Counted from the first letter of the stretch, positions 1-64,000 are shown. The stretch: DNA of 64,000 nt from an uncultured Actinomycetes bacterium (GCA_963709345.1 CAVPVX010000004.1:160001-224000); one strand, 5' to 3'. Notes: a model not told the origin generated them from the letters alone. Numbers and translations are program-made.

Positions 1-1
1 C

Positions 2-559
2 GAGGCGTTCGGTTCGTCGCCGCGGACGCTGGTGAGCGGTGTGACCGACTGCACGACGGGGATGGCGCGGTACTACGCGCAGCGCGACCGCGACCCGCGC
101 TGGTACGTGCACACCCTCCAGCGCGCGAGCTGCAGCCTGCCGGTACTGTCGCCGCCGGTGCTGGTGGATGGGACCCCGTGCGTGGATGGTGGCGTGGCTG
201 ACTCCATCCCGATCCGGCGGGCGCTCCAGGACGGCAACCCGCGTAGCGTCGTGGTTCTGACGCGCAACGCGGGGTATCGCAAGCCGCCACCGCGGCTCCG
301 CGGCCTGGGCCGGGTGCTGTTGCGGCGCTACCCGGCCCTCTACGCCGCGATGCTCCGCCGGCCCACCGTGTACAACGCGTCGCTCGACCTGGTGGAGCGG
401 ATGGAGCGGGCCGGCTCGGCCTTCGTCCTCCGGCCTGTCCGCCCCCTGGTGGTCGGCCGTCTCGAGCGCGACCGCGGTCATCTCGAGGGCCTGTACCGTC
501 AGGGCTACGACGAGACCATGGTGCGGATGGGCGAGCTCGAGGCCTGGCTGAGGGGGTAG
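2..559 (+). CDS. Patatin-family phospholipase, C-terminal part (5' end outside window)
   Basis: Frame open from position 2. Contains 'RASCSLP', the 'DGG' motif (VDGGVADSIP) and 'VVVLTRNAGYRK', typical of patatin/DUF6363 proteins. Confidence 0.85.
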   Translation, partial: EAFGSSPRTLVSGVTDCTTGMARYYAQRDRDPRWYVHTLQRASCSLPVLSPPVLVDGTPCVDGGVADSIPIRRALQDGNPRSVVVLTRNAGYRKPPPRLRGLGRVLLRRYPALYAAMLRRPTVYNASLDLVERMERAGSAFVLRPVRPLVVGRLERDRGHLEGLYRQGYDETMVRMGELEAWLRG

Positions 560-565
560 CCGGAG

Positions 566-599
566 GCCGGCGGGATGCAGTCCGGGGATTCCCGCCGGC
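566..599. terminator. GC-rich hairpin between convergent genes
   Basis: GCCGGCGGGA (566-575) pairs with TCCCGCCGGC (590-599); no U-tract. Confidence 0.4.
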
Positions 600-641
600 G
601 CTCCGCACGCCCGCCTCACCGGGTGACCCCGCCGCGCCGAG

Positions 642-990
642 CTACGATCGCGTTTGGAACTCGACGATGTTGCCCTCCGGATCGGTGACGTGGCACCAGG
701 TGACGCTCGCCCCGCTCGACGTCGTGAGCGTCACGATCTCCCCGACCGGCGCCCCCCCGGCCGACAGCGCCTCACGACGCGCATCGTCCACCGAGGGCAC
801 CAGGGAGGCCAGATGGGCCAGCCCGGGGTGGTCCACCGCCGGCGCCGGGCCGCCGGCGATCGGGTCGAAGCTGCAGATCTCCAGCGTGGGGCCATCGGGG
901 CCGCCGCCGGGCAGTCGCAGGTCGATGCCCTTGAGCGCGGCCCCTGCGATGCGCGTCCCCGCCTCCAGAGCCGGGCCGGAATTGTCGAGC
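642..990 (-). pseudogene. VOC/glyoxalase-family protein, 5'-truncated
   Basis: Frame reads '...LRLPGGGPDGPTLEICSF...HPGLAHLA...DPEGNIVEFQ'. An in-frame stop near 1000 lies upstream, and the N-terminal half is missing. Confidence 0.7.
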
Positions 991-1074
991 GTTCGTAGTC
1001 ATGGCCGCAACCATTCAGCAACCCAGGTCTCTGTGATCTGACAGGCCTCGGCGGGTCTTCCCAATCTCACGCGG

Positions 1075-1133
1075 TATACTTGTCCCCCTCGTGGGCCGCT
1101 AGCTCAGTTGGGAGAGCGCCGCCTTTGCACGGC
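1075..1133 (+). repeat. 5' half of tRNA-Ala(UGC) with its -10 box and leader (copy of 9931-9989)
   Basis: TATACTTGTCCCCCTCGT-GGGCCGCTAGCTCAGTTGGGAGAGCGCCGCCTTTGCACGGC matches the intact tRNA locus with 2 mismatches and stops in the anticodon stem. Confidence 0.9.
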
Positions 1134-1284
1134 TCGCCGAGCGGTCAACGTTCCCCTCAAGACGCAAGAGACGCACGAGATCGGCGAACTCGCCGATGCC
1201 GTCGGGATGCGCGCTTGACAGGTTGCACGCCATATCAGAGCCCCCTGGGGGTCGTCCGGGGCGGCGACGCGCCCGTGGCGCGGC

Positions 1285-2021
1285 TCAGTCGGCGCCGAGG
1301 TACGCCTCTTTGACGTGCGGGTCCTGCAGCAGCGCTGAGGCCTCATCCGTGAGCGTGACCCGCCCCGTTTCGAGCACGTAGCCCCGGTGTGAGATCTCGA
1401 GCGCCACGTGCGCGTTCTGCTCGACCAGAAGGATCGTCGTGCCCTGGGCGTTGATCTCCTTCACGATGTCGAAGATGCGCTCGACGAGCATGGGCGCGAG
1501 GCCCATCGAGGGCTCGTCGAGCATCAGCAGCTTGGGGCCGGCCATGAGCGCCCGGCCCATGGCGAGCATCTGCTGCTCTCCGCCCGACAGGGTGCCGCCG
1601 GGCTGCGCCTCTCGCTCCCTGAGCACGGGGAAGAGGTCGAAGACGCGCTCGAAGTCCGCCTTGAGGTCCTGGCGCGGGCGCGAGAAGGCGCCCATCTCGA
1701 GGTTCTCTCGCACGGACATGCGGGGAAGATCTTGCGGCCTTCGGGAGCCTGGGAGAGGCCCCGGGTCACGACCTCGTAGGCGGGTACGCCGGCGAGGGCC
1801 TGACCCGCGTAGCTGATCGTGCCGGTGCGCGGGCGCAGCAGGCCCGAGATGGCGTTCAGGGTGGTGGTCTTGCCGGCGCCGTTCGCGCCGATGAGCGTGA
1901 CGATCTCGCCCTCGCGGATCTCGAGCGACACGCCCTTGATGGCCTCGATGTTGCCGTAGAAGACGTGGATGTCCCGGACCTCGAGGAGCGCGCCCGAGTC
2001 CTGGGGCGCCGCGGCGCTCAT
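1285..2021 (-). CDS. livF: Branched-chain amino acid ABC transporter ATPase (one frameshift near 1722)
   Basis: Walker [10 protein letters not shown] lies in one frame; LSGGEQQM and LDEPS lie in another. One extra C in the C-run restores '[11 protein letters not shown]'. Confidence 0.9.
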
Positions 2022-2839
2022 GCGGCGCCCTTGCCGAGATACGCCTCGATCACCTTGGGGTCGGCGCGCACCGCCTCGGGGGTGCCCTCGGCGATCTTCT
2101 CGCCGTGGTCCAGTACGACGACGCGGTCGGAGCTGCCCATGACCACCTTCATGTCGTGTTCGATCAGGATGATGGTCATCCCCTCGTCGCGGATCCTGCG
2201 GATCAGGTCCAGGAGGGCGGCGGTCTCCTGCGGGTTCATGCCCGCCGCCGGCTCGTCGAGGAACAGCACCGTGGGCTCGGTGGCCAGGGCGCGCGCTATC
2301 TCGAGCCGCCGCTGTGAGCCGTAGGGCAGGTTCTTGGCGAGCTCCCCGGCATGCCCCGAGAGGCCGACGTACTCGATGAGTCCCATGCTCTTGTCCCGGA
2401 CGGCGCGCTCTGAGCGCTTCGCGCCCGGTGTGCGCGCGATGATGCTCAGCATGTTCGTGTGCGACCGGCAGTGCTGGCCGACCATCACGTTCTCGAGCGC
2501 CGTCATCTCGTTGAACAGCCGGATGTTCTGGAAGGTGCGTGCGATTCCCAGCTTGGTGACCTTGGACGGAAGCATGCCGGCGATGTCGTGGTCTCTGAAG
2601 CGGATGGATCCGGACGTGGGCGGGTAGACGCCGGTGATGGCGTTGAAGAGGGTCGTCTTGCCGGCTCCGTTGGGGCCGATGAGGCCGACGATCTCGTTCT
2701 CGCCCGCGTGGAAGTCGACCTTGTTGACGGCCACGAGACCGCCGAAGGCCTTGATGAGCTGCGTGGTCTCGAGCACGCACGCACGCTCCCTGGGGGCGGC
2801 CGGTGTGGCGGCCGCGGTCATGTCGTCAGTTGCCGGCAT
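2018..2839 (-). CDS. livG: Branched-chain amino acid ABC transporter ATPase
   Basis: [43 protein letters not shown]. Confidence 0.95.
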
Positions 2840-3968
2840 CGGACCATACCTGTCGCTCGCGGTCGGCCTCGTCCTTACTGCCGGGCCGCATCTCCAGCTT
2901 GACGCGGAGCGAGCCGAGCAGGCCCTGCGGCCGGAAGACCATCAGGAGCACGAGCACGAGGCCCATGGCGATGCCGCGGGTCTCGGGATGTGTCTGCACG
3001 AAGGCGAAGTCGCGCAGCCACTCCTGCAGGCCGATCCAGATGGTCGCTCCGAGCACGGGACCGGCGATGTTGCCCATGCCGCCGAGGACGACGAGGCTCA
3101 GGATGAGGAACGACTCCATGAGCATGAAGCTGCTCGGCGAGATGTAGTTCAGGTAGTGGCCGAAGAAGACGCCCATGGTGCCAGCGAAGAAGGCGCCGGT
3201 CGCGTACGAGAGGAGCTTGTAGCGCGACGTGTGGATGCCCATGGCCTCGGCCGCGACCTCGTCCTCGCGGATCGCGGTCCAGGCGCGGCCGATGCGCGAG
3301 CGCACGATACGGGAGATGCACCACAGGCAGATGAGCGCCAGCACGAGCCCGAGGTAGTAGAGACTGCGCTGCGTGCTGAAGGCGAAGCCGAAGAACTCCG
3401 GCTTGGGGATCCCTGGGATGCCCGAGGGTCCCCGCGTGAGGCCAACCCAGTTGTTGGCGACGATGCGGATGATCTCTCCGAACCCGAGCGTCATGATGGC
3501 GAGGTAGTCGCCGCGCACGCGCAAGGTCGGGTAGCCGATGAGCACGCCGGCGAGCGCCGCCAGCAGCCCGCCGACGACGAAGTTGACCCACGTGAGCCAC
3601 CAGTAGGCGTCGATGTCGACGCCGAACTTCGCCTTGAGCACCAGGTTGAAGATGATCGCCGTGTAGTAGGCGCCGATGGCGTAGAAGGCCACGTAGCCCA
3701 GGTCGAGCAGGCCGGTGAAGCCGACGACGATGTTGAGCCCGGAGGCCAGCACGATGTAGATGACGACGACCGTCATCAGCGTGATCCAGCGGTTGGAGCC
3801 CACCAGGAACGGCAGGAGGACGGCCACCGCGAGCAGCCCGATCAGAAGGGCGCGCTGCCAGCGCGGAGTGCCGTCGCCGGTGAGAGCCGAGGCGATGGGG
3901 TTGAGCCGGGTCTGCAGACGCGTGGGTCCGCTCCCGTTCGCGGCGTCGTTCTGTGGCCGGTCGCTCAT
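2826..3968 (-). CDS. livM: Branched-chain amino acid ABC transporter permease
   Basis: GLNIVVGFTGLLDLGY, LRVRGDYLAIMTLGFGEI, AIREDEVAA. Confidence 0.95.
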   Translation of the reverse strand: MSDRPQNDAANGSGPTRLQTRLNPIASALTGDGTPRWQRALLIGLLAVAVLLPFLVGSNRWITLMTVVVIYIVLASGLNIVVGFTGLLDLGYVAFYAIGAYYTAIIFNLVLKAKFGVDIDAYWWLTWVNFVVGGLLAALAGVLIGYPTLRVRGDYLAIMTLGFGEIIRIVANNWVGLTRGPSGIPGIPKPEFFGFAFSTQRSLYYLGLVLALICLWCISRIVRSRIGRAWTAIREDEVAAEAMGIHTSRYKLLSYATGAFFAGTMGVFFGHYLNYISPSSFMLMESFLILSLVVLGGMGNIAGPVLGATIWIGLQEWLRDFAFVQTHPETRGIAMGLVLVLLMVFRPQGLLGSLRVKLEMRPGSKDEADRERQVWSDAGN

Positions 3969-3969
3969 G

Positions 3970-4908
3970 CTAGGCCTTCTGGGTGATGGTGGAGCCGAGC
4001 AGGCCAGACGGCTTGAACGACAGGATCAGGATCAGGATCACGAACGCGAAGGCGTCGCGGTACTGCGAGCCCATCGGCAGGTAGGCGGAGGCGAGAGCCT
4101 CGATGACGCCGAGCAGCAGACCGCCCAGGAACGCGCCCTTGATGTTGCCGATGCCGCCGAGCACCGCGGCGATGAACGCCTTGAGGCCGGGGTTGAAGCC
4201 CATGAGCGGCCAGGCGGCGTGGTACACGCCGCCGTAGAGGCCGCCGGCGAGCGCGCCCATCGCCGACCCGATCAGGAAGGTCAGGGCGATCACCTTGTTG
4301 ACGTTGACTCCCATGAGCGCGGACGTGTTCTTATCCTGCGCCGAGGCGCGCATGGCGCGCCCCATACGGGTGCGCCGCACGTAGAGGTTGAGCAGCAGCA
4401 TCGCGACCACCGTCACGACCACGACGAACACCTGGAAGTAGGTGATCTGCACGTCGTTCACGACGAACGCCTTGGGCGCTCCTGCCGCGGTGGTGAAGAG
4501 CGGGATGTCCGGGAACGGCACCTGCTGCGAGCCGAAGATGCTCTGGGCGACGTTCTGCAGAAGGATGGACACGCCGATGGCCGAGATGAGCGCGGCCAGG
4601 CGAGGTGCGTTGCGCAGCGGCCGGTAGGCGAGGCGCTCGATGACGACGCCCATGATTCCGACGACCACCATGGCGATGAGGATGGCGAGGAAGAAATCGA
4701 GCCCCGGCATGCCTACCGCATGGCCGAACAGCGAGATCTCGTCCGACATCATCATGATGGTGATGAAGGCGCCGAACATGAAGAGCTCGCCGAAGGCGAA
4801 GTTGATGAGCTCGATGATGCCGTACACCATCGTGTAGCCGACGGCGATGAGGGCGTAGAGGCAGCCGATCATCAGGCCGTTGACGAGTTGCTGGGTCAGT
4901 TCGCTCAC
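3970..4908 (-). CDS. livH: Branched-chain amino acid ABC transporter permease
   Basis: QQLVNGL..G..YALIAVGYTMVYG, INFA, KAFIAAVLGGIG. Confidence 0.95.
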   Translation of the reverse strand: MSELTQQLVNGLMIGCLYALIAVGYTMVYGIIELINFAFGELFMFGAFITIMMMSDEISLFGHAVGMPGLDFFLAILIAMVVVGIMGVVIERLAYRPLRNAPRLAALISAIGVSILLQNVAQSIFGSQQVPFPDIPLFTTAAGAPKAFVVNDVQITYFQVFVVVVTVVAMLLLNLYVRRTRMGRAMRASAQDKNTSALMGVNVNKVIALTFLIGSAMGALAGGLYGGVYHAAWPLMGFNPGLKAFIAAVLGGIGNIKGAFLGGLLLGVIEALASAYLPMGSQYRDAFAFVILILILSFKPSGLLGSTITQKA

Positions 4909-4938
4909 GGAGACCTCGAGGTCACTCCGTCGGATGAC

Positions 4939-4983
4939 GGCGGGGAGGGGGGAGGGGCGGCGTATCGCCCACCCCTCCCCGCC
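4939..4983 (-). promoter_or_regulatory. Intercistronic hairpin after the binding-protein gene (mRNA stabiliser or partial terminator)
   Basis: GGCGGGGAGGGG pairs with CCCCTCCCCGCC between livK and livH. Confidence 0.55.
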
Positions 4984-4998
4984 TCGATCCTTCCGTCC

Positions 4999-6183
4999 TT
5001 ACATGGCGGGCTGCTGAGGAGCCGTGACCAGCGAGCCGTCCTGCACGATGACGATGCTGAGCGGCTTGATGACGTCGCCGTTCTCGTCGAAGGTGATGGG
5101 GCCGGAGACGCCCTCGTAGGTGCCGACCTGCGAAAGAGCGTCGTTGATGGCCGTGCGGTCGTTCTTGCCGGCCTTCTCGGCCGCCGCGGCGGCGAGCATG
5201 ACCACGTCGTACGAGTTCGCCACGAACCAGTCCGGGTTCGCGCCGTCGAACTTGGCCTTGTACGCCTCGACGAGCTTCTGCACCGCCGGGTCTTCTTTGG
5301 TGTAGTCGAAGAACGTGGACACCAGCATGCCCTCGACGGCGGCGCCGCCGAGCTTGGGCAGCTCGTCCGAGGCGTAGCCGTCTGAGCCGAGGAGCTGCAC
5401 GTCCATGCCCAGCTCCTTCGCCTGCTGCGCGATCTTGGAGCCCTCGGGGTAGTAGCCGGAGAGGAAGACCAGGTCAGGGCCGGCGCCCTTGATCTTGGTG
5501 AGTTGGGCCTTGAAGTCGGTGTCGCCGGTGGTGTACTGCTCTTTGCCCACGACGGCGCCGCCGGCTGCCTTGACGCCCTCGTCGTACGCGTCGGCGAGGC
5601 CGCGGCCGTAGTCCGAGTTGTCGTACATGATGGCGATCTTCTGCTTGCCCAGCGTCGCGACGCTGTAGTCGGCAAGGCCCTTGCCCTGCACGGCGTCGGT
5701 CATGCAGATGCGCCAGATGTAGGCGCCCAGGTCGGTGATGTCGGGCTGGGTCGCGGACGGGGTGATCATCGTCAGCCCCGCGGGCTCGTACTTGCCGCCG
5801 GCGGCGATGGTCGCGCCGGAGAACTGGTGGCCGTCGACGACGACGATCTCGGTGTCGTCGATGAACTTCTGTGCGACGAGCACGGCTTCCTTGGGGTCGC
5901 CGAGGTCGTCACCGAGGGCGATCGACACTTCGCCGCCGTTGACGCCGCCGGCGGCGTTGAGCTCTTCCATGGCGAGCTCGGCGCCGGCCTTGTGCGACGC
6001 GCCGTAGGTGGCGTACTGACCCGTCATGGGGCCCGCCACGCCGATCTTGAACGGCACGCTGGCGGCGGTGTCGCCACCGTCACCCTCATCGCCGCCGCCA
6101 CAGGCGGCGAGCGCCACCGATGCCAGCGTCAGCGCGAGTACGACCACAAGCGCGAGCGCGAGCTTCCTGTATGTCTTGTCCAC
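4999..6183 (-). CDS. livK: Branched-chain amino acid ABC transporter substrate-binding lipoprotein
   Basis: Lipobox LAAC, KIGVAGPMTG, DDLGDPKEA, DFKAQLTKIK. Confidence 0.92.
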   Translation of the reverse strand: MDKTYRKLALALVVVLALTLASVALAACGGGDEGDGGDTAASVPFKIGVAGPMTGQYATYGASHKAGAELAMEELNAAGGVNGGEVSIALGDDLGDPKEAVLVAQKFIDDTEIVVVDGHQFSGATIAAGGKYEPAGLTMITPSATQPDITDLGAYIWRICMTDAVQGKGLADYSVATLGKQKIAIMYDNSDYGRGLADAYDEGVKAAGGAVVGKEQYTTGDTDFKAQLTKIKGAGPDLVFLSGYYPEGSKIAQQAKELGMDVQLLGSDGYASDELPKLGGAAVEGMLVSTFFDYTKEDPAVQKLVEAYKAKFDGANPDWFVANSYDVVMLAAAAAEKAGKNDRTAINDALSQVGTYEGVSGPITFDENGDVIKPLSIVIVQDGSLVTAPQQPAM

Positions 6184-6274
6184 GTTGCCTCCCCCGGAAT
6201 GGATGACCGCGAGCCTCAGCCATGTATGCGCGTGCGCGACAGGTTTAGCCTAGCCCGACAGTCGGTTGCAGCGC

Positions 6275-6304
6275 AGTCTAGATGTGAGGTGAATGGGCAG
6301 TCAA
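6275..6304 (-). promoter_or_regulatory. Sigma70-type promoter of the liv operon
   Basis: Minus strand TTGACT-N18-TAGACT upstream of livK. Confidence 0.65.
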
Positions 6305-7019
6305 GAAACGTACATCTTAGGAGTGCACGCGCGGGCTGCGGAGTGAGGCGATGTGCTTGAGGTGTCGGACCCCGTGAAGCGCCGCGGTGTGGAACGGCGG
6401 CGGCCTGTGGCTCGCCGGGCGGCCGTCCGCCGTGGTCCCGCCGGTCAGGCCGCCCTGCGCGTGTGGACGCCCCCGGCGAACTCCTCGACGATCCCAGGCC
6501 CAGTCTTCGTCCGCGACGGAAGCGACGTTGGCGACCCAGTTCGCCTTCTCCAACTCGTTATTGGGGCACCGTTGAATCTCATCCGCGGCTCACACAGGGT
6601 CGGAACCAACGACGCCGCTATCTGAGACGTGGCTCGTCAATGTTTGGCCATCCCAGTAGCGCATCTCGTGGCGTGAGCGTGGGTCCGGGTACCAAGCGGC
6701 AGGAGTAGAAGCCGCGGCCGACGAGCCGAGTAGCGCAGCCTTCTCGCAGGCGAGCACCTCGGTGTCAAGACCCCCGATTCACGCAACTGGGCTGGTTTTG
6801 CGAGCTCGTCGGCTTTCGAGAGCTGCTGTGGCACGGCTGCGGATGCTTGCTGCGCAGTTCGTATCTGAGCTTGCTGCTGCTGATACTGATCAACGAATGA
6901 ATAGAGGTAGGTCTGAAGTTCCCGACTTCTCTTGGGTCACCCCCTGTCCCCGCCCCACCGTCACCCGGTCGTGCACAGAGCGATGAGGTCTCAACCGCGA
7001 CCTCTCTCAGAGACCTGCT

Positions 7020-7388
7020 AGACCCGGCCGCCTCAGCGAGATGGAGATGGACCTCATCCGTGGGCATGCGGCCGCGAGCGCCGCACTCATCGCCGGCATC
7101 GCGTTCGGCGGTCCGGTGGCGGCCGTCGTGAACCAGCACCACGAGCGCCTCGATGGCTCCGGCTACCCCCAAGGGTTCACCGGCGCGGACATCCTTCCCG
7201 AAGCCCGCATCCTTGCGGTCGCCGACGTCGTCGAGGCGATGGCGAGTCACCGGCCCTACCGCGCCGCCCTCGGCATGGAGGTCGCTCTCGCCGAGGTGCG
7301 CGAGCACGCCGGCGAGAAGTACGACACCGATGTGGTCGCGGTCTGCAGCCGGCTCTTCGAGGAGCAGGGCTTCCAGTTCACGCCGTGA
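7020..7388 (+). pseudogene. HD-GYP domain fragment (5'-truncated)
   Basis: HHERLDGSGYP and ADVVEAMASHRPYR present; the N-terminal HD motif is absent. Confidence 0.8.
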
Positions 7389-7640
7389 GGTGACGGCCCT
7401 GCGGCAGGCCTGCCCCGACTTCCACCTGACCGTCGAGGACCTCGCCGTCGACGGCGAGGAGGTCTGGCTGAGGATGAGGGGCTCGGGCACCAACGACGGC
7501 CCCTCCGTGGGCCACCCGCCGAGCGGTCGGAAGATGCAGATCGACGTCTTCGACGTGCTTCGCTTCCAGCACGGTCGCATGGTCGAGCACTGGGGCGTGT
7601 CCGACCGCCTCACGGCTCTCCTCCAGTTGGGGGCATACGC
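7385..7640 (+). pseudogene. SnoaL-like ester cyclase fragment
   Basis: 'PDFHLTVEDLAVDGEEVWLR...GHPPSGRK...DVLRFQHGRMVEHWGVSDRLTALLQLGA' is the C-terminal half only. Confidence 0.7.
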
Positions 7641-7740
7641 CGGCGCCGGGCGCGTCTGCTCCTTCCGCCGGCGTCGTTCTGAGACGTGGGTCTGGGGGAA
7701 TACCGGGATGAGTCTGGCACAGGAAGTGGGGAGGTGTTTC

Positions 7741-8226
7741 ATGGAAGAGTCAGAGACGATGCGGGCCAGGGCCACCGAGGCGCTATGGGTGCCGGCGGGT
7801 GACGATGTGGACGGGGAGCGGCGCGGGCTCGGCATCAGCGTGATCAGCTTCAAGGTGACACCGCGCGACGGCCTCGATCTGCTGGTCCTGGAGAACACCT
7901 TCCACGCGCCCGGCGGGCCGCCCCGCCACCTGCACGAAGAGCAAGAGGAGGTCTTCTACGCGCTGGACGGGGAGTTCGTGATCGAGATCGGCGACGAGCG
8001 GCGTAGCCTCAGGCCAGGTGACGTTGTGCTGGCTCCCCGCCAAGTGCCCCACGTCTGGGCGTCGGTCGGCGATGCAGGGCGGATCCTGATCACCTTCTCG
8101 CCGGCAGGGCGGATGGAGGGCTTCTTCCGGGAGGTCACGAGCCAAGACGCGATGCCCGGACAGGACCCCGAGTTGTGGCGCAGGCATGGCATGCGCATCG
8201 TCGGGCCGCCGCTCGAGCTAGGGTGA
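7741..8226 (+). CDS. Cupin domain protein
   Basis: GGPPRHLHEEQEEVFY and PRQVPH cupin motifs; GGAGG RBS upstream. Confidence 0.8.
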   Translation: MEESETMRARATEALWVPAGDDVDGERRGLGISVISFKVTPRDGLDLLVLENTFHAPGGPPRHLHEEQEEVFYALDGEFVIEIGDERRSLRPGDVVLAPRQVPHVWASVGDAGRILITFSPAGRMEGFFREVTSQDAMPGQDPELWRRHGMRIVGPPLELG

Positions 8227-8312
8227 GAGCTTCACGTTTCCTGCAGATTCAGCAATTTGTGGTACCCTTTGCCGAGCCGCTGCAGAGCGAAATCCCTGCA
8301 AATCGTCAAAAT

Positions 8313-8421
8313 GCCCTCGTAGCTCAGAGGATAGAGCACAGGCTTCCCAAAGCCGTAGCCTGCGGGCCGATTCGGGTCCATTTGAGGCCAAGACGGGTCA
8401 ATCCTGCTCGATGAGGGCGCC
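8313..8421 (+). pseudogene. Degenerate tRNA remnant (tRNA-Arg(CCU)-like 5' half)
   Basis: GCCCTCG-TA-GCTC-AGAGGATA-GAGC gives an intact D-arm, followed by a damaged anticodon arm and no T-arm. TGAGGGC-G-CC at 8412-8421 could pair as the acceptor stem. Confidence 0.65.
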
Positions 8422-8745
8422 CGCCGAGCGGGGCCGAGCCTGTGGTTTCTCGCCGATTCGGCAGCTTACCTGCAACTTGCGTCGGAGGGTGGACCCGCGG
8501 CCGTCTCGCGAGGCGGAGAGAGCGGCAGTCTCAATGACGTCCCTCATGCAGCGAAATCGGCGCGCTGTGAGCCGGTCCCGCACCGCGCGCCGCCGCGAAG
8601 CTCAGGGAGAAGCCGGCTCAGGCGAACCCGAGGCGCTCACGCCCCAGTCCTTCAGGATCACGTCGAGCACGAACTGCGCCATCCGCCCGCAGCGCTGGCG
8701 CGCGTCAGGTTGGTTCGCTTGCTCACCGTCGCACGTTGCCCGTTG

Positions 8746-9663
8746 CTAGGACTTCCGCTGGAGCCAATCTCCGATGAGTTCCAGCACGCGTGAGTCCACC
8801 GGCATCACCATCTGCTGCTTGTAGTCGGCCAGGCTGGGTTCGTGAGCGTCTGCGCGCAGGATGTGCGTCAGGTCGCTGACCTCGTGGTACTCGAAGTCGC
8901 TCTTGACCAGCCCGGCCATGATCTTCAGGTCGTCGGGATCGACCTGGATGTCCTTCGAACCGGTGATTGCGAGAACGGGGACGCCGAGGCGCGAGAGGTC
9001 GTCTGAGGGATCGTAGACCAGGAACTCGCGCATCCACTTCGCATTGAGCTTCCGAACCAGCTGGACGCGCACCCAGTCGCGATCGGTGCGTTTGATCTTG
9101 TTGAGCGCCTTTCTCTGTGACTTTGCAACGTCGATGTGAAGGATGTCGATCAGCCACTTGTTGAGTCCCCGCAGGCCCTGCGCGACGCGCTGTGCCTGCC
9201 AGACCAGGGTCTCTTCCCCCGAGTGGGCCGTGCCGGCCAGGAGAATCGCGCCGGCCATGGGCGCTCCTGCCCCCGCGAGCCGTGTCGCAAGAAGTGCACC
9301 CTCACTGTGGCCGAGCACGAACACCCGAGCAGGGTCGACGTCTCCCTGGGACCGGAGCCACGACAGAGCCGCCGTGGCGTCTGTCACGCCGTCATTGAAA
9401 CCGGTCGTCCAGTAGTCACCCTCACTGGCTCCCACGCCGCGCTTGTCGAAGCGGAAGCTGGCGAAGTCGCGCGGCGCCAAGTAGGCGGCGAGCTGAGGGA
9501 ACGCGTCGATGCGGAGCTTCCCGGCGTTGTCGTCTCTGTCGATCTGGCCTGAGCCCGGGAGCATGAGCACCGCTGCGAACGGTCCGGGGCCGGCGGGCAC
9601 CACGAACGAACCGGCCAGTCGCAGGTCGTCCGACTTGAATGTGACCTCGCGCTCTGCCGCCAT
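8746..9663 (-). CDS. Alpha/beta hydrolase (serine aminopeptidase S33-like)
   Basis: PGSGQIDRD, DKRGVG, nucleophile GHSEG, KDIQV, LTH. Confidence 0.88.
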   Translation of the reverse strand: MAAEREVTFKSDDLRLAGSFVVPAGPGPFAAVLMLPGSGQIDRDDNAGKLRIDAFPQLAAYLAPRDFASFRFDKRGVGASEGDYWTTGFNDGVTDATAALSWLRSQGDVDPARVFVLGHSEGALLATRLAGAGAPMAGAILLAGTAHSGEETLVWQAQRVAQGLRGLNKWLIDILHIDVAKSQRKALNKIKRTDRDWVRVQLVRKLNAKWMREFLVYDPSDDLSRLGVPVLAITGSKDIQVDPDDLKIMAGLVKSDFEYHEVSDLTHILRADAHEPSLADYKQQMVMPVDSRVLELIGDWLQRKS

Positions 9664-9930
9664 GCTCGACTCCCCTCGGAGCATCGAACTGCCTTACGGC
9701 GACTGTACGTGACCATTCGGGCAGCTGTCGTTTTCCGGCCAAGACTACCGCACCGAGCCTGACGAGCGGGCATGGGTGCTGCGCAGGAATTCGACACACC
9801 CAACGTCCGTATCCTGATCGAACCCGCGCTTCGTCTCCATCGTCTTCCCGGTCTTCACGCGCTGCGTCGCCCTCTGCAACCCTTCTGCACCCCGCGTGGG
9901 TGTCCCTCGGTGTCGGGCAGCATCCTCGGC

Positions 9931-9936
9931 TATACT
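9931..9936 (+). promoter_or_regulatory. -10 box of tRNA-Ala
   Basis: TATACT 12 nt upstream of the tRNA, also preserved in the copy at 1075. Confidence 0.6.
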
Positions 9937-9948
9937 TGTCCCCCTCGT

Positions 9949-10024
9949 GGGCCGCTAGCTCAGCTGGGAGAGCGCCGCCCTTGCACGGCGGAGGTCAGGG
10001 GTTCGAGCCCCCTGCGGTCCACCA
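9949..10024 (+). tRNA. tRNA-Ala (anticodon UGC), CCA encoded
   Basis: Full cloverleaf: GGGCCGC/GCGGTCC acceptor stem with G3:U70, CCGCC-CTTGCAC-GGCGG anticodon arm, AGGGG-TTCGAGC-CCCCT T-arm, ACCA end. Confidence 0.97.
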
Positions 10025-10846
10025 GCGCGCGGAAGCGTCCGGGACGATCGCCTCATCGGAGGTGCCGGCCTCGACCGACACCATGCCGCCCCTGATCACT
10101 CCGTAGCGGTAGTGGCGTGGGTGGTCGCGCGAGGTGAGGCCGTAGCTGCCCGGGTCGATGAGGTACAGGCCGGCGGCGCGGAAGTCGGCCTCGGTCCAGC
10201 GGCGGAAGACGCCTGGTGTGGTGTGGCCGGCGATCTGCTCGACCCCGTCGAGCAGGCGCTCCGGCCCCACGTCGGCGTCGTCGACGCGCAGCCACATCGG
10301 CGAGTGTCCGTCGAGAGTGCGTGGCTCCGGCTGCGTCATGCCCAGCGAGAGCTGGCGTTCCAGGTCGCGGCGGAACTCCTCGTTGATCAGTCGCGCCAGG
10401 CCGGCGCGGTCGTGCTCGACCGCCGCGAAGTCGGCGGCGAACGCGCTGGAGAGTCCGGCATGGCTGATCAGCACGCCGTCCACGTTCGTCACAAGGTTCA
10501 GGGACCCGCTGTTGAACCGTTGCAGGAGCGTCTGGCGGTAGTCCGCGCTGGCCGGGGACTGCTCGCCGATGAAGTACCGCAGCATGGTCGCGTGGTCGTG
10601 GTCGCCGAGCAGCATCTCGGCGCCGAGTTCGTCGAGCCGCCTCAGGCACGCGCCCGGCTGCCCGCCGCGGTCGAGCAGGTCGCCGGCGAACACCAGGTGG
10701 TCCACCCCGGCGCGGAAGCGCGAACGTCGCAGAGCGTTCTCGAGGAACTCGGGAAACGCGTGTACGTCCGAGACGACCAGCGTGAACGGTGTCGCCGGCT
10801 GCCGAGCGTCATCCCGCGCTGCCTCATGCCTGGCCATGGTCATCAT
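9995..10846 (-). CDS. Calcineurin-like metallophosphoesterase
   Basis: SDVH, GDLLDRG, GDHD, SHAG, GHT motifs; the 3' end overlaps the tRNA antisense. Confidence 0.85.
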   Translation of the reverse strand: MMTMARHEAARDDARQPATPFTLVVSDVHAFPEFLENALRRSRFRAGVDHLVFAGDLLDRGGQPGACLRRLDELGAEMLLGDHDHATMLRYFIGEQSPASADYRQTLLQRFNSGSLNLVTNVDGVLISHAGLSSAFAADFAAVEHDRAGLARLINEEFRRDLERQLSLGMTQPEPRTLDGHSPMWLRVDDADVGPERLLDGVEQIAGHTTPGVFRRWTEADFRAAGLYLIDPGSYGLTSRDHPRHYRYGVIRGGMVSVEAGTSDEAIVPDASARWWTAGGSNP

Positions 10847-10909
10847 GTGCCCCGAGTAGGCCGGACGGCTGCTCGCCGTCGACGCTACGCGCCCCATGCA
10901 GGGCGCCTC

Positions 10910-11140
10910 CTACACCACGCGGTCGTCCTCGTCGACCGGCTGCCGCAGCCACGCCTCCAGCTGGACGAACAGCGGCCAGCGGCCGAAGGCCAGCCAGGCG
11001 ATCAGGACGGCCTGGCCGACGAAGGGCACGAACACCAGCAGGGCGGCCCACGGCGGGTAGCCGACCCGGGACAGGATGCGGTAGAAGCAGTAGGCCAGGA
11101 ACGCGTAGAACAGGAGCCCACTGAGAACGACCGGGCTCAT
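10910..11140 (-). CDS. Small membrane protein
   Basis: Two hydrophobic segments, 'GYPPWAALLVFVPFVG...LAFGRWP'; RBS AAAGGGGGA. Confidence 0.7.
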   Translation of the reverse strand: MSPVVLSGLLFYAFLAYCFYRILSRVGYPPWAALLVFVPFVGQAVLIAWLAFGRWPLFVQLEAWLRQPVDEDDRVV

Positions 11141-11234
11141 AGGTCCCCCTTTCTCAGGATCGTGCTGGTCTGAAGACAATGTACCCGCGTACCTGGCCGT
11201 CAACGGTACTCATCGGTAAGCTGGTGAGTGCGCA

Positions 11235-11275
11235 TGCACGGCGGAGGTCAGGCGTTCGAGCCTCCTGCGGTCCAC
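11235..11275 (+). repeat. 3' half of tRNA-Ala (att-like direct repeat of 9982-10022)
   Basis: TGCACGGCGGAGGTCAGGCGTTCGAGCCTCCTGCGGTCCAC versus the tRNA 3' half, 2 mismatches. Confidence 0.88.
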
Positions 11276-11344
11276 GAGACCGTTCCGCGCTCGTGTGTGC
11301 GCTCGTGTGCGGGCGCCGTGGTGCCCCCTGGAGACGGAGGAGTC

Positions 11345-12697
11345 GTGGGACACGCAGCGGGCCTGGGGCGCGCTCATCAGGATCTGGCGAAGCGCCTGCA
11401 GCGCGGATCCGTCGCCATGGTCGAGCCGCGGGATCCCGCGGCGAAGCGGGCCTGGCGGGAGATCCTGGAGATCCTCTTCTCTCCCGACGACGCCGCTCTG
11501 GCCGCCCGCCTGCCGGTCGTCCCCACCACCCTCGCGGACCTTGCCCGGCGCACCGGCGCGAGCGAGGGCGATCTCCGCGCCCGGCTCGGAGCTATGGCCG
11601 GCAAGGGCCTCGTGCTCGACCTGCACGACGCCCGGACCGGCGCGACGACGTACATGCTCGCGCCTCCCGTGGTGGGCTTCTTCGAGCTCTCCATGATGCG
11701 CCTGAGCGACGGTCTGCCGAAGGAGCGCCTGGCCCGAGCCTACGAGGCGTACATGACCTGCGACGACACGTTCGACGCGGAGGTCTCCGCGGTCCCCACG
11801 CGCGTCAGCCGCACCCTCGTGCAGGAGACCGCCCTCTATGACGACCTCGCCTCGGAGGTCCTCGACTGGGATCGAGCCACGTCCTATGTGGAGCAGGCCG
11901 ACTATCTGGCCGTCACGAACTGCTTCTGCCGCCACGTGGCGACCCACCTCGGCACGGCGTGCGACTACCCCCTGGAGACGTGCCTGAGCCTAGGGACGGC
12001 GGCCCGCTACCTCGTCCGGCACGGCCACGCCAGGCCGATCGGCAGGGAGGAGGGACGCGAGCTCCTCGAGGCCGGCCGGGAGCACGGCCTCGTGCACATC
12101 GGCGACAACGTGCAGCGGGAGCTGAGCTACATCTGCAGCTGCTGCGCTTGCTGCTGCGTCGAGCTCCGCGCGGCGCAGAAGGGCATGCCGGTGACGCAGC
12201 CGAGCGCCTTCCAGCCCGCGGTTGACGACCGCCGGTGCACCGCCTGCGGCGCCTGCCTGCGGGCGTGTCCCGTCCAGGCCATCTCGATCGTCCCCCAGGC
12301 GGCCCCGCAGGGCGGCGCGGATGCGGCCGCGGCGCAGCTGACCGGCGCGGACGCGGCCACGGTGCCGTTGACCTGCGCCGTCGATCTCGGCGCCTGCCTC
12401 GGCTGCGGCGTCTGCGTCGGCGCCTGCTCCCAGGGCGCGCTGACGATGGTGCGGCGCCCGCAGCCTCCCCACGTCCCGCTCAACGCCGTGGAGTACCTCA
12501 CCCGGCGGATGCTCGAGCGGGGGAGGCTGGCGGACCTGCTCGTGGACGGCGCGGCGGGGCGAGGACCGGCGTTCGCCAACGCCGTGCTGGGGGCCATCCT
12601 CTCGCTGCCGCCGGCGCAGGGGCTGCTCGCGAGCGAGCAGGTGCAGTCGCGCTTCGTCGCGTTCGCCCTTGCCCGGTTTCGGCCGCCCGCCGGGTGA
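11345..12697 (+). CDS. 4Fe-4S dicluster-domain protein of unknown function
   Basis: CFCRH, ICSCCACCC and two CxxCxxCxxxC motifs; GTG start after GGAGGAG. Confidence 0.85.
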   Translation: MGHAAGLGRAHQDLAKRLQRGSVAMVEPRDPAAKRAWREILEILFSPDDAALAARLPVVPTTLADLARRTGASEGDLRARLGAMAGKGLVLDLHDARTGATTYMLAPPVVGFFELSMMRLSDGLPKERLARAYEAYMTCDDTFDAEVSAVPTRVSRTLVQETALYDDLASEVLDWDRATSYVEQADYLAVTNCFCRHVATHLGTACDYPLETCLSLGTAARYLVRHGHARPIGREEGRELLEAGREHGLVHIGDNVQRELSYICSCCACCCVELRAAQKGMPVTQPSAFQPAVDDRRCTACGACLRACPVQAISIVPQAAPQGGADAAAAQLTGADAATVPLTCAVDLGACLGCGVCVGACSQGALTMVRRPQPPHVPLNAVEYLTRRMLERGRLADLLVDGAAGRGPAFANAVLGAILSLPPAQGLLASEQVQSRFVAFALARFRPPAG

Positions 12698-12712
12698 GGG
12701 CGCGAGCCGCGT

Positions 12713-13534
12713 CTACGAAGCTCGGTCGATGAGCGACTCCCGGAGGGCTTGCTGCGTTGCCTCATCGATGCGGAGACCTTGGATGAAGTAGCCCTCGATC
12801 GACCCGAACCGCTTCGTCATCTCGCCGAGCGCGGTCCGCAGGTAGGCCTCGTCTACGCCAAACACCGGGTCGAGCAGGTGAGGGTCGCCGCCGGCCGCGC
12901 GGAAGTGCTCATAGACCGTCTTCAGCGCGGGCAGCAAGTCCCTGTTCGACAGCAGGTAGTCGTGGAAGACATCCTCCGTCGAGACCCCGAGGAACAGCAG
13001 GGTCGAGGCGGCGGCCCAGCCCGTGCGGTCCTTGCCGGTCGTGCAGTGAAAGAGCGCCGGCCTGCGCGCATCCCGCGCGACCGTCTCGAAGAACGTCCGG
13101 TACGCCGACAGGGCGCTCGGCAGGCTGACGGTCTCGCGGTACCCGGTCTCGAAGAGCTTGGTGGCCTTGCCGTCTCCCAGCATCTCCCGGGCGGCAGCCG
13201 GATCGCCGAGGGCCTTGAACAGCGTTGCAGGAGCGGCGCCCGTCTCGTCGGCCAGCACGTCGCAGACGACCCGCTCCGCGCCCGGTAGCAGTACGTCGGG
13301 CTCGGCCTCGCGCTCCGCCTCGGTGCGCAGGTCGAACACGGTCCGGATGCCGAGCCTCGCCATCGCGGCCAGGTCGTCGCCGTGCAGGTGGCCGAGCTCG
13401 ACGGAGCGGTAGAGCTGCCCCGTTGCCACGCGGCCGCCGCCGGCCACCTCATATCCGCCGATGTCGCGGAGGTTCGGGACCGAAGGGATGTCGATCCTCC
13501 GTCCCGGCTCGCTCCTGGTCGTCTCGATGCTCAT
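12713..13534 (-). CDS. Tyrosine-protein phosphatase (Y_phosphatase3 family)
   Basis: NLRDIGG, DLRT, HCTTGKDRTG, DYLLSN. Confidence 0.92.
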   Translation of the reverse strand: MSIETTRSEPGRRIDIPSVPNLRDIGGYEVAGGGRVATGQLYRSVELGHLHGDDLAAMARLGIRTVFDLRTEAEREAEPDVLLPGAERVVCDVLADETGAAPATLFKALGDPAAAREMLGDGKATKLFETGYRETVSLPSALSAYRTFFETVARDARRPALFHCTTGKDRTGWAAASTLLFLGVSTEDVFHDYLLSNRDLLPALKTVYEHFRAAGGDPHLLDPVFGVDEAYLRTALGEMTKRFGSIEGYFIQGLRIDEATQQALRESLIDRAS

Positions 13535-13638
13535 CGTGTCCTCCGCGGATCGCGTTGTCCTTGCCCGGCGCACCGAACACCACGTACCAGGCTCGGTACG
13601 CTGACTGATCTTCATGGTGGCTTCCGGCTGTCCAGGCT

Positions 13639-14626
13639 CTACTCCCGGCCGACGACGATGACGATGTTGCCCAGCTTCTGCTCCGAGTCGGCGTACCGGT
13701 GGGCCTCGGCCGTGTGCTCGAGGGGGTACCGGCGGTCGATGACGGGCCGGAGCTCGCCGGCCTCGATGAGCTCGGTGACTTCGCGCAGGTGCTCGTGCGT
13801 GGCGGCGCCCGAGCTGAAGATCGTCTTCTTGTCGCTGGTCAGCGAGGCCCAGAGCCCGCGGATGAGCTGGGCCGTGTGCGGGTTGGCGACCACGTACCGC
13901 CCGCCCGGACGCAGGAGGCGGACGACGCGGCGGAAGGGCGCGCGGCCGACGACGTCGAAGACGATGTCGAAGTCCCCCGCGCCGTCGGTGAAGTCCCCCT
14001 CCGTGTAGTCGATGACCTGGTCGGCGCCGAGCTCGCGGAGCATCTCGAGCTTGCCGCCGCTGTCGACGGCGACCACCTCGGCGCCCGCATGCTTGGCGAG
14101 CTGGACGGCGTAGGTGCCGAAGCTCCCGCCGGCGCCGACGATGAGGATCCTCTGCCCGGCGCCGATGCCGCCCTTGCGGAGGAAGCGGAGCGCCTCCAGG
14201 GCGCCGTAGGGGACGGCGGCGGCCTCGGCGTAGCTCATGGCCGCCGGCATCGGAGCCGACGACGCTGCCGGCGCGGCGTCCGCCGGCGCGGACGTACTCG
14301 GCGTAGGCGCCGAGCCCGATGCCGGTCGTCCCGTACACCCGGTCGCCGGGCGTGAAGGAGGTCACCCCGTCGCCGAGGGCCTCCACCTCGCCGGCGAACT
14401 CCTGGCCGAGGATGCGCAGGCGGGGCCGCACGACGCCGAACGCCAGTCGGATGGGGAGCCAGATCCACGCGGGGAACTCGAAGCGGCGGATCTCGCAGTC
14501 CGCCCTGGAGGCCGTCGTGGCGTGGACGCGGACGAGCACTTCGCCGGCCTTCGGGCGCGGCGTCTCGACCTCCTCGAGCTTGAGGACGTCCGGGCCGCCG
14601 TAGGCCGTACAGACGATAGCCTTCAT
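13639..14626 (-). CDS. NAD(P)-dependent MDR-family oxidoreductase (frameshifted near 14250-14290)
   Basis: MKAIVCTAYGGPDVL... N-terminus in one frame; GAGGSFGTYAVQLAK...GNIVI C-terminus in another. Confidence 0.85.
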
Positions 14627-14715
14627 GAGCACCTCGCAGTCCCTTGCGGTCGCGCGCCGCGCGGAGGGGCTCTCCGGAGCGCTTCCCACTGCCGAGATCG
14701 CAGGGATCGGTGGGA

Positions 14716-15654
14716 TCACCGCTCCGGTGTCGCGCCCGACAGATAGCTGTCCACGCGCGTCGCCACGTTCTCCTGCAGATTGCGGTACCAGAACGCGTAG
14801 TCGAACTTGTGCAGCACGCCCGCGGGAAAATGCCCGAGATCAAGCTGGTCGAGGTCCGGCGGCGTGGTCTCCAGGGCGCCGGTCTCCGTGTTGATCGCCG
14901 CGCCCGCGTACTGCGGCGCCTCCCTGAGCATCGTGCCGCTGAAGTCGTCGAAGAAGACCGCGCCCCGGTTCAGCGCCTTGTCGGCCGGCGTTGCATCCGT
15001 CCTCCAGTTCAGCGGATTGATGCAGAGCGCACCATCCACCAGAACCGGCGAGCCGGTGGCCCCTGGGGCTTGTGTGTTGTACGAGATGACGACACCCGTA
15101 TCATTGGCCCCAGTCGCGAACTTCATCCACGGGTACTCCTCGAGATCGTCGGGCAGGACCGAGTACCCGATCAGGTAGGCGGCGACCAGCCTCTTCAGCA
15201 GCCCAGGGTCGCCCAGCTTGTTGCGGATCAGGTCGATCATCACGAGAGAACCCTGGCTGTGACTTGCGAGAATGAATGGCCGATCTTGATTGAGATGTTG
15301 CAGATAGTAGTCAAATGCGGCGCCAACATCATCGGCGCCGGTACGAAAGTACTGATTCTCGTACATGTTCTCGTCGGGATTCAGCGCGACGAAGCTGGTC
15401 TGTCGATAGTAGGGCGCAAACAGGTTTGCCGATGCGGAGTACACGCCGGCCTGTGCGACCATCAGGCCCTTGGCCTTCTCCTGAAGGTCCGGCCTGTGCA
15501 TGATGTCCATGTTGAGCGGGTCGTCTTCAGAGTAGATGGTCGGGAACACGTAGAAGGCATCGACCGCATGCGATGTGGTGTCTGGTCTGCTGGCCCAGCT
15601 GTCTGGTTCTGAGTAATCAGGGCGCTGGGAAGATGTGTCGGTAGCGGTACTCAT
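14716..15654 (-). CDS. DUF3089 family alpha/beta hydrolase-like protein
   Basis: DAFYVFPT, FAPYYRQ, SHSQG, CINPLNW, LHKFDYAFWY; visibly lower GC than its neighbours. Confidence 0.85.
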   Translation of the reverse strand: MSTATDTSSQRPDYSEPDSWASRPDTTSHAVDAFYVFPTIYSEDDPLNMDIMHRPDLQEKAKGLMVAQAGVYSASANLFAPYYRQTSFVALNPDENMYENQYFRTGADDVGAAFDYYLQHLNQDRPFILASHSQGSLVMIDLIRNKLGDPGLLKRLVAAYLIGYSVLPDDLEEYPWMKFATGANDTGVVISYNTQAPGATGSPVLVDGALCINPLNWRTDATPADKALNRGAVFFDDFSGTMLREAPQYAGAAINTETGALETTPPDLDQLDLGHFPAGVLHKFDYAFWYRNLQENVATRVDSYLSGATPER

Positions 15655-15758
15655 AGCCTCTCTTTCCTATCGGGCAGCAAGACCAGCGGGCTTGCCCCGT
15701 TTCTCTTGGCGCCTCGTCATGCGGCGATCGAGGCGGCCGCCAGTTCGGGGGCGCGCTC

Positions 15759-16244
15759 TCAGGCGCCCTTGTCCGCTGAGGCGTTGATCTCGTCCACCAG
15801 CGCCAGGATCTCCGCGTTCTCGGGGATGTCCTTCATGTCGTGCCCGTAGTGCACGAAGCGCGCGACCCCGGCCTTGTCGACAAGCACCTGGGCCGGCATC
15901 CGCCCCAACTTGAACAGCTTCACCTCCTGCCCGTAGAGCTTGAGGACACTGGAGGTGGGGTCGGGCAGGCCGACGAACGGCAAGGATTCCTTCTGCCAGT
16001 AGTCGGCGAACGCGCGGGCGTCTTCGGGGCCGGCCACCACGATCTCGACGTCGCGGGCCGTGAACGCTGAGTAGTCATGGCGCAACTGCGCCATATGCCG
16101 TTGGCAATACGGTCAGCGGAAGGTTCGGTTGAAGACCAGCAGGACGTTCTTGCGGCCTCGGAAGTCCGACAGGCTGACCGGCGTGCCGGAGAAGTCGGGC
16201 AGGCTGAAGTCGGGAGCGACCTGATCCAGTGTTACGCGAGGCAT
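15759..16244 (-). CDS. AhpC/TSA (peroxiredoxin-like) selenoprotein with UxxC motif
   Basis: Two ORF-track pieces are in frame across TGA at 16113-16115: 'APDFSLPD...LLVFNRTFR-U-PYCQRHMAQLR'. A hairpin follows the TGA. Confidence 0.88.
16077..16094 (-). promoter_or_regulatory. Putative bacterial SECIS hairpin
   Basis: ATGGCGC-AGTT-GCGCCAT starts 18 nt after the UGA. Confidence 0.7.
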
Positions 16245-16351
16245 CGTGGTCTCCTTTCGACGCGAGGGAGCGGCGGCGTGGGCGGTCACCACCATCGTAG
16301 CAGGGCGGCCGCCGGCGCAGAGGCGCACGCCCTTGGGTCTATGATGTCCGC

Positions 16352-17011
16352 ATGCCTTGGGATGCCGAGAAGCGCGCGGACGCGCGCGCAAGTGGTGCGG
16401 CTGCGGAGCGGCGCCGGTTCGAGGCCGGGATGCGTGACGCCGGGCGGCTGCTCGCCGCGGGTGACGCGCTCGCCGCCGCCGAGGTGCTGCGCGGCATCGT
16501 CGCCCGAGGCGTCCTGCCGACCGGCCCCGAGGCCGACGCGCGCTACCTGCTCGGCCGCGCTCTGGGCGCCGCCGGCGACCACGACGGCATGATCAGTGAG
16601 TGGCGCCTGGTGACGGGTCTTGACGCCGCCACCATGCCGCGACAGCCGCTCATGGCCGAGGATGAGTTCGAGTCGGTGGCCGAGGCGGCTCTGGGCGAGC
16701 TCCCGAAGGAACTGCTCGACCGGCTTCGCAACGTGGCGATCCTCGTCGCCGACCGTCCCTCGGCGGAGATGGTGGCCGGCGGCATCGACCCTCGGATCCT
16801 CGGTCTCTACCACGGCGTGCCGATGACCAGGCGCTCGACCAGCTTCGGGGCGCCGTGGGCGGACACGATCTACCTCTTCCGCGCCAACCTGGAGCGTGTC
16901 TGCGCGACGCGCCCCGTCCTGGCCGAGCGCATCCGGGTGACGGTCCTCCACGAGACGGCGCACTTCTTCGGCTACACGGAGCGGCAGCTCCGGGACATGG
17001 GGCTGGCCTGA
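16352..17011 (+). CDS. Zincin-like metallopeptidase family protein with N-terminal helical (TPR-like) region
   Basis: LGLYHGVP, IYLFR, TVLHETAHFFG (HExxH). Confidence 0.85.
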   Translation: MPWDAEKRADARASGAAAERRRFEAGMRDAGRLLAAGDALAAAEVLRGIVARGVLPTGPEADARYLLGRALGAAGDHDGMISEWRLVTGLDAATMPRQPLMAEDEFESVAEAALGELPKELLDRLRNVAILVADRPSAEMVAGGIDPRILGLYHGVPMTRRSTSFGAPWADTIYLFRANLERVCATRPVLAERIRVTVLHETAHFFGYTERQLRDMGLA

Positions 17012-17270
17012 GGCGGGAGCGCCGCAGCCTCTCTTCCCCCGCCGAGACCTTCGTGTCATGCTTCCCGGCGCAATCCACGCGAGGGAGGTGGGGTCTCTTG
17101 GAGTCCGACGCGAAGCTGTCACGCGGAGTCACCGGGCCCTCCGCCGCCGCCGAGCCCCGCGCCGCCGCCCGCTTCGGCCTCTGGATCGCCATCGCCGCGG
17201 GGCCGCTGCTGGCCGCGGCGTTCCGGCGGTCGGCTGCCGCCTCGACTCAAGGGGAAGGGGCTGCCGGGTC

Positions 17271-17482
17271 GTGACCGGCGCCTTCACCGAGAACCTGCGC
17301 ATCCTGGTCAATGAGGCGGATCAGGGCATGTTCCTCCGCGACCGGGACGCGGCCAGGCCCGGGGTCCTCTTTCTCCACGGCGGACCCGGCATGCCCGAGT
17401 TCTTCCTCGGCCGCACCCACCCGACGGGTCTCGAGAACGACTTCGTCGTGTGCTTGTGGGAGCAGCGCGGCTCGGGCTCGTC
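17271..17482 (+). pseudogene. Alpha/beta hydrolase (proline iminopeptidase-like) N-terminal fragment
   Basis: 'VLFLHGGPGMPE...LENDFVVCLWEQRGSG' then ends abruptly. Confidence 0.7.
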
Positions 17483-17592
17483 TTCCGCGCGTCCGCTCGC
17501 GCCCGGCGCCCGCCGTTGACACGCAAGCGCCCACATGGACAAATGGCCGGAAACCGGCGGGGGCGGCCGGCACTTCCCTGCGGCGAGGGCGC

Positions 17593-19524
17593 ATGACAGC
17601 AGTGGTCGCACCGGATCCGGGTACGGCGGGGGCGGCCACGCTGCCTCACCTGTTCGCGGGCTGGGTCCAGCGCTACGGCGCCGAGCCGGCGCTCAGCCGG
17701 CGCGTGGACGGCGTCTTCACCTCCTTCACCTACGACGAGCTGGACCGGCGCGCGAGCCTGCTCGCGCTCGCGCTGGCGCGCGAGCTCGGCGTGCGCCGCG
17801 GCGAGCTCGTGGCGCTCGTCTGCGACAACCGCCCCGAGTGGATGGTGTGCAGCCTCGCCATCCACTTCCTCGGCGCCGTGGACGTGCCGCGCGCCTCGGA
17901 CACGCCTCCGGAGATCCTTGAGGCGATCCTGCGGCACGCGGAGCCGGCGGTCGTCATCCTGGAGGATCCGGCTCAGCTCCCTCTGGTGCGCGAGGCGCTG
18001 CCCGGGTTGCGCGCGGCGGTCGTCATCGACGGCTCCGGCGTCGGTGCGGCCCCGTCATCCGCCGCGTGCCGCGTGGACACGCTGGCGGAGCTCATGGCTC
18101 TCGGCGAGGTGGCGTGGCCGGTGGCGGGCGCGGAGGTGCGGCGACGCCGCGACGAGGTGGAGCCGGAAGACCTCGCGACCGTGATCTACACCTCCGGCAC
18201 CACCGGCGCCCCCAAGGGGGTCGCGCTCACGCACGCCAATTATGAGCTCAACCTGCGCGAGCTCCCCGAGTTGCTCCAGGTCGAGCGCGTGCCGGTGATC
18301 AGTGTGCTGCAGCCGTGGCACGCGTACGAGCGGCAGATGCAGCTCATGTACCTGAGCAAGGGCTGCTGCATCCACTACAGCCACGTTCTGACGCTGCGCG
18401 GCGACCTCAAGGCTGTGCGTCCGGTCATCATGGCCACGGTGCCGGAGCTGTGGGTCAAGCTGTACAAGGGGGTCTTTCTCAAGATCGACGGCCGGCCGTC
18501 GATCCAGCGCAAGCTCGCACGCTGGCTGATCGCGCGCTCGCTGACGTCGGCGCGCGCCCGGCGCGTGCTGGAGGGTCGCGAGCCTGAGGTTCGGCCGCGC
18601 GGCCCGGTCCTGCGGGCGGCGGTGCGCGCGTGGGCCAGGGTCGCGGACACGACCCTGAGGCCGTTCCACGCACTGGCCGACCGCCGCGTCTTTCGCGAGG
18701 TCCGCGCCGGGCTCGGCGGGAGCCTCCGCTTCCCCTGTGTCGGCGGTGGCTCGCTGCCCGACACGGTGGACGAGTTCTTCGACGCTGCCGGGATGCCGCT
18801 GCTGGAGGGCTACGGGATGACCGAGGCCATCGTGGTGATGGCTATGAGGGATCCGCATCATCGCATGCTGCGGACCACCGGGCACGTCATCCGCGGTATG
18901 GAGCATCGCCTCGCCGGCGCGGACGACGGCCCGTGCCGCCCGGGTGACGTCGGCCGCCTGCAGGTCCGCGGGCCCAACATCATGCGTGGCTACTACAAGG
19001 ATGCGGAGCGGACGGCCGAAGTGCTGAGCGCGGATGGCTGGCTGGACACGCACGACCTGGCGCTCGTGCACGCCGACGGCAGCCTGCGCGTCCTTGGCCG
19101 CCTGGACGACACGCTGGTGCTCACCAACGGCGAGAACGTCAACGCGCCGTACCTGGAGAACGAGCTTTGCGCGAGCGAGTGGATCGACAGGGCGGTCGTG
19201 GTAGGCGAGGGGCGGCCGTACGTCGCCGCGTTCGTTGCGCCGAGCCGCCCCCATCTCGAGCAGTTGGCTCGCCGGCTGGGCATCACCGGCGACGACATGC
19301 GCGACTTCATCGCCGACGAGCGCGTCCTCAAGCACTACCGTCACCTCGCGAGCGTCATCAGTGGCGATGCTCGCCGCTTCACCCCCTACGAACGCGTGCA
19401 CCGCGTGCGGCTGTGGCTCGAGGATTTCCGCATCGGCCGCGAGCTCTCCCAGACCCTCAAGCTGCGCCGCCACGAGTTCCTGCGGCTCTACTCCTGCGAG
19501 GTCGACGAGCTGTACGCGCCCTGA
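17593..19524 (+). CDS. Long-chain fatty acid-CoA ligase
   Basis: YTSGTTGAPKG, EGYGMTE, GPNIMRGY, NGENV, TLKLRR. Confidence 0.92.
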   Translation: MTAVVAPDPGTAGAATLPHLFAGWVQRYGAEPALSRRVDGVFTSFTYDELDRRASLLALALARELGVRRGELVALVCDNRPEWMVCSLAIHFLGAVDVPRASDTPPEILEAILRHAEPAVVILEDPAQLPLVREALPGLRAAVVIDGSGVGAAPSSAACRVDTLAELMALGEVAWPVAGAEVRRRRDEVEPEDLATVIYTSGTTGAPKGVALTHANYELNLRELPELLQVERVPVISVLQPWHAYERQMQLMYLSKGCCIHYSHVLTLRGDLKAVRPVIMATVPELWVKLYKGVFLKIDGRPSIQRKLARWLIARSLTSARARRVLEGREPEVRPRGPVLRAAVRAWARVADTTLRPFHALADRRVFREVRAGLGGSLRFPCVGGGSLPDTVDEFFDAAGMPLLEGYGMTEAIVVMAMRDPHHRMLRTTGHVIRGMEHRLAGADDGPCRPGDVGRLQVRGPNIMRGYYKDAERTAEVLSADGWLDTHDLALVHADGSLRVLGRLDDTLVLTNGENVNAPYLENELCASEWIDRAVVVGEGRPYVAAFVAPSRPHLEQLARRLGITGDDMRDFIADERVLKHYRHLASVISGDARRFTPYERVHRVRLWLEDFRIGRELSQTLKLRRHEFLRLYSCEVDELYAP

Positions 19525-19597
19525 GGCGCGGCCGGCGCGCTTGTCAGCGGGACGCAGCCCTCGGTCCCCCCGCAGCCGCGCCCGCGTACCACCCGGG

Positions 19598-20662
19598 TCA
19601 CTGTACGGCGAGCTTGCCTTGCATGCGGCGCGCCAGCAACAGCACGGCGGCGCCGAGCACGGCGGCGATGCCGAGCGCGATGAGCAGTTCCCACCACACG
19701 TCGGCGAGCGTGTCGCCCTGGATGGCGAGCCGGTAGATGGGGTCGATGATCCAGTACGTGGGGAAGACCCTGGCGACCCACTGCGGCCAGTCCGGGAAGA
19801 GGTAGAAGATGACGGGGCCGACGATGAGGAACCCCGTCCCCTTGGTGAGCGCGAACAGCATCTGCACGTTGCGCGCTCCTGTCGCGAAGACGAGGCCGAT
19901 GGCGGTCGCCACCAGCGCCGCCACGGCGACGCTGAGCAGCAGGCCGACGGGGGAGGCGCCCAGGGCGCCGTTCAGGGCCAGCGTCACGAGCGCCATCGCA
20001 GCCGCGATGACGAAGCCCATGGTCGCCTTGGCGAGCAGCACCTCCGAGAGGCGCACGGGCGTGACGAGGAGCGCGTCGAGCGTGCGCTTCTCGCGCTCGT
20101 CGACCACCGCGAACGCCGTCAGAAAGACGCCGGCCATGATGAGCGCGTACATGACGATCAGCGGCACGAGACGCGCCGAGAGCGGCAGCGTCTCGGCGCC
20201 GAGGTCGTCGATCACCACGTTCGCAGGCTCCGGCTTGCCCTCCACGTCGCGCACCAGGTCGAGGGTCGTGACCGCGAGGATCACCCGGTTCGACGCCAGG
20301 CTCTCGCCGCCGATGTAGAACGGCAGCGCGGGTCGCTGCCCGGCGCGGAGCGCCGCGTCGAACCCGGGCTCCAGAACGAGGCCCGCATCCAGGGTGTTGG
20401 CCTCCACCTTCTGCCGAAGGATCGCCTCGCTGCCCACAACATCGACGGCGATCCCTGGGAGCTGCTGCGCGTCGGCGGTGAGCTGCGAGTCGCCCCGGTC
20501 GACGATGCCGAGTCTCGGCGCCGGCTCCACTAGTCCGGAGAAGGCGACCTGCACCGCGAAGGTCATCACGAACGGCAGGATGACGGCGAAGAGGAAGATC
20601 GGCGAGCGCGGACCAAGGCGTAGGTCCTTTCGCAGCACGTGGAGGATGCGGGAGGCGCTCAC
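19598..20662 (-). CDS. ABC-2 type transporter permease
   Basis: DEREKRTLDALLVTP, multiple transmembrane segments; GTG start overlaps the upstream stop. Confidence 0.88.
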   Translation of the reverse strand: MSASRILHVLRKDLRLGPRSPIFLFAVILPFVMTFAVQVAFSGLVEPAPRLGIVDRGDSQLTADAQQLPGIAVDVVGSEAILRQKVEANTLDAGLVLEPGFDAALRAGQRPALPFYIGGESLASNRVILAVTTLDLVRDVEGKPEPANVVIDDLGAETLPLSARLVPLIVMYALIMAGVFLTAFAVVDEREKRTLDALLVTPVRLSEVLLAKATMGFVIAAAMALVTLALNGALGASPVGLLLSVAVAALVATAIGLVFATGARNVQMLFALTKGTGFLIVGPVIFYLFPDWPQWVARVFPTYWIIDPIYRLAIQGDTLADVWWELLIALGIAAVLGAAVLLLARRMQGKLAVQ

Positions 20663-21807
20663 AGCGTGCCCACCTTTCGTCGCAGGACGGCGAGGCCGCT
20701 TCCCAGGATGACGGCGCACCAGACGGCGGCCAGCGCGAGGGGGCCCCAGAGCTCCGCCCACGACTTGCCGTACGACGTGACCCCGACCATGACCTCGATC
20801 ACGCCCCAGGTGGGAAGCACCTTTATCCACGTCGCCGTCGCGCCGGGGAGCAGCGCCGTCACCGCCGGGATGGCGAGCGGGATCAGCAGCGCGATCCCCA
20901 GGAAGAGAGTGCCGATGAAGTCCTTGCCCGCGGACCCCGAGAGCAGCGCCGTCCCGGTGGCGATGACGGCGCCGAGCAGCGTGCCGGCGAGCAGCAGGCT
21001 CCACCCGGCTCCGAAGGAGCGGGTGAGCGCCAGCAGGATCACCGCCTGGGAGAAGGCGAGCGCGGTGCCGAGGAGCACCTTGGCCGTGAGGATGTCGGAG
21101 ACCCTCGCTGGGGTCGCCATCAGGGCGATGACGGTGCGCCGCTGGATCTCGACGGCGATCAGCGTGGCGAGCACCATGGACTCCATCATGAGGACGAAGA
21201 AGGCGAGCAGTGGCCGCATGCGCTCTTGCGGCGTGACCTGGCGGCCGGCGAGGTCCGGCCCGAGCACGGTCGTCCGCTGGCGGACCGGGACGGCACTCGC
21301 CGGGTCCTCGCCCGCCGCCGCAGCAGCGGTCAGTGCCGCGATCTCGCGCACGGCGCTCTTCATCGCTCCGCGCACCTCGGCCGGCACGTCGCCGCCGACG
21401 TAGACCGTCACGTCGGACGTCTCGTCGCGCGCTGCGCGCGCTGTGAAGTCAGCGGGGAATGCGAGGCCGGCGACGACGTCGTCGTCAGACGCTCCGCCGT
21501 CAGCGCCCCCCTCCCCCGCGACCGCGGCGCGCAGAGCTTCAGGCGAGGTGAAGGAAACGACCTCGAGCCCCTGGCCGCCCTCCGCCCCGGAGGCGCCGAG
21601 GCCGTTCAGCGAGTCGGCCAGGTCCGCGGGGTACACTCCTACGCGGATCGTCTCGTCGACGGACGACGGCAGCAGCCAGAAGAGAGCGATGAACATCACG
21701 AGGCCGACCGTCGTCAGCACGAGCCAGAGCCGGTCGCGACTGAACTCGCGTGCGTCCTTGCGGACGATCGCCCACACGATCGCGGGTCGGGAGACGGGCC
21801 GGGTCAC
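20659..21807 (-). CDS. ABC-2 type transporter permease
   Basis: AIVRKDARE, EIQRRTVIALMATP, multiple transmembrane segments. Confidence 0.88.
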   Translation of the reverse strand: MTRPVSRPAIVWAIVRKDAREFSRDRLWLVLTTVGLVMFIALFWLLPSSVDETIRVGVYPADLADSLNGLGASGAEGGQGLEVVSFTSPEALRAAVAGEGGADGGASDDDVVAGLAFPADFTARAARDETSDVTVYVGGDVPAEVRGAMKSAVREIAALTAAAAAGEDPASAVPVRQRTTVLGPDLAGRQVTPQERMRPLLAFFVLMMESMVLATLIAVEIQRRTVIALMATPARVSDILTAKVLLGTALAFSQAVILLALTRSFGAGWSLLLAGTLLGAVIATGTALLSGSAGKDFIGTLFLGIALLIPLAIPAVTALLPGATATWIKVLPTWGVIEVMVGVTSYGKSWAELWGPLALAAVWCAVILGSGLAVLRRKVGTL

Positions 21808-22667
21808 CCTTCGAGCCCCCGGCCGGTCATCTGGATGAAGATGTTCTCGAGCGTGGCCTCCTCAGTGTGAATGGTCAGCAGGCCTTCCGCCCCGACCGCC
21901 TCCTTGAGTCGCTCGCCGGCGTCGCTTGCGTCGAGCGGCACCGAGTGCTCGACGATTTCGCCGTCCTCGCGCACCCGGACCTTCACGGCTCGCTTGCCGT
22001 AACGCAGCTTGAGGTCCTCGGGCGCGTCGATCGCGTAGATGCGGCCCTCGTTGATGAATGCGACCCTGTCGCTGAGTTCGTCGGCCTCCCACATGTCGTG
22101 CGTGGTGAGCAACACTGCAGCACCTTGCTCGGCCTCCCGGGCGATCAGCGTGCGGATCGTCTTCGCGGACACGGGGTCGAGGCCGTCGGTGGGCTCGTCG
22201 AGAAAGAGGACCCTGGGCTTGTTCACCAGCGCGCGCGCCACCATGAGGCGCTGGCGCATGCCCTTGGAGAAGCCGGACACGCGCGTCCCGGCCCTGTCGG
22301 CCAGGCCGACGCGCTCGAGCAGGCTGGTGGTGTCCACGCGCCTCAGGCCGAAGAGCGCGGCGAAGAAGCGCAGGTTCTCCTCGGCCGTCATGTTCTCGTA
22401 GAGGTTCTTCTCCTCGAAGCAGACACCGATCCGCGCCTGGGTCGCCGGGTCGTCTCGCTTGACGTCCCGGCCGAGGATTCGCGCCACTCCCGACCGCGGC
22501 TGCAACTGGCCGGTGAGGATCTTGATCGTCGTGGACTTGCCGGCGCCGTTGGGACCGAGAAAGCCGAGCACTTCGCCGGGTGCGACCGCGAAGCTGATAC
22601 CGCGGATCGCCTCGCGCTCGCCGTAGGCGAAGGTGACGTCGTCGACTTCGATCGCCGGCTCGCTCAT
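21804..22667 (-). CDS. ABC transporter ATP-binding protein
   Basis: GPNGAGKST, FSKGMRQR, LDEPT, TTH. Confidence 0.93.
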   Translation of the reverse strand: MSEPAIEVDDVTFAYGEREAIRGISFAVAPGEVLGFLGPNGAGKSTTIKILTGQLQPRSGVARILGRDVKRDDPATQARIGVCFEEKNLYENMTAEENLRFFAALFGLRRVDTTSLLERVGLADRAGTRVSGFSKGMRQRLMVARALVNKPRVLFLDEPTDGLDPVSAKTIRTLIAREAEQGAAVLLTTHDMWEADELSDRVAFINEGRIYAIDAPEDLKLRYGKRAVKVRVREDGEIVEHSVPLDASDAGERLKEAVGAEGLLTIHTEEATLENIFIQMTGRGLEG

Positions 22668-22801
22668 GGACGTCCTCCCTCTCTCGCGGTGGCTCGGGCG
22701 CCGTCGGTCGTCATCCAGGGGCGCTCTCTGCAGCGTCCCTTCCATGGTAATACCCATCGCGCCGCCCGGCGATTTAGGAGACCATCGCCCAACGCTTGTT
22801 A

Positions 22802-22830
22802 TTGACGTTGCCTTCCTATATAGGTAGCCG
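22802..22830 (+). promoter_or_regulatory. Promoter and putative Fur/PerR-family operator
   Basis: TTGACG at 22802 and an imperfect palindrome GCCTTCCTAT/ATAGGTAGCC just upstream of the RBS. Confidence 0.5.
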
Positions 22831-22849
22831 TTGCAGAAAGGAGGTGGCG

Positions 22850-23311
22850 ATGGTTGTCTTGACCGATGAGGTGGAACGCCGGGTCGACGCGCTCTCGCGT
22901 GCGTTGCGGGAGTCCGGGCTTCGCCTCACGCATCAGCGGCTCGAGGTCGTTCGCGAGCTGGCCGAGAGCGACGAGCACCCGGACGTCGAAAGCGTCTACC
23001 GTGCGGTGCGCGTGCGCGTGCCCACGATCTCGCTGGACACCGTCTATCGCACGCTGGCGACGCTCGACGGCCTCGGGCTCATCAAGCGCGTCACGGCGAC
23101 GCCGGGTCCGACTCGCTACGACGCCAACACGGCACACCATCACCACTTCGTCTGCACCCGCTGCGACCTGATCCGCGACGTCGACGACGAGGAGCTGGAT
23201 GCGGTGAGACCGCCGCGCAGCACCGCGTCTCTCGGCAGCGTCGAGTCGATCGAGGTCCACATGCGGGGAGTCTGTGTCGATTGCCACAACAAGGAGCGTG
23301 ACCATGGCTGA
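22850..23311 (+). CDS. perR: Fur-family transcriptional regulator (PerR-like)
   Basis: [27 protein letters not shown]; lies upstream of catalase. Confidence 0.85.
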
Positions 23312-24770
23312 AGAGAAGCACGACAAGCTCACCACCAGCTTCGGGGCGCCGGTCCCGAACAACCAGGATTCGCTGACGGCCGGCAAGCGTGGGCCGATGC
23401 TGCTGCAGGACGTCTGGTACCTGGAGAAGCTCGCCAACTTCGACCGCGAGGTGATCCCTGAGCGCCGGATGCACGCCAAAGGATCCGGCGCGTTCGGCAC
23501 CTTCACCGTCACCCACGACATCACGCCGCACACGCGCGCCGCGGTCTTCAGTGAGGTCGGCAAGAAGACCGACCTCTTCGTGCGCTTCTCCACCGTGGCC
23601 GGCGAGCGTGGCGCCGCCGACGCCGAGCGCGACATCCGCGGCTTCGCCGTCAAGATGTACACCGACGAGGGCAACTGGGACCTCGTGGGCAACAACACGC
23701 CCGTGTTCTTCTTCCGCGACCCGCTCAAGTTCCCAGACCTGAACCACGCCGTGAAGCGCGACCCGCGCACCAACCTGCGCAGCGCGCAGAACAACTGGGA
23801 CTTCTGGACGCTGCTGCCCGAGGCGCTCCACCAGATCACGATAACGATGAGCGAGCGCGGCATCCCGCTGAGCTACCGCCACATGCACGGCTTCGGCAGC
23901 CATACGTACAGCTTCGTGAGCGCCGCCGGTGAGCGCACCTGGGTCAAGTTCCACTGGGTCTGCCAGCAGGGCATCAAGAATCTCACCGACGAGGAGGCCG
24001 CAGAGCTCGTCGGCCAGGACCGTGAGAGTCACCAGCGCGACCTGTACGAGGCCATCGAGAAAGGCGACTTCCCCAGGTGGAAGCTCTTCGTCCAGCTCAT
24101 GCCCGAGGCCGACGCGGCGGCGTACAAGTTCCACCCCTTCGACCTCACCAAGGTGTGGCTGAAGGGCGACTACCCTCTACATGAGGTCGGCGTGATGGAG
24201 TTGAACATGAACCCGGAGAACTACTTCGCCGACGTCGAGCAGGCGGCGTTCAACCCCGCCAACGTCGTGCCGGGCATCGGCTTCTCGCCGGACCGGATGC
24301 TGCAGGGGCGCCTGTTCAGCTACGGCGACGCGCAGCGGTACCGCCTGGGCGTGAACCACCACCAGATCCCGGTGAACGCGCCGCGTTGCCCGATGCACGG
24401 CTACAGCCGCGACGGCGCGATGCGCGTGGACGGCAACTACGGATCCACGCCGCACTACGAGCCCAACAGCAACGGCACGTGGCAGGAGCAGCCGCAGTTC
24501 GCGGAGCCGCCGCTGGCGCTTGAAGGCCCGGCCGACCGCCACGACTACCGCGCCGCCGACGACGACTACTACACGCAGCCGGGCCTGCTCTTCGGCCTCA
24601 TGAACGACGCGCAGCGGGAGGCGCTCTTCGCCAACACGGGGCGCGCGATGGGCGACTCCTCGGAGGATGTCAAGGTGCGCCACATCGCCAACTGCCTCAA
24701 GGCCGACCCGGCCTATGGCGAGGGCGTCGCCGCCGCGCTGGGTATCCCGATGAGCAAGGTGGGCGTCTGA
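23304..24770 (+). CDS. katA: Monofunctional heme catalase
   Basis: [32 protein letters not shown]. Confidence 0.96.
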
Positions 24771-24819
24771 CGCACTGACCGGAGACGCGACGGGACCACG
24801 ACACCAAAGGAGGCGGCAG

Positions 24820-25536
24820 ATGGCAGACGACGATATCGGGTGCGCCCGTCCCACGGGCTCTCTCGTCGGCGAGAAGCCGGCGCGGCGGGACGAGGCACAG
24901 GTCGACGAGCTGACGAAGGAGGCAGGTGTGAGCATCATGCCCGGCCAGAAGGCGCCGGACTTCGAGGCGCCCGCCTACCACAAGGGCGGGTTCACCAAGG
25001 TCAAGCTGTCCGACCACCTGGGCAAGTGGGTGGTCCTCTGCTTCTACCCGGGTGACTTCACCTTCGTGTGACCGACCGAGATCTCGGCGGTCGCCGAGAA
25101 GTACGACGAGTTCCAGGCCCTGGGCGTGGAGGTCTTCTCCGCCAGCGTGGACTCGCAGTTCGTGCACAAGATGTGGGACGAGAACGAGCTCTCCAAGATG
25201 ACGGAGGGCGGCATCCCCTTCCCCATGATCGCCGACGCGGCGGGCAACCTGGGCAAGGCATACGGCGTGTACGACGAGCAGGCCGGCGTCAACATCCGCG
25301 GCCGCTTCATCATCGACCCGGACGGCGTGATCCAGGCGATGGAAGTGCTCACGCCGCCGGTGGGCCGCAAAGTCGCGGAGACGCTGCGGCAGATCAAGGC
25401 GTACCAGCACGTGCGCGCCACCGGGGGCAAAGAGGTCACGCCTTCCGGCTGGGAGCCGGGCAAGAAGGTCCTCAAGCCCGGCCCCGACCTGGTCGGGCGC
25501 GTCTGGGAGGTCTGGCAGCCCAAAGAAGACGAGTAG
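24820..25536 (+). CDS. prxU: Selenocysteine-containing peroxiredoxin (AhpC-like)
   Basis: [12 protein letters not shown](25069-25071)-PTE replaces the canonical FTFVCPTE; the frame continues to 25536. Confidence 0.92.
25082..25099 (+). promoter_or_regulatory. Putative bacterial SECIS hairpin
   Basis: TCTCGGC-GGTC-GCCGAGA, with the apical loop 17 nt after the UGA and beginning with G. Confidence 0.8.
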
Positions 25537-25571
25537 CCCGGCTCGCCGACCATCGCCGTATGAACGAGAAA

Positions 25572-25604
25572 GGGGGCCGGCCCGTCAGGGCCGGCCCCTT
25601 CTTC
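25572..25604 (+). terminator. Intrinsic (possibly bidirectional) terminator
   Basis: GGGGCCGGCCC/GGGCCGGCCCC stem followed by TTCTTC, between convergent genes. Confidence 0.7.
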
Positions 25605-25658
25605 GAGGGCTCGGGGTGCTCACCTCGCGATGTGCATCGCCGCCGCGGCTGATGCCTG

Positions 25659-28600
25659 CTACGGCGTCGGCACGAACCCGCTGTTGTCGCCGTTGGTCAT
25701 GCCGTGCAGCAGGTCGTAGACGAGCGCGCCGCTCGTGCTCGGATCATCATCCGGCGTGAAGTCCTCGTCGTAGTGCTCCCAGTCTCTGACGACCAGCGCC
25801 TTGTAGTCGCCCATGGCGGTCTGGTGACCGGGGAACGTGTCGTTGCCGCCGAGGCTGAACCAGCCGCCGGCGTCGGCCCCGGGATTCGCCTCAGGTGCGC
25901 CGGTGTAGTCGTTCGAGTCCTGGAGATGCCCATTGACGAACAACTTCATTCCCAGCGATCCGTAGACGGCGGCGATGTGGTACCAGTGGCCCAGTTCCAC
26001 CGGCGTGGTGCCGACGAGCCGGTGCCAGGCGCCCCACAACCCGCCCTTGTTCTCGTTGATCTGGAAGACGACCACGGTGCCGCCGGGATTCCCAACGGCA
26101 CTCCCGTAGTGGATGCTCATGGCCGGCCAGCGATGCGGGCCCTCGCCGTTCCAGTCGGGGTAGTCGTAGCTGATCTCGGCGATGGTGTTGCCGTATTCCA
26201 TGGAGCCCCAGGCCGTCGGCCGGAACCAGAACTCGTAGGCGCCGTGCCGCGCTGGCGGGGCACACCCTCGGCCCAGCGGATCCACGCTTCGTTGTCCGGT
26301 GCGCGCATGCTGAGCCCGCCCACCTCCTTCAGCCGGATCTCACCGACGTCGGTGATGTGCCCCCGGGTGACCGCAACGGTCCGCCCTTGCTCCACATAGC
26401 CACCTTTGCTCACGATGAGCCCGTGCGTGCCGACCTTCAGACCTTCGCCCTCGAGGGCGTCCAGGAAGAATGAGCCGTCCGCACCCGTGACGACGACGTC
26501 TTCCACGAAGCCACCTGTTTCGTCGCCCTCGCAGGCCAAGACGCGGGCGCCCTCGATCGGGTCGCCGGTCAGGCTGTCGACGACCCTCCCGAACACTCCT
26601 TGGGCCAGGAACTGGACGAGGAAGAGGTCGACGTTCTCGCGCAGCTGGCCGCCGGCGAGGCTCACCGTGACGCTCTCTGTGTGGTAGTAGTTGATGGAAG
26701 CTTCGATGCGGTAGTTGCCGGGTTCGAGGCCGAGGAATGAGTACGAGCCGTAGCTGCCGGTCCAGTCCGTCATGTAGTGGCCGTCGGCATTGTAGAGCTC
26801 CACGGTGGCCGAGAAGACCGGGTAGTGGCCGGCGTCGGTGAAGACGTGCCCCGTGATCCCCTGGAGCTGGTACCTGGTGAGCGAGACGTTCTGGCCGGTC
26901 GTCACCGACCCCTCGACCACGACGACCGTGCGCTCGTTGTCGGCGTAGCCGTTCTTGCCGGCGGTCACCGTGTACGTGCCGGGCGAAAGCCCGGAGAACA
27001 CGTAGGTGCCGTCGGCGGCGGAGCTGGTACGGTGAGACGCGGAGCCCTCCCTGTCTATCTCGACCCATGCCGACTTGACCGGCGCCCCGCTCGTCGCGTC
27101 GGTGATCTTGCCGCTCACGCTTGGCGTCTCGTACTCACTGGACTCACCGCCAGAGGTGCTCGAACCCGCCTGGTCGATGACCCACGGGCCGAACAACTCG
27201 AAGGGGTATGTCTTATTGAAGACCCCGTGGTCGAACACCTCCACCTCGAGGCCGATCTCCCCGTCGATGCCGGCGCTCAGCGTCCACCAGGGGTCGGCTT
27301 CGGTGTCCGCCGCCAGCTCCACGTACGGCTTGAGCTCGACCGTCGGGCCGGCGACCCCGTAGACCTCGAAGTCGAGGCCGGCGCTGGCGAAGCCTGCGAC
27401 CGTCAGCTGGCTGGAGAGCCGCGGAGGACTCGGCGTCGCTTCGTAGGTCGAGCCGCAGTCAAGGTCCCAGCCGTCGTCCCAGGAGATGGTCGCCCACGTC
27501 TCGGTGGTCAGGGTCATCCCGGCGGTGACGCCGGCGACGATGTTCCCCTCCACACCCACCTTGACCTCGAACTCAGGGAGGATGACCACCGGCACCACCC
27601 CGACCATGATCGTGATCGGCGTCAGGGTGCGCTTGTAGAGCGTGATGTCCTTCGTCCCGGTGATGTCCTTCTTCATGCTCACCGTGACGTCGGTCGTGGT
27701 GTTGAGCACCTGGGTGTAGTAGGCAGACTCCAGCCCGCCCCAGCCGAATTCCCAGTCGCAGTGGGCGTCGGGGTCGAGCGTGATCGAACCCTCGGCTTCG
27801 GCCCAGTCTGAGATGGGCGAGGTGAGAGTGAACGTGATGCCGTCGGTGTCGTCAGTCGCCGAGGGCTCCCAGAAGGGTGACGGGCGTGGTCTCGTCGCGG
27901 ACGATGCGCACGCCCGGCGCCCGAATGCCGTCGTCGGGCAGGTCGTCGGCGGTGAGGTGCATGTGGAAGCCGATCTCGCCCTGGTCGATCACGTCGCACA
28001 GCTCGGCCTGGGCGGTCTCCACCACGACCTCGCCGCCCTGCTGGCCGACCGAGACGACCTTGCGGCAGAGGCCTTCGGGGAACTCGGGACTCGCGGCGGC
28101 AAGGAGCACGTCGCCATGCTGCAGGCGGGCGAGCTGGCCCGTCTTGCCGGCGAAGGCGAGGGTGCCGTCGGCCTCGACCTCGCGCAGGTAGCGCATCGAG
28201 GCGTCGTTGAGCGGCTCGGCCTTGTCCGAGACGATGACGCCGGCGGACGGCGCCACTCCGAGGCTCACCTTCGCGAACGGCCACGGGCCCGTGAGCCAGA
28301 CCGAGGGGGCGAAGGCCGAGCCGCTCGAGGCCCACGTCGTCACTCGCGTCTGCGTCCCGGCGGCCGCGGCGGTGAGCGCGTCGGCGCGCCCGTCGCCGGT
28401 CACGTCGCCGACGCAGAAGCGGCTGGCCGTCGGCACCAACGTGGCGCCGGGCTCATACCAGACGCGCGGCCCGGTGAGGGCCTTGCCGGACGAGAGGAAG
28501 ACGTCGAGCCGGCCCTTGCCGTTCGGTTGCTTGAAGAGGCAGACGACGTCGCCGTCACCGTCGCTGTCGACGTCGCCCGCGGCCAGTCGGGCGCGCCCCG

Positions 28601-29343
28601 CGGCGTAGGAGCCGCTCCAGAAGGTCTTCTTCGCGAGCTTGGCTCCCGTGCCCGAGAAGACGAGCAGTTGCGCCTTCGCGGCGCTCCTGGCGTAGAGCAC
28701 GAGGCCGTCGCCGCGGCCATCGCCGGTCACGTCGCCGGCGGCGAGCTGGGCCTTGGACCAGACGAGCCCGGAGCGCGCCGAGAAGGCGAGCGACTGCTTG
28801 AACTTGCTTCCGGTGGAGAGAAAGCGATAGAGGGCGACGCCGGAGCGGCCACGGTTGTAGAGGGCAAGGAGGTCGTCACGACCGTCGCGGTCGAGGTCGC
28901 TGACGGCGAGCTTGACCTTCGCCCTGTGCGAAGGCTCCTCGCTTCGACGTCCAGGCGGTGACCTGCTTCGCGGCGTAGCCGTCGCTCCGGTAGACGAGGA
29001 GGCGCGAGCGACCGCGGCCGAGGTCGTAGAGGGCGATGCCGTCGGCGATGCCGTCGCCGTTCACGTCGCCGGCGACGAAGCTGGCCTTGCGGGTGTCGAA
29101 GGCGCCCTTCTTGCTGCGCCACAGCTCGCGCTCGGTGAAGGCGCCATCCTCGGCGAGGAGCTGTACGAGGGCGGCCTGCTTGCCGCCGAGGTCGCGCAGC
29201 ACGAGGGTGTCGTAGCGGCCGGCGGCGTTGGCCGTGGTCTCGGCCGCAGCGAGAGGAGGCGCGAGGAAGATCGGGATGAGGAATGCGATCATCAGGGTCG
29301 CGGCCAGCGCTCCGAGACGAACGGGTCGGTGGGCAAGGTCCAT
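25659..29343 (-). CDS. Large secreted protein: FG-GAP/VCBS repeats, carboxypeptidase-regulatory-like repeats and a LamG-like C-terminus (about 3 frameshifts)
   Basis: Signal peptide, repeated GDVNGDG/GDVTGDG motifs, three 'G.V.D...G.P...A.V...DG.Y.F..L.PG.Y' units and 'GHWYHIAAVY...MKLFVNG'. Frames switch near 28925, 27850 and 26250. Confidence 0.75.
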
Positions 29344-29680
29344 GGCTTCCCCTTTGGCTCGTGGAGCGCCCCCCAAGGCGACTCCTCGAGGCACGCCCAT
29401 CACCCGCGGGCGTCGACCTCATGCATCTCACAATGTACTCGTCGGCTCGGCGCTTGCCTACCCCCCGAGTGCTGCGTGAGTCGGGCGGCACTCTGCGCTG
29501 GCTTCCTGCTTGCCTCCTCTGCACGCGTGCGTGCCCGGCCGCATACGCCGCGCAGGGGCCATGCGCTCGTCCGCGCATGCTCGCGGCGCCATAGAAGGCG
29601 CAGGGGGTCGTCGGCGCCGCCGGCATCACCTTCCCTCACGCCCGACCGGCCTCGGACCAGACGTCACGGAAAGGGTGGAC

Positions 29681-32476
29681 ATGAGCACACCAGACCCAGC
29701 TCTCGCACCTGCGTCCCCCACGGCGTCGTCAGCGGACGCGTGGTACGCGCGGTCACCGGAGGGCGTCGCCGCGCACTTCTCCGTCGACCCGTCCGGCGGC
29801 CTCTCGGCGGCCACGGCGGCGGAGCTGCTCACGCAGCACGGCCCCAACGCTCTGCCGGCCGAGAAGCCCAAGCCCGAGTGGCGACGCTTCCTGGACGAGT
29901 ACCGCAGCTACATGCAGATCATCCTGCTGGTCGCCGCCGTCGTGTCGATCGCCATCGGGCAGTTCCACACCGGTGTCATGGTGCTGATCCTCACAGTGAT
30001 CAACGCCGTCGTCGGCCTGCGCGAAGAAGGCAAGGCCGAGAGCGCCATGAACGCGCTCAAGTCGATGATGAAGGCCACCGCGCGGGTGCGTCGCGACGGC
30101 GCGGAGGCACAGATCGCGGCCGAGGGGGTGGTCGCCGGCGATGTCGTGCTCATCGCCGCCGGCGACCAGGTCCCGGCCGACGGGCGCATTGTCCAGGCCA
30201 GCGCCCTGCAGATCGATGAGTCGGCGCTGACCGGCGAGAGCGTGCCCGCGTCCAAAGACGCGGGCACGCTCTCCGGCATGGGTCTGGGCCCGGGCGATCA
30301 GTCCAACATGGCCTTCATGAACACGCCCGTCACGCACGGCAGCGGCGTGGTGATCGTCACCGGCACCGGCGCGGACACCGAGGTCGGCAAGATCGCCGGG
30401 ATGCTCTCCGCGACCAAGGCCGAGGAGACGCCGCTCACGCAGCAGCTCGACCGCATGACCCTCTGGATCGGCGCCGCGGCGGGCCTGACGATGATCGCGA
30501 TGTTCGTCCTCGGCCTGTCGCGCGGCCAGGCGTGGGACGCGCTGTTCGTGACCGCCATCGCTCTGGCGATCGCGGCCATCCCCGAGGCGCTGCCGACCGT
30601 CTCCCAGGTCATCCTCTCCATGGGCGCCATGGATCTGGCCAAACGCAACGCCATCGTCAAGAACCTCTCCTCGGTCGAGACCCTGGGCTCCACGTCGGCG
30701 ATCAACTCCGACAAGACCGGCACGCTGACCATGAACCAGATGACGGTGGTGGAGGTGCTTGACCTCACCGATCGCTGGTCGATCACCGGCACCGGGTACG
30801 GCCTGGACGGCGAGGTCAAGCACTCGCTGGGCGCGTCACCGTCGATCGACGACGCGATCCTGCCGTTCGTCATCGCCAACGACGCCAAGCTCGAAGACGG
30901 CAAGGTGGTCGGCGATCCCACCGAGGGTGCGATGCTGGTGCTCGCGCACAAGGCCGGGCTGCACGTCGACGGCACGAGGGAGAAGTTCCCGCGCCTGGCG
31001 ACGCTGCCCTTCGACCCCACGTACAAGCTCATGGCGACCTTCAACACGGCCACCGACGCGACCGGGAAGCAGGTGGTGCGCTGCTTCGTCAAAGGCGCCG
31101 CCCCGGCCGTAGGGAGCCGCTCGACCAAGGTGATGTCCGGCGGCACGAGCGTCGCCGTGGACGACGACTTGAGGGAGAAGGCCGCCGGCGCCTCCCGGCG
31201 GCTGGGGGAGCAGGGCCTCCGGGTCATGGCGGCGGCGTACCGCGACCTGGACGCCGCCACCTTCGACCCCGGCGGTGACCTGCTGGCTTACGTCGCCGAC
31301 CTGCACCTGACGAGCATAGTCGGCATGATCGACCCGCCGCGGGCCGAGTCGGCGGCGGCGGTGAAACAGGCGCAGGAGGCGCACATCCGGGTGCGCATGG
31401 TGACCGGCGACGACGTCGTCACCGGCGCCGCCGTGGCCAGACAGGTGGGAATCCCCGGCGAGGCCATCCTGGGCGCCGACTTCGCGGCGCTCGGCGAGGA
31501 CGAGCAGCTGAAGCGGATCGACGACATCGGCGTCGTCGGCCGCGTGGCGCCTGAGCACAAGGTGCTGCTTGTGGAGACGCTCAAGAAGAGGGGCGACGTG
31601 GTGGCGATGACCGGCGACGGCGTCAACGACGCGCCTGCGATCAAGGCCGCCGACATCGGCATCGCCATGGGCACCGGCACCGAGGTGGCCAAGAACGCCG
31701 GCCGCATGATCCTGCAGGACGACGACTTCGCCACGATCGTGTACGCCGTGGAACAGGGCCGCAAGCTGTTCGACAACCTCAACAAGTACATCGCCTTCGT
31801 GCTGATCACGCTGGCCGCCTTCGTGCTCACCTTCCTCGGGGCGACGATCTTCAACATCCTCGCCGGCGAGCCGTTCACGGCCACGCAGATCCTGTGGATC
31901 AACTTCCTTGTCGACGCGCCGCTCGGTGTGGCGCTCGGCTTCGACCTGGAGACCCCCGGGCTCATGCGCAGGACACCGCGTCCGCGCAACGCTTCCATCC
32001 TCACCCGGAGCATGCTCACCACGGTGGGTCTCGTGGGCGTCTTCATGGCCGTCTGTCTGCTCGCCCTGCTGCAGTACGGCAATGCCCACTACGGCAGCGC
32101 GGTCGTCGCCTCCACCATGGCCATGACCGCCTTCGCGGCGTGCCGCGTCGTCGGAGGCTTCGAGAGTCGCAGCCCGACCGGGAGCATCGTGATGGCCGCC
32201 ACCTTCAACAGCCGCCAGATGAACTGGATCGCCTTGTTCGAGGTGGTCCTGCTGATCCTCGTGGTCGGCTTCGACCTGCTCAACCGGTGGCTCGGGACCA
32301 CCTCGTTGACGTGGACGCAGTGGGGCCTCGCGCTCGCGCCGGCGGGCGGGCTCTTCGTGCTGTGGGAGATCGGCAAGGCGATCGCGCGCGGCTCGCAGCA
32401 CGGCCCGGCGGCTGCGGCAGTCGTGCCGGTCGCGTCCCAGGCGGACCAGGAGGAGGAGGCGCCGGCGGCGCAGTGA
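29681..32476 (+). CDS. Cation-transporting P-type ATPase (type IIA, Ca2+-like)
   Basis: TGES, PEAL, DKTGTLT, KGA, TGDGVNDAP. Confidence 0.95.
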   Translation: MSTPDPALAPASPTASSADAWYARSPEGVAAHFSVDPSGGLSAATAAELLTQHGPNALPAEKPKPEWRRFLDEYRSYMQIILLVAAVVSIAIGQFHTGVMVLILTVINAVVGLREEGKAESAMNALKSMMKATARVRRDGAEAQIAAEGVVAGDVVLIAAGDQVPADGRIVQASALQIDESALTGESVPASKDAGTLSGMGLGPGDQSNMAFMNTPVTHGSGVVIVTGTGADTEVGKIAGMLSATKAEETPLTQQLDRMTLWIGAAAGLTMIAMFVLGLSRGQAWDALFVTAIALAIAAIPEALPTVSQVILSMGAMDLAKRNAIVKNLSSVETLGSTSAINSDKTGTLTMNQMTVVEVLDLTDRWSITGTGYGLDGEVKHSLGASPSIDDAILPFVIANDAKLEDGKVVGDPTEGAMLVLAHKAGLHVDGTREKFPRLATLPFDPTYKLMATFNTATDATGKQVVRCFVKGAAPAVGSRSTKVMSGGTSVAVDDDLREKAAGASRRLGEQGLRVMAAAYRDLDAATFDPGGDLLAYVADLHLTSIVGMIDPPRAESAAAVKQAQEAHIRVRMVTGDDVVTGAAVARQVGIPGEAILGADFAALGEDEQLKRIDDIGVVGRVAPEHKVLLVETLKKRGDVVAMTGDGVNDAPAIKAADIGIAMGTGTEVAKNAGRMILQDDDFATIVYAVEQGRKLFDNLNKYIAFVLITLAAFVLTFLGATIFNILAGEPFTATQILWINFLVDAPLGVALGFDLETPGLMRRTPRPRNASILTRSMLTTVGLVGVFMAVCLLALLQYGNAHYGSAVVASTMAMTAFAACRVVGGFESRSPTGSIVMAATFNSRQMNWIALFEVVLLILVVGFDLLNRWLGTTSLTWTQWGLALAPAGGLFVLWEIGKAIARGSQHGPAAAAVVPVASQADQEEEAPAAQ

Positions 32477-32635
32477 GCGCCCACAGCACCTGCATCCCGA
32501 ACCCGGGCAGGTGGTCGCACGTGTGGCGCCGCTTGCCGAGACACTCGAATCCGGGTTTGTCGAGAATGCTCGTCATGCCGTCCTGCCCTTCGATCTCAGG
32601 CGCTGGGCCTGCTCCATGCACGCGCCGGCTCCGCG

Positions 32636-32770
32636 TCGAGCTCGGTGGAGCGGTCGACCAGCCCCCAGCGCACCTTCCCACCGTCCCCGCGTCGTTCAGT
32701 CGCCGAGATCGCGGAGGTTCGCCGCCGAGGCGATGGCGGGGCCGTTTCCCGACTCGCCTGCCGGGGTCAT
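32636..32770 (-). pseudogene. Tyrosine-phosphatase N-terminal remnant
   Basis: 'IASAANLRDLGD*TTR / DGGKVRWGLVDRSTEL' resembles the start of 12713-13534; it has a premature stop, a frameshift and is truncated. Confidence 0.65.
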
Positions 32771-34399
32771 GCCCCCTGCCGCTTCAGCTCCGCCCGCATC
32801 TCCGGACTCAACGGCACCACGAGCTCCGCGTTGTACGAACACGTGGGCTCGAGGCCCAGCGGGTTCTTGAAGATCTGCTGGGCCGCGACGGCATACGTGC
32901 GTGAGGTCGCGGCCGGCGAGCCGTCTTCCATCGTCGGGTCGACGTCGGTGGCGAGGATCGAGACGGTGTCGTCGCCGCCCCGCACGATCTCGAAGGTGCG
33001 GAGCTGCTGCGGGAAGTCCCGCAGCGACGCGGTCTCGATCTCCCAGAAGCCGAGTTCGGGCCGGTCGGCGTCCGGTGACGCGAAGGCCTTGACCGGGTTG
33101 CGGTGCCGATGCCCGGCGATCCAGGCGATGAGGTTCGGATACGTGTGGAGCTTGGCGATGAGATCCTCCACGGAGACGCAGGCGGCGGAGCCCCACGCCA
33201 TCGGAGACCCTGCCTCCTCGACGGCGATCGGGATGTGCGCGGCGATGATCATCAGCTTGGCGTCGGCCTGGCCCCTGTCGAGCTCGCGCACGAGCCAGTC
33301 CCAGCGCTCCTGGTCGAGGGAGCCGTGCCCGTAGCCGTTGTCGTAGGGCTCGTCGTCCCGCTGCGTGTCGTCGAGCACGAGGATCCTGACCGGCACGTCC
33401 GCCTTCGGCTCGAAGGTGTAGCAGGCGAAGCCCCGCTCCACGTCGGCCTCGCCGAACCCGTGTCCCTGCGGGCGCGACGAGGTGTCGAAGAACTCGCCGC
33501 ATCCACTCGCTCTTCGAGAGAGACCGGCGGTCGGGGTCGGCGGCGAGCACCTTCGGAGGGGTCGCGAAGTCCGCGACGGGCCCGAGACCGAAGATGTCCC
33601 CATGGGGCGTGCGCCCGTCGAGGCAGCCCATGTAGAAGCCGCGGCTGTCCGGGCCGCGCGGGTCCTGGAAGACGTTGCCGAGGTCGAGGATCTCCTCGCC
33701 GACGTAGGTCTTGCGCAGGTAGTCGTCGACGCGCAGGAACCCCGTCCAGAAGTGGTCGTGGTTGCCGCGCGCCTGGTACCAGGGGATGGACGCGTCGAGC
33801 CCCGCCGCCTCGTAGGCGTCGAGAAACGCGGCCCGGGCTGCGGGCGCCGCGCCGGTCTTGGCGCCGGAATCCGGGTCGATGCGCTTGCCGTCGAGGACGT
33901 CGATGTACCAGCGCAGCTCGTTGTGCTGCGTGTTGTTGCACGTGTCGCCCAGGGAGATGCCGAAGTCGATCGGGTCCTCCTTGTGCAGCGCGTTGACGGT
34001 GCGCACGGCCGCGTCGAGGACGTGGTGCGTGTACATCATGACGCCCGAGTAGGCCGACGAGAGAAAGCCCTTGTAGCCGAAGAAGATCGCCTGGGCCGGG
34101 GACTGCACGTCGGTGATGTGGATGTCGGTGATGGCGAAGAAGCGCAGGAGCCTGGCGCCGCCGGTGGCGGCGGCGCCGGCCGAGCCGCCGCCGTGGTCGG
34201 CCGGCATGAGGTCGAGCCGCCGCTGGCGCGCGAGGCCTGGCCCGTAGCTCCAGCGCCCGTAGCCGTTCCGCTCGTATTTGGCCAGCTCGTAGGGAAGGAC
34301 CTTCTCCGCATCGGCGGGGATCGGGTCGGGGACGATCGTCCTCTCGAGGGTCGTGACGACCTTCTCGGTCACCGGATGCTTCTCGTGTGTCGGTTCCAT
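32767..34399 (-). CDS. Metallophosphoesterase (TIGR03768-like), frameshift near 33500
   Basis: TDIH, LGD, GNHD in one frame; AAHIP, AGHRH, ETASLRDFPQQ in the other. Confidence 0.85.
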
Positions 34400-34534
34400 C
34401 AGACCCCTCTCCGCTCTTCGCCGGAAGGGCGCGGCTTCGCTGCCGCGCTCACCAGACTATCGGCATCCGCGCCGGCTTTCGCCAGTTTTCCGGCGATGAT
34501 GGGAGCGGGCGGAAAGGCGTGGCCGAGCGCTGAG

Positions 34535-34575
34535 CGGACGAGGCCGGACGGTCCGGACCGTCCCGGCCTCGTCCG
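34535..34575 (-). terminator. Long GC hairpin after the AraC gene
   Basis: CGGACGAGGCCGG pairs with CCGGCCTCGTCCG. Confidence 0.5.
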
Positions 34576-34582
34576 ACCGGTC

Positions 34583-35566
34583 CTACAGCGGCTTGACGGG
34601 CACGCAGATGCTCACGTCGCACTTGTGCTCCGGGTGCTCGTTCGCGTCGTTGTGGTACTGCTCGTAGCAGACGCCGTCGGTGGGCTGGTAGCCGCTCTCG
34701 GGCAGCCAGCCGCTGAAGACGGCGTCCCAGGCGTCGCCGTACTGCTCGACGTCCAGCTCGAACCGGGCGAAGGCGTAGGCGCCGCCGGCGATGGCCATCT
34801 TGCCGATCTCCCCGTCCACCGGCGTGTCGTCCGGGATGCTGACGCCGACGCTGATCCGGAGCTTGCCGGCGTCGGTCACACCGGGATCGTCGTGGTAGAC
34901 GGTGACCATCTTCGTCTCCGGTCCCAGCAGCCCGCGCGGTCCTGCCCACTGCATGAGCCTGCCGAAGAGCCTGCCGAAGAGCTCCCCGTCGCCCTGGTAC
35001 GGACCGGTGTGGCGAACGTACGCCACGGTGAACGCCGGCTCCTCCCGGACTTCGATCTGCGCCTCAAGCCTGCCTTGCTCAGTCATAGTGACCCTCCACG
35101 TCCGTCGATGGCGTGCGCCGTCAACGTAGCCCGGTGAGACCTCCCAGGCTTTCCGCATCTTGCGGAGCGCTTGATGATCCTTGCGGTCTTGTCCGTTCGC
35201 AGCGCTCTCGGCGGTTGTCCGGGTCGCCTTCGACCGCCGCCACTGGCTGGCGCTCATGCCGAAGGCGTCTCTGAAGGCGCGGGCGAAGGGGGCCGACCCC
35301 GAGAACCCGCACTCCAGGGCGACCGTCGTGATCGGCTTCCCGGGATCGGCGACGAGCTGGAGGGCGGCGCGCTCCACGCGGAGCCGGCGGATGTACTGTC
35401 CGACCGTCTCGCCGACCATGGCCCCGAAGATGCGGTGGAAGTAGAAAGAGGAGAAGCCGGCGACCCCGGCGAGCTCCGGAAGCGTGAGGGGGCCGCCGAG
35501 GTTGTCGTCGATGTGGTCCATCACGCGGTTGACGCGGGCAACGTACTCTTTGCGAGGCGCTTCCAT
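34583..35566 (-). CDS. AraC-family regulator with GyrI-like effector domain
   Basis: N-terminal HTH (FSSFYFHRIF, CGFSGSAPFARAF) and C-terminal VAYVRHTGPY...WLPESGYQP. Confidence 0.92.
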   Translation of the reverse strand: MEAPRKEYVARVNRVMDHIDDNLGGPLTLPELAGVAGFSSFYFHRIFGAMVGETVGQYIRRLRVERAALQLVADPGKPITTVALECGFSGSAPFARAFRDAFGMSASQWRRSKATRTTAESAANGQDRKDHQALRKMRKAWEVSPGYVDGARHRRTWRVTMTEQGRLEAQIEVREEPAFTVAYVRHTGPYQGDGELFGRLFGRLMQWAGPRGLLGPETKMVTVYHDDPGVTDAGKLRISVGVSIPDDTPVDGEIGKMAIAGGAYAFARFELDVEQYGDAWDAVFSGWLPESGYQPTDGVCYEQYHNDANEHPEHKCDVSICVPVKPL

Positions 35567-35746
35567 CGAGTGACCGGCTCCCGATCGCGTGGGCAGTGCG
35601 GGGAGTCTACGGGATGAGAGGCCGAGGCATGCGTGAGGCGACTCCCGGGGCGTCGGCCGGGTTGCCCCCGTCGTCCTCCGTGGCTACCCTGTGCATCCCG
35701 GCCCGGCGAGAGCCGCCGCCTCCCACGGACGACGAGGCCGAGCGAC

Positions 35747-36457
35747 ATGGACGCCATCATCCGCACCACCGACTTCTTCCTCCACATCGACGTGCATCTG
35801 AGCGCGCTCGTGGCGCACTTCGGAGAGTGGGTGTACGCGATCCTCTTCGCCATCGTCTTCTGCGAGACGGGCCTCGTGGTCACCCCGTTCCTGCCCGGCG
35901 ACTCCTTGCTCTTCGCCGCCGGAACGCTGGCCGGAGCCGGCGTTCTCGACCCGCTGGTCCTCGGAGTGGTGCTTCTGGCGGCGGCCATCATGGGCGACGC
36001 GGTCAACTACCTCATCGGCCGGTTCTTCGGTCGCCGGCTGCTGAGCAAGCCGAGGCGCTTCGTGCGGCCCGAGCACATCGCGCGCACCGAGGCCTTCTAC
36101 GAGCGTCACGGCGGCAAGACGATCATCCTCGCGCGCTTCGTGCCGTTCGCGCGCACGTTCGCGCCCTTCGTGGCGGGCGTCGTCCACATGAACCTCGCGC
36201 GCTTCCTGCTCTTCAACGTGAGCGGCGCCGCCTTGTGGGTCGGCCTCTTCGTCGGCGGCGGCGTGTGGTTCGGCAACATCCCGTGGGTGAAGGACAACCT
36301 CACGCTGGTCCTCATCGCCGTCGTGCTGGTCTCCGTTGGCCCGGGCCTGGTGAGCGTCGCCCGCCGCCGCCTGCGTGGCGGCGGGCGCAGCGACGCCGCA
36401 GCTGTTCCGGCGAGCACCTCCGACGCGGAGCCAGCCGGTGAGCGGCCGCAGGTGTGA
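35747..36457 (+). CDS. DedA family membrane protein
   Basis: FCETGLVVTPFLPGDSLLF, ARFVPFARTFAP. Confidence 0.93.
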   Translation: MDAIIRTTDFFLHIDVHLSALVAHFGEWVYAILFAIVFCETGLVVTPFLPGDSLLFAAGTLAGAGVLDPLVLGVVLLAAAIMGDAVNYLIGRFFGRRLLSKPRRFVRPEHIARTEAFYERHGGKTIILARFVPFARTFAPFVAGVVHMNLARFLLFNVSGAALWVGLFVGGGVWFGNIPWVKDNLTLVLIAVVLVSVGPGLVSVARRRLRGGGRSDAAAVPASTSDAEPAGERPQV

Positions 36458-36654
36458 GCGCCGGCGCCCGATGGTACCATCTCGAGCAGTGATGAACGAC
36501 GAGCACCGCGATGTCGCGTTCGCAGCCCGCCAGGCGCCCTTCGCCTCCGAGTGAGCGTGGCACGCATGTCCCAGGACTCCCACTTACCCAGCGACGATCC
36601 CGACTCTCCGGATGGCCGGCTGCGTCGAGCTGAGGTCGGAGAAGGCCGGCGACG

Positions 36655-37773
36655 ATGATAGCTCTGGTCGTCGTCGGCGTCCTCGTGCTCGTCAATGCCC
36701 TGTACGTGGCGGCTGAATTCTCCGCGGTCGGGGCGAGGCGCAACCTCGTGCGCCTCCTCGCCCAGGACGGCGACCGCCGCGCCGGCTGGGTGCTGCCCGT
36801 CATCGAAGACGTCGCGGGGCTCGATCGGTACGTCGCCGCCTGCCAGATCGGCATCACCTTCTCCAGCCTGATCCTGGGTGCGTTCGGTCAAGCCACGCTC
36901 GCACGCGATCTGGCGCCGCTCTTCACCGGTCTCGGGTGGCTCGGCGAGACGGCGGCGCAGAGCACCGCCGCCGCCGTCGTGCTCATCGCACTCACGTCGC
37001 TGCAGGTGATCCTGGGCGAACTGCTGCCCAAGTCGCTCGCGCTGCAGTTCCCCACTCGCACCCTGCTCCTGACCGTGCCCCCGATGCGTGTCTCCCTGCG
37101 TCTCTTCGCCGGCTTCATCTGGCTGCTCAACGGCAGTGGCCTGCTGTTCCTGAGGCTCTTCCGCGCGCCGCGTGTGGCGCACCGGCATATCCACTCGCCC
37201 GAGGAGATAGACCTGCTCATCGTCGAGAGCCGCGACGGCGGTCTGCTCGAGCCCGACGAGCAGCGGCGCCTGCACCAGGCGCTGCGCCTCAGCATGTACC
37301 CCGTGAGCCGCGTGATGGTCCCGAGAGACGAGGTCGTCGCCGTCGATCTCGCGAGCCCGTTCGCCGACGTCGTCGACGTGATCGTCGAGAGCCCCTACAC
37401 ACGCCTCCCGGTGTACAGTGGCGCCGGGCGCAGGGTCGTCGGCATGCTGCAGACCAAGGACGTGGCTTTCGCCGCCACCACACTGGGCGCCGACGCCCGG
37501 CTCGAGGATGTCATGCGCTCGGCCGTGACGGTGTCCGCGTCCACCCGGGCCGACGACCTTCTGACCGTGCTGCGGGAGCGACGAAGCCAGCAGGCGGTCG
37601 TCGTCGACGAGCATGGGGCGCTCGCCGGGCTCGTCACCCTCGAGGACGTTCTCGAAGAGGTGTTCGGCGAGGTCGGGGACGAGTTCAAGGGGGACGAAGC
37701 GCAGGTCGCCGCAGCACGCAGGCGCGTCCGTCTCCCCGCCCCTCGCCTGCGCCACCGAAAGAAGCTGCCGTGA
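36655..37773 (+). CDS. Hemolysin-family (CNNM + CBS) protein lacking the CorC C-terminal domain
   Basis: VAAEFS, QIGIT, GELLPKS, TRLPVY, VTLEDVLEEVFGEV. Confidence 0.9.
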   Translation: MIALVVVGVLVLVNALYVAAEFSAVGARRNLVRLLAQDGDRRAGWVLPVIEDVAGLDRYVAACQIGITFSSLILGAFGQATLARDLAPLFTGLGWLGETAAQSTAAAVVLIALTSLQVILGELLPKSLALQFPTRTLLLTVPPMRVSLRLFAGFIWLLNGSGLLFLRLFRAPRVAHRHIHSPEEIDLLIVESRDGGLLEPDEQRRLHQALRLSMYPVSRVMVPRDEVVAVDLASPFADVVDVIVESPYTRLPVYSGAGRRVVGMLQTKDVAFAATTLGADARLEDVMRSAVTVSASTRADDLLTVLRERRSQQAVVVDEHGALAGLVTLEDVLEEVFGEVGDEFKGDEAQVAAARRRVRLPAPRLRHRKKLP

Positions 37774-39110
37774 GCGTGGCGTTGCCCATCCTCATCATCG
37801 CGGGCCTGATCTTGCTGAACGCGCTGTTCGTGGCCGCGGAGTTCGCCTTCGTCGGCGCACCGCGCACGGCCATCGAGCAGCGTGCCGCGGCCGGTGACCG
37901 GCGTGCGCTCCGCGTGCGCTCGATCCTGCGCGACCCGCGGAGCCAAGACCGCTACCTCGCTACCGCTCAGCTCGGCATCACCGTCGCCAGTCTCGGTCTC
38001 GGCATGTACGGCGAGCACGAGGTCGCGGGGCTCATCGCCGGGCCGCTCGAGGCGATGGGCGTCGACCGCCTGATCGCGGTGCACGCCGTCGCAAGCGTGA
38101 TCGCCGTCATCCTGCTCACCTATCTGCACATCGTCCTCGGCGAGATGGTGCCCAAGTCACTGGCGCTTCAGGGAGCCGAGCGCGCCGCGCTCGCTCTGGC
38201 GCCGGTGATGGCCGGCGTGCGCATCGCGCTGTATCCGCTGGTCGTCGCGCTCAACGGCATCGGGAACGGCATCCTGCGGCTCATGGGTGTCGTCCGCCAG
38301 CGCGGCAGCGTGGAGCAGTACCACACGGCCGAGGAGCTTCGCTACATCGTGCGCGACAGCTTGGAGGGAGGGATGCTGGGGAGTGAGAGCGGGCGCGTGT
38401 TCCAGGAACTCCTGGAGTTCGGCGACCTGACGGCGGGCGAGGTTCTCGTGCCGAGGGTGCGCATCGAGGGCATCCCCCTGCACGCCACCGGTGACGAGCT
38501 GGCCGAGTTGCTCAGGACCTCGCCTCACACCCGGTATCCGGTGTACAAGGACGACCTCGACGACATCGTCGGCATCCTTCACGTGAAGGATGTGCTGAGG
38601 CTCGTGCTCAGCGGCGAACCCGTCTCCGAGACCGACGTGCGCGGCATCCCCTATCTTCCCGAGACGGCGGGCCTCGACGTGGTGCTCGCGGCGATGCGCC
38701 GGGAGAGCACCCAGCTCGCCATCGTGCTCGACGAGCACGGAGGGACCGCGGGCCTGCTGACGATCGAGGACCTCTTCGAGGAGGTCGTCGGTGAGATCGA
38801 GGAGGAGACGGAGGCCCCCCAGAGTCGGGTCGACGCCGAAGGGCGCCTGTACGTTGCCGGCACGGTCCGCGTCGAGGAGGTGGGCGAGCACTTCGACCGC
38901 GTTCTCGAGCACGAGGAGGTCGACACGGTGAGCGGCCTCGTGCTCGCGCTGCTTGAGCGGCCGCCGGACATGGGCGACAGAGTCACCTACAGCGGCATGG
39001 CCTTCGAAGTCGTCGCCGTCGAAGGCTACGGCGTTGCGGAGTGCCTGGTCACGCCGCTCGACGACGACGGCACGGACGAGCCTCAGGCAGACGAGTCCAG
39101 ACGGGCCTGA
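37770..39110 (+). CDS. Hemolysin-family (CNNM + CBS + CorC) protein
   Basis: VAAEFA, GEMVPKS, TRYPVY, TIEDLFEEVVGEI, DTVSG. Confidence 0.92.
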   Translation: MSVALPILIIAGLILLNALFVAAEFAFVGAPRTAIEQRAAAGDRRALRVRSILRDPRSQDRYLATAQLGITVASLGLGMYGEHEVAGLIAGPLEAMGVDRLIAVHAVASVIAVILLTYLHIVLGEMVPKSLALQGAERAALALAPVMAGVRIALYPLVVALNGIGNGILRLMGVVRQRGSVEQYHTAEELRYIVRDSLEGGMLGSESGRVFQELLEFGDLTAGEVLVPRVRIEGIPLHATGDELAELLRTSPHTRYPVYKDDLDDIVGILHVKDVLRLVLSGEPVSETDVRGIPYLPETAGLDVVLAAMRRESTQLAIVLDEHGGTAGLLTIEDLFEEVVGEIEEETEAPQSRVDAEGRLYVAGTVRVEEVGEHFDRVLEHEEVDTVSGLVLALLERPPDMGDRVTYSGMAFEVVAVEGYGVAECLVTPLDDDGTDEPQADESRRA

Positions 39111-39255
39111 GCGTCACGTGTCGTGCGCGCGCGGGTAGCGGCCATCCGCCGCCCGCGGGCCCATCACGCGTCCAGCGCCACGGCTGTCAGAGGGCTTGTA
39201 CAATGCCCCCTGAGGCGGTCCCGCCTCAGGGGGGGTCGACGGCGAAGGGCGATCG

Positions 39256-41040
39256 ATGGAGAGACGAGTCTGGCGCTGGTCGCAGCTCAAGCTCCCGCGG
39301 CTGCCTGCACGCGACTGGCTGCCACGCTACGAGCGGCGCTGGCTGGGGCCCGACATCGTCGCGGCGGCCGCGGTCTGGGCCGTGCTCGTTCCCGAAGGCA
39401 TGGCCTACGCTTCGCTCGCCGGTCTGCCGCCGGCGACAGGTCTGTTCGCCGCTCTTGTGCCGCTGCTGGCGTATGCCGCTCTCGGCACGTGCCGTCAACT
39501 GACGGTCGGCCCCAGTTCGGCCGTCGCGGCCTTCTCCGCCGCCGCCGTGGCGCCGGTCGCGGCCGGCGACACGGCGCGGTTCATCGCCCTGTCGGCGCTG
39601 CTGGCCCTCCTGGTCGGTGCGCTTCTCCTCGTCGCCGGGCTCGCCCGGGCGGGGTTCATCGCCGACTTCTTCGCCCGCCCGGTGCTGACGGGGTTCATCG
39701 CCGGTCTGGCGCTCGTGATCGCCGCGGGGCAGGTCGCCAAGATACTCGGCGTCGAGGGCGGCGGCACCGGCTTCATCGGCAAGCTCGAGGTGCTGGTGCG
39801 GGAGCTCGGCTCGACCAATCTGATCTCGCTGGCGCTGGGGGCCGCTTCTCTGGCGCTGATCTTCGCGCTGCGCCACGTCGCGCCCAAGGTGCCCGCGATG
39901 CTGGTCGCCGTCGTGCTGGGCATCGTCGCCGTGTCCCTCCTCGGGCTTCAGGAACAGGGCGTCCGGATCGTCGGGGACATCCCAGCCGGCCTGCCCCGCC
40001 CAGCCATCCCGAGCTTCGGCATCGGGGATGTGACCGGCTTGCTGCCCGACGCTCTGGCGCTCGCCCTCATCGCCTTCGCTGAGTCGATCGCCGGCGCGCG
40101 CGCGTTCGGCGCGAAGCACGGCTACGAGGTCGACGCCGACCAGGAGCTCGTGGCCCTCGGCGTCGCCAACCTGGGCGCCGGTCTCCTGCAGGGCTTCTCC
40201 GTCGACGCCAGTCTCTCGCGATCGGCCGTGGCGAACGATTCGGGGGTCAAGTCACAGCTCTCCGGCATCATTCTCTTCGTCTTCCTGGTGGTGACGATGC
40301 TCTTGCTGATGCCGCTGTTCCACGATCTGCCCGAGGCGGTCCTCGGGGCCATCGTCATCGCGGCCGTGGCTCATCTTGTCGACATCGGCGCGCTGCGCCG
40401 GCTGCGGAGAGCAGACGGCACCGACTTCCTGCTCGCGCTCCTGTGCCTCACCGGTGTCCTGGTCTTCGGCATCCTCATCGGCCTCGTCATCGCCGTCGTG
40501 GTCTCGCTGCTCGCGCTGGTGGTCCGGGCCTATCGACCCACGAGCGCCGTCCTGGGCAGAGCCCCCGGGGCGCTCGACGACGAGACCCTGCGCTATCGCG
40601 GCGTGGACGACCACCCCGAATACGAGACGTTCCCCGGCCTCGTCATCCTTCGCATAGACGGCGAGCTGTTCTTCGCAAACGCGCGCTGGTTCAGCAAGAC
40701 GGTGCGCTCGCTGATCCGCGAGCAACCGACGCCGGTGCGCGAGGTGCTCGTCCATGCCGGCGCCGTTCCTCATCTCGACACCACCGCAGCGGCGCTGCTC
40801 AAGGAGCTGATCAGGGAGTTGAAGGACATGGACGTCGAGCTGGACTTCGCGCGCGTGACGACGCCCCTGTTCGAGAATCTCGATCTCAACGGCATCGTGG
40901 AACTCGTCGGCCTCGATCGCTTCCACGAGACCGTCGCCGCCGGCGTGGCCGACTACCTCTTGCGCCATCGCGGGGCCGGTGACGTGCAGTGGGAGATAGG
41001 TGAACCCCAGTCGCCTGGCCGCGCTCCTTCGGCGTGGTAG
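39256..41040 (+). CDS. SulP family anion transporter with STAS domain
   Basis: PEGMAYASLAGLP, VGPSS, DQELVALG, LFFANA. Confidence 0.93.
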   Translation: MERRVWRWSQLKLPRLPARDWLPRYERRWLGPDIVAAAAVWAVLVPEGMAYASLAGLPPATGLFAALVPLLAYAALGTCRQLTVGPSSAVAAFSAAAVAPVAAGDTARFIALSALLALLVGALLLVAGLARAGFIADFFARPVLTGFIAGLALVIAAGQVAKILGVEGGGTGFIGKLEVLVRELGSTNLISLALGAASLALIFALRHVAPKVPAMLVAVVLGIVAVSLLGLQEQGVRIVGDIPAGLPRPAIPSFGIGDVTGLLPDALALALIAFAESIAGARAFGAKHGYEVDADQELVALGVANLGAGLLQGFSVDASLSRSAVANDSGVKSQLSGIILFVFLVVTMLLLMPLFHDLPEAVLGAIVIAAVAHLVDIGALRRLRRADGTDFLLALLCLTGVLVFGILIGLVIAVVVSLLALVVRAYRPTSAVLGRAPGALDDETLRYRGVDDHPEYETFPGLVILRIDGELFFANARWFSKTVRSLIREQPTPVREVLVHAGAVPHLDTTAAALLKELIRELKDMDVELDFARVTTPLFENLDLNGIVELVGLDRFHETVAAGVADYLLRHRGAGDVQWEIGEPQSPGRAPSAW

Positions 41041-41301
41041 AGCGGGCGGTGCCGGCCGTCGTCACCGCCCGCAAGCGAGCGATCTTCGACGTGGATCGCG
41101 GAGACGGCCGCCGACTCGAGGCTCCGCGCTCAGCGTGCCGTCTTGCAGGCGCTCGCACGCCGCCTGGCCTCCGCGCGACCCGTTCGAAGCACTCACCTGC
41201 CCCGGCTTGACCAGCGTCAAGAATCCAGACTGCGTCAGTCGGGAATCGTCACAACGATCACCATCTGCCCCACGCGGGCGCCAGCGAGGAACGGAGTCAC
41301 C

Positions 41302-41625
41302 GTGCAGACCATCACCGCCGACTTGCTCCCTGTGGCCGACAACCCTCACGGCGTCGATGTGCGACATCTCCACACCAGCCCCCATGTGGTGGTCTCGCAG
41401 ATCACTCTGGAGCCGGGTGAGGCCGTGAAGCCACACAAAGCGCCGGTCGACGCCTTCTTCTACGTCCTCGAGGGCTCGCCGACGATCGAGATCGAGGGAG
41501 AGACCGTCGTGGCGCCGGCCGGGATGCTGGTCCCCAGCGCGGCCCGGCATCTGCACGCGATCCGCAACCAGGCTGACGCCCGCGCGCGCATCCTGCTCGT
41601 GAAGACGCCGAACCCGAAGCCGTGA
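41302..41625 (+). CDS. Cupin domain protein
   Basis: LEPGE..KPH..PVDAFFYVLEG, HLHAIRN. Confidence 0.85.
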   Translation: MQTITADLLPVADNPHGVDVRHLHTSPHVVVSQITLEPGEAVKPHKAPVDAFFYVLEGSPTIEIEGETVVAPAGMLVPSAARHLHAIRNQADARARILLVKTPNPKP

Positions 41626-41644
41626 CGCGCCGGGCGGGCCGGCG

Positions 41645-41905
41645 CTACAGGCGCACGGCCACGAGCGAGAGCCCCAGCTCCTCTTCGGTCTCGCGCAGCC
41701 GCCCGAGCTGCTCGTCGTCGGGCTCCGCCGGCGCTGCCTGCAGTTGCGGGCCGAGCTCCTCCATCATCTTCTGGAGTCGCTCCTCCCTCTTGGGGTCGAG
41801 CGATCGGCAGGAGAAGGCCACGATGGTCAGACCGAGATCGGCCTCCAGCGCCTTGATCCTCTCGAGCTGATCGTCCGGGATGCTTCTCGCGATGTCGCAC
41901 AGCAT
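41645..41905 (-). CDS. Small two-repeat protein (MLC...AFSC family), 86 aa
   Basis: Strong RBS AAGGAGGA and TACACT -10 upstream; internal repeat 'QL.R....E..LG...VA'; paralogue at 56816. Confidence 0.8.
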   Translation of the reverse strand: MLCDIARSIPDDQLERIKALEADLGLTIVAFSCRSLDPKREERLQKMMEELGPQLQAAPAEPDDEQLGRLRETEEELGLSLVAVRL

Positions 41906-41988
41906 GTGGATCCTCCTTGAGTCCGCCAGGGCGTAGTGTACCCAAGGTCCGGCGATACTGAAGGCGGCGCGCCGTCTCGCTCCTCCGG

Positions 41989-43257
41989 TCAGGCGACGGG
42001 CATGTCGGCGGACGCCTCCTCGGGGGTATCCAAGATGACCTGTTCGTCGCGTGTTCGCCGCGCGATCGCGGCGAACAGGGCGAGGGCGGCGATGCTGGAG
42101 GTGGCGATCACGATCGCCATCGGCAGGCCGCCGACGCCGCCGCCGATTCCGACGAGTGGTGTCGCGAGGGCGCCGAGTCCCAGGCGGAGCGTGCCGAAGT
42201 AGGCTGACGCCGAGCCGGCAACCTCGGGATGCAGCGAGAGCGCCAGAGCGGTCGAGTCGGGGAACACCACCCCGAGGCTCGCGACCAGAAGGAAGAGCGG
42301 GATCGCCAGGGCCACGATGCCGAGGCCGCCGATGAGCGTCACGACCAGGACTGCCGTCCCCGACAGGCTGCCGCCGATGAGGCCCGCCGTGAGGAGCTGC
42401 CGTGGGGAGAAGCGAGCGAGCAGACGGTGGTTCGCCTGGCTCGCGATCAGCATGCCGACCGCGTTGATGGCGAACAGCACGCTGAACTTGACCGGCGAGG
42501 CGCCGTAAAGATCTTGGTAGACGAACGACGAGCCCGCCAGGTAGGCGAAGAAGGCCATGAAGGCGAGGGCGCTGGTGACGGCGTAGCCCATGAAGCCGGG
42601 ATCGCGGGACAGCATCGCCATGGTGCGAAGGGTGGGTCCCGGTCCCGTCGCGGAGCGACGCTCCCGGGGCAGGCTTTCGTCGAGGCCGAAGGTGACACTC
42701 GCGACCAGGGCGATGCCGATACCGGTCAGCACGACGAAGATGCCGCGCCACGAGGTGACGCGGAGAAGCTGGGCGCCGACGAGCGGAGCCACGATCGGCG
42801 CCATGCCGCTCACGAGGGCGAGTCGTGAGAGCAGGCGTGCCGCTTGCCGCCCGCGCGCGTAGTCGGTGACGACCGCGTTGGCGATCACGATGCCGGAGGC
42901 GCCGGCGAACCCTTGGATGAAGCGGACGCCGATCAGCACCTCGACCGACGGCGTGAGGGCGCACGCCAGGGCCGTGGCGGCGAACACGCCGAGGCCGATG
43001 ATCAGGGGGAGTCTCCGGCCGTAGGCGTCGCTCAGCGGTCCCGCAAGCAGCTGACCGAGCGCGAGGCCGGCGAGAAAGGTGGTGACCGTGAGCGCGATCG
43101 CCTGCGTCGTCGCGCCGAGGTCGCTCGCCACCGTGGGAAGCGCGGGCAGATAGAGGTCGGTTGCAAACGGGCCGATGGTGCACAGGGCGCCGAGGATGAC
43201 GATGAGAAGGGTCAGCCGCCGCGGGCTGAAGTCGCTGAGTCGGGAAGCATGATCCAC
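41989..43257 (-). CDS. Bcr/CflA family MFS efflux transporter
   Basis: DLYLPALP, GPLSDAYGRR, many transmembrane segments. Confidence 0.92.
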   Translation of the reverse strand: MDHASRLSDFSPRRLTLLIVILGALCTIGPFATDLYLPALPTVASDLGATTQAIALTVTTFLAGLALGQLLAGPLSDAYGRRLPLIIGLGVFAATALACALTPSVEVLIGVRFIQGFAGASGIVIANAVVTDYARGRQAARLLSRLALVSGMAPIVAPLVGAQLLRVTSWRGIFVVLTGIGIALVASVTFGLDESLPRERRSATGPGPTLRTMAMLSRDPGFMGYAVTSALAFMAFFAYLAGSSFVYQDLYGASPVKFSVLFAINAVGMLIASQANHRLLARFSPRQLLTAGLIGGSLSGTAVLVVTLIGGLGIVALAIPLFLLVASLGVVFPDSTALALSLHPEVAGSASAYFGTLRLGLGALATPLVGIGGGVGGLPMAIVIATSSIAALALFAAIARRTRDEQVILDTPEEASADMPVA

Positions 43258-43431
43258 GCCCGGCAGACTACTCTGCCTCCTGTGTCGCCGCTACCTCGCC
43301 GCGGCCGTTGTACCGTGAGGCGGGCGTCGCGAAGAGGTAGAGTCGGAGGCGCCGCTCCGGGAGAGGGCGGCGACGGAGGGCCGGGAGCGGGGTGGCGCGC
43401 GGCCGTGGCCCCGAGCGACGGAGGTGAAGCG

Positions 43432-44565
43432 GTGCGCATACTCTACGGAGTGGCCGGTGAGGGCATGGGTCACGCGACGCGTTCGCACGCCTTTCTCGCC
43501 GACATCGTCGGCGATCACGAGGTCCTGATCGTCGCATCCGGGCGCGCCTACGACTACCTCGGGCAGCATTTTCCCCAGGTCCGCGAGATCCTCGGGTTCT
43601 CGCTCGCCTACGAGGACAACGCCATCCGCCGCTGGGAGACGGTCGCCCAGAACCTGCGCGGCGCCGTGAGCGGGTGGCCGGCGCAGGTGCGCAGCTTCTA
43701 CGAGGTGGCCCGCGACTTCGATCCGGACGTCGTCGTCAGCGACTTCGAGTCGTTCGTCCTCACCGTCGCCCGACGCGAGCGCGTGCCGGCGATCAGCGTC
43801 GACAACATCATGATGCTGGACCGTTGCCGCCACGACGAGGGCATCATCGGCGGCGACACCCTGGACTTCGAGCTTGCGCGCCAGATCGCGCGGACGAAGG
43901 CCGCGGGCCTGCACCACGCCATCGTGCCGACCTTCTTTCGGCCCCCACTGCGGCGCAAGGCGACCACGCTGGTGGCGCCTGTGCTCAGGGACGCGGTGCT
44001 CGCCGCCGTGGCGGAGCGGGGCGAGCACATCGTGGTGTACCAGACGGCCGCGGGCAGCGAGAGCCTTGTGAAGGCACTTCACGAGACGGGGCTGCCCTGC
44101 CGGCTCTACGGCGTGCGTCGCGACCTCGACGACGATCTTGTCGACGGCGAACTCGTGTACCGACCGTTCAGCGAGCCGGGCTTTCTGCAGGACCTGCGTA
44201 CGGCTCGCGGCGTCATCGCCGGCGGCGGGTTCTCGCTGCTGTCGGAGTGCGTGTACCTGCGCAAGCCGGCGCTGTCCATTCCCGTCACCGGCCAGTTCGA
44301 GCAGACGCTCAACGCGCGCTACCTCGAGCGGCTCGGGTACGGGGAGTACGCGGAGGCGCCGACGCCGCTGGCGATCGGCGCCTTTCTCGAGCGCCTGCCC
44401 CAGCACGAGCAGGCGCTTGCCGGCTATCGGCAGGACGGCAACAGCGAGGCGCTCGCCGCCCTTCGCGAGCAACTCGCGCTGATCGCCCTCGAGCACACAC
44501 ACCGTCGACGCCGCGGCCCACAGGCTTCCGCGCCCCTTGACGGCTCGCCGGGGGCGTCGGCATGA
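43432..44565 (+). CDS. Glycosyltransferase (MJ1255/VC2487-like)
   Basis: RILYGVAGEGMGHATRS, SDFE, GGFSL, GQFEQ. Confidence 0.88.
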   Translation: MRILYGVAGEGMGHATRSHAFLADIVGDHEVLIVASGRAYDYLGQHFPQVREILGFSLAYEDNAIRRWETVAQNLRGAVSGWPAQVRSFYEVARDFDPDVVVSDFESFVLTVARRERVPAISVDNIMMLDRCRHDEGIIGGDTLDFELARQIARTKAAGLHHAIVPTFFRPPLRRKATTLVAPVLRDAVLAAVAERGEHIVVYQTAAGSESLVKALHETGLPCRLYGVRRDLDDDLVDGELVYRPFSEPGFLQDLRTARGVIAGGGFSLLSECVYLRKPALSIPVTGQFEQTLNARYLERLGYGEYAEAPTPLAIGAFLERLPQHEQALAGYRQDGNSEALAALREQLALIALEHTHRRRRGPQASAPLDGSPGASA

Positions 44566-44599
44566 GGCGCGCCGACGCCATGCCGCTTGAGGGAGTAGG

Positions 44600-45298
44600 A
44601 TGACGCTCGCCGTGGCCGTGCCGCTCCTCTGCGTCCTCGCCGTCGTCATGGCTGCCGCCGAGATCGAGATCGAGGGCCCGTACGGGTGGGCGGAGAGGCT
44701 TCCCACGCCCTACCGTGTGAGCGGCCCCTTGGCGCGGCTCTTCGGTCTCCTCCTCGGCGGCAAGCCGCTCACCGGCTACAACCTGTTGCTGTTCGCGGCG
44801 ACGCTCGTCGCCTTCCACCTGCCGTTCGCCTTTGGCGCACCGTGGACGGCGGCGAGCGAGCTCGCGGTGCTTGCCGCCTGGATCGCCTGGAGCGCCGTCT
44901 GGGACTTCCTCTGGTTTCTCCTCAACCCGGCCTACGGCTGGCGTCGCTTCCGGGCGGGCAGCGTGTGGTGGCACAGCCGATGGCTCTGGCGGCTGCCACT
45001 GGACTACTGGGTGGCCGTCATCGCGTCGCTGGTCCTGGCGCTGGCGGCGCAACTTGTCGCCGAGGGCACGCCGGGTGGGGCGGACAGTGCCGGATCCTCC
45101 GGTCCCGGCCCTCTCGCGGCCCAAGCGCTGCTCATCGTCGCCTTCGCCGTCCTCGCCGCCGCCGTCGGCCTGCTCTCGCCGTTCTACCGGAGGCTCCACG
45201 CACACACGCATGCGCCGGCGTTCGACGAGAGGAGCCGGGTGCCCATCACTCCTCCGCCGGGCGAGGCTCGGCCCCAAGACGGCGACGAGGACGGATGA
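44600..45298 (+). CDS. Hypothetical membrane protein
   Basis: Hydrophobic segments, 'EIEIEGPYGWAERLPT', 'DFLWFLLNP'. Confidence 0.75.
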   Translation: MTLAVAVPLLCVLAVVMAAAEIEIEGPYGWAERLPTPYRVSGPLARLFGLLLGGKPLTGYNLLLFAATLVAFHLPFAFGAPWTAASELAVLAAWIAWSAVWDFLWFLLNPAYGWRRFRAGSVWWHSRWLWRLPLDYWVAVIASLVLALAAQLVAEGTPGGADSAGSSGPGPLAAQALLIVAFAVLAAAVGLLSPFYRRLHAHTHAPAFDERSRVPITPPPGEARPQDGDEDG

Positions 45299-45352
45299 CG
45301 CCCGGGATCGCGGCGAATGGCCGCGCCGCTGTCCTCACAGCCGCGCCGCCGG

Positions 45353-45826
45353 TCAGGCCTTCGCGCTCAGGCCTTCGAGCTTCTCATGTAGACGGCGCTG
45401 GTGCTTCTCGGTCTGCTCGCGCAGCGTGTCCACCACTTCGGTGACCTCCGGCGGGTCCCCGTCGTACACGACGAACACCTGCGACTCGATCAGCGAGTCC
45501 TCGAGCTTCAGCGCCACGCGGAATGCCTCCTGCAACGGGAAGCCGGCGGCCGGCGTGATCTGCGCGAGATTCCTCAGCCGCGCCGTGTCCGCCTGCACGT
45601 CGGCCAGATCGTACTCGCGGTTGTCGACGAAGGCGGCCAGGTCGCGGGTCCGGTCGGGCAACGAGCGCAACAGCGCACCGTGACCGTGCTCGTCGCGTGC
45701 GAGGGAGCTCCACAGGTCGCCGACCTCGGGGAACTCCTTGGCGTAGGCGGAATAGAGAGCGCTCATCGCCTCTTCGTGCTCCGCCAGCGCAAGTACGACG
45801 TCGCGGGGATCATCTGTCGCTGCCAT
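45353..45826 (-). CDS. Ferritin/rubrerythrin-like four-helix protein
   Basis: E..MSALY, LARDEHGH, LE, TEKH diiron-like pattern; GGAGG RBS. Confidence 0.7.
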   Translation of the reverse strand: MAATDDPRDVVLALAEHEEAMSALYSAYAKEFPEVGDLWSSLARDEHGHGALLRSLPDRTRDLAAFVDNREYDLADVQADTARLRNLAQITPAAGFPLQEAFRVALKLEDSLIESQVFVVYDGDPPEVTEVVDTLREQTEKHQRRLHEKLEGLSAKA

Positions 45827-45992
45827 CGGGGTACCTCCATGGGCCGGTTGTGATGGGTTCTGAGGGGCCTCTTCCCGCGTCACACAGCGCTCAATCGCGC
45901 GACGTCTGCAGGCCGCGATGCGGTCCGCACGACCGTTCCGCGGAGTGGTTCGGGCTCTTGACACGCTCCGCCGCGGCCTGTAGGCACCATCT

Positions 45993-47234
45993 GTGAACGC
46001 ACCTTCGGACCCGGCCCCAGTCAGCGGCGCGGGCCGCGGCATGAGCCGTGGCCTCATCCTGCTCTTCGCCGTCGCGACCGGGCAGGCAGTGGCGAGCAAC
46101 TACCTGGCGCAGCCGTTGCTGGACACGATTCGCGACCGCTACGGGGTCACGGCGGCGGTCGCGGGACTCATCGTCACGACCGCCCAGATCGGCTACGCGG
46201 CCGGCCTCATCCTGTTGCTGCCGCTGGGCGACCTGTTCGAGCGCCGCCGGCTGATTGTCACGCTGGCGGCGATAACTGTCGCCGGCCTCGCGGCCGCGGC
46301 GGCCGCGCCGACGATCGGCTTCTTCATCGCCGCCGTCGGCGTCGTCGGCCTGACGTCCGTGATGGCGCAGGTCCTCGTTCCCTTCGCCGCGACGCTGTCG
46401 TCCGAGGCCGAGCGCGGCCGCGTGGTGGGCACCGTCATGAGCGGCCTGCTCCTCGGCATCCTGCTGGCGCGCACCTTCTCCGGCCTCGTGGCCGAGGCCG
46501 CCGGCTGGCGCGCCGTCTACGTTCTTGCGGCCGTCCTCATGGCCGCTCAGGCCGTCGTCCTCTATGCCAAGCTGCCGAGCTACCACGAGTCGGCCGGTCT
46601 CTCGTACCCGAAGCTGCTCGCCTCGGTAGCGGCGATCGCGCGCGCCGAGCCGATCCTCCGCCGGCGCTCGCTGTACGGCGCGTTCTCATTCGCCGGTTTC
46701 AGCATCCTGTGGACGACCCTCGCCTTCCTGCTCGCCGGTCCGCGCTACGGCTACGGCGACGGCATCATCGGACTCTTCGGTCTCGTGGGCGCGGCCGGGG
46801 CGCTCACCGCGACCGTCGTCGGCCGCTTCACGGACCGCGGCTGGTCGCGTGGCCTCACCGGCGTCTCGGCTGCGCTCCTCCTCCTCGGCTTCGTGTTGAT
46901 CTGGCTCGGCGAACGTTCGCTGCCGGCGTTGCTGGCCGGGATCGTCATACTGGACGTGGGCGCCAATGGCATCCACATCACCAACCAGAGTGAGATCTAC
47001 CGGCTGCGGCCGCAGGCACGCAGCCGGATCAATGCGTTCTACATGACGTCGTGCTTCGTGGGCGCGGCCGCCGGCTCGGCGATGGCCGCTCTCGTCTACG
47101 AACGCTGGGGATGGACCGGCTCCTGTGTGCTCGGCATCGTGGTCGCCCTGGCTGCGGTCGGCCGCTGGGCGACCGACCGCGAGCGGCCGCTCTCCGAGCG
47201 GGATCCGGTCTGCGAGGCGCCGCCACCGGCGTGA
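45993..47234 (+). CDS. MFS transporter
   Basis: NYLAQPLL, PLGDLFERRRL, GLLLGILLAR. Confidence 0.92.
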   Translation: MNAPSDPAPVSGAGRGMSRGLILLFAVATGQAVASNYLAQPLLDTIRDRYGVTAAVAGLIVTTAQIGYAAGLILLLPLGDLFERRRLIVTLAAITVAGLAAAAAAPTIGFFIAAVGVVGLTSVMAQVLVPFAATLSSEAERGRVVGTVMSGLLLGILLARTFSGLVAEAAGWRAVYVLAAVLMAAQAVVLYAKLPSYHESAGLSYPKLLASVAAIARAEPILRRRSLYGAFSFAGFSILWTTLAFLLAGPRYGYGDGIIGLFGLVGAAGALTATVVGRFTDRGWSRGLTGVSAALLLLGFVLIWLGERSLPALLAGIVILDVGANGIHITNQSEIYRLRPQARSRINAFYMTSCFVGAAAGSAMAALVYERWGWTGSCVLGIVVALAAVGRWATDRERPLSERDPVCEAPPPA

Positions 47235-47292
47235 CGGCCGCCGAGGCCGCTCGCCGCCACCGTCGTCAGTCACGAGAGGGAAGGGACCAGGT

Positions 47293-48087
47293 ATGAGATT
47301 CGTCGACGCGCATCTGCACACCGACATGATCGAGGACGTCCAGCTGCAGAAGCTCGTGATGATGGGCATGGAGGCGGCGGTCATCCCGAGTCCGCACATG
47401 TTCGTCGGCACGCATGACGCGGACACCGTGCTGCTCCTCTGGGAGCGCTTCCTCACGATGGAGGCGACTACCGCGACAACGCTGGGCTACGAGGCCTACA
47501 CATCGATCTCCGTGCCGTTCTTCGGGGTCGGCCGCGCCGACGCCGAGCGCTGCCTCGAGCGCATGCCGGAGTTCCTGGCCAACGACCGCGTCGTCGCCAT
47601 GGGCGAGATCGGGTTGGACACCGACACCGAGTTCGAGGAGTGGCTGTTCCGCGAGCATCTGCGCGTCGCCAAGGAGCACGACCTGCCGGTGATCCTGCAC
47701 ACGCCCATCCGACTGGCGCCGCAGGGGCAGACCGTCACCCCCCGCGTGTTCGAGATCATCAAGGAAGAGGGTTACCCGGTGGAGCGCTGCGTGTTCGACC
47801 ACGCCGGTGAGGAGACCATGGAGTTCCGCATGAGCACCGGCGGCATGGTCGGTCTCAGCATCTGCTGGGACAAGATGCCGCCGGAGGCCGCCGCGCGCAT
47901 CGTCATCGACCACCCCGAGTGGCGCGAGCGCCTGATGATCAACTCCGAGCTCGGCGGCATGGGCAACGACTACTTCATGGTCCCGCGCGTACAACTGGCG
48001 ATGAAGCTCTTCGGCCTGGACAAGGAGACGATCGACCAGGTCTGCTTCCAGACGCCGCGCGACTTCTTCTCGCTGCCGGTCGGCTGA
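47293..48087 (+). CDS. TatD-related amidohydrolase
   Basis: DAHLH, MGEIGLD, ILHTP, FDH, INSE. Confidence 0.85.
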   Translation: MRFVDAHLHTDMIEDVQLQKLVMMGMEAAVIPSPHMFVGTHDADTVLLLWERFLTMEATTATTLGYEAYTSISVPFFGVGRADAERCLERMPEFLANDRVVAMGEIGLDTDTEFEEWLFREHLRVAKEHDLPVILHTPIRLAPQGQTVTPRVFEIIKEEGYPVERCVFDHAGEETMEFRMSTGGMVGLSICWDKMPPEAAARIVIDHPEWRERLMINSELGGMGNDYFMVPRVQLAMKLFGLDKETIDQVCFQTPRDFFSLPVG

Positions 48088-48659
48088 ACGTATCCCGCAC
48101 GGGAGCGAGCTTCCCGGTGAGCCCCCGCACCCGGCGCCGTCTTCGGGTGCGACATAGAAGGACGCCGCCGCCGGCAGCTGACGGTACGTTCTGGCGTCAG
48201 GTCGCCTTCCGGCTTTCGCTCGCGCGTGCTCGACCGGTGGGCCGTCGGCGACAGCGTTCAGGGCGATGAGCATCCGCGCCCCGTGAGGGGCCGCGGGCGT
48301 GCTGAGTGGCGTCACTGTCGTGGGGCGGCGTCACGTCCGCCGACCAGCCGCGGCGCCCCTTTTTACGAAGTGTTCACACTCTCCGCAAGACCGTCGAACA
48401 ACTCCGGGGACACTGAGGTCGCCACCCGGATCGGAGAGGATGTCTCCATATGCTTCGTTACTCCGTCATCGCGTGTGCCGCTCTCGCTGCTCTCGCCCCC
48501 CTCGCGCGAGTCGTGTCCCGCGTCCCGAGCAGGGAAGCCATGCCGCCTCGTCTCCCCGGCAGGGGCCGGCGCGGGGAACGCCCGTGACGATCCTCGAGGA
48601 CGCACGAGGCGGCAAGGGCGGCGCGGGACCGGATCGACCGCTCGCTGTGTCCGCCCGCC

Positions 48660-49682
48660 GTGACTGGCGAGAGGGCGGGAGCCGTGGGCCTGGGCAGGAT
48701 CGGCGTCGGGACGTGGCCGCTGCCCCACGACGGCCTGCGGCTGCCCGGCGCCGGGCGTGACGACTGCAGAATGCGGTCTGTTCTCCAGCGTGCCTTCGAG
48801 ATGGGCATCGACTGGATCGACACCGCGCACAGCTACGACGATGGCGCCGCGGAGGAGGTAGTCGGGCGCTTCGTGTCCGGCCTGCCCGCCGACGTGAGGC
48901 CGATCATCCTCACCAAAGGCGGCGTGGTCAGGGACATGGCGCTCGGCTGGCCGCGACCCGTGGCCGTCCTGCGGCCCTCCGTCATACGGGCGCAGCTGGA
49001 GGCCTCGTTGCGGAGGCTCCGGCGCGAGGCGGCTGATATCTATCTGCTGCATCATCCAGATATGACGGGCGTTCCCGTCGAGGAGTCGTGGGGCGAGGTC
49101 CTCGGGCTCGTCCGGGAGGGCCTCATCGGGATGGCCGGGCTCTGCGGCTTCGTCGAGGACGACGTCCGGCGCTGCGCCGCCGAAGGCGGGATCGATCTCG
49201 TGATGCGGCGTCTGACCCCGTTGTGCCCTGAAGACGGCGCGGCCGACGCCCGTCTCTGTCGGGACCTCGGGGTCGACCTCGTGGTCTGGAGTCCCGGGCA
49301 GACGGGGCGGCTGCTCGATCCCGCCGCCGCCGGCCCGCTGTCCGGAACGCCTCTTGACACGCCTCGAGACAGGCTCAGGGCGCTCTCGGACACCGATATC
49401 GGTCGGGAGCTTGCGCTCACCGCGGCGCTTCGACATGTCGCGGAGCGGCACGGCGTGACGCCCGAGGCAATCGTGGTGGCCTGGCAGCTGTCTCAGGAGG
49501 GCGTGACTGCCGTCGCGTTTGGCGCCTATCAGGCAGCACACGTCGACGCGTGCCTGCCGGGTCTCACGGTCTCGCTCTCCGCAGACGATCTCAGCGAGAT
49601 CGACGATGCTTCCCGGCCGTCACTGGCGATGTGGCGCTCTGCCGCGAGAGAGCCGCCCCGCGACGAGACTCGATCGGTCTAG
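48660..49682 (+). CDS. Aldo/keto reductase (divergent)
   Basis: IGVGTW, IDTAHSY, TKGG, SLRRL, DIYLLHHPD. Confidence 0.8.
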   Translation: MTGERAGAVGLGRIGVGTWPLPHDGLRLPGAGRDDCRMRSVLQRAFEMGIDWIDTAHSYDDGAAEEVVGRFVSGLPADVRPIILTKGGVVRDMALGWPRPVAVLRPSVIRAQLEASLRRLRREAADIYLLHHPDMTGVPVEESWGEVLGLVREGLIGMAGLCGFVEDDVRRCAAEGGIDLVMRRLTPLCPEDGAADARLCRDLGVDLVVWSPGQTGRLLDPAAAGPLSGTPLDTPRDRLRALSDTDIGRELALTAALRHVAERHGVTPEAIVVAWQLSQEGVTAVAFGAYQAAHVDACLPGLTVSLSADDLSEIDDASRPSLAMWRSAAREPPRDETRSV

Positions 49683-49723
49683 GCTCGCTGGACCCGGCCC
49701 GCCTCGGAAGCCGCTCTGGCGAT

Positions 49724-51043
49724 TCAGATCGAGTCGGCCGGCGAGTCGAGGGGAAGGCGGATGGAGAATGTCGCTCCGCCGTTCGCGCGGCTGCTTGCTT
49801 CGACGTGCCCACCCATGGTCTCCACCAACTCCCGCACGAGCGCGAGGCCGAGGCCCGTGCCGACCGGCCGCGTCGCCTTGTAGCGATCGTACAGACGGAA
49901 GCGGTCGAAGGCGTGCTCGAGGTCGTCGGCGTCGAGCCCGGGCCCCGAGTCGACGACGCTGATCGAGCCCGGCTGCACGGCGACGTGTACGGCGCCGCCG
50001 GCCGGACTCAGGCGGAGCGCGTTCTCGACCAGGTTCGTCACGCACTGGACGATCCGGTCCGGGTCGCCCCGGGCCGGCGACTCCGGCGATGCGACCAGTT
50101 CGACCCGCGTCTCCAGCCTGTCCGCCGCGGCCTCGCAGCGCCTGACGGCTTCCGCCGACAGCTCGGCGAGGTCGACGGGCTCCGAGCGCACGGTGAAGCG
50201 CTCCTGGCCGAGCCGCGCCAGGTCCAGCAGGTCTTCGACGAGACGTTCGAGGCGAGCGCTCTCGGTCAGGATGAACTCGCTCGCCATCTCGGGCGCGACT
50301 ACGCCTTCCGTCTGGCCGAGGGCGAATCCGCGGATCGCCGCGAGCGGCGTCCTGAGTTCGTGGGTCACCGACAGGAGAAAGGCCCTTTCCGCCAGGCGTA
50401 CCCGCTCCAGCTCACGTGACATGTGGTTGAAGCTCTCGGTGAGCGAGCGCAACTCGCGCGGGCCACCGACCTCGATCGGGAGCGGTGTCGATCCCTCGGC
50501 GACCTGCCGGCTCGCTCCGGCGACGCGGGAGACAGGTCGGGTGACGGCGCGCGCGACGATGAGGGATGCGGCCGCCGCGCAGCCGACGGCCAGCAACGCG
50601 CCGAGCAGAAGACGCCCGGTCCACTGCCGCCAGTCGACGATGGGCGTCGTGTAGGGACGCTCGAGGACGAAGACCTCCGAGCCCCGGCGGACCGCCGCGA
50701 ACATCTCGCGGCCGCGCCGGTCTTGTCTGCCGGCGACGGCTCCGGCGGCCTCCAGCTCGGCTACGGCCTCCGGCGGCAGATGGGCGGCAGCGGAGTCGGC
50801 CGGGAAGATCGAGAGGGCGCGATCGACGCCGGCCACAGCGTCCTGGATGGCCACCCGCTGCTCGCGCGGCTGCTTCTCGATGATGGCCGAGAGCAGGTTG
50901 GTGTGGCGCGCGAGTGCGGCGAGATCGGCGTGCTCTATGCTCGCCTGGAGGACCACGGCCCCCAGGATCAGGAAGGCGACGAGCGGGACGGCCGTGGCGA
51001 GAAACACGGCCAGCCACATCCGGGTCCACAGTCGGTCCAGCAT
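49724..51043 (-). CDS. HAMP-domain sensor histidine kinase
   Basis: THELRTPL, NLVENA, DSGPG, GTGLGL. Confidence 0.93.
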   Translation of the reverse strand: MLDRLWTRMWLAVFLATAVPLVAFLILGAVVLQASIEHADLAALARHTNLLSAIIEKQPREQRVAIQDAVAGVDRALSIFPADSAAAHLPPEAVAELEAAGAVAGRQDRRGREMFAAVRRGSEVFVLERPYTTPIVDWRQWTGRLLLGALLAVGCAAAASLIVARAVTRPVSRVAGASRQVAEGSTPLPIEVGGPRELRSLTESFNHMSRELERVRLAERAFLLSVTHELRTPLAAIRGFALGQTEGVVAPEMASEFILTESARLERLVEDLLDLARLGQERFTVRSEPVDLAELSAEAVRRCEAAADRLETRVELVASPESPARGDPDRIVQCVTNLVENALRLSPAGGAVHVAVQPGSISVVDSGPGLDADDLEHAFDRFRLYDRYKATRPVGTGLGLALVRELVETMGGHVEASSRANGGATFSIRLPLDSPADSI

Positions 51044-51082
51044 GCTCGCTCCCCTCCGGCCGGCGCCGTCGCCGGCGACCGG

Positions 51083-51751
51083 CTAGCCGCGGATCGCCTT
51101 GTAGCCGACTCCGTAGACGGTCTGAATGAGATCGGGACGCTCAAGCTTGCGGCGGACCTGAGCGATGTGCACGTCCACCGTCCTGGTGCCGCCCGGGTAG
51201 TCGATGCCCCAGAGGCGATCGAGGAGCTGCTCGCGCGTGAACACCACGCCGCGATGCGCCACCAGGTGCGTGAGGAGATCGAACTCCTTGGCTGTGAGGT
51301 CCACGCAGGAGCCGTCGACGGTCACCTCACGCGCCTCGCAGTCCACCACGACGCCGGAGAGCGACAGCATCGACCTGCCGGCCGTCGGCCCGCTGCGGCG
51401 CAGGACGACTTTGACGCGAGCCATGAGCTCGCGCGGTGAGAACGGCTTCGTGACGTAGTCGTCGGCTCCGAGTTCCAGGCCGGCGACGCGGTCGGCCTCA
51501 TCGGTCCGGGCCGTCAGGATGATGATGGGGACGGTCGTTCGCGCCTTGATCTCACGACATACATCGAAGCCGTCCATGTCGGGGAGGCCGATGTCGAGGA
51601 TGACGAGAGCCGTGGCGCGCCGCTCGAGCTCCGAGAGCCCCTCGGCGCCGCTCCGCGCCCAGACGACGGAGTACTCGTCGTGACGGAGGTACTCTTGCAC
51701 CAGCGTGCCCATGCTGGCTTCGTCTTCGATGAGGAGAACGGTCCCACGCAT
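51083..51751 (-). CDS. OmpR-family response regulator
   Basis: IEDE, LDIGLP, GADDYVTKPF, RTVDVHI, TVYGVGYK. Confidence 0.94.
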   Translation of the reverse strand: MRGTVLLIEDEASMGTLVQEYLRHDEYSVVWARSGAEGLSELERRATALVILDIGLPDMDGFDVCREIKARTTVPIIILTARTDEADRVAGLELGADDYVTKPFSPRELMARVKVVLRRSGPTAGRSMLSLSGVVVDCEAREVTVDGSCVDLTAKEFDLLTHLVAHRGVVFTREQLLDRLWGIDYPGGTRTVDVHIAQVRRKLERPDLIQTVYGVGYKAIRG

Positions 51752-51970
51752 GCCCCTATGATACCCGCCCGTCATCGAGCGGTCCCGGGGCCGTGGCCGA
51801 CGCGGGATGCGTCGTCCGCCGGACGCGCCGGACGGCCGCACAGGTAACCTGCCTGCATCCAAGGTCCTGCACCGGGACGCCGTCCGGCCCTCGGTGGTTC
51901 GAGGTGCCGGACGGCGTAAGAGGGCGTGGCCCGCAGGGCTGCGCCGGCGTGGCGCGCCGGCCTCTCGGCG

Positions 51971-52567
51971 TCAGGCGCGGCTCACCAGGTCGTCGCGGCC
52001 GTCGGCGACGAAGTACGCGGCCGTGACCGTGGCGATCGTGAACGGCACCGCGAGGATCGCCAGCGGGCCGTCGGCGACGGCGTTCAGAGCCAGCAGCATG
52101 ACGGTGAGCGCCAGGTGCTCCCAGAAGCCGTTGTCGCGGACCAGGTGGTAGCTTGCCGCCATCGCGTCGTAGACGCCCAGGCGCCGATCGACCATGAGCG
52201 GGATCACGTACAGCCAGATCGTCACGAGCAGCACGCCTCCGACGATGGTGAGTGAGGCCAGGCCGATCAGCACGACGAGCACAAGCGCCGCTACCAGGAA
52301 GTCCCAGAAGCGGTCCATGCAGGAGAAGACGTCTCCGATCTCGGCGGTGCGACCGTCGCGGATCCGCCCGGCGACCATGCTGTAGAGGCCGGCCAGCAGC
52401 GGGCCCGCGAGGATGCCCAGAGTGACGATGGAGAGCAGGCCGGCGATGAGACCGCCGACCAGCAGCGGGACGATGTCGGCGGTGAAGCAGTTCCAGCCGC
52501 CTTTGAAGGCGAGGCCGACATCCAGACGCGGGCGGGCGAGCGCCGGCGTTGCTTCGACTGTAGTCAT
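51971..52567 (-). CDS. Hypothetical membrane protein
   Basis: Several hydrophobic segments; GGAAAGGA RBS. Confidence 0.8.
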   Translation of the reverse strand: MTTVEATPALARPRLDVGLAFKGGWNCFTADIVPLLVGGLIAGLLSIVTLGILAGPLLAGLYSMVAGRIRDGRTAEIGDVFSCMDRFWDFLVAALVLVVLIGLASLTIVGGVLLVTIWLYVIPLMVDRRLGVYDAMAASYHLVRDNGFWEHLALTVMLLALNAVADGPLAILAVPFTIATVTAAYFVADGRDDLVSRA

Positions 52568-52739
52568 GGTGGGTTCCTTTCCCCGAGGTTGCGTTGTCCT
52601 GAGATGAGACTACGGACTCACGCGGCCGGCGTCGTCACCCCCGGGACTGAATCGGGGGTCAACCACAGGGGGAACCCCGCCCTCGCTGCGCACCCCTGCG
52701 GAGGGAGGGCGCCGGCGTTCGCGGGGCAGGGAAGCAAGA

Positions 52740-52776
52740 AAGGCGGCGGGCGGCCGGAAGGGCCGCCCGCCGCCTT
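52740..52776 (-). terminator. Intrinsic terminator (repeat-family hairpin)
   Basis: AAGGCGGCGGGCGGCC/GGCCGCCCGCCGCCTT stem with TTTCTT tail on the minus strand; near-identical core at 60402-60438. Confidence 0.7.
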
Positions 52777-52807
52777 GGACAAGTCACGAGGGGGCGCGTC
52801 GGCCGGT

Positions 52808-53567
52808 TCAGAACGCCATCGAGTAGGTGTGGGTCCAGATGCTGGGGCCCATGCCTCTGCCGATCGCCAGGGCGGCGAGGCGGATCTGCGCCCAGCCGTC
52901 GTAGATGCTGGTGCCGCGCCATGGGTTCCAGCTCGCCGACCACTCGCGGGTCATGAATTGGAAGAGGCCGTGGTACGGGCCGCTGACGACCCGGCGTTGC
53001 CCGGTCGACTCGAGCATCATGAGGCGGTAGAGGCCGGCCGCGCTGACGCCGTACTTGCGCGCGGCGATCTCGATCAGCGGCCGCCACTGGCCGCGGCTGT
53101 TCCACTTCTGAATCTGGACGCGCAGGCGGACGCGCTTCGCCAGTCGCTTCACCTTGTCGCTCCAGCGTTTGGTCATCGCGCGCAGCTTCACGACACGCGC
53201 CTGCAGTGCTGCGACTTCCTCGTCGCTGACGACGCCGTCGGCCAGCAGCGCGGCCGCGAGCGCCTGATCCATGCCGGGGGGGATCAGTCAGAGTCGGCGC
53301 GGCCGGGTCGAGCGGCGCGGCGTCCGGGTCCAGCGGGGTGGCGGTGATAGTGGAGGGGTCCGTCGCGGCGCGGAGCTCACGGGCTCCCGCCAGGTTCACG
53401 ACGGCGAGGCGCTGACGCTGACGGGCCCGCTGCCTCTTCTCCTTGGCTTGGCGCAGCTGCTGCTTGAGCTGCTTGATGGGCGGTTGCTCTGCGGAGGCCG
53501 GCGACGCGATGATCGCGGTGGCCAGGAGGGCGAGGACGATGAGGATCCCGAGGTGTCTGAGACGCAC
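52808..53567 (-). CDS. Secreted coiled-coil protein with lytic transglycosylase-like domain (frameshift at G7 run 53276-53282)
   Basis: Signal peptide; 'AARKYGVS...MMLES...YHGLFQF...W' lysozyme/SLT-like motifs. Confidence 0.75.
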
Positions 53568-53997
53568 GGTGACCTTTCCACGTGGTGTCCCGCTGGGGCA
53601 GTGGCCTTGCCTGTGCCCGGCGGGCGATCCGCGCCCGGGCGCGCGCCCGCCACACGGCATGTCCGTCAGATGGAAGAGGGGAGACGAATCTGCTGGGGGT
53701 GGGGCGCGCGGGGCGCCTCTTCTGCGTAGATTCGTGCTCCATTGAACCCTGTGGACGGCGCGTATGCAACCCGATGCGCCTGCATCGTGGCCGGGCCGGC
53801 GCTTGCGCCGGCGATGAGCACCCCGGAAACGTCGTCGACCACGCATCGTCCTCGCAGCGTCCGATCCTGCGCGCCGCCCTGTGGGTCGTGAGGTATGGTT
53901 CAATCAGATGATCGCCGCGGACGCCGGCGTGAGACCGCTCTCGTCACGCGATGCCGGCCGCGCCGGAGCCGGAAATCACGCGGACAGGGGGAGAATC

Positions 53998-55269
53998 GTG
54001 AACCCACATGGGCCACTCTGTGCGCGGCGCCTCGCCGTCGTGCTCATGCTGCTGCTGGTGGCCGTGGCGCTGGGCGTCTCGCTGCTGACCACGGGGAACG
54101 CGCACGCCGCCGACCTGACGTCCTGGTTCGCGATCCAGGACAGCCGCGTGTGGCTCCGCTCCTCACGGGTCATCGTGGGCGACCAGGGTTGGTCGCCGTA
54201 CTTCCGTCCCGGTATCGTCGTGTGGGACGGGGGGAGCATCGTCGGCGGTCACGGAGTGGATCCCGGCGACGACTACGCCGCACAGACCCTCGCACTCGTC
54301 CCACGGGTCTGCCGGAGCTACGCGTCTGTTACCGCCGGAGCCGACATCGCCGACATGGTCGTCGAGGCTCCAGCCGAGGTCGATGCGCGGTATCTCGCGG
54401 GTGCCGACGGCAACGTGTGCGTCGTGCACGCCGGCGGCAGCGACCTCAAGAGCGGACGCGACCCCGAGGTCATCTTCGATCAGATCCGCACCTACTGTGC
54501 CGACCGGCGCGACGCAGGGTTCGCCGTGGTCGTCGTCACGATCCTGCCACGGACCGACGCCCCCACCTTCGAGGCGGCCCGCGCGATCCTGAACGGCTTG
54601 TTGCGCGCGCACTGGCCGGAGTTCGCCGACGGACTTGCGGATGTCGCCGCCGACCCGCGCATCGGCGACATCTACGACAACCTCGACCAGCGGTACTACT
54701 GCGCCGACGGCAAACACCCCAACGCCTCCGGGTACGCGGTGATGGCATCGGTGACCGCCCCGGTCCTCATGGACCTCCCGTGGCTCTCGCAGGCCGTGGA
54801 CATGCGTCTGCGCAACGCCGGGGACGAGTGGGGGGAGTGGCGCGCCTATGCGGCGCTCACCACGTGGTGGCTCGCGCCGGGCGACGGCGCCAGGAGAGTG
54901 GAGGCGGAGTACCGGAGGGGAGTGGAGGATCCGGTGGCCGTTGGAGACGACGTCAACGTCGACACCGTGCGCCCGACGACGCGGGCGCTGCGCTCCGTCG
55001 CCGTGCGTCGCGGCGGCAAAGCCGTACTCGCATACCGCGTGCTCGACGCCGACCCGCACGGATCCTACGCCACGGTGGTGCTTCGGATCCTGCGCGGCGA
55101 CAAGGTCGTCACGTCGATGGTCCGGCACCGCCGGGCCATCGGACGCCGTCTCCAGGTGTCGTTCACGTGCACCCTGCCCGCGGGCTCGTATCGCTGGCAG
55201 GTCCTCGCCCGCGACACCGCGGGCAACCGCCAGAGCGTGGCGGGCAGCGCCCGGTTCGTCGTGCGCTGA
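53998..55269 (+). CDS. Secreted SGNH/GDSL hydrolase with Ig-like C-terminal domains
   Basis: Signal peptide; DGGSI, GGSD, DGKHPN (DxxH); beta-rich tail ending 'ARDTAGN'. Confidence 0.8.
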   Translation: MNPHGPLCARRLAVVLMLLLVAVALGVSLLTTGNAHAADLTSWFAIQDSRVWLRSSRVIVGDQGWSPYFRPGIVVWDGGSIVGGHGVDPGDDYAAQTLALVPRVCRSYASVTAGADIADMVVEAPAEVDARYLAGADGNVCVVHAGGSDLKSGRDPEVIFDQIRTYCADRRDAGFAVVVVTILPRTDAPTFEAARAILNGLLRAHWPEFADGLADVAADPRIGDIYDNLDQRYYCADGKHPNASGYAVMASVTAPVLMDLPWLSQAVDMRLRNAGDEWGEWRAYAALTTWWLAPGDGARRVEAEYRRGVEDPVAVGDDVNVDTVRPTTRALRSVAVRRGGKAVLAYRVLDADPHGSYATVVLRILRGDKVVTSMVRHRRAIGRRLQVSFTCTLPAGSYRWQVLARDTAGNRQSVAGSARFVVR

Positions 55270-55380
55270 CGGCGCGGGTCCACCCGACGTCGCCGAGCCA
55301 GTGTGGCCCGCAACACTGGAGCTTTTCATGTCGGAGTCGAGAGGCGTCCTGTGGGACGGTGAGAGCCAACCGTCCCGTCC

Positions 55381-55806
55381 GTGGCTGCGGGCTTCGCGGT
55401 GCTCAGCGGCCGCGAGTGGGCAAGGTGGACAGGATTCGGGATCGCCGCACTGAGCGTGATCGGCCAGATGCCGTTCGCCCAGGCGTACCCGCTCTGGACA
55501 CTGCTCATCATCGCCGTCGACTTCATGGTCGTCTACGGTCTCACCGTCTCCGGCGGCAGGGCTGCAGGGTCGGCGACCTCGACCCGGGAGGAGTGGGAGC
55601 GCCACCTTCGTGACGTCTCGTCGCGGGAGGAGCGCGCGGCCTGGCGTCTCGTCCACATCGGGACGCTCGAGAAGAACCTTGGTGTGCCCGTGCCCACCCT
55701 CGCCGGTCACCAGGTGGACCCTGCCGCCATCGACGACGCCCAGATCGCGAGGATCAAGGAGCTTGAGAGCAGGCTCGTCGTCTCGCTGGTCGCCGTCAAG
55801 GGGTAG
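55381..55806 (+). pseudogene. Chimeric remnant: membrane-protein C-terminus joined to a truncated copy of the small MLC protein
   Basis: 'WARWTG...AYPLW..LIIAVD' membrane segment, then 55650-55806 aligns to 56860-57013 but lacks both Cys. Confidence 0.6.
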
Positions 55807-55991
55807 GAGCTCCCAGCCCTGCGCGTGCTCCCCGAACGCGTCGAGGACGATGTCGAGCGCCGTGCGAACTACCCCGGGCCGTCGCCGACGTCCTGACGCC
55901 GTCCGTCACCCGGGGTAGCAGGCTGGCCGGCGCACCCGCGTGAGCGTCCGGGGTCACCCCCGTCGTCGTCGAGGGCGCGACGACCCTCTGA

Positions 55992-56640
55992 TCAGCTCGC
56001 CGCGCCGTCCTTGTCGTCGCTCGACGGGAACAGCTTGTCCTGATAGTAGCCGTCGGCCAGGTAGATCGCGGCCAGCGGGTTGTGGCCGAGGACCCTGTCC
56101 TTCGCGGCCAGAACCGTCACCGGGGCGCTTGAATGCTTGAAGAAGAGGCTGTCGTGCCCGACGCACAGCCCGAGCACGATGTTGAGCTGCGTTCCGGCGC
56201 GGGCAAGCGCGTGCGCTTGGCCGACGGGGTTGCACATGGCCTCGAACGATCCCGGCAGGAGTTTTTCGTCGTCGCCCAGCCCTATGAGGCTCTTGTCGAC
56301 GGCGCCGTTCTTGCAGAGCACCGAGTCGACGCTGAAGCCGTTGGCGACGAGCACCCGGCGAAGCACGGCCGCCTCGCTCTGGAGCCCGATGCAGAACGCC
56401 AGCCCAAGACTCTCGAAACCGCAGCGACGGGCGAAGGCCATGGTCTCCTCCACGCGCGTGAGGCGGCAGTAGCCCTCGGCCTCCACCCGAGCTGAGTTGC
56501 GGGCCAGCACGAGATCGTCCACGCTGTAGGCGTCGAGCGCCGGCGCCGGCGTCCGCGTCTGACGTTGGGCAGTGCGACGGGTACGTCGTCGCACCTTCTT
56601 CGTGGCAGGCGAGTCGCTTGCAGGCGGCACACTCGTACAT
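55992..56640 (-). CDS. DUF1847 domain Cys-rich protein (frameshift near 56545)
   Basis: CAAC..AC...CP N-terminus; TRVEE, AFCIGL, CK, MCNPVGQA, GLCVGHDSLF, KDRVLGHNP. Confidence 0.85.
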
Positions 56641-56815
56641 CGCGCTCCTCCCTTGCCGGGCGGCCCGGCTCTTCTACGGCGCGAGACTCCACGCTCCCTT
56701 CCCGATCGTGACTCTAGCACCCCGTGAAGTCGCGTGGCCTGGTCAACGCTTGGGCACGTACTCGCGCGGGAAGGCACCCTTCGACCTGCGATCTCGCGCG
56801 AAGGGAGCTCTTCTC

Positions 56816-57013
56816 ATGCTGTGCAGTCTCGCAACGAAACTGGATCAAGGACAACTGGACGACATCGGGGCGCTCGAGGCCGAACTCGGTGTGCCCGTCC
56901 TCGCGTTCGCCTGCCACGAGATGGAGCCCGCCGCGATCGATGAGGCGCAGGTCGCCAGGATCGCGGAGCTCGAGAGCCGCCTCGGGGTCTCGCTGGTCGC
57001 CGTCCGGGGATAA
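56816..57013 (+). CDS. Small two-repeat protein (MLC...AFAC family), 65 aa
   Basis: AAGGGAG RBS; internal repeat; paralogue of 41645-41905. Confidence 0.8.
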   Translation: MLCSLATKLDQGQLDDIGALEAELGVPVLAFACHEMEPAAIDEAQVARIAELESRLGVSLVAVRG

Positions 57014-57095
57014 GTCTCCCGGGCAGCCTCTGTCCATCCCGGTCACCGCCCTCATCACCGGCAGGCGCCCGCGCGCGGGCGCTCCGGCGTCTAGT

Positions 57096-58577
57096 CTAGT
57101 CCTCGAAGGCGCCGTCGTGCATGCCCGCGTAGGGCCTGCCCCAGCCGAAGTCGTCCCATTCGGTCGCGGTATAGGTCATGCTCGCCGTGAGCGGCTCGCC
57201 GAGGGACTCGAGATGCGCCTTGCTCGGGTGCATGACAAACGGCTCGGCCTTGTGGCGGCTGCTCGCCGTGTCCCACTGGGCCTCGGGGATCTCGTCGCAC
57301 TTGCGCAGCAGGAGGTCCCACTCGAAGTCGACCCACTCCTGCAGTTGCTCCAGGAGCTGCTCGTTGCCGGGCAGTGCCATGTGCGTGAAGCGGCCTTGGC
57401 GCTCGAGCCAGGCGCCGAGCGGCTGCTTGTGCCGCGGCCGGTAGGTCAGACGGTACTTGCCGTCGGCGACCTCGAAGAGCGGCCAGTAGCAGCAATCGGT
57501 CGCGAGACGCGACAGCTCGATGCCCTCGTCGTTCTCGGTGCGCCAGCCGCGGGGACAGGGCGAGAGGACGTTGAGGAAGGTGGGCCCCTCGATCGCCAGC
57601 GCCTTCGACGCCTTGTGCATGAGGTCCTGCGGGTCGTGCGGCGAGGACTGAGCCACGTAGGGTAGTCGGTGCGCCACCATGATCTCGGTGAGGTTCTTGC
57701 TGTGACCCACCTTGCCCTGCTGGTCGGAGCCCACGGGGCTCGTCGTCGTCCAGGCGCCGTGTGGGGTGGCGCTGGAGCGCTGGAAACCCGTGTTCATATA
57801 GGCGCCGTTGTCGTAACAGACGTAGAGCATGTCGTGACCGCGGTCCATCGCGCCCGAGAGCGACTGCAGGCCGATGTCGTAGGTGCCGCCGTCGCCGCCG
57901 AAGGCGATGAACTTCACCCGGTCCTCAAGCTTGCCGCGCTTGCGCAACGCGCGGAAGGCCGTCTCGACGCCGGAGAGCGTGGCGGCCGCGTTCTCGAAGT
58001 TGGTGTGGATGTAGCTGCCCTTCCAGGCGGTGTAGGGGTAGCGCGTCGTCGAGACCTCGAGGCAGCCGGTGGCGCCGGAGACGACGTGGTGGCTGTCGAC
58101 CTGTGAGAGGACCTGGTTCACGACGATGGAGGCGCCACAGCCGCTGCAGAGGCCGTGGCCGCTCGAAAGGCGCGGCGGCTTCTTGGCCAGCTCATGCACG
58201 CTGCGCCGATGCTCGTAGTACAGCTCGGTAGGCACGAGGGCGTCGAACTTGCATGCCTCGACGCAGTGCCCGCAGGTCATGCAGCGGCGCTCGTCGAGGG
58301 TGATCGTGCCGGCGAAATGGCGGTCCTTTCCCCTGCCGTGTGTGCGCGAGGGGTCGCGGCGCACGTCGATGCACTCCACCGGGCACACCTTCTTGCAGGC
58401 GCCGCAGAAGGTGCAGGTGTGGCCGCCGCCGGGCTTGGGCGCGAGGTCGAAGAGGCCCGTCCCGTGGAGCTTGTGGACGAGGTCGCGTACGGCGTAGCTG
58501 TTCTCGGGGATGGGGTGGCCGTACGTGAGGGCTTGCGTGTCGGCGGCATCAGTGGGGGTCTTTGGCCTCGCGCTCAT
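57096..58577 (-). CDS. porB: 2-oxoacid:ferredoxin oxidoreductase beta subunit fused to an N-terminal 2x[4Fe-4S] domain
   Basis: CTFCGACKKVCP and CMTCGHCVEAC, then GHGLCSGCG, TGCLEV, GGDGGTYDIG, YDNGAYMNTG, PCPRGW. Confidence 0.88.
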   Translation of the reverse strand: MSARPKTPTDAADTQALTYGHPIPENSYAVRDLVHKLHGTGLFDLAPKPGGGHTCTFCGACKKVCPVECIDVRRDPSRTHGRGKDRHFAGTITLDERRCMTCGHCVEACKFDALVPTELYYEHRRSVHELAKKPPRLSSGHGLCSGCGASIVVNQVLSQVDSHHVVSGATGCLEVSTTRYPYTAWKGSYIHTNFENAAATLSGVETAFRALRKRGKLEDRVKFIAFGGDGGTYDIGLQSLSGAMDRGHDMLYVCYDNGAYMNTGFQRSSATPHGAWTTTSPVGSDQQGKVGHSKNLTEIMVAHRLPYVAQSSPHDPQDLMHKASKALAIEGPTFLNVLSPCPRGWRTENDEGIELSRLATDCCYWPLFEVADGKYRLTYRPRHKQPLGAWLERQGRFTHMALPGNEQLLEQLQEWVDFEWDLLLRKCDEIPEAQWDTASSRHKAEPFVMHPSKAHLESLGEPLTASMTYTATEWDDFGWGRPYAGMHDGAFED

Positions 58578-58600
58578 GTCGTCCTCGCCTTGATCGGTGA

Positions 58601-58621
58601 TGCGGACAAAGTTTGTCCGCA
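58601..58621. promoter_or_regulatory. Perfect palindrome, putative operator
   Basis: TGCGGACAAA-G-TTTGTCCGCA, 24 nt upstream of the porB ATG. Confidence 0.7.
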
Positions 58622-58754
58622 ATTGGGGGGAAGTTGAAAAGCTACCAAAAGTGCGACGCCCCTACAAGCGTGGCAGGCGTTCGCCGGGCATGCGGCTCAC
58701 GGGCGCGTGGGCGACGGTGGCGCCACGGCCGCGGTCTTCGGCTAGACTCGTAGG

Positions 58755-59696
58755 GTGACCGACGAGCACGAAAGCCGGCCGCCGGCCGCAGGCGAGCGGC
58801 CGGCCGCCCCCGGAGAGATGCTCTCCGCGCGCCGCTCCGCCGCGGGGGCGGCGGCGCTGGTCGTCGTCCTCGCCGTCTCCATCCAGACGGGCTCGGCTCT
58901 TGCCGTGCGCGTCATCGAGTCGGTCGGGGTCATCGAGGCGCTTTGGTTTCGCACCGCCTTCGCGGCGCTGATCCTGGTCGCCGTCAGGCCGCGCGCTTTG
59001 CGTCTGCCGGCCCGCGGTCACCGCCTTCCCGTGGCGGCGCTGTCGGTCACGATGCTGCTCATGAACCTGAGCTTCTACGGCGCCATCAGCCGGGCGCCCG
59101 TCGGCATCGTCGTGGCGATCGAGTTCGTCGGTCCGCTGGCGGTCGCGGTTCTCGGCAAGCGCCGTCGCCTCGACTGGCTGTGGATCGTCCTGGCCGGCGT
59201 GGGCGTCGTCGTCCTGGCCGGCCCTGCCGGGGGAGCGAGCGGGTGGGGCGTCGTCCTGGCTCTCGGCGCCGGCACGTTCTGGGGCATCTACCTTCTGCTC
59301 GCCAAGCGATCCGTCACGGGTCTCGACCCTTTCTCCGTGGCGACGCTGATGATGGTGGGTGCGGCGATTCTGATCACGCCCGCGTTTCTCGTCACCGGCG
59401 TGCGCATCGCCGGCCACTGGGAGGCGATCGCTCTCGGCATCGTGATCGCCGTCGTTTCGTCGGCGTTCCCGTACTTCCTCGAGCTGGTGGCGATCCGCCG
59501 CGTGCGTGCCGCCACCTACGGCGTTCTGCTGAGCATCGAACCGGCTGTGGCGGCGCTGGCCGCGCTCATCGTGCTCGGCCAGCGGATCTCGGCGCTGGAG
59601 GCGGCGGCCATGGCTGCCGTCATGGCCGCCGCCGCCGGCGCCAGCTGGACGAGCGGCGGCGCCGCCGAGGCAGGGGTCGACCTGCCGGCGCCCTGA
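58755..59696 (+). CDS. EamA/RhtA-like transporter
   Basis: SIQTGSALA, AIEFVGPL, SSAFPY.LE, LLSIEPA. Confidence 0.9.
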   Translation: MTDEHESRPPAAGERPAAPGEMLSARRSAAGAAALVVVLAVSIQTGSALAVRVIESVGVIEALWFRTAFAALILVAVRPRALRLPARGHRLPVAALSVTMLLMNLSFYGAISRAPVGIVVAIEFVGPLAVAVLGKRRRLDWLWIVLAGVGVVVLAGPAGGASGWGVVLALGAGTFWGIYLLLAKRSVTGLDPFSVATLMMVGAAILITPAFLVTGVRIAGHWEAIALGIVIAVVSSAFPYFLELVAIRRVRAATYGVLLSIEPAVAALAALIVLGQRISALEAAAMAAVMAAAAGASWTSGGAAEAGVDLPAP

Positions 59697-59766
59697 ACGG
59701 GGCGTGCGCCCCGTCCCGCCGACTCGCGGTAGAATCGTCTCACCGTCATCACGAAAGGAGCCCCCA

Positions 59767-60445
59767 GTGGCCAGCCTCAAGGGCAGCAAGACCGAGCAGA
59801 ACCTCCTCAAGGCGTTCGCCGGCGAGAGCCAGGCGCGCAACCGCTACACGTTCTACGCCAGATCGGCGCAAGCAGGAAGGCTACGAACAGATCGGCGCGA
59901 TCTTCCTCGAGACCGCCGAGCACGAGCGCCAGCATGCCAAGCGCTTCTTCAAGCATCTCGAGGGCGGCGTGGTCGAGATCACCGCCTCGTATCCTGCCGG
60001 CCCGTTCGAAGGCAGCACGGCACAGCACCTCGCCGACGCCGCCGCCGGCGAGCACGAGGAGTGGGTAGATCTGTATCCGGCCTTCGCCGAGGTCGCCCAA
60101 GCGGAGGGCTTCAAGGACGTGGCCACCACCTTCCGCATGGTCGCCAAAGCCGAGGCGATGCACGAGGCGCGCTACCTCAAGCTGCGCGGCCAATGTGGAG
60201 GAGAGCGCGGTCTTCGAGAAGCCGGAGAAGGTCCGCTGGATGTGCCGCAAGTGCGGCTACATTCACGAGGGTCACCAAGGCGCTCCAAGGTCTGCCCGAC
60301 CTGCACGCACCCCCAGGCCTACCAGAATACGCGGCGACTTTGCGAGTCGACCGACGTGGCCTGGCCGACGGCTCGCCGTCTCGCCGGGCCGCCGGGGACG
60401 AGACGGGGCGGGAGGCCGGAAGGGCCGCCCGCCCCGTCGCCGTAA
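59767..60445 (+). CDS. rbr: Rubrerythrin (several frameshifts; 3' end uncertain)
   Basis: SLKGSKTEQNLLKAFAGESQARNRY, ERQHAK, GEHEE, EAMHE, WMCRKCGY, CPTCTHPQAY spread over three frames. Confidence 0.88.
60402..60438. terminator. Hairpin between convergent rbr and iscU (repeat family)
   Basis: GACGGGGCGGGAGGCC-GGAAG-GGCCGCCCGCCCCGTC. Confidence 0.6.
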
Positions 60446-60479
60446 GGGCGCCGCGGCGCCGTGCGACGCGCGGCGGTCC

Positions 60480-61283
60480 CTACTCGAGCACCACGAACGC
60501 GTCCGCAGTCAGCTCGTATTCCTCGTCTTCGTTCAAGTCGTGCACGCGTATCCGCTCGAGCTCGCCTTCGCCGAGCAGCTCGAGCGGCTGCGCCTCAGCC
60601 AGGATCTTGACGTCGCTGAGGCGCAGGGCCGAGCGCACCGCGGGGCTCACGCTCGGCTCCTTGCCGGTCGTCATCAGCACTACGCGCCCGGTGTGGTCTG
60701 TGAGGTCCATGGCCAGCTGCGCGGCGTGGTCGCCGGTGTCGAGCACGACGACACGTTGGTCGGCGAGGTCGGCGAGATCGTCCACCTTGCGGTAGAGACC
60801 CTTGCTCTCGTAGTCGTCCAGCTTCTGGATCTCGATCTCCGCAACGGCTGCCGGGACTGGGTGGCACGACTTCTCGATCGGCGTCGTGGTCGCGTCCTCC
60901 GGCTTGATGCCCTCGCGCCAATTCTTGATCGCCTCGTGCAACGCATCGGCGGCCAGGTTGCTGCAGTGCATCTTGATCGGCGGCAGGCCGTCGAGTGCGT
61001 CGGCGACGTCGCCGCGACTCACCTTGAGCGCCTCGTCGAGCTGCATGCCGACGACGAGCTCGGTGATCATGCTCGAGGTCGCGACGGCGGAGCCGCAGCC
61101 GAAGGTCTGGAACTTGATCTCCTTGATGCGGTCGTCCTCGACGTCGATGTAGATGTCCATCATGTCGCCGCAGACGGGGTTGCCCACGCGGCCGACGGCG
61201 ACGTTGGGGCCTTCCAGCGTGCCCACGTTCCGGGGGTTGCGGAAGTGCTCGAGGGTCTTCTCGCTGTACTGCGTCGATTTCAT
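60480..61283 (-). CDS. iscU: IscU/NifU-N scaffold fused to a degenerate TrxR-like NAD(P)-binding domain
   Basis: HFRNPRNVG, GNPVCGD, GCGSA, LPPIKMHC; C-terminal 'RVVVLDTGDHA...VVLM...ELLGEGELERIRVHD...ELTADAFVV'. Confidence 0.88.
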   Translation of the reverse strand: MKSTQYSEKTLEHFRNPRNVGTLEGPNVAVGRVGNPVCGDMMDIYIDVEDDRIKEIKFQTFGCGSAVATSSMITELVVGMQLDEALKVSRGDVADALDGLPPIKMHCSNLAADALHEAIKNWREGIKPEDATTTPIEKSCHPVPAAVAEIEIQKLDDYESKGLYRKVDDLADLADQRVVVLDTGDHAAQLAMDLTDHTGRVVLMTTGKEPSVSPAVRSALRLSDVKILAEAQPLELLGEGELERIRVHDLNEDEEYELTADAFVVLE

Positions 61284-61318
61284 CGTCAGGCGCCTTTCGG
61301 ATCAGATGGTCGCGGCCG

Positions 61319-62560
61319 TCACGAGGTCGCGGGAGCGTGTGTCTTGTAGAGGGGCGAGAGGGCGCGGAGCCGGGCGATCACGCCGGGGAGTACGGCCATG
61401 ATGCGCTCGACGTCGTCCACGGTGCTCCAGCGCCCGAAGGTGAACTCGAGCGAGCCGTGTGCCTCCTCGTGCAGCAGCCCGCACGAGATGAGCGTGTGCG
61501 ACGGCTCCAGCGTCTTGGAACTGCAGGCGGAGCCCGTGGACGCGGCGATGCCCTCGTCGCGCAGCGACAGGATCATCGCCTCGCCCTCGACCGCGTCGAA
61601 GCGGAAGTGGGCGTTGTTCGGCAGCCGCTCCTCGGGGTGGCCGTTCAGGTGTGAGTCGGGGATCTCGGCCAGCACGCGCTCGACCAGTCGATCGCGGATC
61701 GCCCGGATGCGCGACACCTCGGTCTCCATGTCCGCGCCCATGATCTCGGCCGCCGCGGCCATGCCGGCGATGCTCGCCAGATCTTCGCTGCCGGAGCGCA
61801 AGCCTCGCTCCTGGCCTCCGCCCAGCAGAACGGGTGCGATCTGCACGCCCTTCCGTACGTAGAGCGCACCGAGACCGCGGGGGCCGTACAGGTCGTTGCT
61901 CGAGAGGCTGAGGAGGTCGACCGGCACGGCGTTCATGTCGATCGGCAGCAGGCCTTCTGCGGCGACGGCGTCGCTGTGCAAGGCGATGCCCGTGCCGTCG
62001 AGCATCTCGGCGATCGCGGCGATGGGCTGGACGGTGCCGATCTCGCTGCTTGCCCACTGCACCGAGACGAGGATCGTCTCGTCGGTGATGCGGGCGCGCA
62101 GCTTCTTCGGCGACACGCGCCCGTACAGATCGATCGGCACGCGAGTGACGCGGAACCCGTTCTTCTCGAGGTACTTGGCGATGTTGAGGATGCTGATGTG
62201 CTCGGCCTCACTGATGATCACGTGGTCGCCCTTGCGCTTGTTGCGCAGGGCGTAGCCGACGACCCCCAGGTTGGTGGCTTCGGTGGCCCCTCCGGTGAAG
62301 ACGATCTCGCGCGGCTCGGCGCCGAAGAACGCGGCGACCCTGCCGCGCGCCTCCTCGAGCGCCTCGGTCGCCACGTCGCCCACGGTGTGCAGCGAGGCGG
62401 CGTTGCCGAACTTCTCCGTCAGGTACGGCAGCATGGCCTCGACCACTCGCGGGTCGACGGGTTTCGCCGACTGGTAGTCGGCGTAGACGACGCCGGCGCG
62501 GGCCAGCGCCTTGCCGGGGTCGGCCAGGGTGACCTGGTGGTCGGTGCTTGCGGCGGTCAC
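61319..62560 (-). CDS. iscS: IscS/NifS-like protein lacking the PLP-binding lysine
   Basis: FTGGATEA, EH, GGGQERGLRSG, GSACSS present; SAHK is replaced by SSND. Confidence 0.9.
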   Translation of the reverse strand: MTAASTDHQVTLADPGKALARAGVVYADYQSAKPVDPRVVEAMLPYLTEKFGNAASLHTVGDVATEALEEARGRVAAFFGAEPREIVFTGGATEATNLGVVGYALRNKRKGDHVIISEAEHISILNIAKYLEKNGFRVTRVPIDLYGRVSPKKLRARITDETILVSVQWASSEIGTVQPIAAIAEMLDGTGIALHSDAVAAEGLLPIDMNAVPVDLLSLSSNDLYGPRGLGALYVRKGVQIAPVLLGGGQERGLRSGSEDLASIAGMAAAAEIMGADMETEVSRIRAIRDRLVERVLAEIPDSHLNGHPEERLPNNAHFRFDAVEGEAMILSLRDEGIAASTGSACSSKTLEPSHTLISCGLLHEEAHGSLEFTFGRWSTVDDVERIMAVLPGVIARLRALSPLYKTHAPATS

Positions 62561-62570
62561 CGGCCCGCCC

Positions 62571-62933
62571 TCAGAACCACATCGTCGCGTCGGCGTCCAA
62601 GGCGAGGTCGTTGAGCGTCGCCGCGCCGACGATCTTGACGCCGTCGATCAGCTCGACCGTCTCCCAGCCGAGCATCTGCTTGGAGGCTTCGCACACGTAC
62701 ACCGGGATGCCCATGTCGATGGTCTTCCGGAGCATCTCGGCGACGCTGGGGAAGCTGCCCATCTGCATCTTCTCCGCCTCGCCGGGCTTGAGCACCGTGA
62801 GACTCACGCCGAGGTAGTAGACGGCCGGGTCGATACCCATGGCCTTGGCGCTCTGGGCGAGCACGAGGGGCGAATACTGTCGCTCGGGGGAGTCGCTGGT
62901 CTGCACGTAGAGGATGTTCTTTTCGTCGGCCAT
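62571..62933 (-). CDS. DsrE/DsrF-like protein
   Basis: PLVLA..AKAM, VYVCEAS, IVGAATL. Confidence 0.85.
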   Translation of the reverse strand: MADEKNILYVQTSDSPERQYSPLVLAQSAKAMGIDPAVYYLGVSLTVLKPGEAEKMQMGSFPSVAEMLRKTIDMGIPVYVCEASKQMLGWETVELIDGVKIVGAATLNDLALDADATMWF

Positions 62934-62968
62934 GATGGTCCTTTCGGCGGTCGCGGTCCGGTGGCGGT

Positions 62969-63211
62969 CTACTTGAGCCGGCGGAGCAGGATGCGCAACT
63001 CGCCGCCCTCGTTCTCGAGCTCGACGACCTCGTGGCCTGCGCGCTTGGCGAAGCGCTTCAGGTCTTCTTCGGCGGCGGGGTCGTCGGCGATCACTTCAAG
63101 CACTTCGCCGATCTCTATCGCGTCGATGTTCTCGCGGGTCTGGAAGAGCGGCTCAGGGCAGTAGAGCCCGATGCAGTCGAGTGTGCGTGCGGGCTTCGGT
63201 TCGTCTGCCAT
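62969..63211 (-). CDS. tusA: TusA/SirA family sulfur carrier
   Basis: LDCIGLYCPEP, LEVIADDPAAEED. Confidence 0.92.
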   Translation of the reverse strand: MADEPKPARTLDCIGLYCPEPLFQTRENIDAIEIGEVLEVIADDPAAEEDLKRFAKRAGHEVVELENEGGELRILLRRLK

Positions 63212-63509
63212 CTGGTCTCCTTTCGAGTTTGAGGAGGCCGTAGCTCTCCCTCCAGCGCTGTCTATACCCGACCAGAGCAGTTGGTATTCACCAGGCGGCC
63301 GAGCTCCCCGGCACGGCTGGGCTTTCGCACTCGGCGTCGCCGGTCTGGCCGGGCAGACACGTACGGGTCGAGGTTGGTGCTGAGCTGTCTGTATCACTCC
63401 GCTCTGGCGTGCAGGGTCGCGCTGTCGCGGTCACTCCGCATAGCCACCGGAACGCGTCCGCGTCGATCTCGAGGCAAGTCGTCACGGTCGTCTCGTTGCG
63501 GCGACGGAG

Positions 63510-64000
63510 TCACGCGGGAGTGAAGACGAAGCCGGCCGCGAAGACGCGCTCACACGCCGCCGCAGCGGCGGCGTCATAGCGCGTCCCGGCGCCGCTGCTC
63601 ACCTCGTGCAGCGCCGCCTCGATGCCCAGTGAGGCGCGGTAGGGCCGGTGCGACGCCATCGCTTCGACGACGTCGGCAACGGCGAGGATGCGCGCCTCGA
63701 GCATCATCTCGTCGCCGGCCAGGCCGGCGGGGTAGCCTGAGCCGTCGAGGCGCTCATGATGCTGGAGGACGATGTCGGCGACCGGCTGCTCGAAGCCGAT
63801 CGGTGCGAGCATCTCGCGCCCGGCCTCTGGATGGACCTTGACGAACGCAAACTCGACCTCCACGAGCTTCGACGGCTTGGCGAGGATCTGAGCCGGCACG
63901 CTGAGCATGCCGATGTCGTGGACGAGGGCGGCGAGACGCAGGCCTTCCACGGCCACCGGCGTCAACCCGAGGGCCTCGCCGACGACCACGACGAGCTGCG
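63510..64000 (-). CDS. HD-GYP domain protein, C-terminal part
   Basis: VHDIG, HHERLDGSGYP, ADVVEAMASHRPYR; runs off the window end. Confidence 0.9.
   Translation of the reverse strand, partial: QLVVVVGEALGLTPVAVEGLRLAALVHDIGMLSVPAQILAKPSKLVEVEFAFVKVHPEAGREMLAPIGFEQPVADIVLQHHERLDGSGYPAGLAGDEMMLEARILAVADVVEAMASHRPYRASLGIEAALHEVSSGAGTRYDAAAAAACERVFAAGFVFTPA

Follow-up and report, generated by a model that had tools for sequence, protein, structure and literature searches.

A lysine-less IscS encoded with TusA, DsrE and an extended IscU in an uncultured actinobacterium: a candidate iron-sulfur assembly module supplied by sulfur carriers

The closest described relative of the locus reported here is the IscS2-IscU pair of Archaeoglobus fulgidus. 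Passages of two reviews describe A. fulgidus IscS2 as a protein without desulfurase activity that contributes one Cys as a ligand of the [2Fe-2S] cluster carried by IscU (PMC8918507, PMC7585200). As stated in parts of the former, A. fulgidus IscS still binds PMP, its D199K variant holds PMP too, and the sulfur source of the IscS-IscU pair is an open question (PMC8918507). IscS1 of Methanosarcina acetivorans is likewise reported to lack the lysine in passages of PMC7585200 and PMC13066941; TusA is unmentioned in PMC7585200 (0 occurrences), and MIS is described without carrier proteins in the relevant passages of PMC13066941. In E. coli, sulfur passes from IscS to TusA, and TusA competes with IscU for IscS, according to extracts of PMC11302665. 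The DsrE3 and TusA proteins of sulfur oxidisers are thought to pass sulfane sulfur one to the other (extracts of PMC11094781). In this study, we describe a locus in which both types of carrier are encoded together with a lysine-less IscS, termed IscS*, and its IscU.

A four-gene locus with a lysine-less IscS

The 64,000-nt window (the whole stretch of DNA that was analysed) comes from an uncultured actinobacterium. Its tusA, dsrE, iscS* and iscU genes are four co-directional ORFs on the minus strand with gaps of 35, 10 and 35 nt (Table 1), and the ORF coordinates bear out the tight packing described in the first-pass annotation of this DNA. RNA-library contigs cover all four genes in 4/4 runs, and a single 1974-nt contig reaches across iscU-iscS*-dsrE; this coverage carries little weight, since RNA libraries may also contain DNA. 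These contigs are absent at 63296-63500, for which poor conservation of the spacer may be the simple cause. The sequencing runs that hold the cassette each have a small share (0.21 or less), so that no habitat is named.

Table 1. Coordinates of the genes, domains and upstream element of the cassette, counted from the first letter of the window.
Feature	Coordinates	Strand	Product or position	Basis
tusA	62969..63211	-	80 aa	Pfam PF01206 (TusA), 87.2 bits
dsrE	62571..62933	-	120 aa, single-domain	Pfam PF02635, 54.2 bits (cut-off 22.7)
iscS*	61319..62560	-	413 aa, GTG start	Pfam PF00266 (Aminotran_5), 225 bits (cut-off 21.5)
iscU, whole gene	60480..61283	-	267 aa	Pfam PF01592 (NifU_N), 151 bits
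IscU scaffold domain	60894..61283	-	aa 1-130	NifU_N
IscU C-terminal tail	60483..60836	-	~aa 150-267	TIGR01292, AlphaFold2, Foldseek
Operator-like palindrome ATACC-N14-GGTAT	63264..63287	.	53-76 nt upstream of tusA start	

In 51 Thermoleophilia-type upstream regions, conservation of both half-sites of the palindrome upstream of tusA reaches at least 80%, and the palindrome is near perfect in a subgroup. A loose form of the pattern occurs 2 times in the genome against 1.7 expected, which gives no basis for a regulon. Upstream of tusA, a hairpin in the 5' leader (GGAGG...CCTCC) was rejected, with a z-score of -0.88 and no Rfam match; 36 sequences gave no consensus structure in the 5' leader. Scans for sigma-70 promoters and intrinsic terminators found none.

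At the site of the PLP lysine (SxHK), IscS* reads SSND (aa 220-223), with Asp223 encoded at 61892-61894. Ala200 replaces the Gln of DAxQ (DAVA, aa 197-200), SSE (aa 171-173) stands where E. coli IscS has NNE, and the substrate-binding Arg of SxRF is replaced by Glu372 (SLEF, aa 370-373; codon 61445-61447). The flexible-loop Cys346 is kept in GSACSS (aa 343-348; codon 61523-61525). These motif readings had been made in the first-pass annotation, and the codon positions given there for Asp223 and Glu372 were exact. Alignment to E. coli IscS (3lvj; sgHKiyg, DAtQsvg, vNNEig, ssiRFs) and A. fulgidus IscS2 (4eb5; ssNDiyg, DAtAsvg, hgtlLLt) confirmed the replaced residues. In 76 aligned rows (the window's protein and 75 orthologues), Asn222, Ala200 and Cys346 are invariant (76/76 each), Asp223 is found in 74/76 and Glu372 in 70/76. 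All four genes are under purifying selection (dN/dS 0.10-0.25), with iscS* at 0.15-0.22 in 10/10 pairwise comparisons. This conservation upholds the earlier statement that indel errors do not account for the substitutions and, judged from the sequences, they are not sequencing errors.

The best PDB match of IscS* is A. fulgidus IscS2 (4eb5; 467 bits, E 3.8e-139), which has the same SSND; E. coli IscS scores 320 bits. The proposed kinship with the A. fulgidus lysine-less type is thus supported. Matches to IscS/NFS1 structures (300-467 bits) place the protein in the NifS/IscS branch of aminotransferase class V, and it stays under the curated equivalog cut-offs of TIGR03402 (449.6 vs 530.75) and TIGR02006 (370.8 vs 643.2). 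Among the 150 best representatives, 129 carry Lys at the PLP site. Among 50%-cluster representatives, 1/17 lysine-less but 125/129 lysine-bearing proteins retain the Gln of DAxQ, and 3/17 and 127/129, respectively, retain the substrate Arg; the loop Cys is kept in 17/17 lysine-less representatives. On the evidence of these alignments, the residue losses form a syndrome in the lysine-less representatives.

The cofactor-stacking His121, the N1-binding Asp197 and the clade-specific Lys349 beside Cys346 are each present in 76/76 rows, and A. fulgidus IscS retains PMP binding (passages of PMC8918507). It might therefore be asked whether IscS* is still an enzyme that acts on a sulfur compound in some other reaction, with an alternative general base or with bound PMP/PLP. 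We regard this as extremely improbable, since the absence of desulfurase activity in A. fulgidus IscS2 and the PMP held by D199K (same passages, PMC8918507) argue against it, as do the change of the substrate Arg to Glu in 70/76 rows and of the DAxQ Gln to Ala in all 76.

Sulfur carriers, IscU scaffold and C-terminal tail

The TusA protein has Cys18 (codon 63158-63160) in its CPxP motif and a second cysteine, Cys13 (63173-63175), that extends the motif to DCxGLxCPxP; they are kept in 77/77 and 75/77 rows, respectively. In E. coli TusA, its closest solved relative (1dcj, 3lvj_C), Cys19 corresponds to Cys18 and an Ala to Cys13. The protein scores under the NCBIfam TusA equivalog cut-off (NF001423, 59 bits vs 78), and YedF models score below the TusA model. 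The sole cysteine of DsrE, Cys81 (codon 62691-62693; VCEASKQMLGW), is kept in 76/76 rows and aligns with the Cys of the closest solved relative, the DsrE/DsrF-like protein 3mc3. Mean column identity of DsrE is 81% across 27 sequences from bacteria and archaea. The match to the DsrE2 subtype model NF047629 is partial (35 bits vs a cut-off of 210), which leaves the protein outside that subtype. A complex prediction of IscS*, TusA and DsrE, with DsrE as partner, gave scores of 0.26 and 0.19, where the mark is 0.32; these values count neither in favour of binding nor against it.

In IscU, the cluster ligands Cys38, Asp40, Cys63, His106 and Cys107 are invariant (78/78 rows). The protein falls slightly under the NCBIfam cut-off of TIGR03419 (183.1 vs 187.9), and Foldseek matched its scaffold domain to IscU 7c8m (E 3.6e-16) and also to A. 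fulgidus IscU (4eb5_C). A disordered linker (aa 136-149) connects this domain to the tail, which is predicted to have the fold of the NAD(P)H-binding domain of thioredoxin-reductase-type flavoproteins (AlphaFold2 mean pLDDT 83; Foldseek). The structural matches are to ferredoxin-NADP+ oxidoreductase (3lzw; E 1.5e-10, 125 columns) and also to TrxR (2q7v) and AhpF (1hyu), with a range of E 1.5e-10 to 2e-9 and 117-129 columns; TIGR01292 matches aa 173-263 with 29 bits. Canonical TrxR and FNR proteins are marked by an FAD domain, a GxGxxG/A dinucleotide motif and a redox CxxC. In contrast, the tail, although it shares their NAD(P)H-binding fold, has no FAD domain, no redox CxxC and no conserved cysteine at all, and its glycine motif reads LDTGDHAA (D-x-G-D). 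The tail probably serves in docking or regulation, not as a reductase. It was found in 74 of the best 80 of 242 related loci, and 5 more of these end at a contig edge.

Linkage, spread and genomic context

Related loci were taken as the best 80 of 242 relatives from a scan of genome contigs; because they were chosen as best matches to a lysine-less query, the samples are biased. In 70 of these best 80 of 242, tusA, dsrE, iscS* and both IscU domains occur in one order on one strand, 7 more with incomplete cassettes end at a contig edge, and two (L048, L049) are without dsrE. The linkage of SSND-type IscS with tusA, dsrE and the extended iscU, which the first-pass annotation had put up for testing, is therefore strongly conserved, and the lack of linkage that it had named as a refutation did not appear. 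Hosts among the same best 80 of 242 belong to Actinomycetota and several further bacterial phyla as well as to Asgard and other archaeal lineages; 20 lie outside Actinomycetota, of which 5 are archaeal. In a sample of one archaeal phylum, tusA and/or dsrE stand upstream in 14/15 lysine-less vs 0/15 lysine-bearing loci. In this setting a lysine-less locus of a 5.5-Mb archaeal genome (L107) has iscU but neither tusA nor dsrE.

In the tree of IscS*, bacteria and archaea are mixed inside a cassette clade with 100% support. On this tree the lysine-less state changes a single time (one independent pair). The association with tusA and dsrE is therefore a property of the clade that has persisted through deep divergence rather than a sign of repeated co-evolution. 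Of 401 genomes sampled in the host phylum, only 7, this one included, had a cassette-type DsrE, which together with the mixed tree fits a mobile accessory module.

Is IscU the only acceptor? In another archaeal class, lysine-less loci have dsrE in 12/12 and tusA in 10/12, and no iscU lies within 1.5 kb of the same-named trio tusA-dsrE-iscS* in 12/12 loci. Therefore, IscU may not be the sole or obligatory client. In the archaeal phylum sample, L095 and L103 likewise hold tusA-iscS* pairs without iscU. Moreover, TusA with a DsrE-family protein recalls the architecture of the E. coli IscS-TusA-TusBCD 2-thiouridine relay, as described in passages of PMC13066941. The trio could thus be a general sulfur-trafficking hub, in which TusA, DsrE and the Cys loop of IscS* would hand persulfide to several acceptors (thio-cofactors, tRNA thiolation), with IscU as one client or a regulator. 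However, iscU adjoins iscS* in 79 of the best 80 of 242 loci of the window gene's clade, the sole exception ending at a contig edge. A scan of 71 flanking proteins in 15 diverse loci found no thiolation enzyme (MnmA, ThiI, Ncs6-type), and the MnmA gene of this genome adjoins the canonical IscS-IscU pair instead. On these grounds a general hub appears rather improbable.

The operon had originally been interpreted as cysteine-independent. In such a system TusA and DsrE would feed inorganic sulfur (sulfide-derived persulfide, polysulfide, thiosulfate) or selenium, and no desulfurase would be involved. Many of the cassette hosts are presumably anaerobes, which we counted in favour of this idea. 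IscS* cannot be the sulfur source. Extracts of PMC11094781 have sulfane sulfur carried by DsrE/TusA pairs in sulfur oxidisers, and for minimal SUF, passages of two sources document Fe-S assembly with sulfide as the feed (bioRxiv 10.1101/2024.03.20.586028; PMC13066941). However, the same genome encodes a canonical Rrf2-IscS(SGHK, DAVQ, SLRL)-IscU-MnmA operon, in which IscS bears the lysine, and a SUFBD-type (SufB-like) gene; further, higher-scoring Aminotran_5 genes were present in 5/5 other cassette genomes checked. Therefore, cysteine-derived sulfur via TusA is just as possible, and by analogy to E. coli IscS the canonical IscS of the host could load TusA from cysteine. Cysteine-independence thus does not follow from the locus, and we consider a supply without any desulfurase unlikely. 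The selenium variant was rejected, as selD lies on another contig, none of the 71 flanking proteins of the 15 diverse loci matches a selenium family, and the YedF models rank below TusA. From the original interpretation, the A. fulgidus type and the gene linkage are retained, selenium is dropped, and cysteine-independence is regarded as unlikely.

The genes flanking the 15 diverse loci include those for rubrerythrins, ferritin, desulfoferrodoxin, AhpC, glutaredoxin and an FTR-rubredoxin fusion. In WOR-3 and Thermodesulfobacteriota/Deltaproteobacteria loci, genes for HMA/YHS P-type ATPases follow directly downstream, and 28 of the best 80 of 242 loci have a rubrerythrin gene downstream. This neighbourhood suggests a role of the cassette in oxygen and metal stress. 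It is tempting to go further and to regard the module as a sensor, store or protective device, in which a cluster on IscS*-IscU would be kept as a stress-protected store or would act as a signal, and TusA and DsrE would buffer reactive persulfide or metal-sulfide compounds under oxygen or copper stress. The recurrent ROS-defence, ferritin and heavy-metal P-type ATPase neighbours, the conserved operator-like palindrome and the position of the module as an accessory to canonical systems agree with this idea. Nevertheless, it seems very unlikely, because the assembly ligands of IscU, including the labile-cluster Asp40, are kept in all 78 rows as in working scaffolds, and the sequences give no sign of a signalling output.

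Proposed mechanism and comparison with known systems

We favour, with slightly more confidence than doubt, the explanation that the cassette moves horizontally between genomes and encodes an auxiliary module for Fe-S assembly or repair, which is of the A. fulgidus IscS2-IscU type and is fed by a persulfide relay. IscS* would be a non-enzymatic structural partner of IscU, and its loop Cys346 would serve as persulfide acceptor and fourth cluster ligand. Without the lysine, a flow of sulfur cannot start from IscS*. We infer that sulfur moves from the carriers to IscS*/IscU, entering as protein-bound persulfide via TusA (Cys18) and DsrE (Cys81), which are predicted to be co-transcribed with IscS*. 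The carriers might themselves be loaded from cysteine by the cell's canonical IscS, or take up inorganic sulfane sulfur. The module would probably act under oxygen or metal stress rather than in housekeeping. The flow from IscS to TusA in E. coli is opposite to the one proposed here, a point that speaks against this explanation.

A more far-reaching possibility, to which we give little credence, is a distinct, self-contained Fe-S machine that moves between bacteria and archaea. The dead IscS and the dead TrxR-type domain would be scaffolding, and DsrE and the two-cysteine TusA (Cys13/Cys18) would capture sulfane sulfur. The second Cys of TusA would resolve the persulfide to sulfide on IscU, so that neither ferredoxin nor desulfurase would be needed, and the TusA disulfide would be recycled by the glutaredoxin or ferredoxin:thioredoxin-reductase-like neighbours of some phyla. 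If true, such a machine would be fit for oxygen or copper stress.

In the literature searched, which excludes most subscription journals, no paper was found that describes tusA or dsrE joined to a lysine-less IscS. The carrier pair of the favoured explanation, kept in the operon across bacterial phyla and archaea, provides concrete candidates for the sulfur supply of the A. fulgidus-type pair, and a few purified proteins would suffice to test them. IscS* and the TrxR-like tail would be two pseudo-enzyme modules under strong selection, and the tie to oxygen- and metal-stress genes suggests a role in the hosts in times of stress. The locus would also lengthen the list of Fe-S biogenesis arrangements, in which MIS is described without carriers (passages of PMC13066941).

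The E. coli IscS-TusA-TusBCD(-TusE-MnmA) relay, known structurally from the IscS-TusA complex (3lvj), likewise combines a type-I IscS homologue with TusA and with TusD, a member of the DsrE family. However, E. coli IscS is an active sulfur donor, whereas the homologue described here has no lysine; a single 120-aa DsrE takes the place of the TusBCD heterohexamer, TusA carries Cys13, and neither TusE nor MnmA is linked. The DsrE3/TusA pairs of sHdr systems, which carry persulfide or thiosulfonate, also have a small DsrE with one active Cys adjoining TusA. Here the partner is an Fe-S scaffold instead, and sHdr, LbpA and rhodanese genes were absent from the 15 diverse neighbourhoods scanned. MIS (MisS/MisU) was reportedly defined by the phylogeny of Garcia et al. 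2022. MIS (MisS-MisU) and M. acetivorans IscS1-IscU1 share with the present locus a two-gene core of an IscS-like and an IscU-like protein without chaperones or ferredoxin.

A. fulgidus IscS2-IscU (PDB 4eb5, 4eb7, 4hvk; D199K 4r5f) remains the closest comparison. In two sampled archaeal searches, the loci scored 434-444 bits to 4eb5 and none surpassed the 467 bits of the protein from the window, and a literature search on the A. fulgidus locus tags returned nothing relevant. Both systems share SSND, Ala at the DAxQ Gln, a non-basic residue at the substrate Arg position (Glu here, Leu in A. fulgidus IscS2), the GSACSSK loop and a neighbouring IscU in which every ligand is present. In contrast to the 138 residues of A. 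fulgidus IscU (4eb5_C), IscU of the present locus carries an additional TrxR-like tail of 118 residues, and its bacterial host has a canonical IscS as well. Furthermore, tusA and dsrE lie inside the operon here; the available passages on A. fulgidus make no mention of adjacent sulfur carriers.

The cassette and its lysine-less IscS

The first-pass annotation described four co-directional genes forming a tusA-dsrE-iscS-iscU cassette whose IscS carries SSND in place of the PLP-lysine motif (SAHK). The genes lie on the minus strand at the end of the window. This overall observation was confirmed, and all residues and coordinates named for the cassette IscS proved correct on re-reading of the sequence (see the table below). 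The intergenic gaps measure 35, 10 and 35 nt. By NCBIfam, the cassette IscS is nearest to NifS/IscS, yet it falls under every equivalog cut-off. Alignment placed it with the Archaeoglobus fulgidus type, as the annotation had suggested: its top solved-structure match is A. fulgidus IscS2 (4eb5, 4eb7, 4hvk; 467 bits), against 320 bits for E. coli IscS. Both proteins read SSND, have Ala instead of the Gln of DAxQ and possess the Lys after the loop Cys; the substrate-Arg position is non-basic in both, being Leu in A. fulgidus and Glu in the cassette protein.

Features of the cassette, its surroundings and selD (positions in the window unless stated otherwise)
Feature	Position	Strand	Details
tusA	62969-63211	-	80 aa; Pfam TusA, 87 bits
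dsrE	62571-62933	-	120 aa; Pfam DsrE, 54 bits
Cassette iscS	61319-62560	-	413 aa; Pfam Aminotran_5, 225 bits
iscU (long)	60480-61283	-	267 aa; Pfam NifU_N, 151 bits
SSND of IscS	aa 220-223; Asp223 codon 61892-61894	-	
DAVA of IscS	aa 197-200	-	
SSE of IscS	aa 171-173	-	
SLEF of IscS	aa 370-373; Glu372 codon 61445-61447	-	
GSACSS of IscS		-	holds Cys346
Lys349 of IscS	codon 61514-61516	-	C-S-S-K, three residues past loop Cys346
Rubrerythrin gene	59770-60330	+	convergent to iscU; split over three frames
Palindrome ATACC-N14-GGTAT	63264-63287		operator-like; 53-76 nt upstream of tusA
DUF1847 protein gene	55995-56813	-	few kb from cassette
TPP-enzyme beta-type subunit gene	57096-58622	-	4Fe-4S dicluster domain; few kb from cassette
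selD	C1:139777-140595 (same genome, outside the window)		one in-frame TGA

Of the 150 best representatives of 50%-identity clusters, 21 have no lysine at this position, which in lysine-less lineages other than that of the cassette is T, S, Q, R or a further residue. After removal of four fragments, we compared 17 lysine-less with 129 lysine-bearing representatives. The Gln of DAxQ is kept in 1/17 and 125/129, respectively, and the substrate Arg in 3/17 and 127/129, whereas the loop Cys (17/17 and 128/129), the N1-binding Asp (17/17 and 128/129) and the stacking His (14/17 and 129/129) are retained in all or most proteins of both groups. This shows that the losses form a syndrome, and therefore that the proteins abandoned PLP chemistry but held on to the cysteine loop. 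That the cassette IscS is still an active enzyme is very improbable. In the clade of the window gene, Asn222, Ala200, Cys346 and Lys349 are each present in 76/76 rows, Asp223 in 74/76 and Glu372 in 70/76; the position of Lys349 is Gly in 75 of the 129 lysine-bearing representatives. The gene is without signs of decay, with a dN/dS of 0.15-0.22 in all ten comparisons, and values for tusA, dsrE and iscU lie between 0.10 and 0.25.

Linkage to sulfur carriers in bacteria and archaea

Searching one genome per species gave 242 relatives, and the analysis kept the 80 best. Going by their record titles, sixty of these are from Actinomycetota, mainly Thermoleophilia, and the remaining 20 belong to Deltaproteobacteria/Thermodesulfobacteriota, Zixiibacteriota, WOR-3, Aminicenantes, Deferrimicrobium, one unclassified bacterium and five archaea, including Promethearchaeum syntrophicum MK-D1. 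The predicted linkage of SSND-type IscS with tusA, dsrE and an extended iscU is conserved: tusA, dsrE, iscS, the IscU domain and its C-terminal tail occur in the same order and on the same strand in 70 of the best 80 loci, every locus in this study being among the top matches of a query that itself lacks the lysine. In a further seven the cassette is interrupted by contig ends, two (L048 and L049) have tusA without dsrE, and in one (L085) the IscU tail is too diverged for tblastn.

In an archaeal phylum sample of 301 genomes, 15 of the 30 best loci read were lysine-less, and tusA and/or dsrE lay directly upstream in 14 of them, compared with 0/15 S-x-H-K loci; the exception, L107, is in a 5.5-Mb genome. 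A sample of 151 genomes from a different archaeal class yielded 12 best loci (L121-L132), all lysine-less, with dsrE in 12/12 and tusA in 10/12; iscU was found in none of their 1.5-kb flanks. A role as a wider sulfur-trafficking hub, in which the carriers would serve more than cluster assembly, is an unlikely alternative for the cassette. Two subtypes were seen among L121-L132, one with an NADPH-dependent FMN reductase and a rubrerythrin downstream and the other with a large MG2-like protein.

A 58-row tree shows a single change of the lysine-less state, corresponding to one independent pair; therefore, the association with tusA and dsrE is a clade feature and not repeated co-evolution. It persists through deep divergence, with IscS identities as low as ~46-50%, and through many transfers. 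Archaeal rows are nested among bacterial ones inside a cassette clade with 100% support, and cassette-type DsrE was detected in only 7 of 401 sampled host-phylum genomes, this one included. These two observations are in keeping with an accessory module that spreads horizontally.

Carriers, IscU tail and genomic setting

The closest solved relative of the cassette TusA is E. coli TusA, whose active Cys19 aligns with Cys18 (77/77 rows); a second cysteine, Cys13 (75/77), is Ala in the E. coli protein. DsrE, whose nearest solved structure is 3mc3, has a single cysteine, Cys81, kept in 76/76 rows. Its conservation is striking, with a mean column identity of 81% in an alignment of 27 bacterial and archaeal sequences. 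In IscU, Cys38, Asp40, Cys63, His106 and Cys107 are found in 78/78 rows. In the AlphaFold2 model (mean pLDDT 83), the IscU tail begins past a disordered linker and has a predicted fold resembling that of the domain with which TrxR-type flavoproteins bind NAD(P)H (3lzw, E 1.5e-10), with TrxR and AhpF structures also matching. The tail has neither an FAD domain nor a conserved cysteine, and its glycine-motif site reads D-x-G-D. The tail thus has the look of another pseudo-enzyme module, one that probably acts in docking or regulation.

Genes for oxygen and metal stress recur in the cassette flanks across phyla. They encode several rubrerythrins, ferritin, desulfoferrodoxin, an ODP-type di-iron protein, AhpC, glutaredoxin and a protein in which a rubredoxin-like domain is fused to the catalytic chain of ferredoxin:thioredoxin reductase. 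Heavy-metal P-type ATPases (HMA and YHS) lie directly 3' of iscU in four loci from WOR-3 and Thermodesulfobacteriota/Deltaproteobacteria (L058, L074, L052, L051), and a cation-efflux protein flanks an Aminicenantes locus. Upstream of the cassette in WOR-3 loci, the same strand encodes three rubrerythrins, a ferritin and a DUF1122 protein. A sensor or buffer function is improbable. The window has a convergent rubrerythrin gene just downstream, as do 28 of the best 80 loci. In the window, frame shifts separate its N-terminus, middle and rubredoxin-like CxxC part, reflecting either an assembly indel error or a broken gene; the middle part is unbroken in the 28 relatives. The TPP-enzyme/4Fe-4S dicluster gene is syntenic in 22 of the best 80 loci. 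The palindrome is conserved across 51 upstream regions of Thermoleophilia type, one subgroup having it almost perfect, and our search for its regulator or regulon found none (a loose pattern matched 2 genome sites, 1.7 expected). Contigs at least 85% alike covered all four genes in each of four RNA libraries, which stem from three studies, and a single contig of 1974 nt reaches from iscU through iscS into dsrE. These are sequences of relatives and RNA libraries may contain DNA, so that transcription is only weakly hinted at.

The host assembly (3.1 Mb, 98% complete) contains, on another contig, a canonical operon with an Rrf2 regulator, IscS (SGHK, DAVQ, SLRL), a 144-aa IscU and MnmA. One SUFBD-type gene, a second tusA and a weak second dsrE are also present in the genome. 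Since extra, higher-scoring Aminotran_5 genes were found in 5/5 other cassette genomes checked as well, the cassette is an addition to the normal systems. The original interpretation was partly supported: the lysine-less IscS linked to carriers stood, but the genomic evidence does not establish a cysteine-independent system. A strictly cysteine-independent system, fed by inorganic sulfur alone, is unlikely. The proposed delivery of selenium found no support, as selD lies unlinked on a different contig and none of the 71 proteins flanking the cassette at 15 diverse loci belongs to a selenium family. With its in-frame TGA, selD itself is probably a selenoprotein.

A putative sulfur relay compared with known systems

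Selection has kept together a complete IscU, two sulfur carriers with their cysteines and an IscS that is non-catalytic but has a conserved cysteine loop. Most likely, persulfide carried by TusA and DsrE would be passed to Cys346 of the cassette IscS and/or to IscU; this general relay is the reading we favour, at somewhat better than even chances. The carriers might obtain sulfur from cysteine via canonical IscS or from inorganic sulfane sulfur, and the cassette IscS would complete the cluster's coordination with a fourth ligand, as seen in 4eb5. The module would probably back up or repair Fe-S supply under stress.

In PMC8918507 and PMC7585200, A. fulgidus IscS2 is described with Asp199 at the lysine site, holding PMP and having no desulfurase activity, and one of its cysteines is said to coordinate the [2Fe-2S] cluster that sits on IscU. 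The sulfur source of this cluster is given there as unresolved, with sulfide proposed, and TusA is mentioned nowhere in PMC7585200. MIS is described as working without carrier proteins (2026 review PMC13066941), and a minimal SUF using inorganic sulfide is reported to substitute for ISC and SUF in E. coli (bioRxiv 10.1101/2024.03.20.586028). Our literature search, which had most subscription journals outside its reach, returned no description of sulfur carriers joined to a lysine-less IscS. In the cassette, an A. fulgidus-type IscS-IscU is combined with two conserved genes for carriers and with a tail of pseudo-reductase type, and these additions make the sulfur-source question of the A. fulgidus-type system directly testable.
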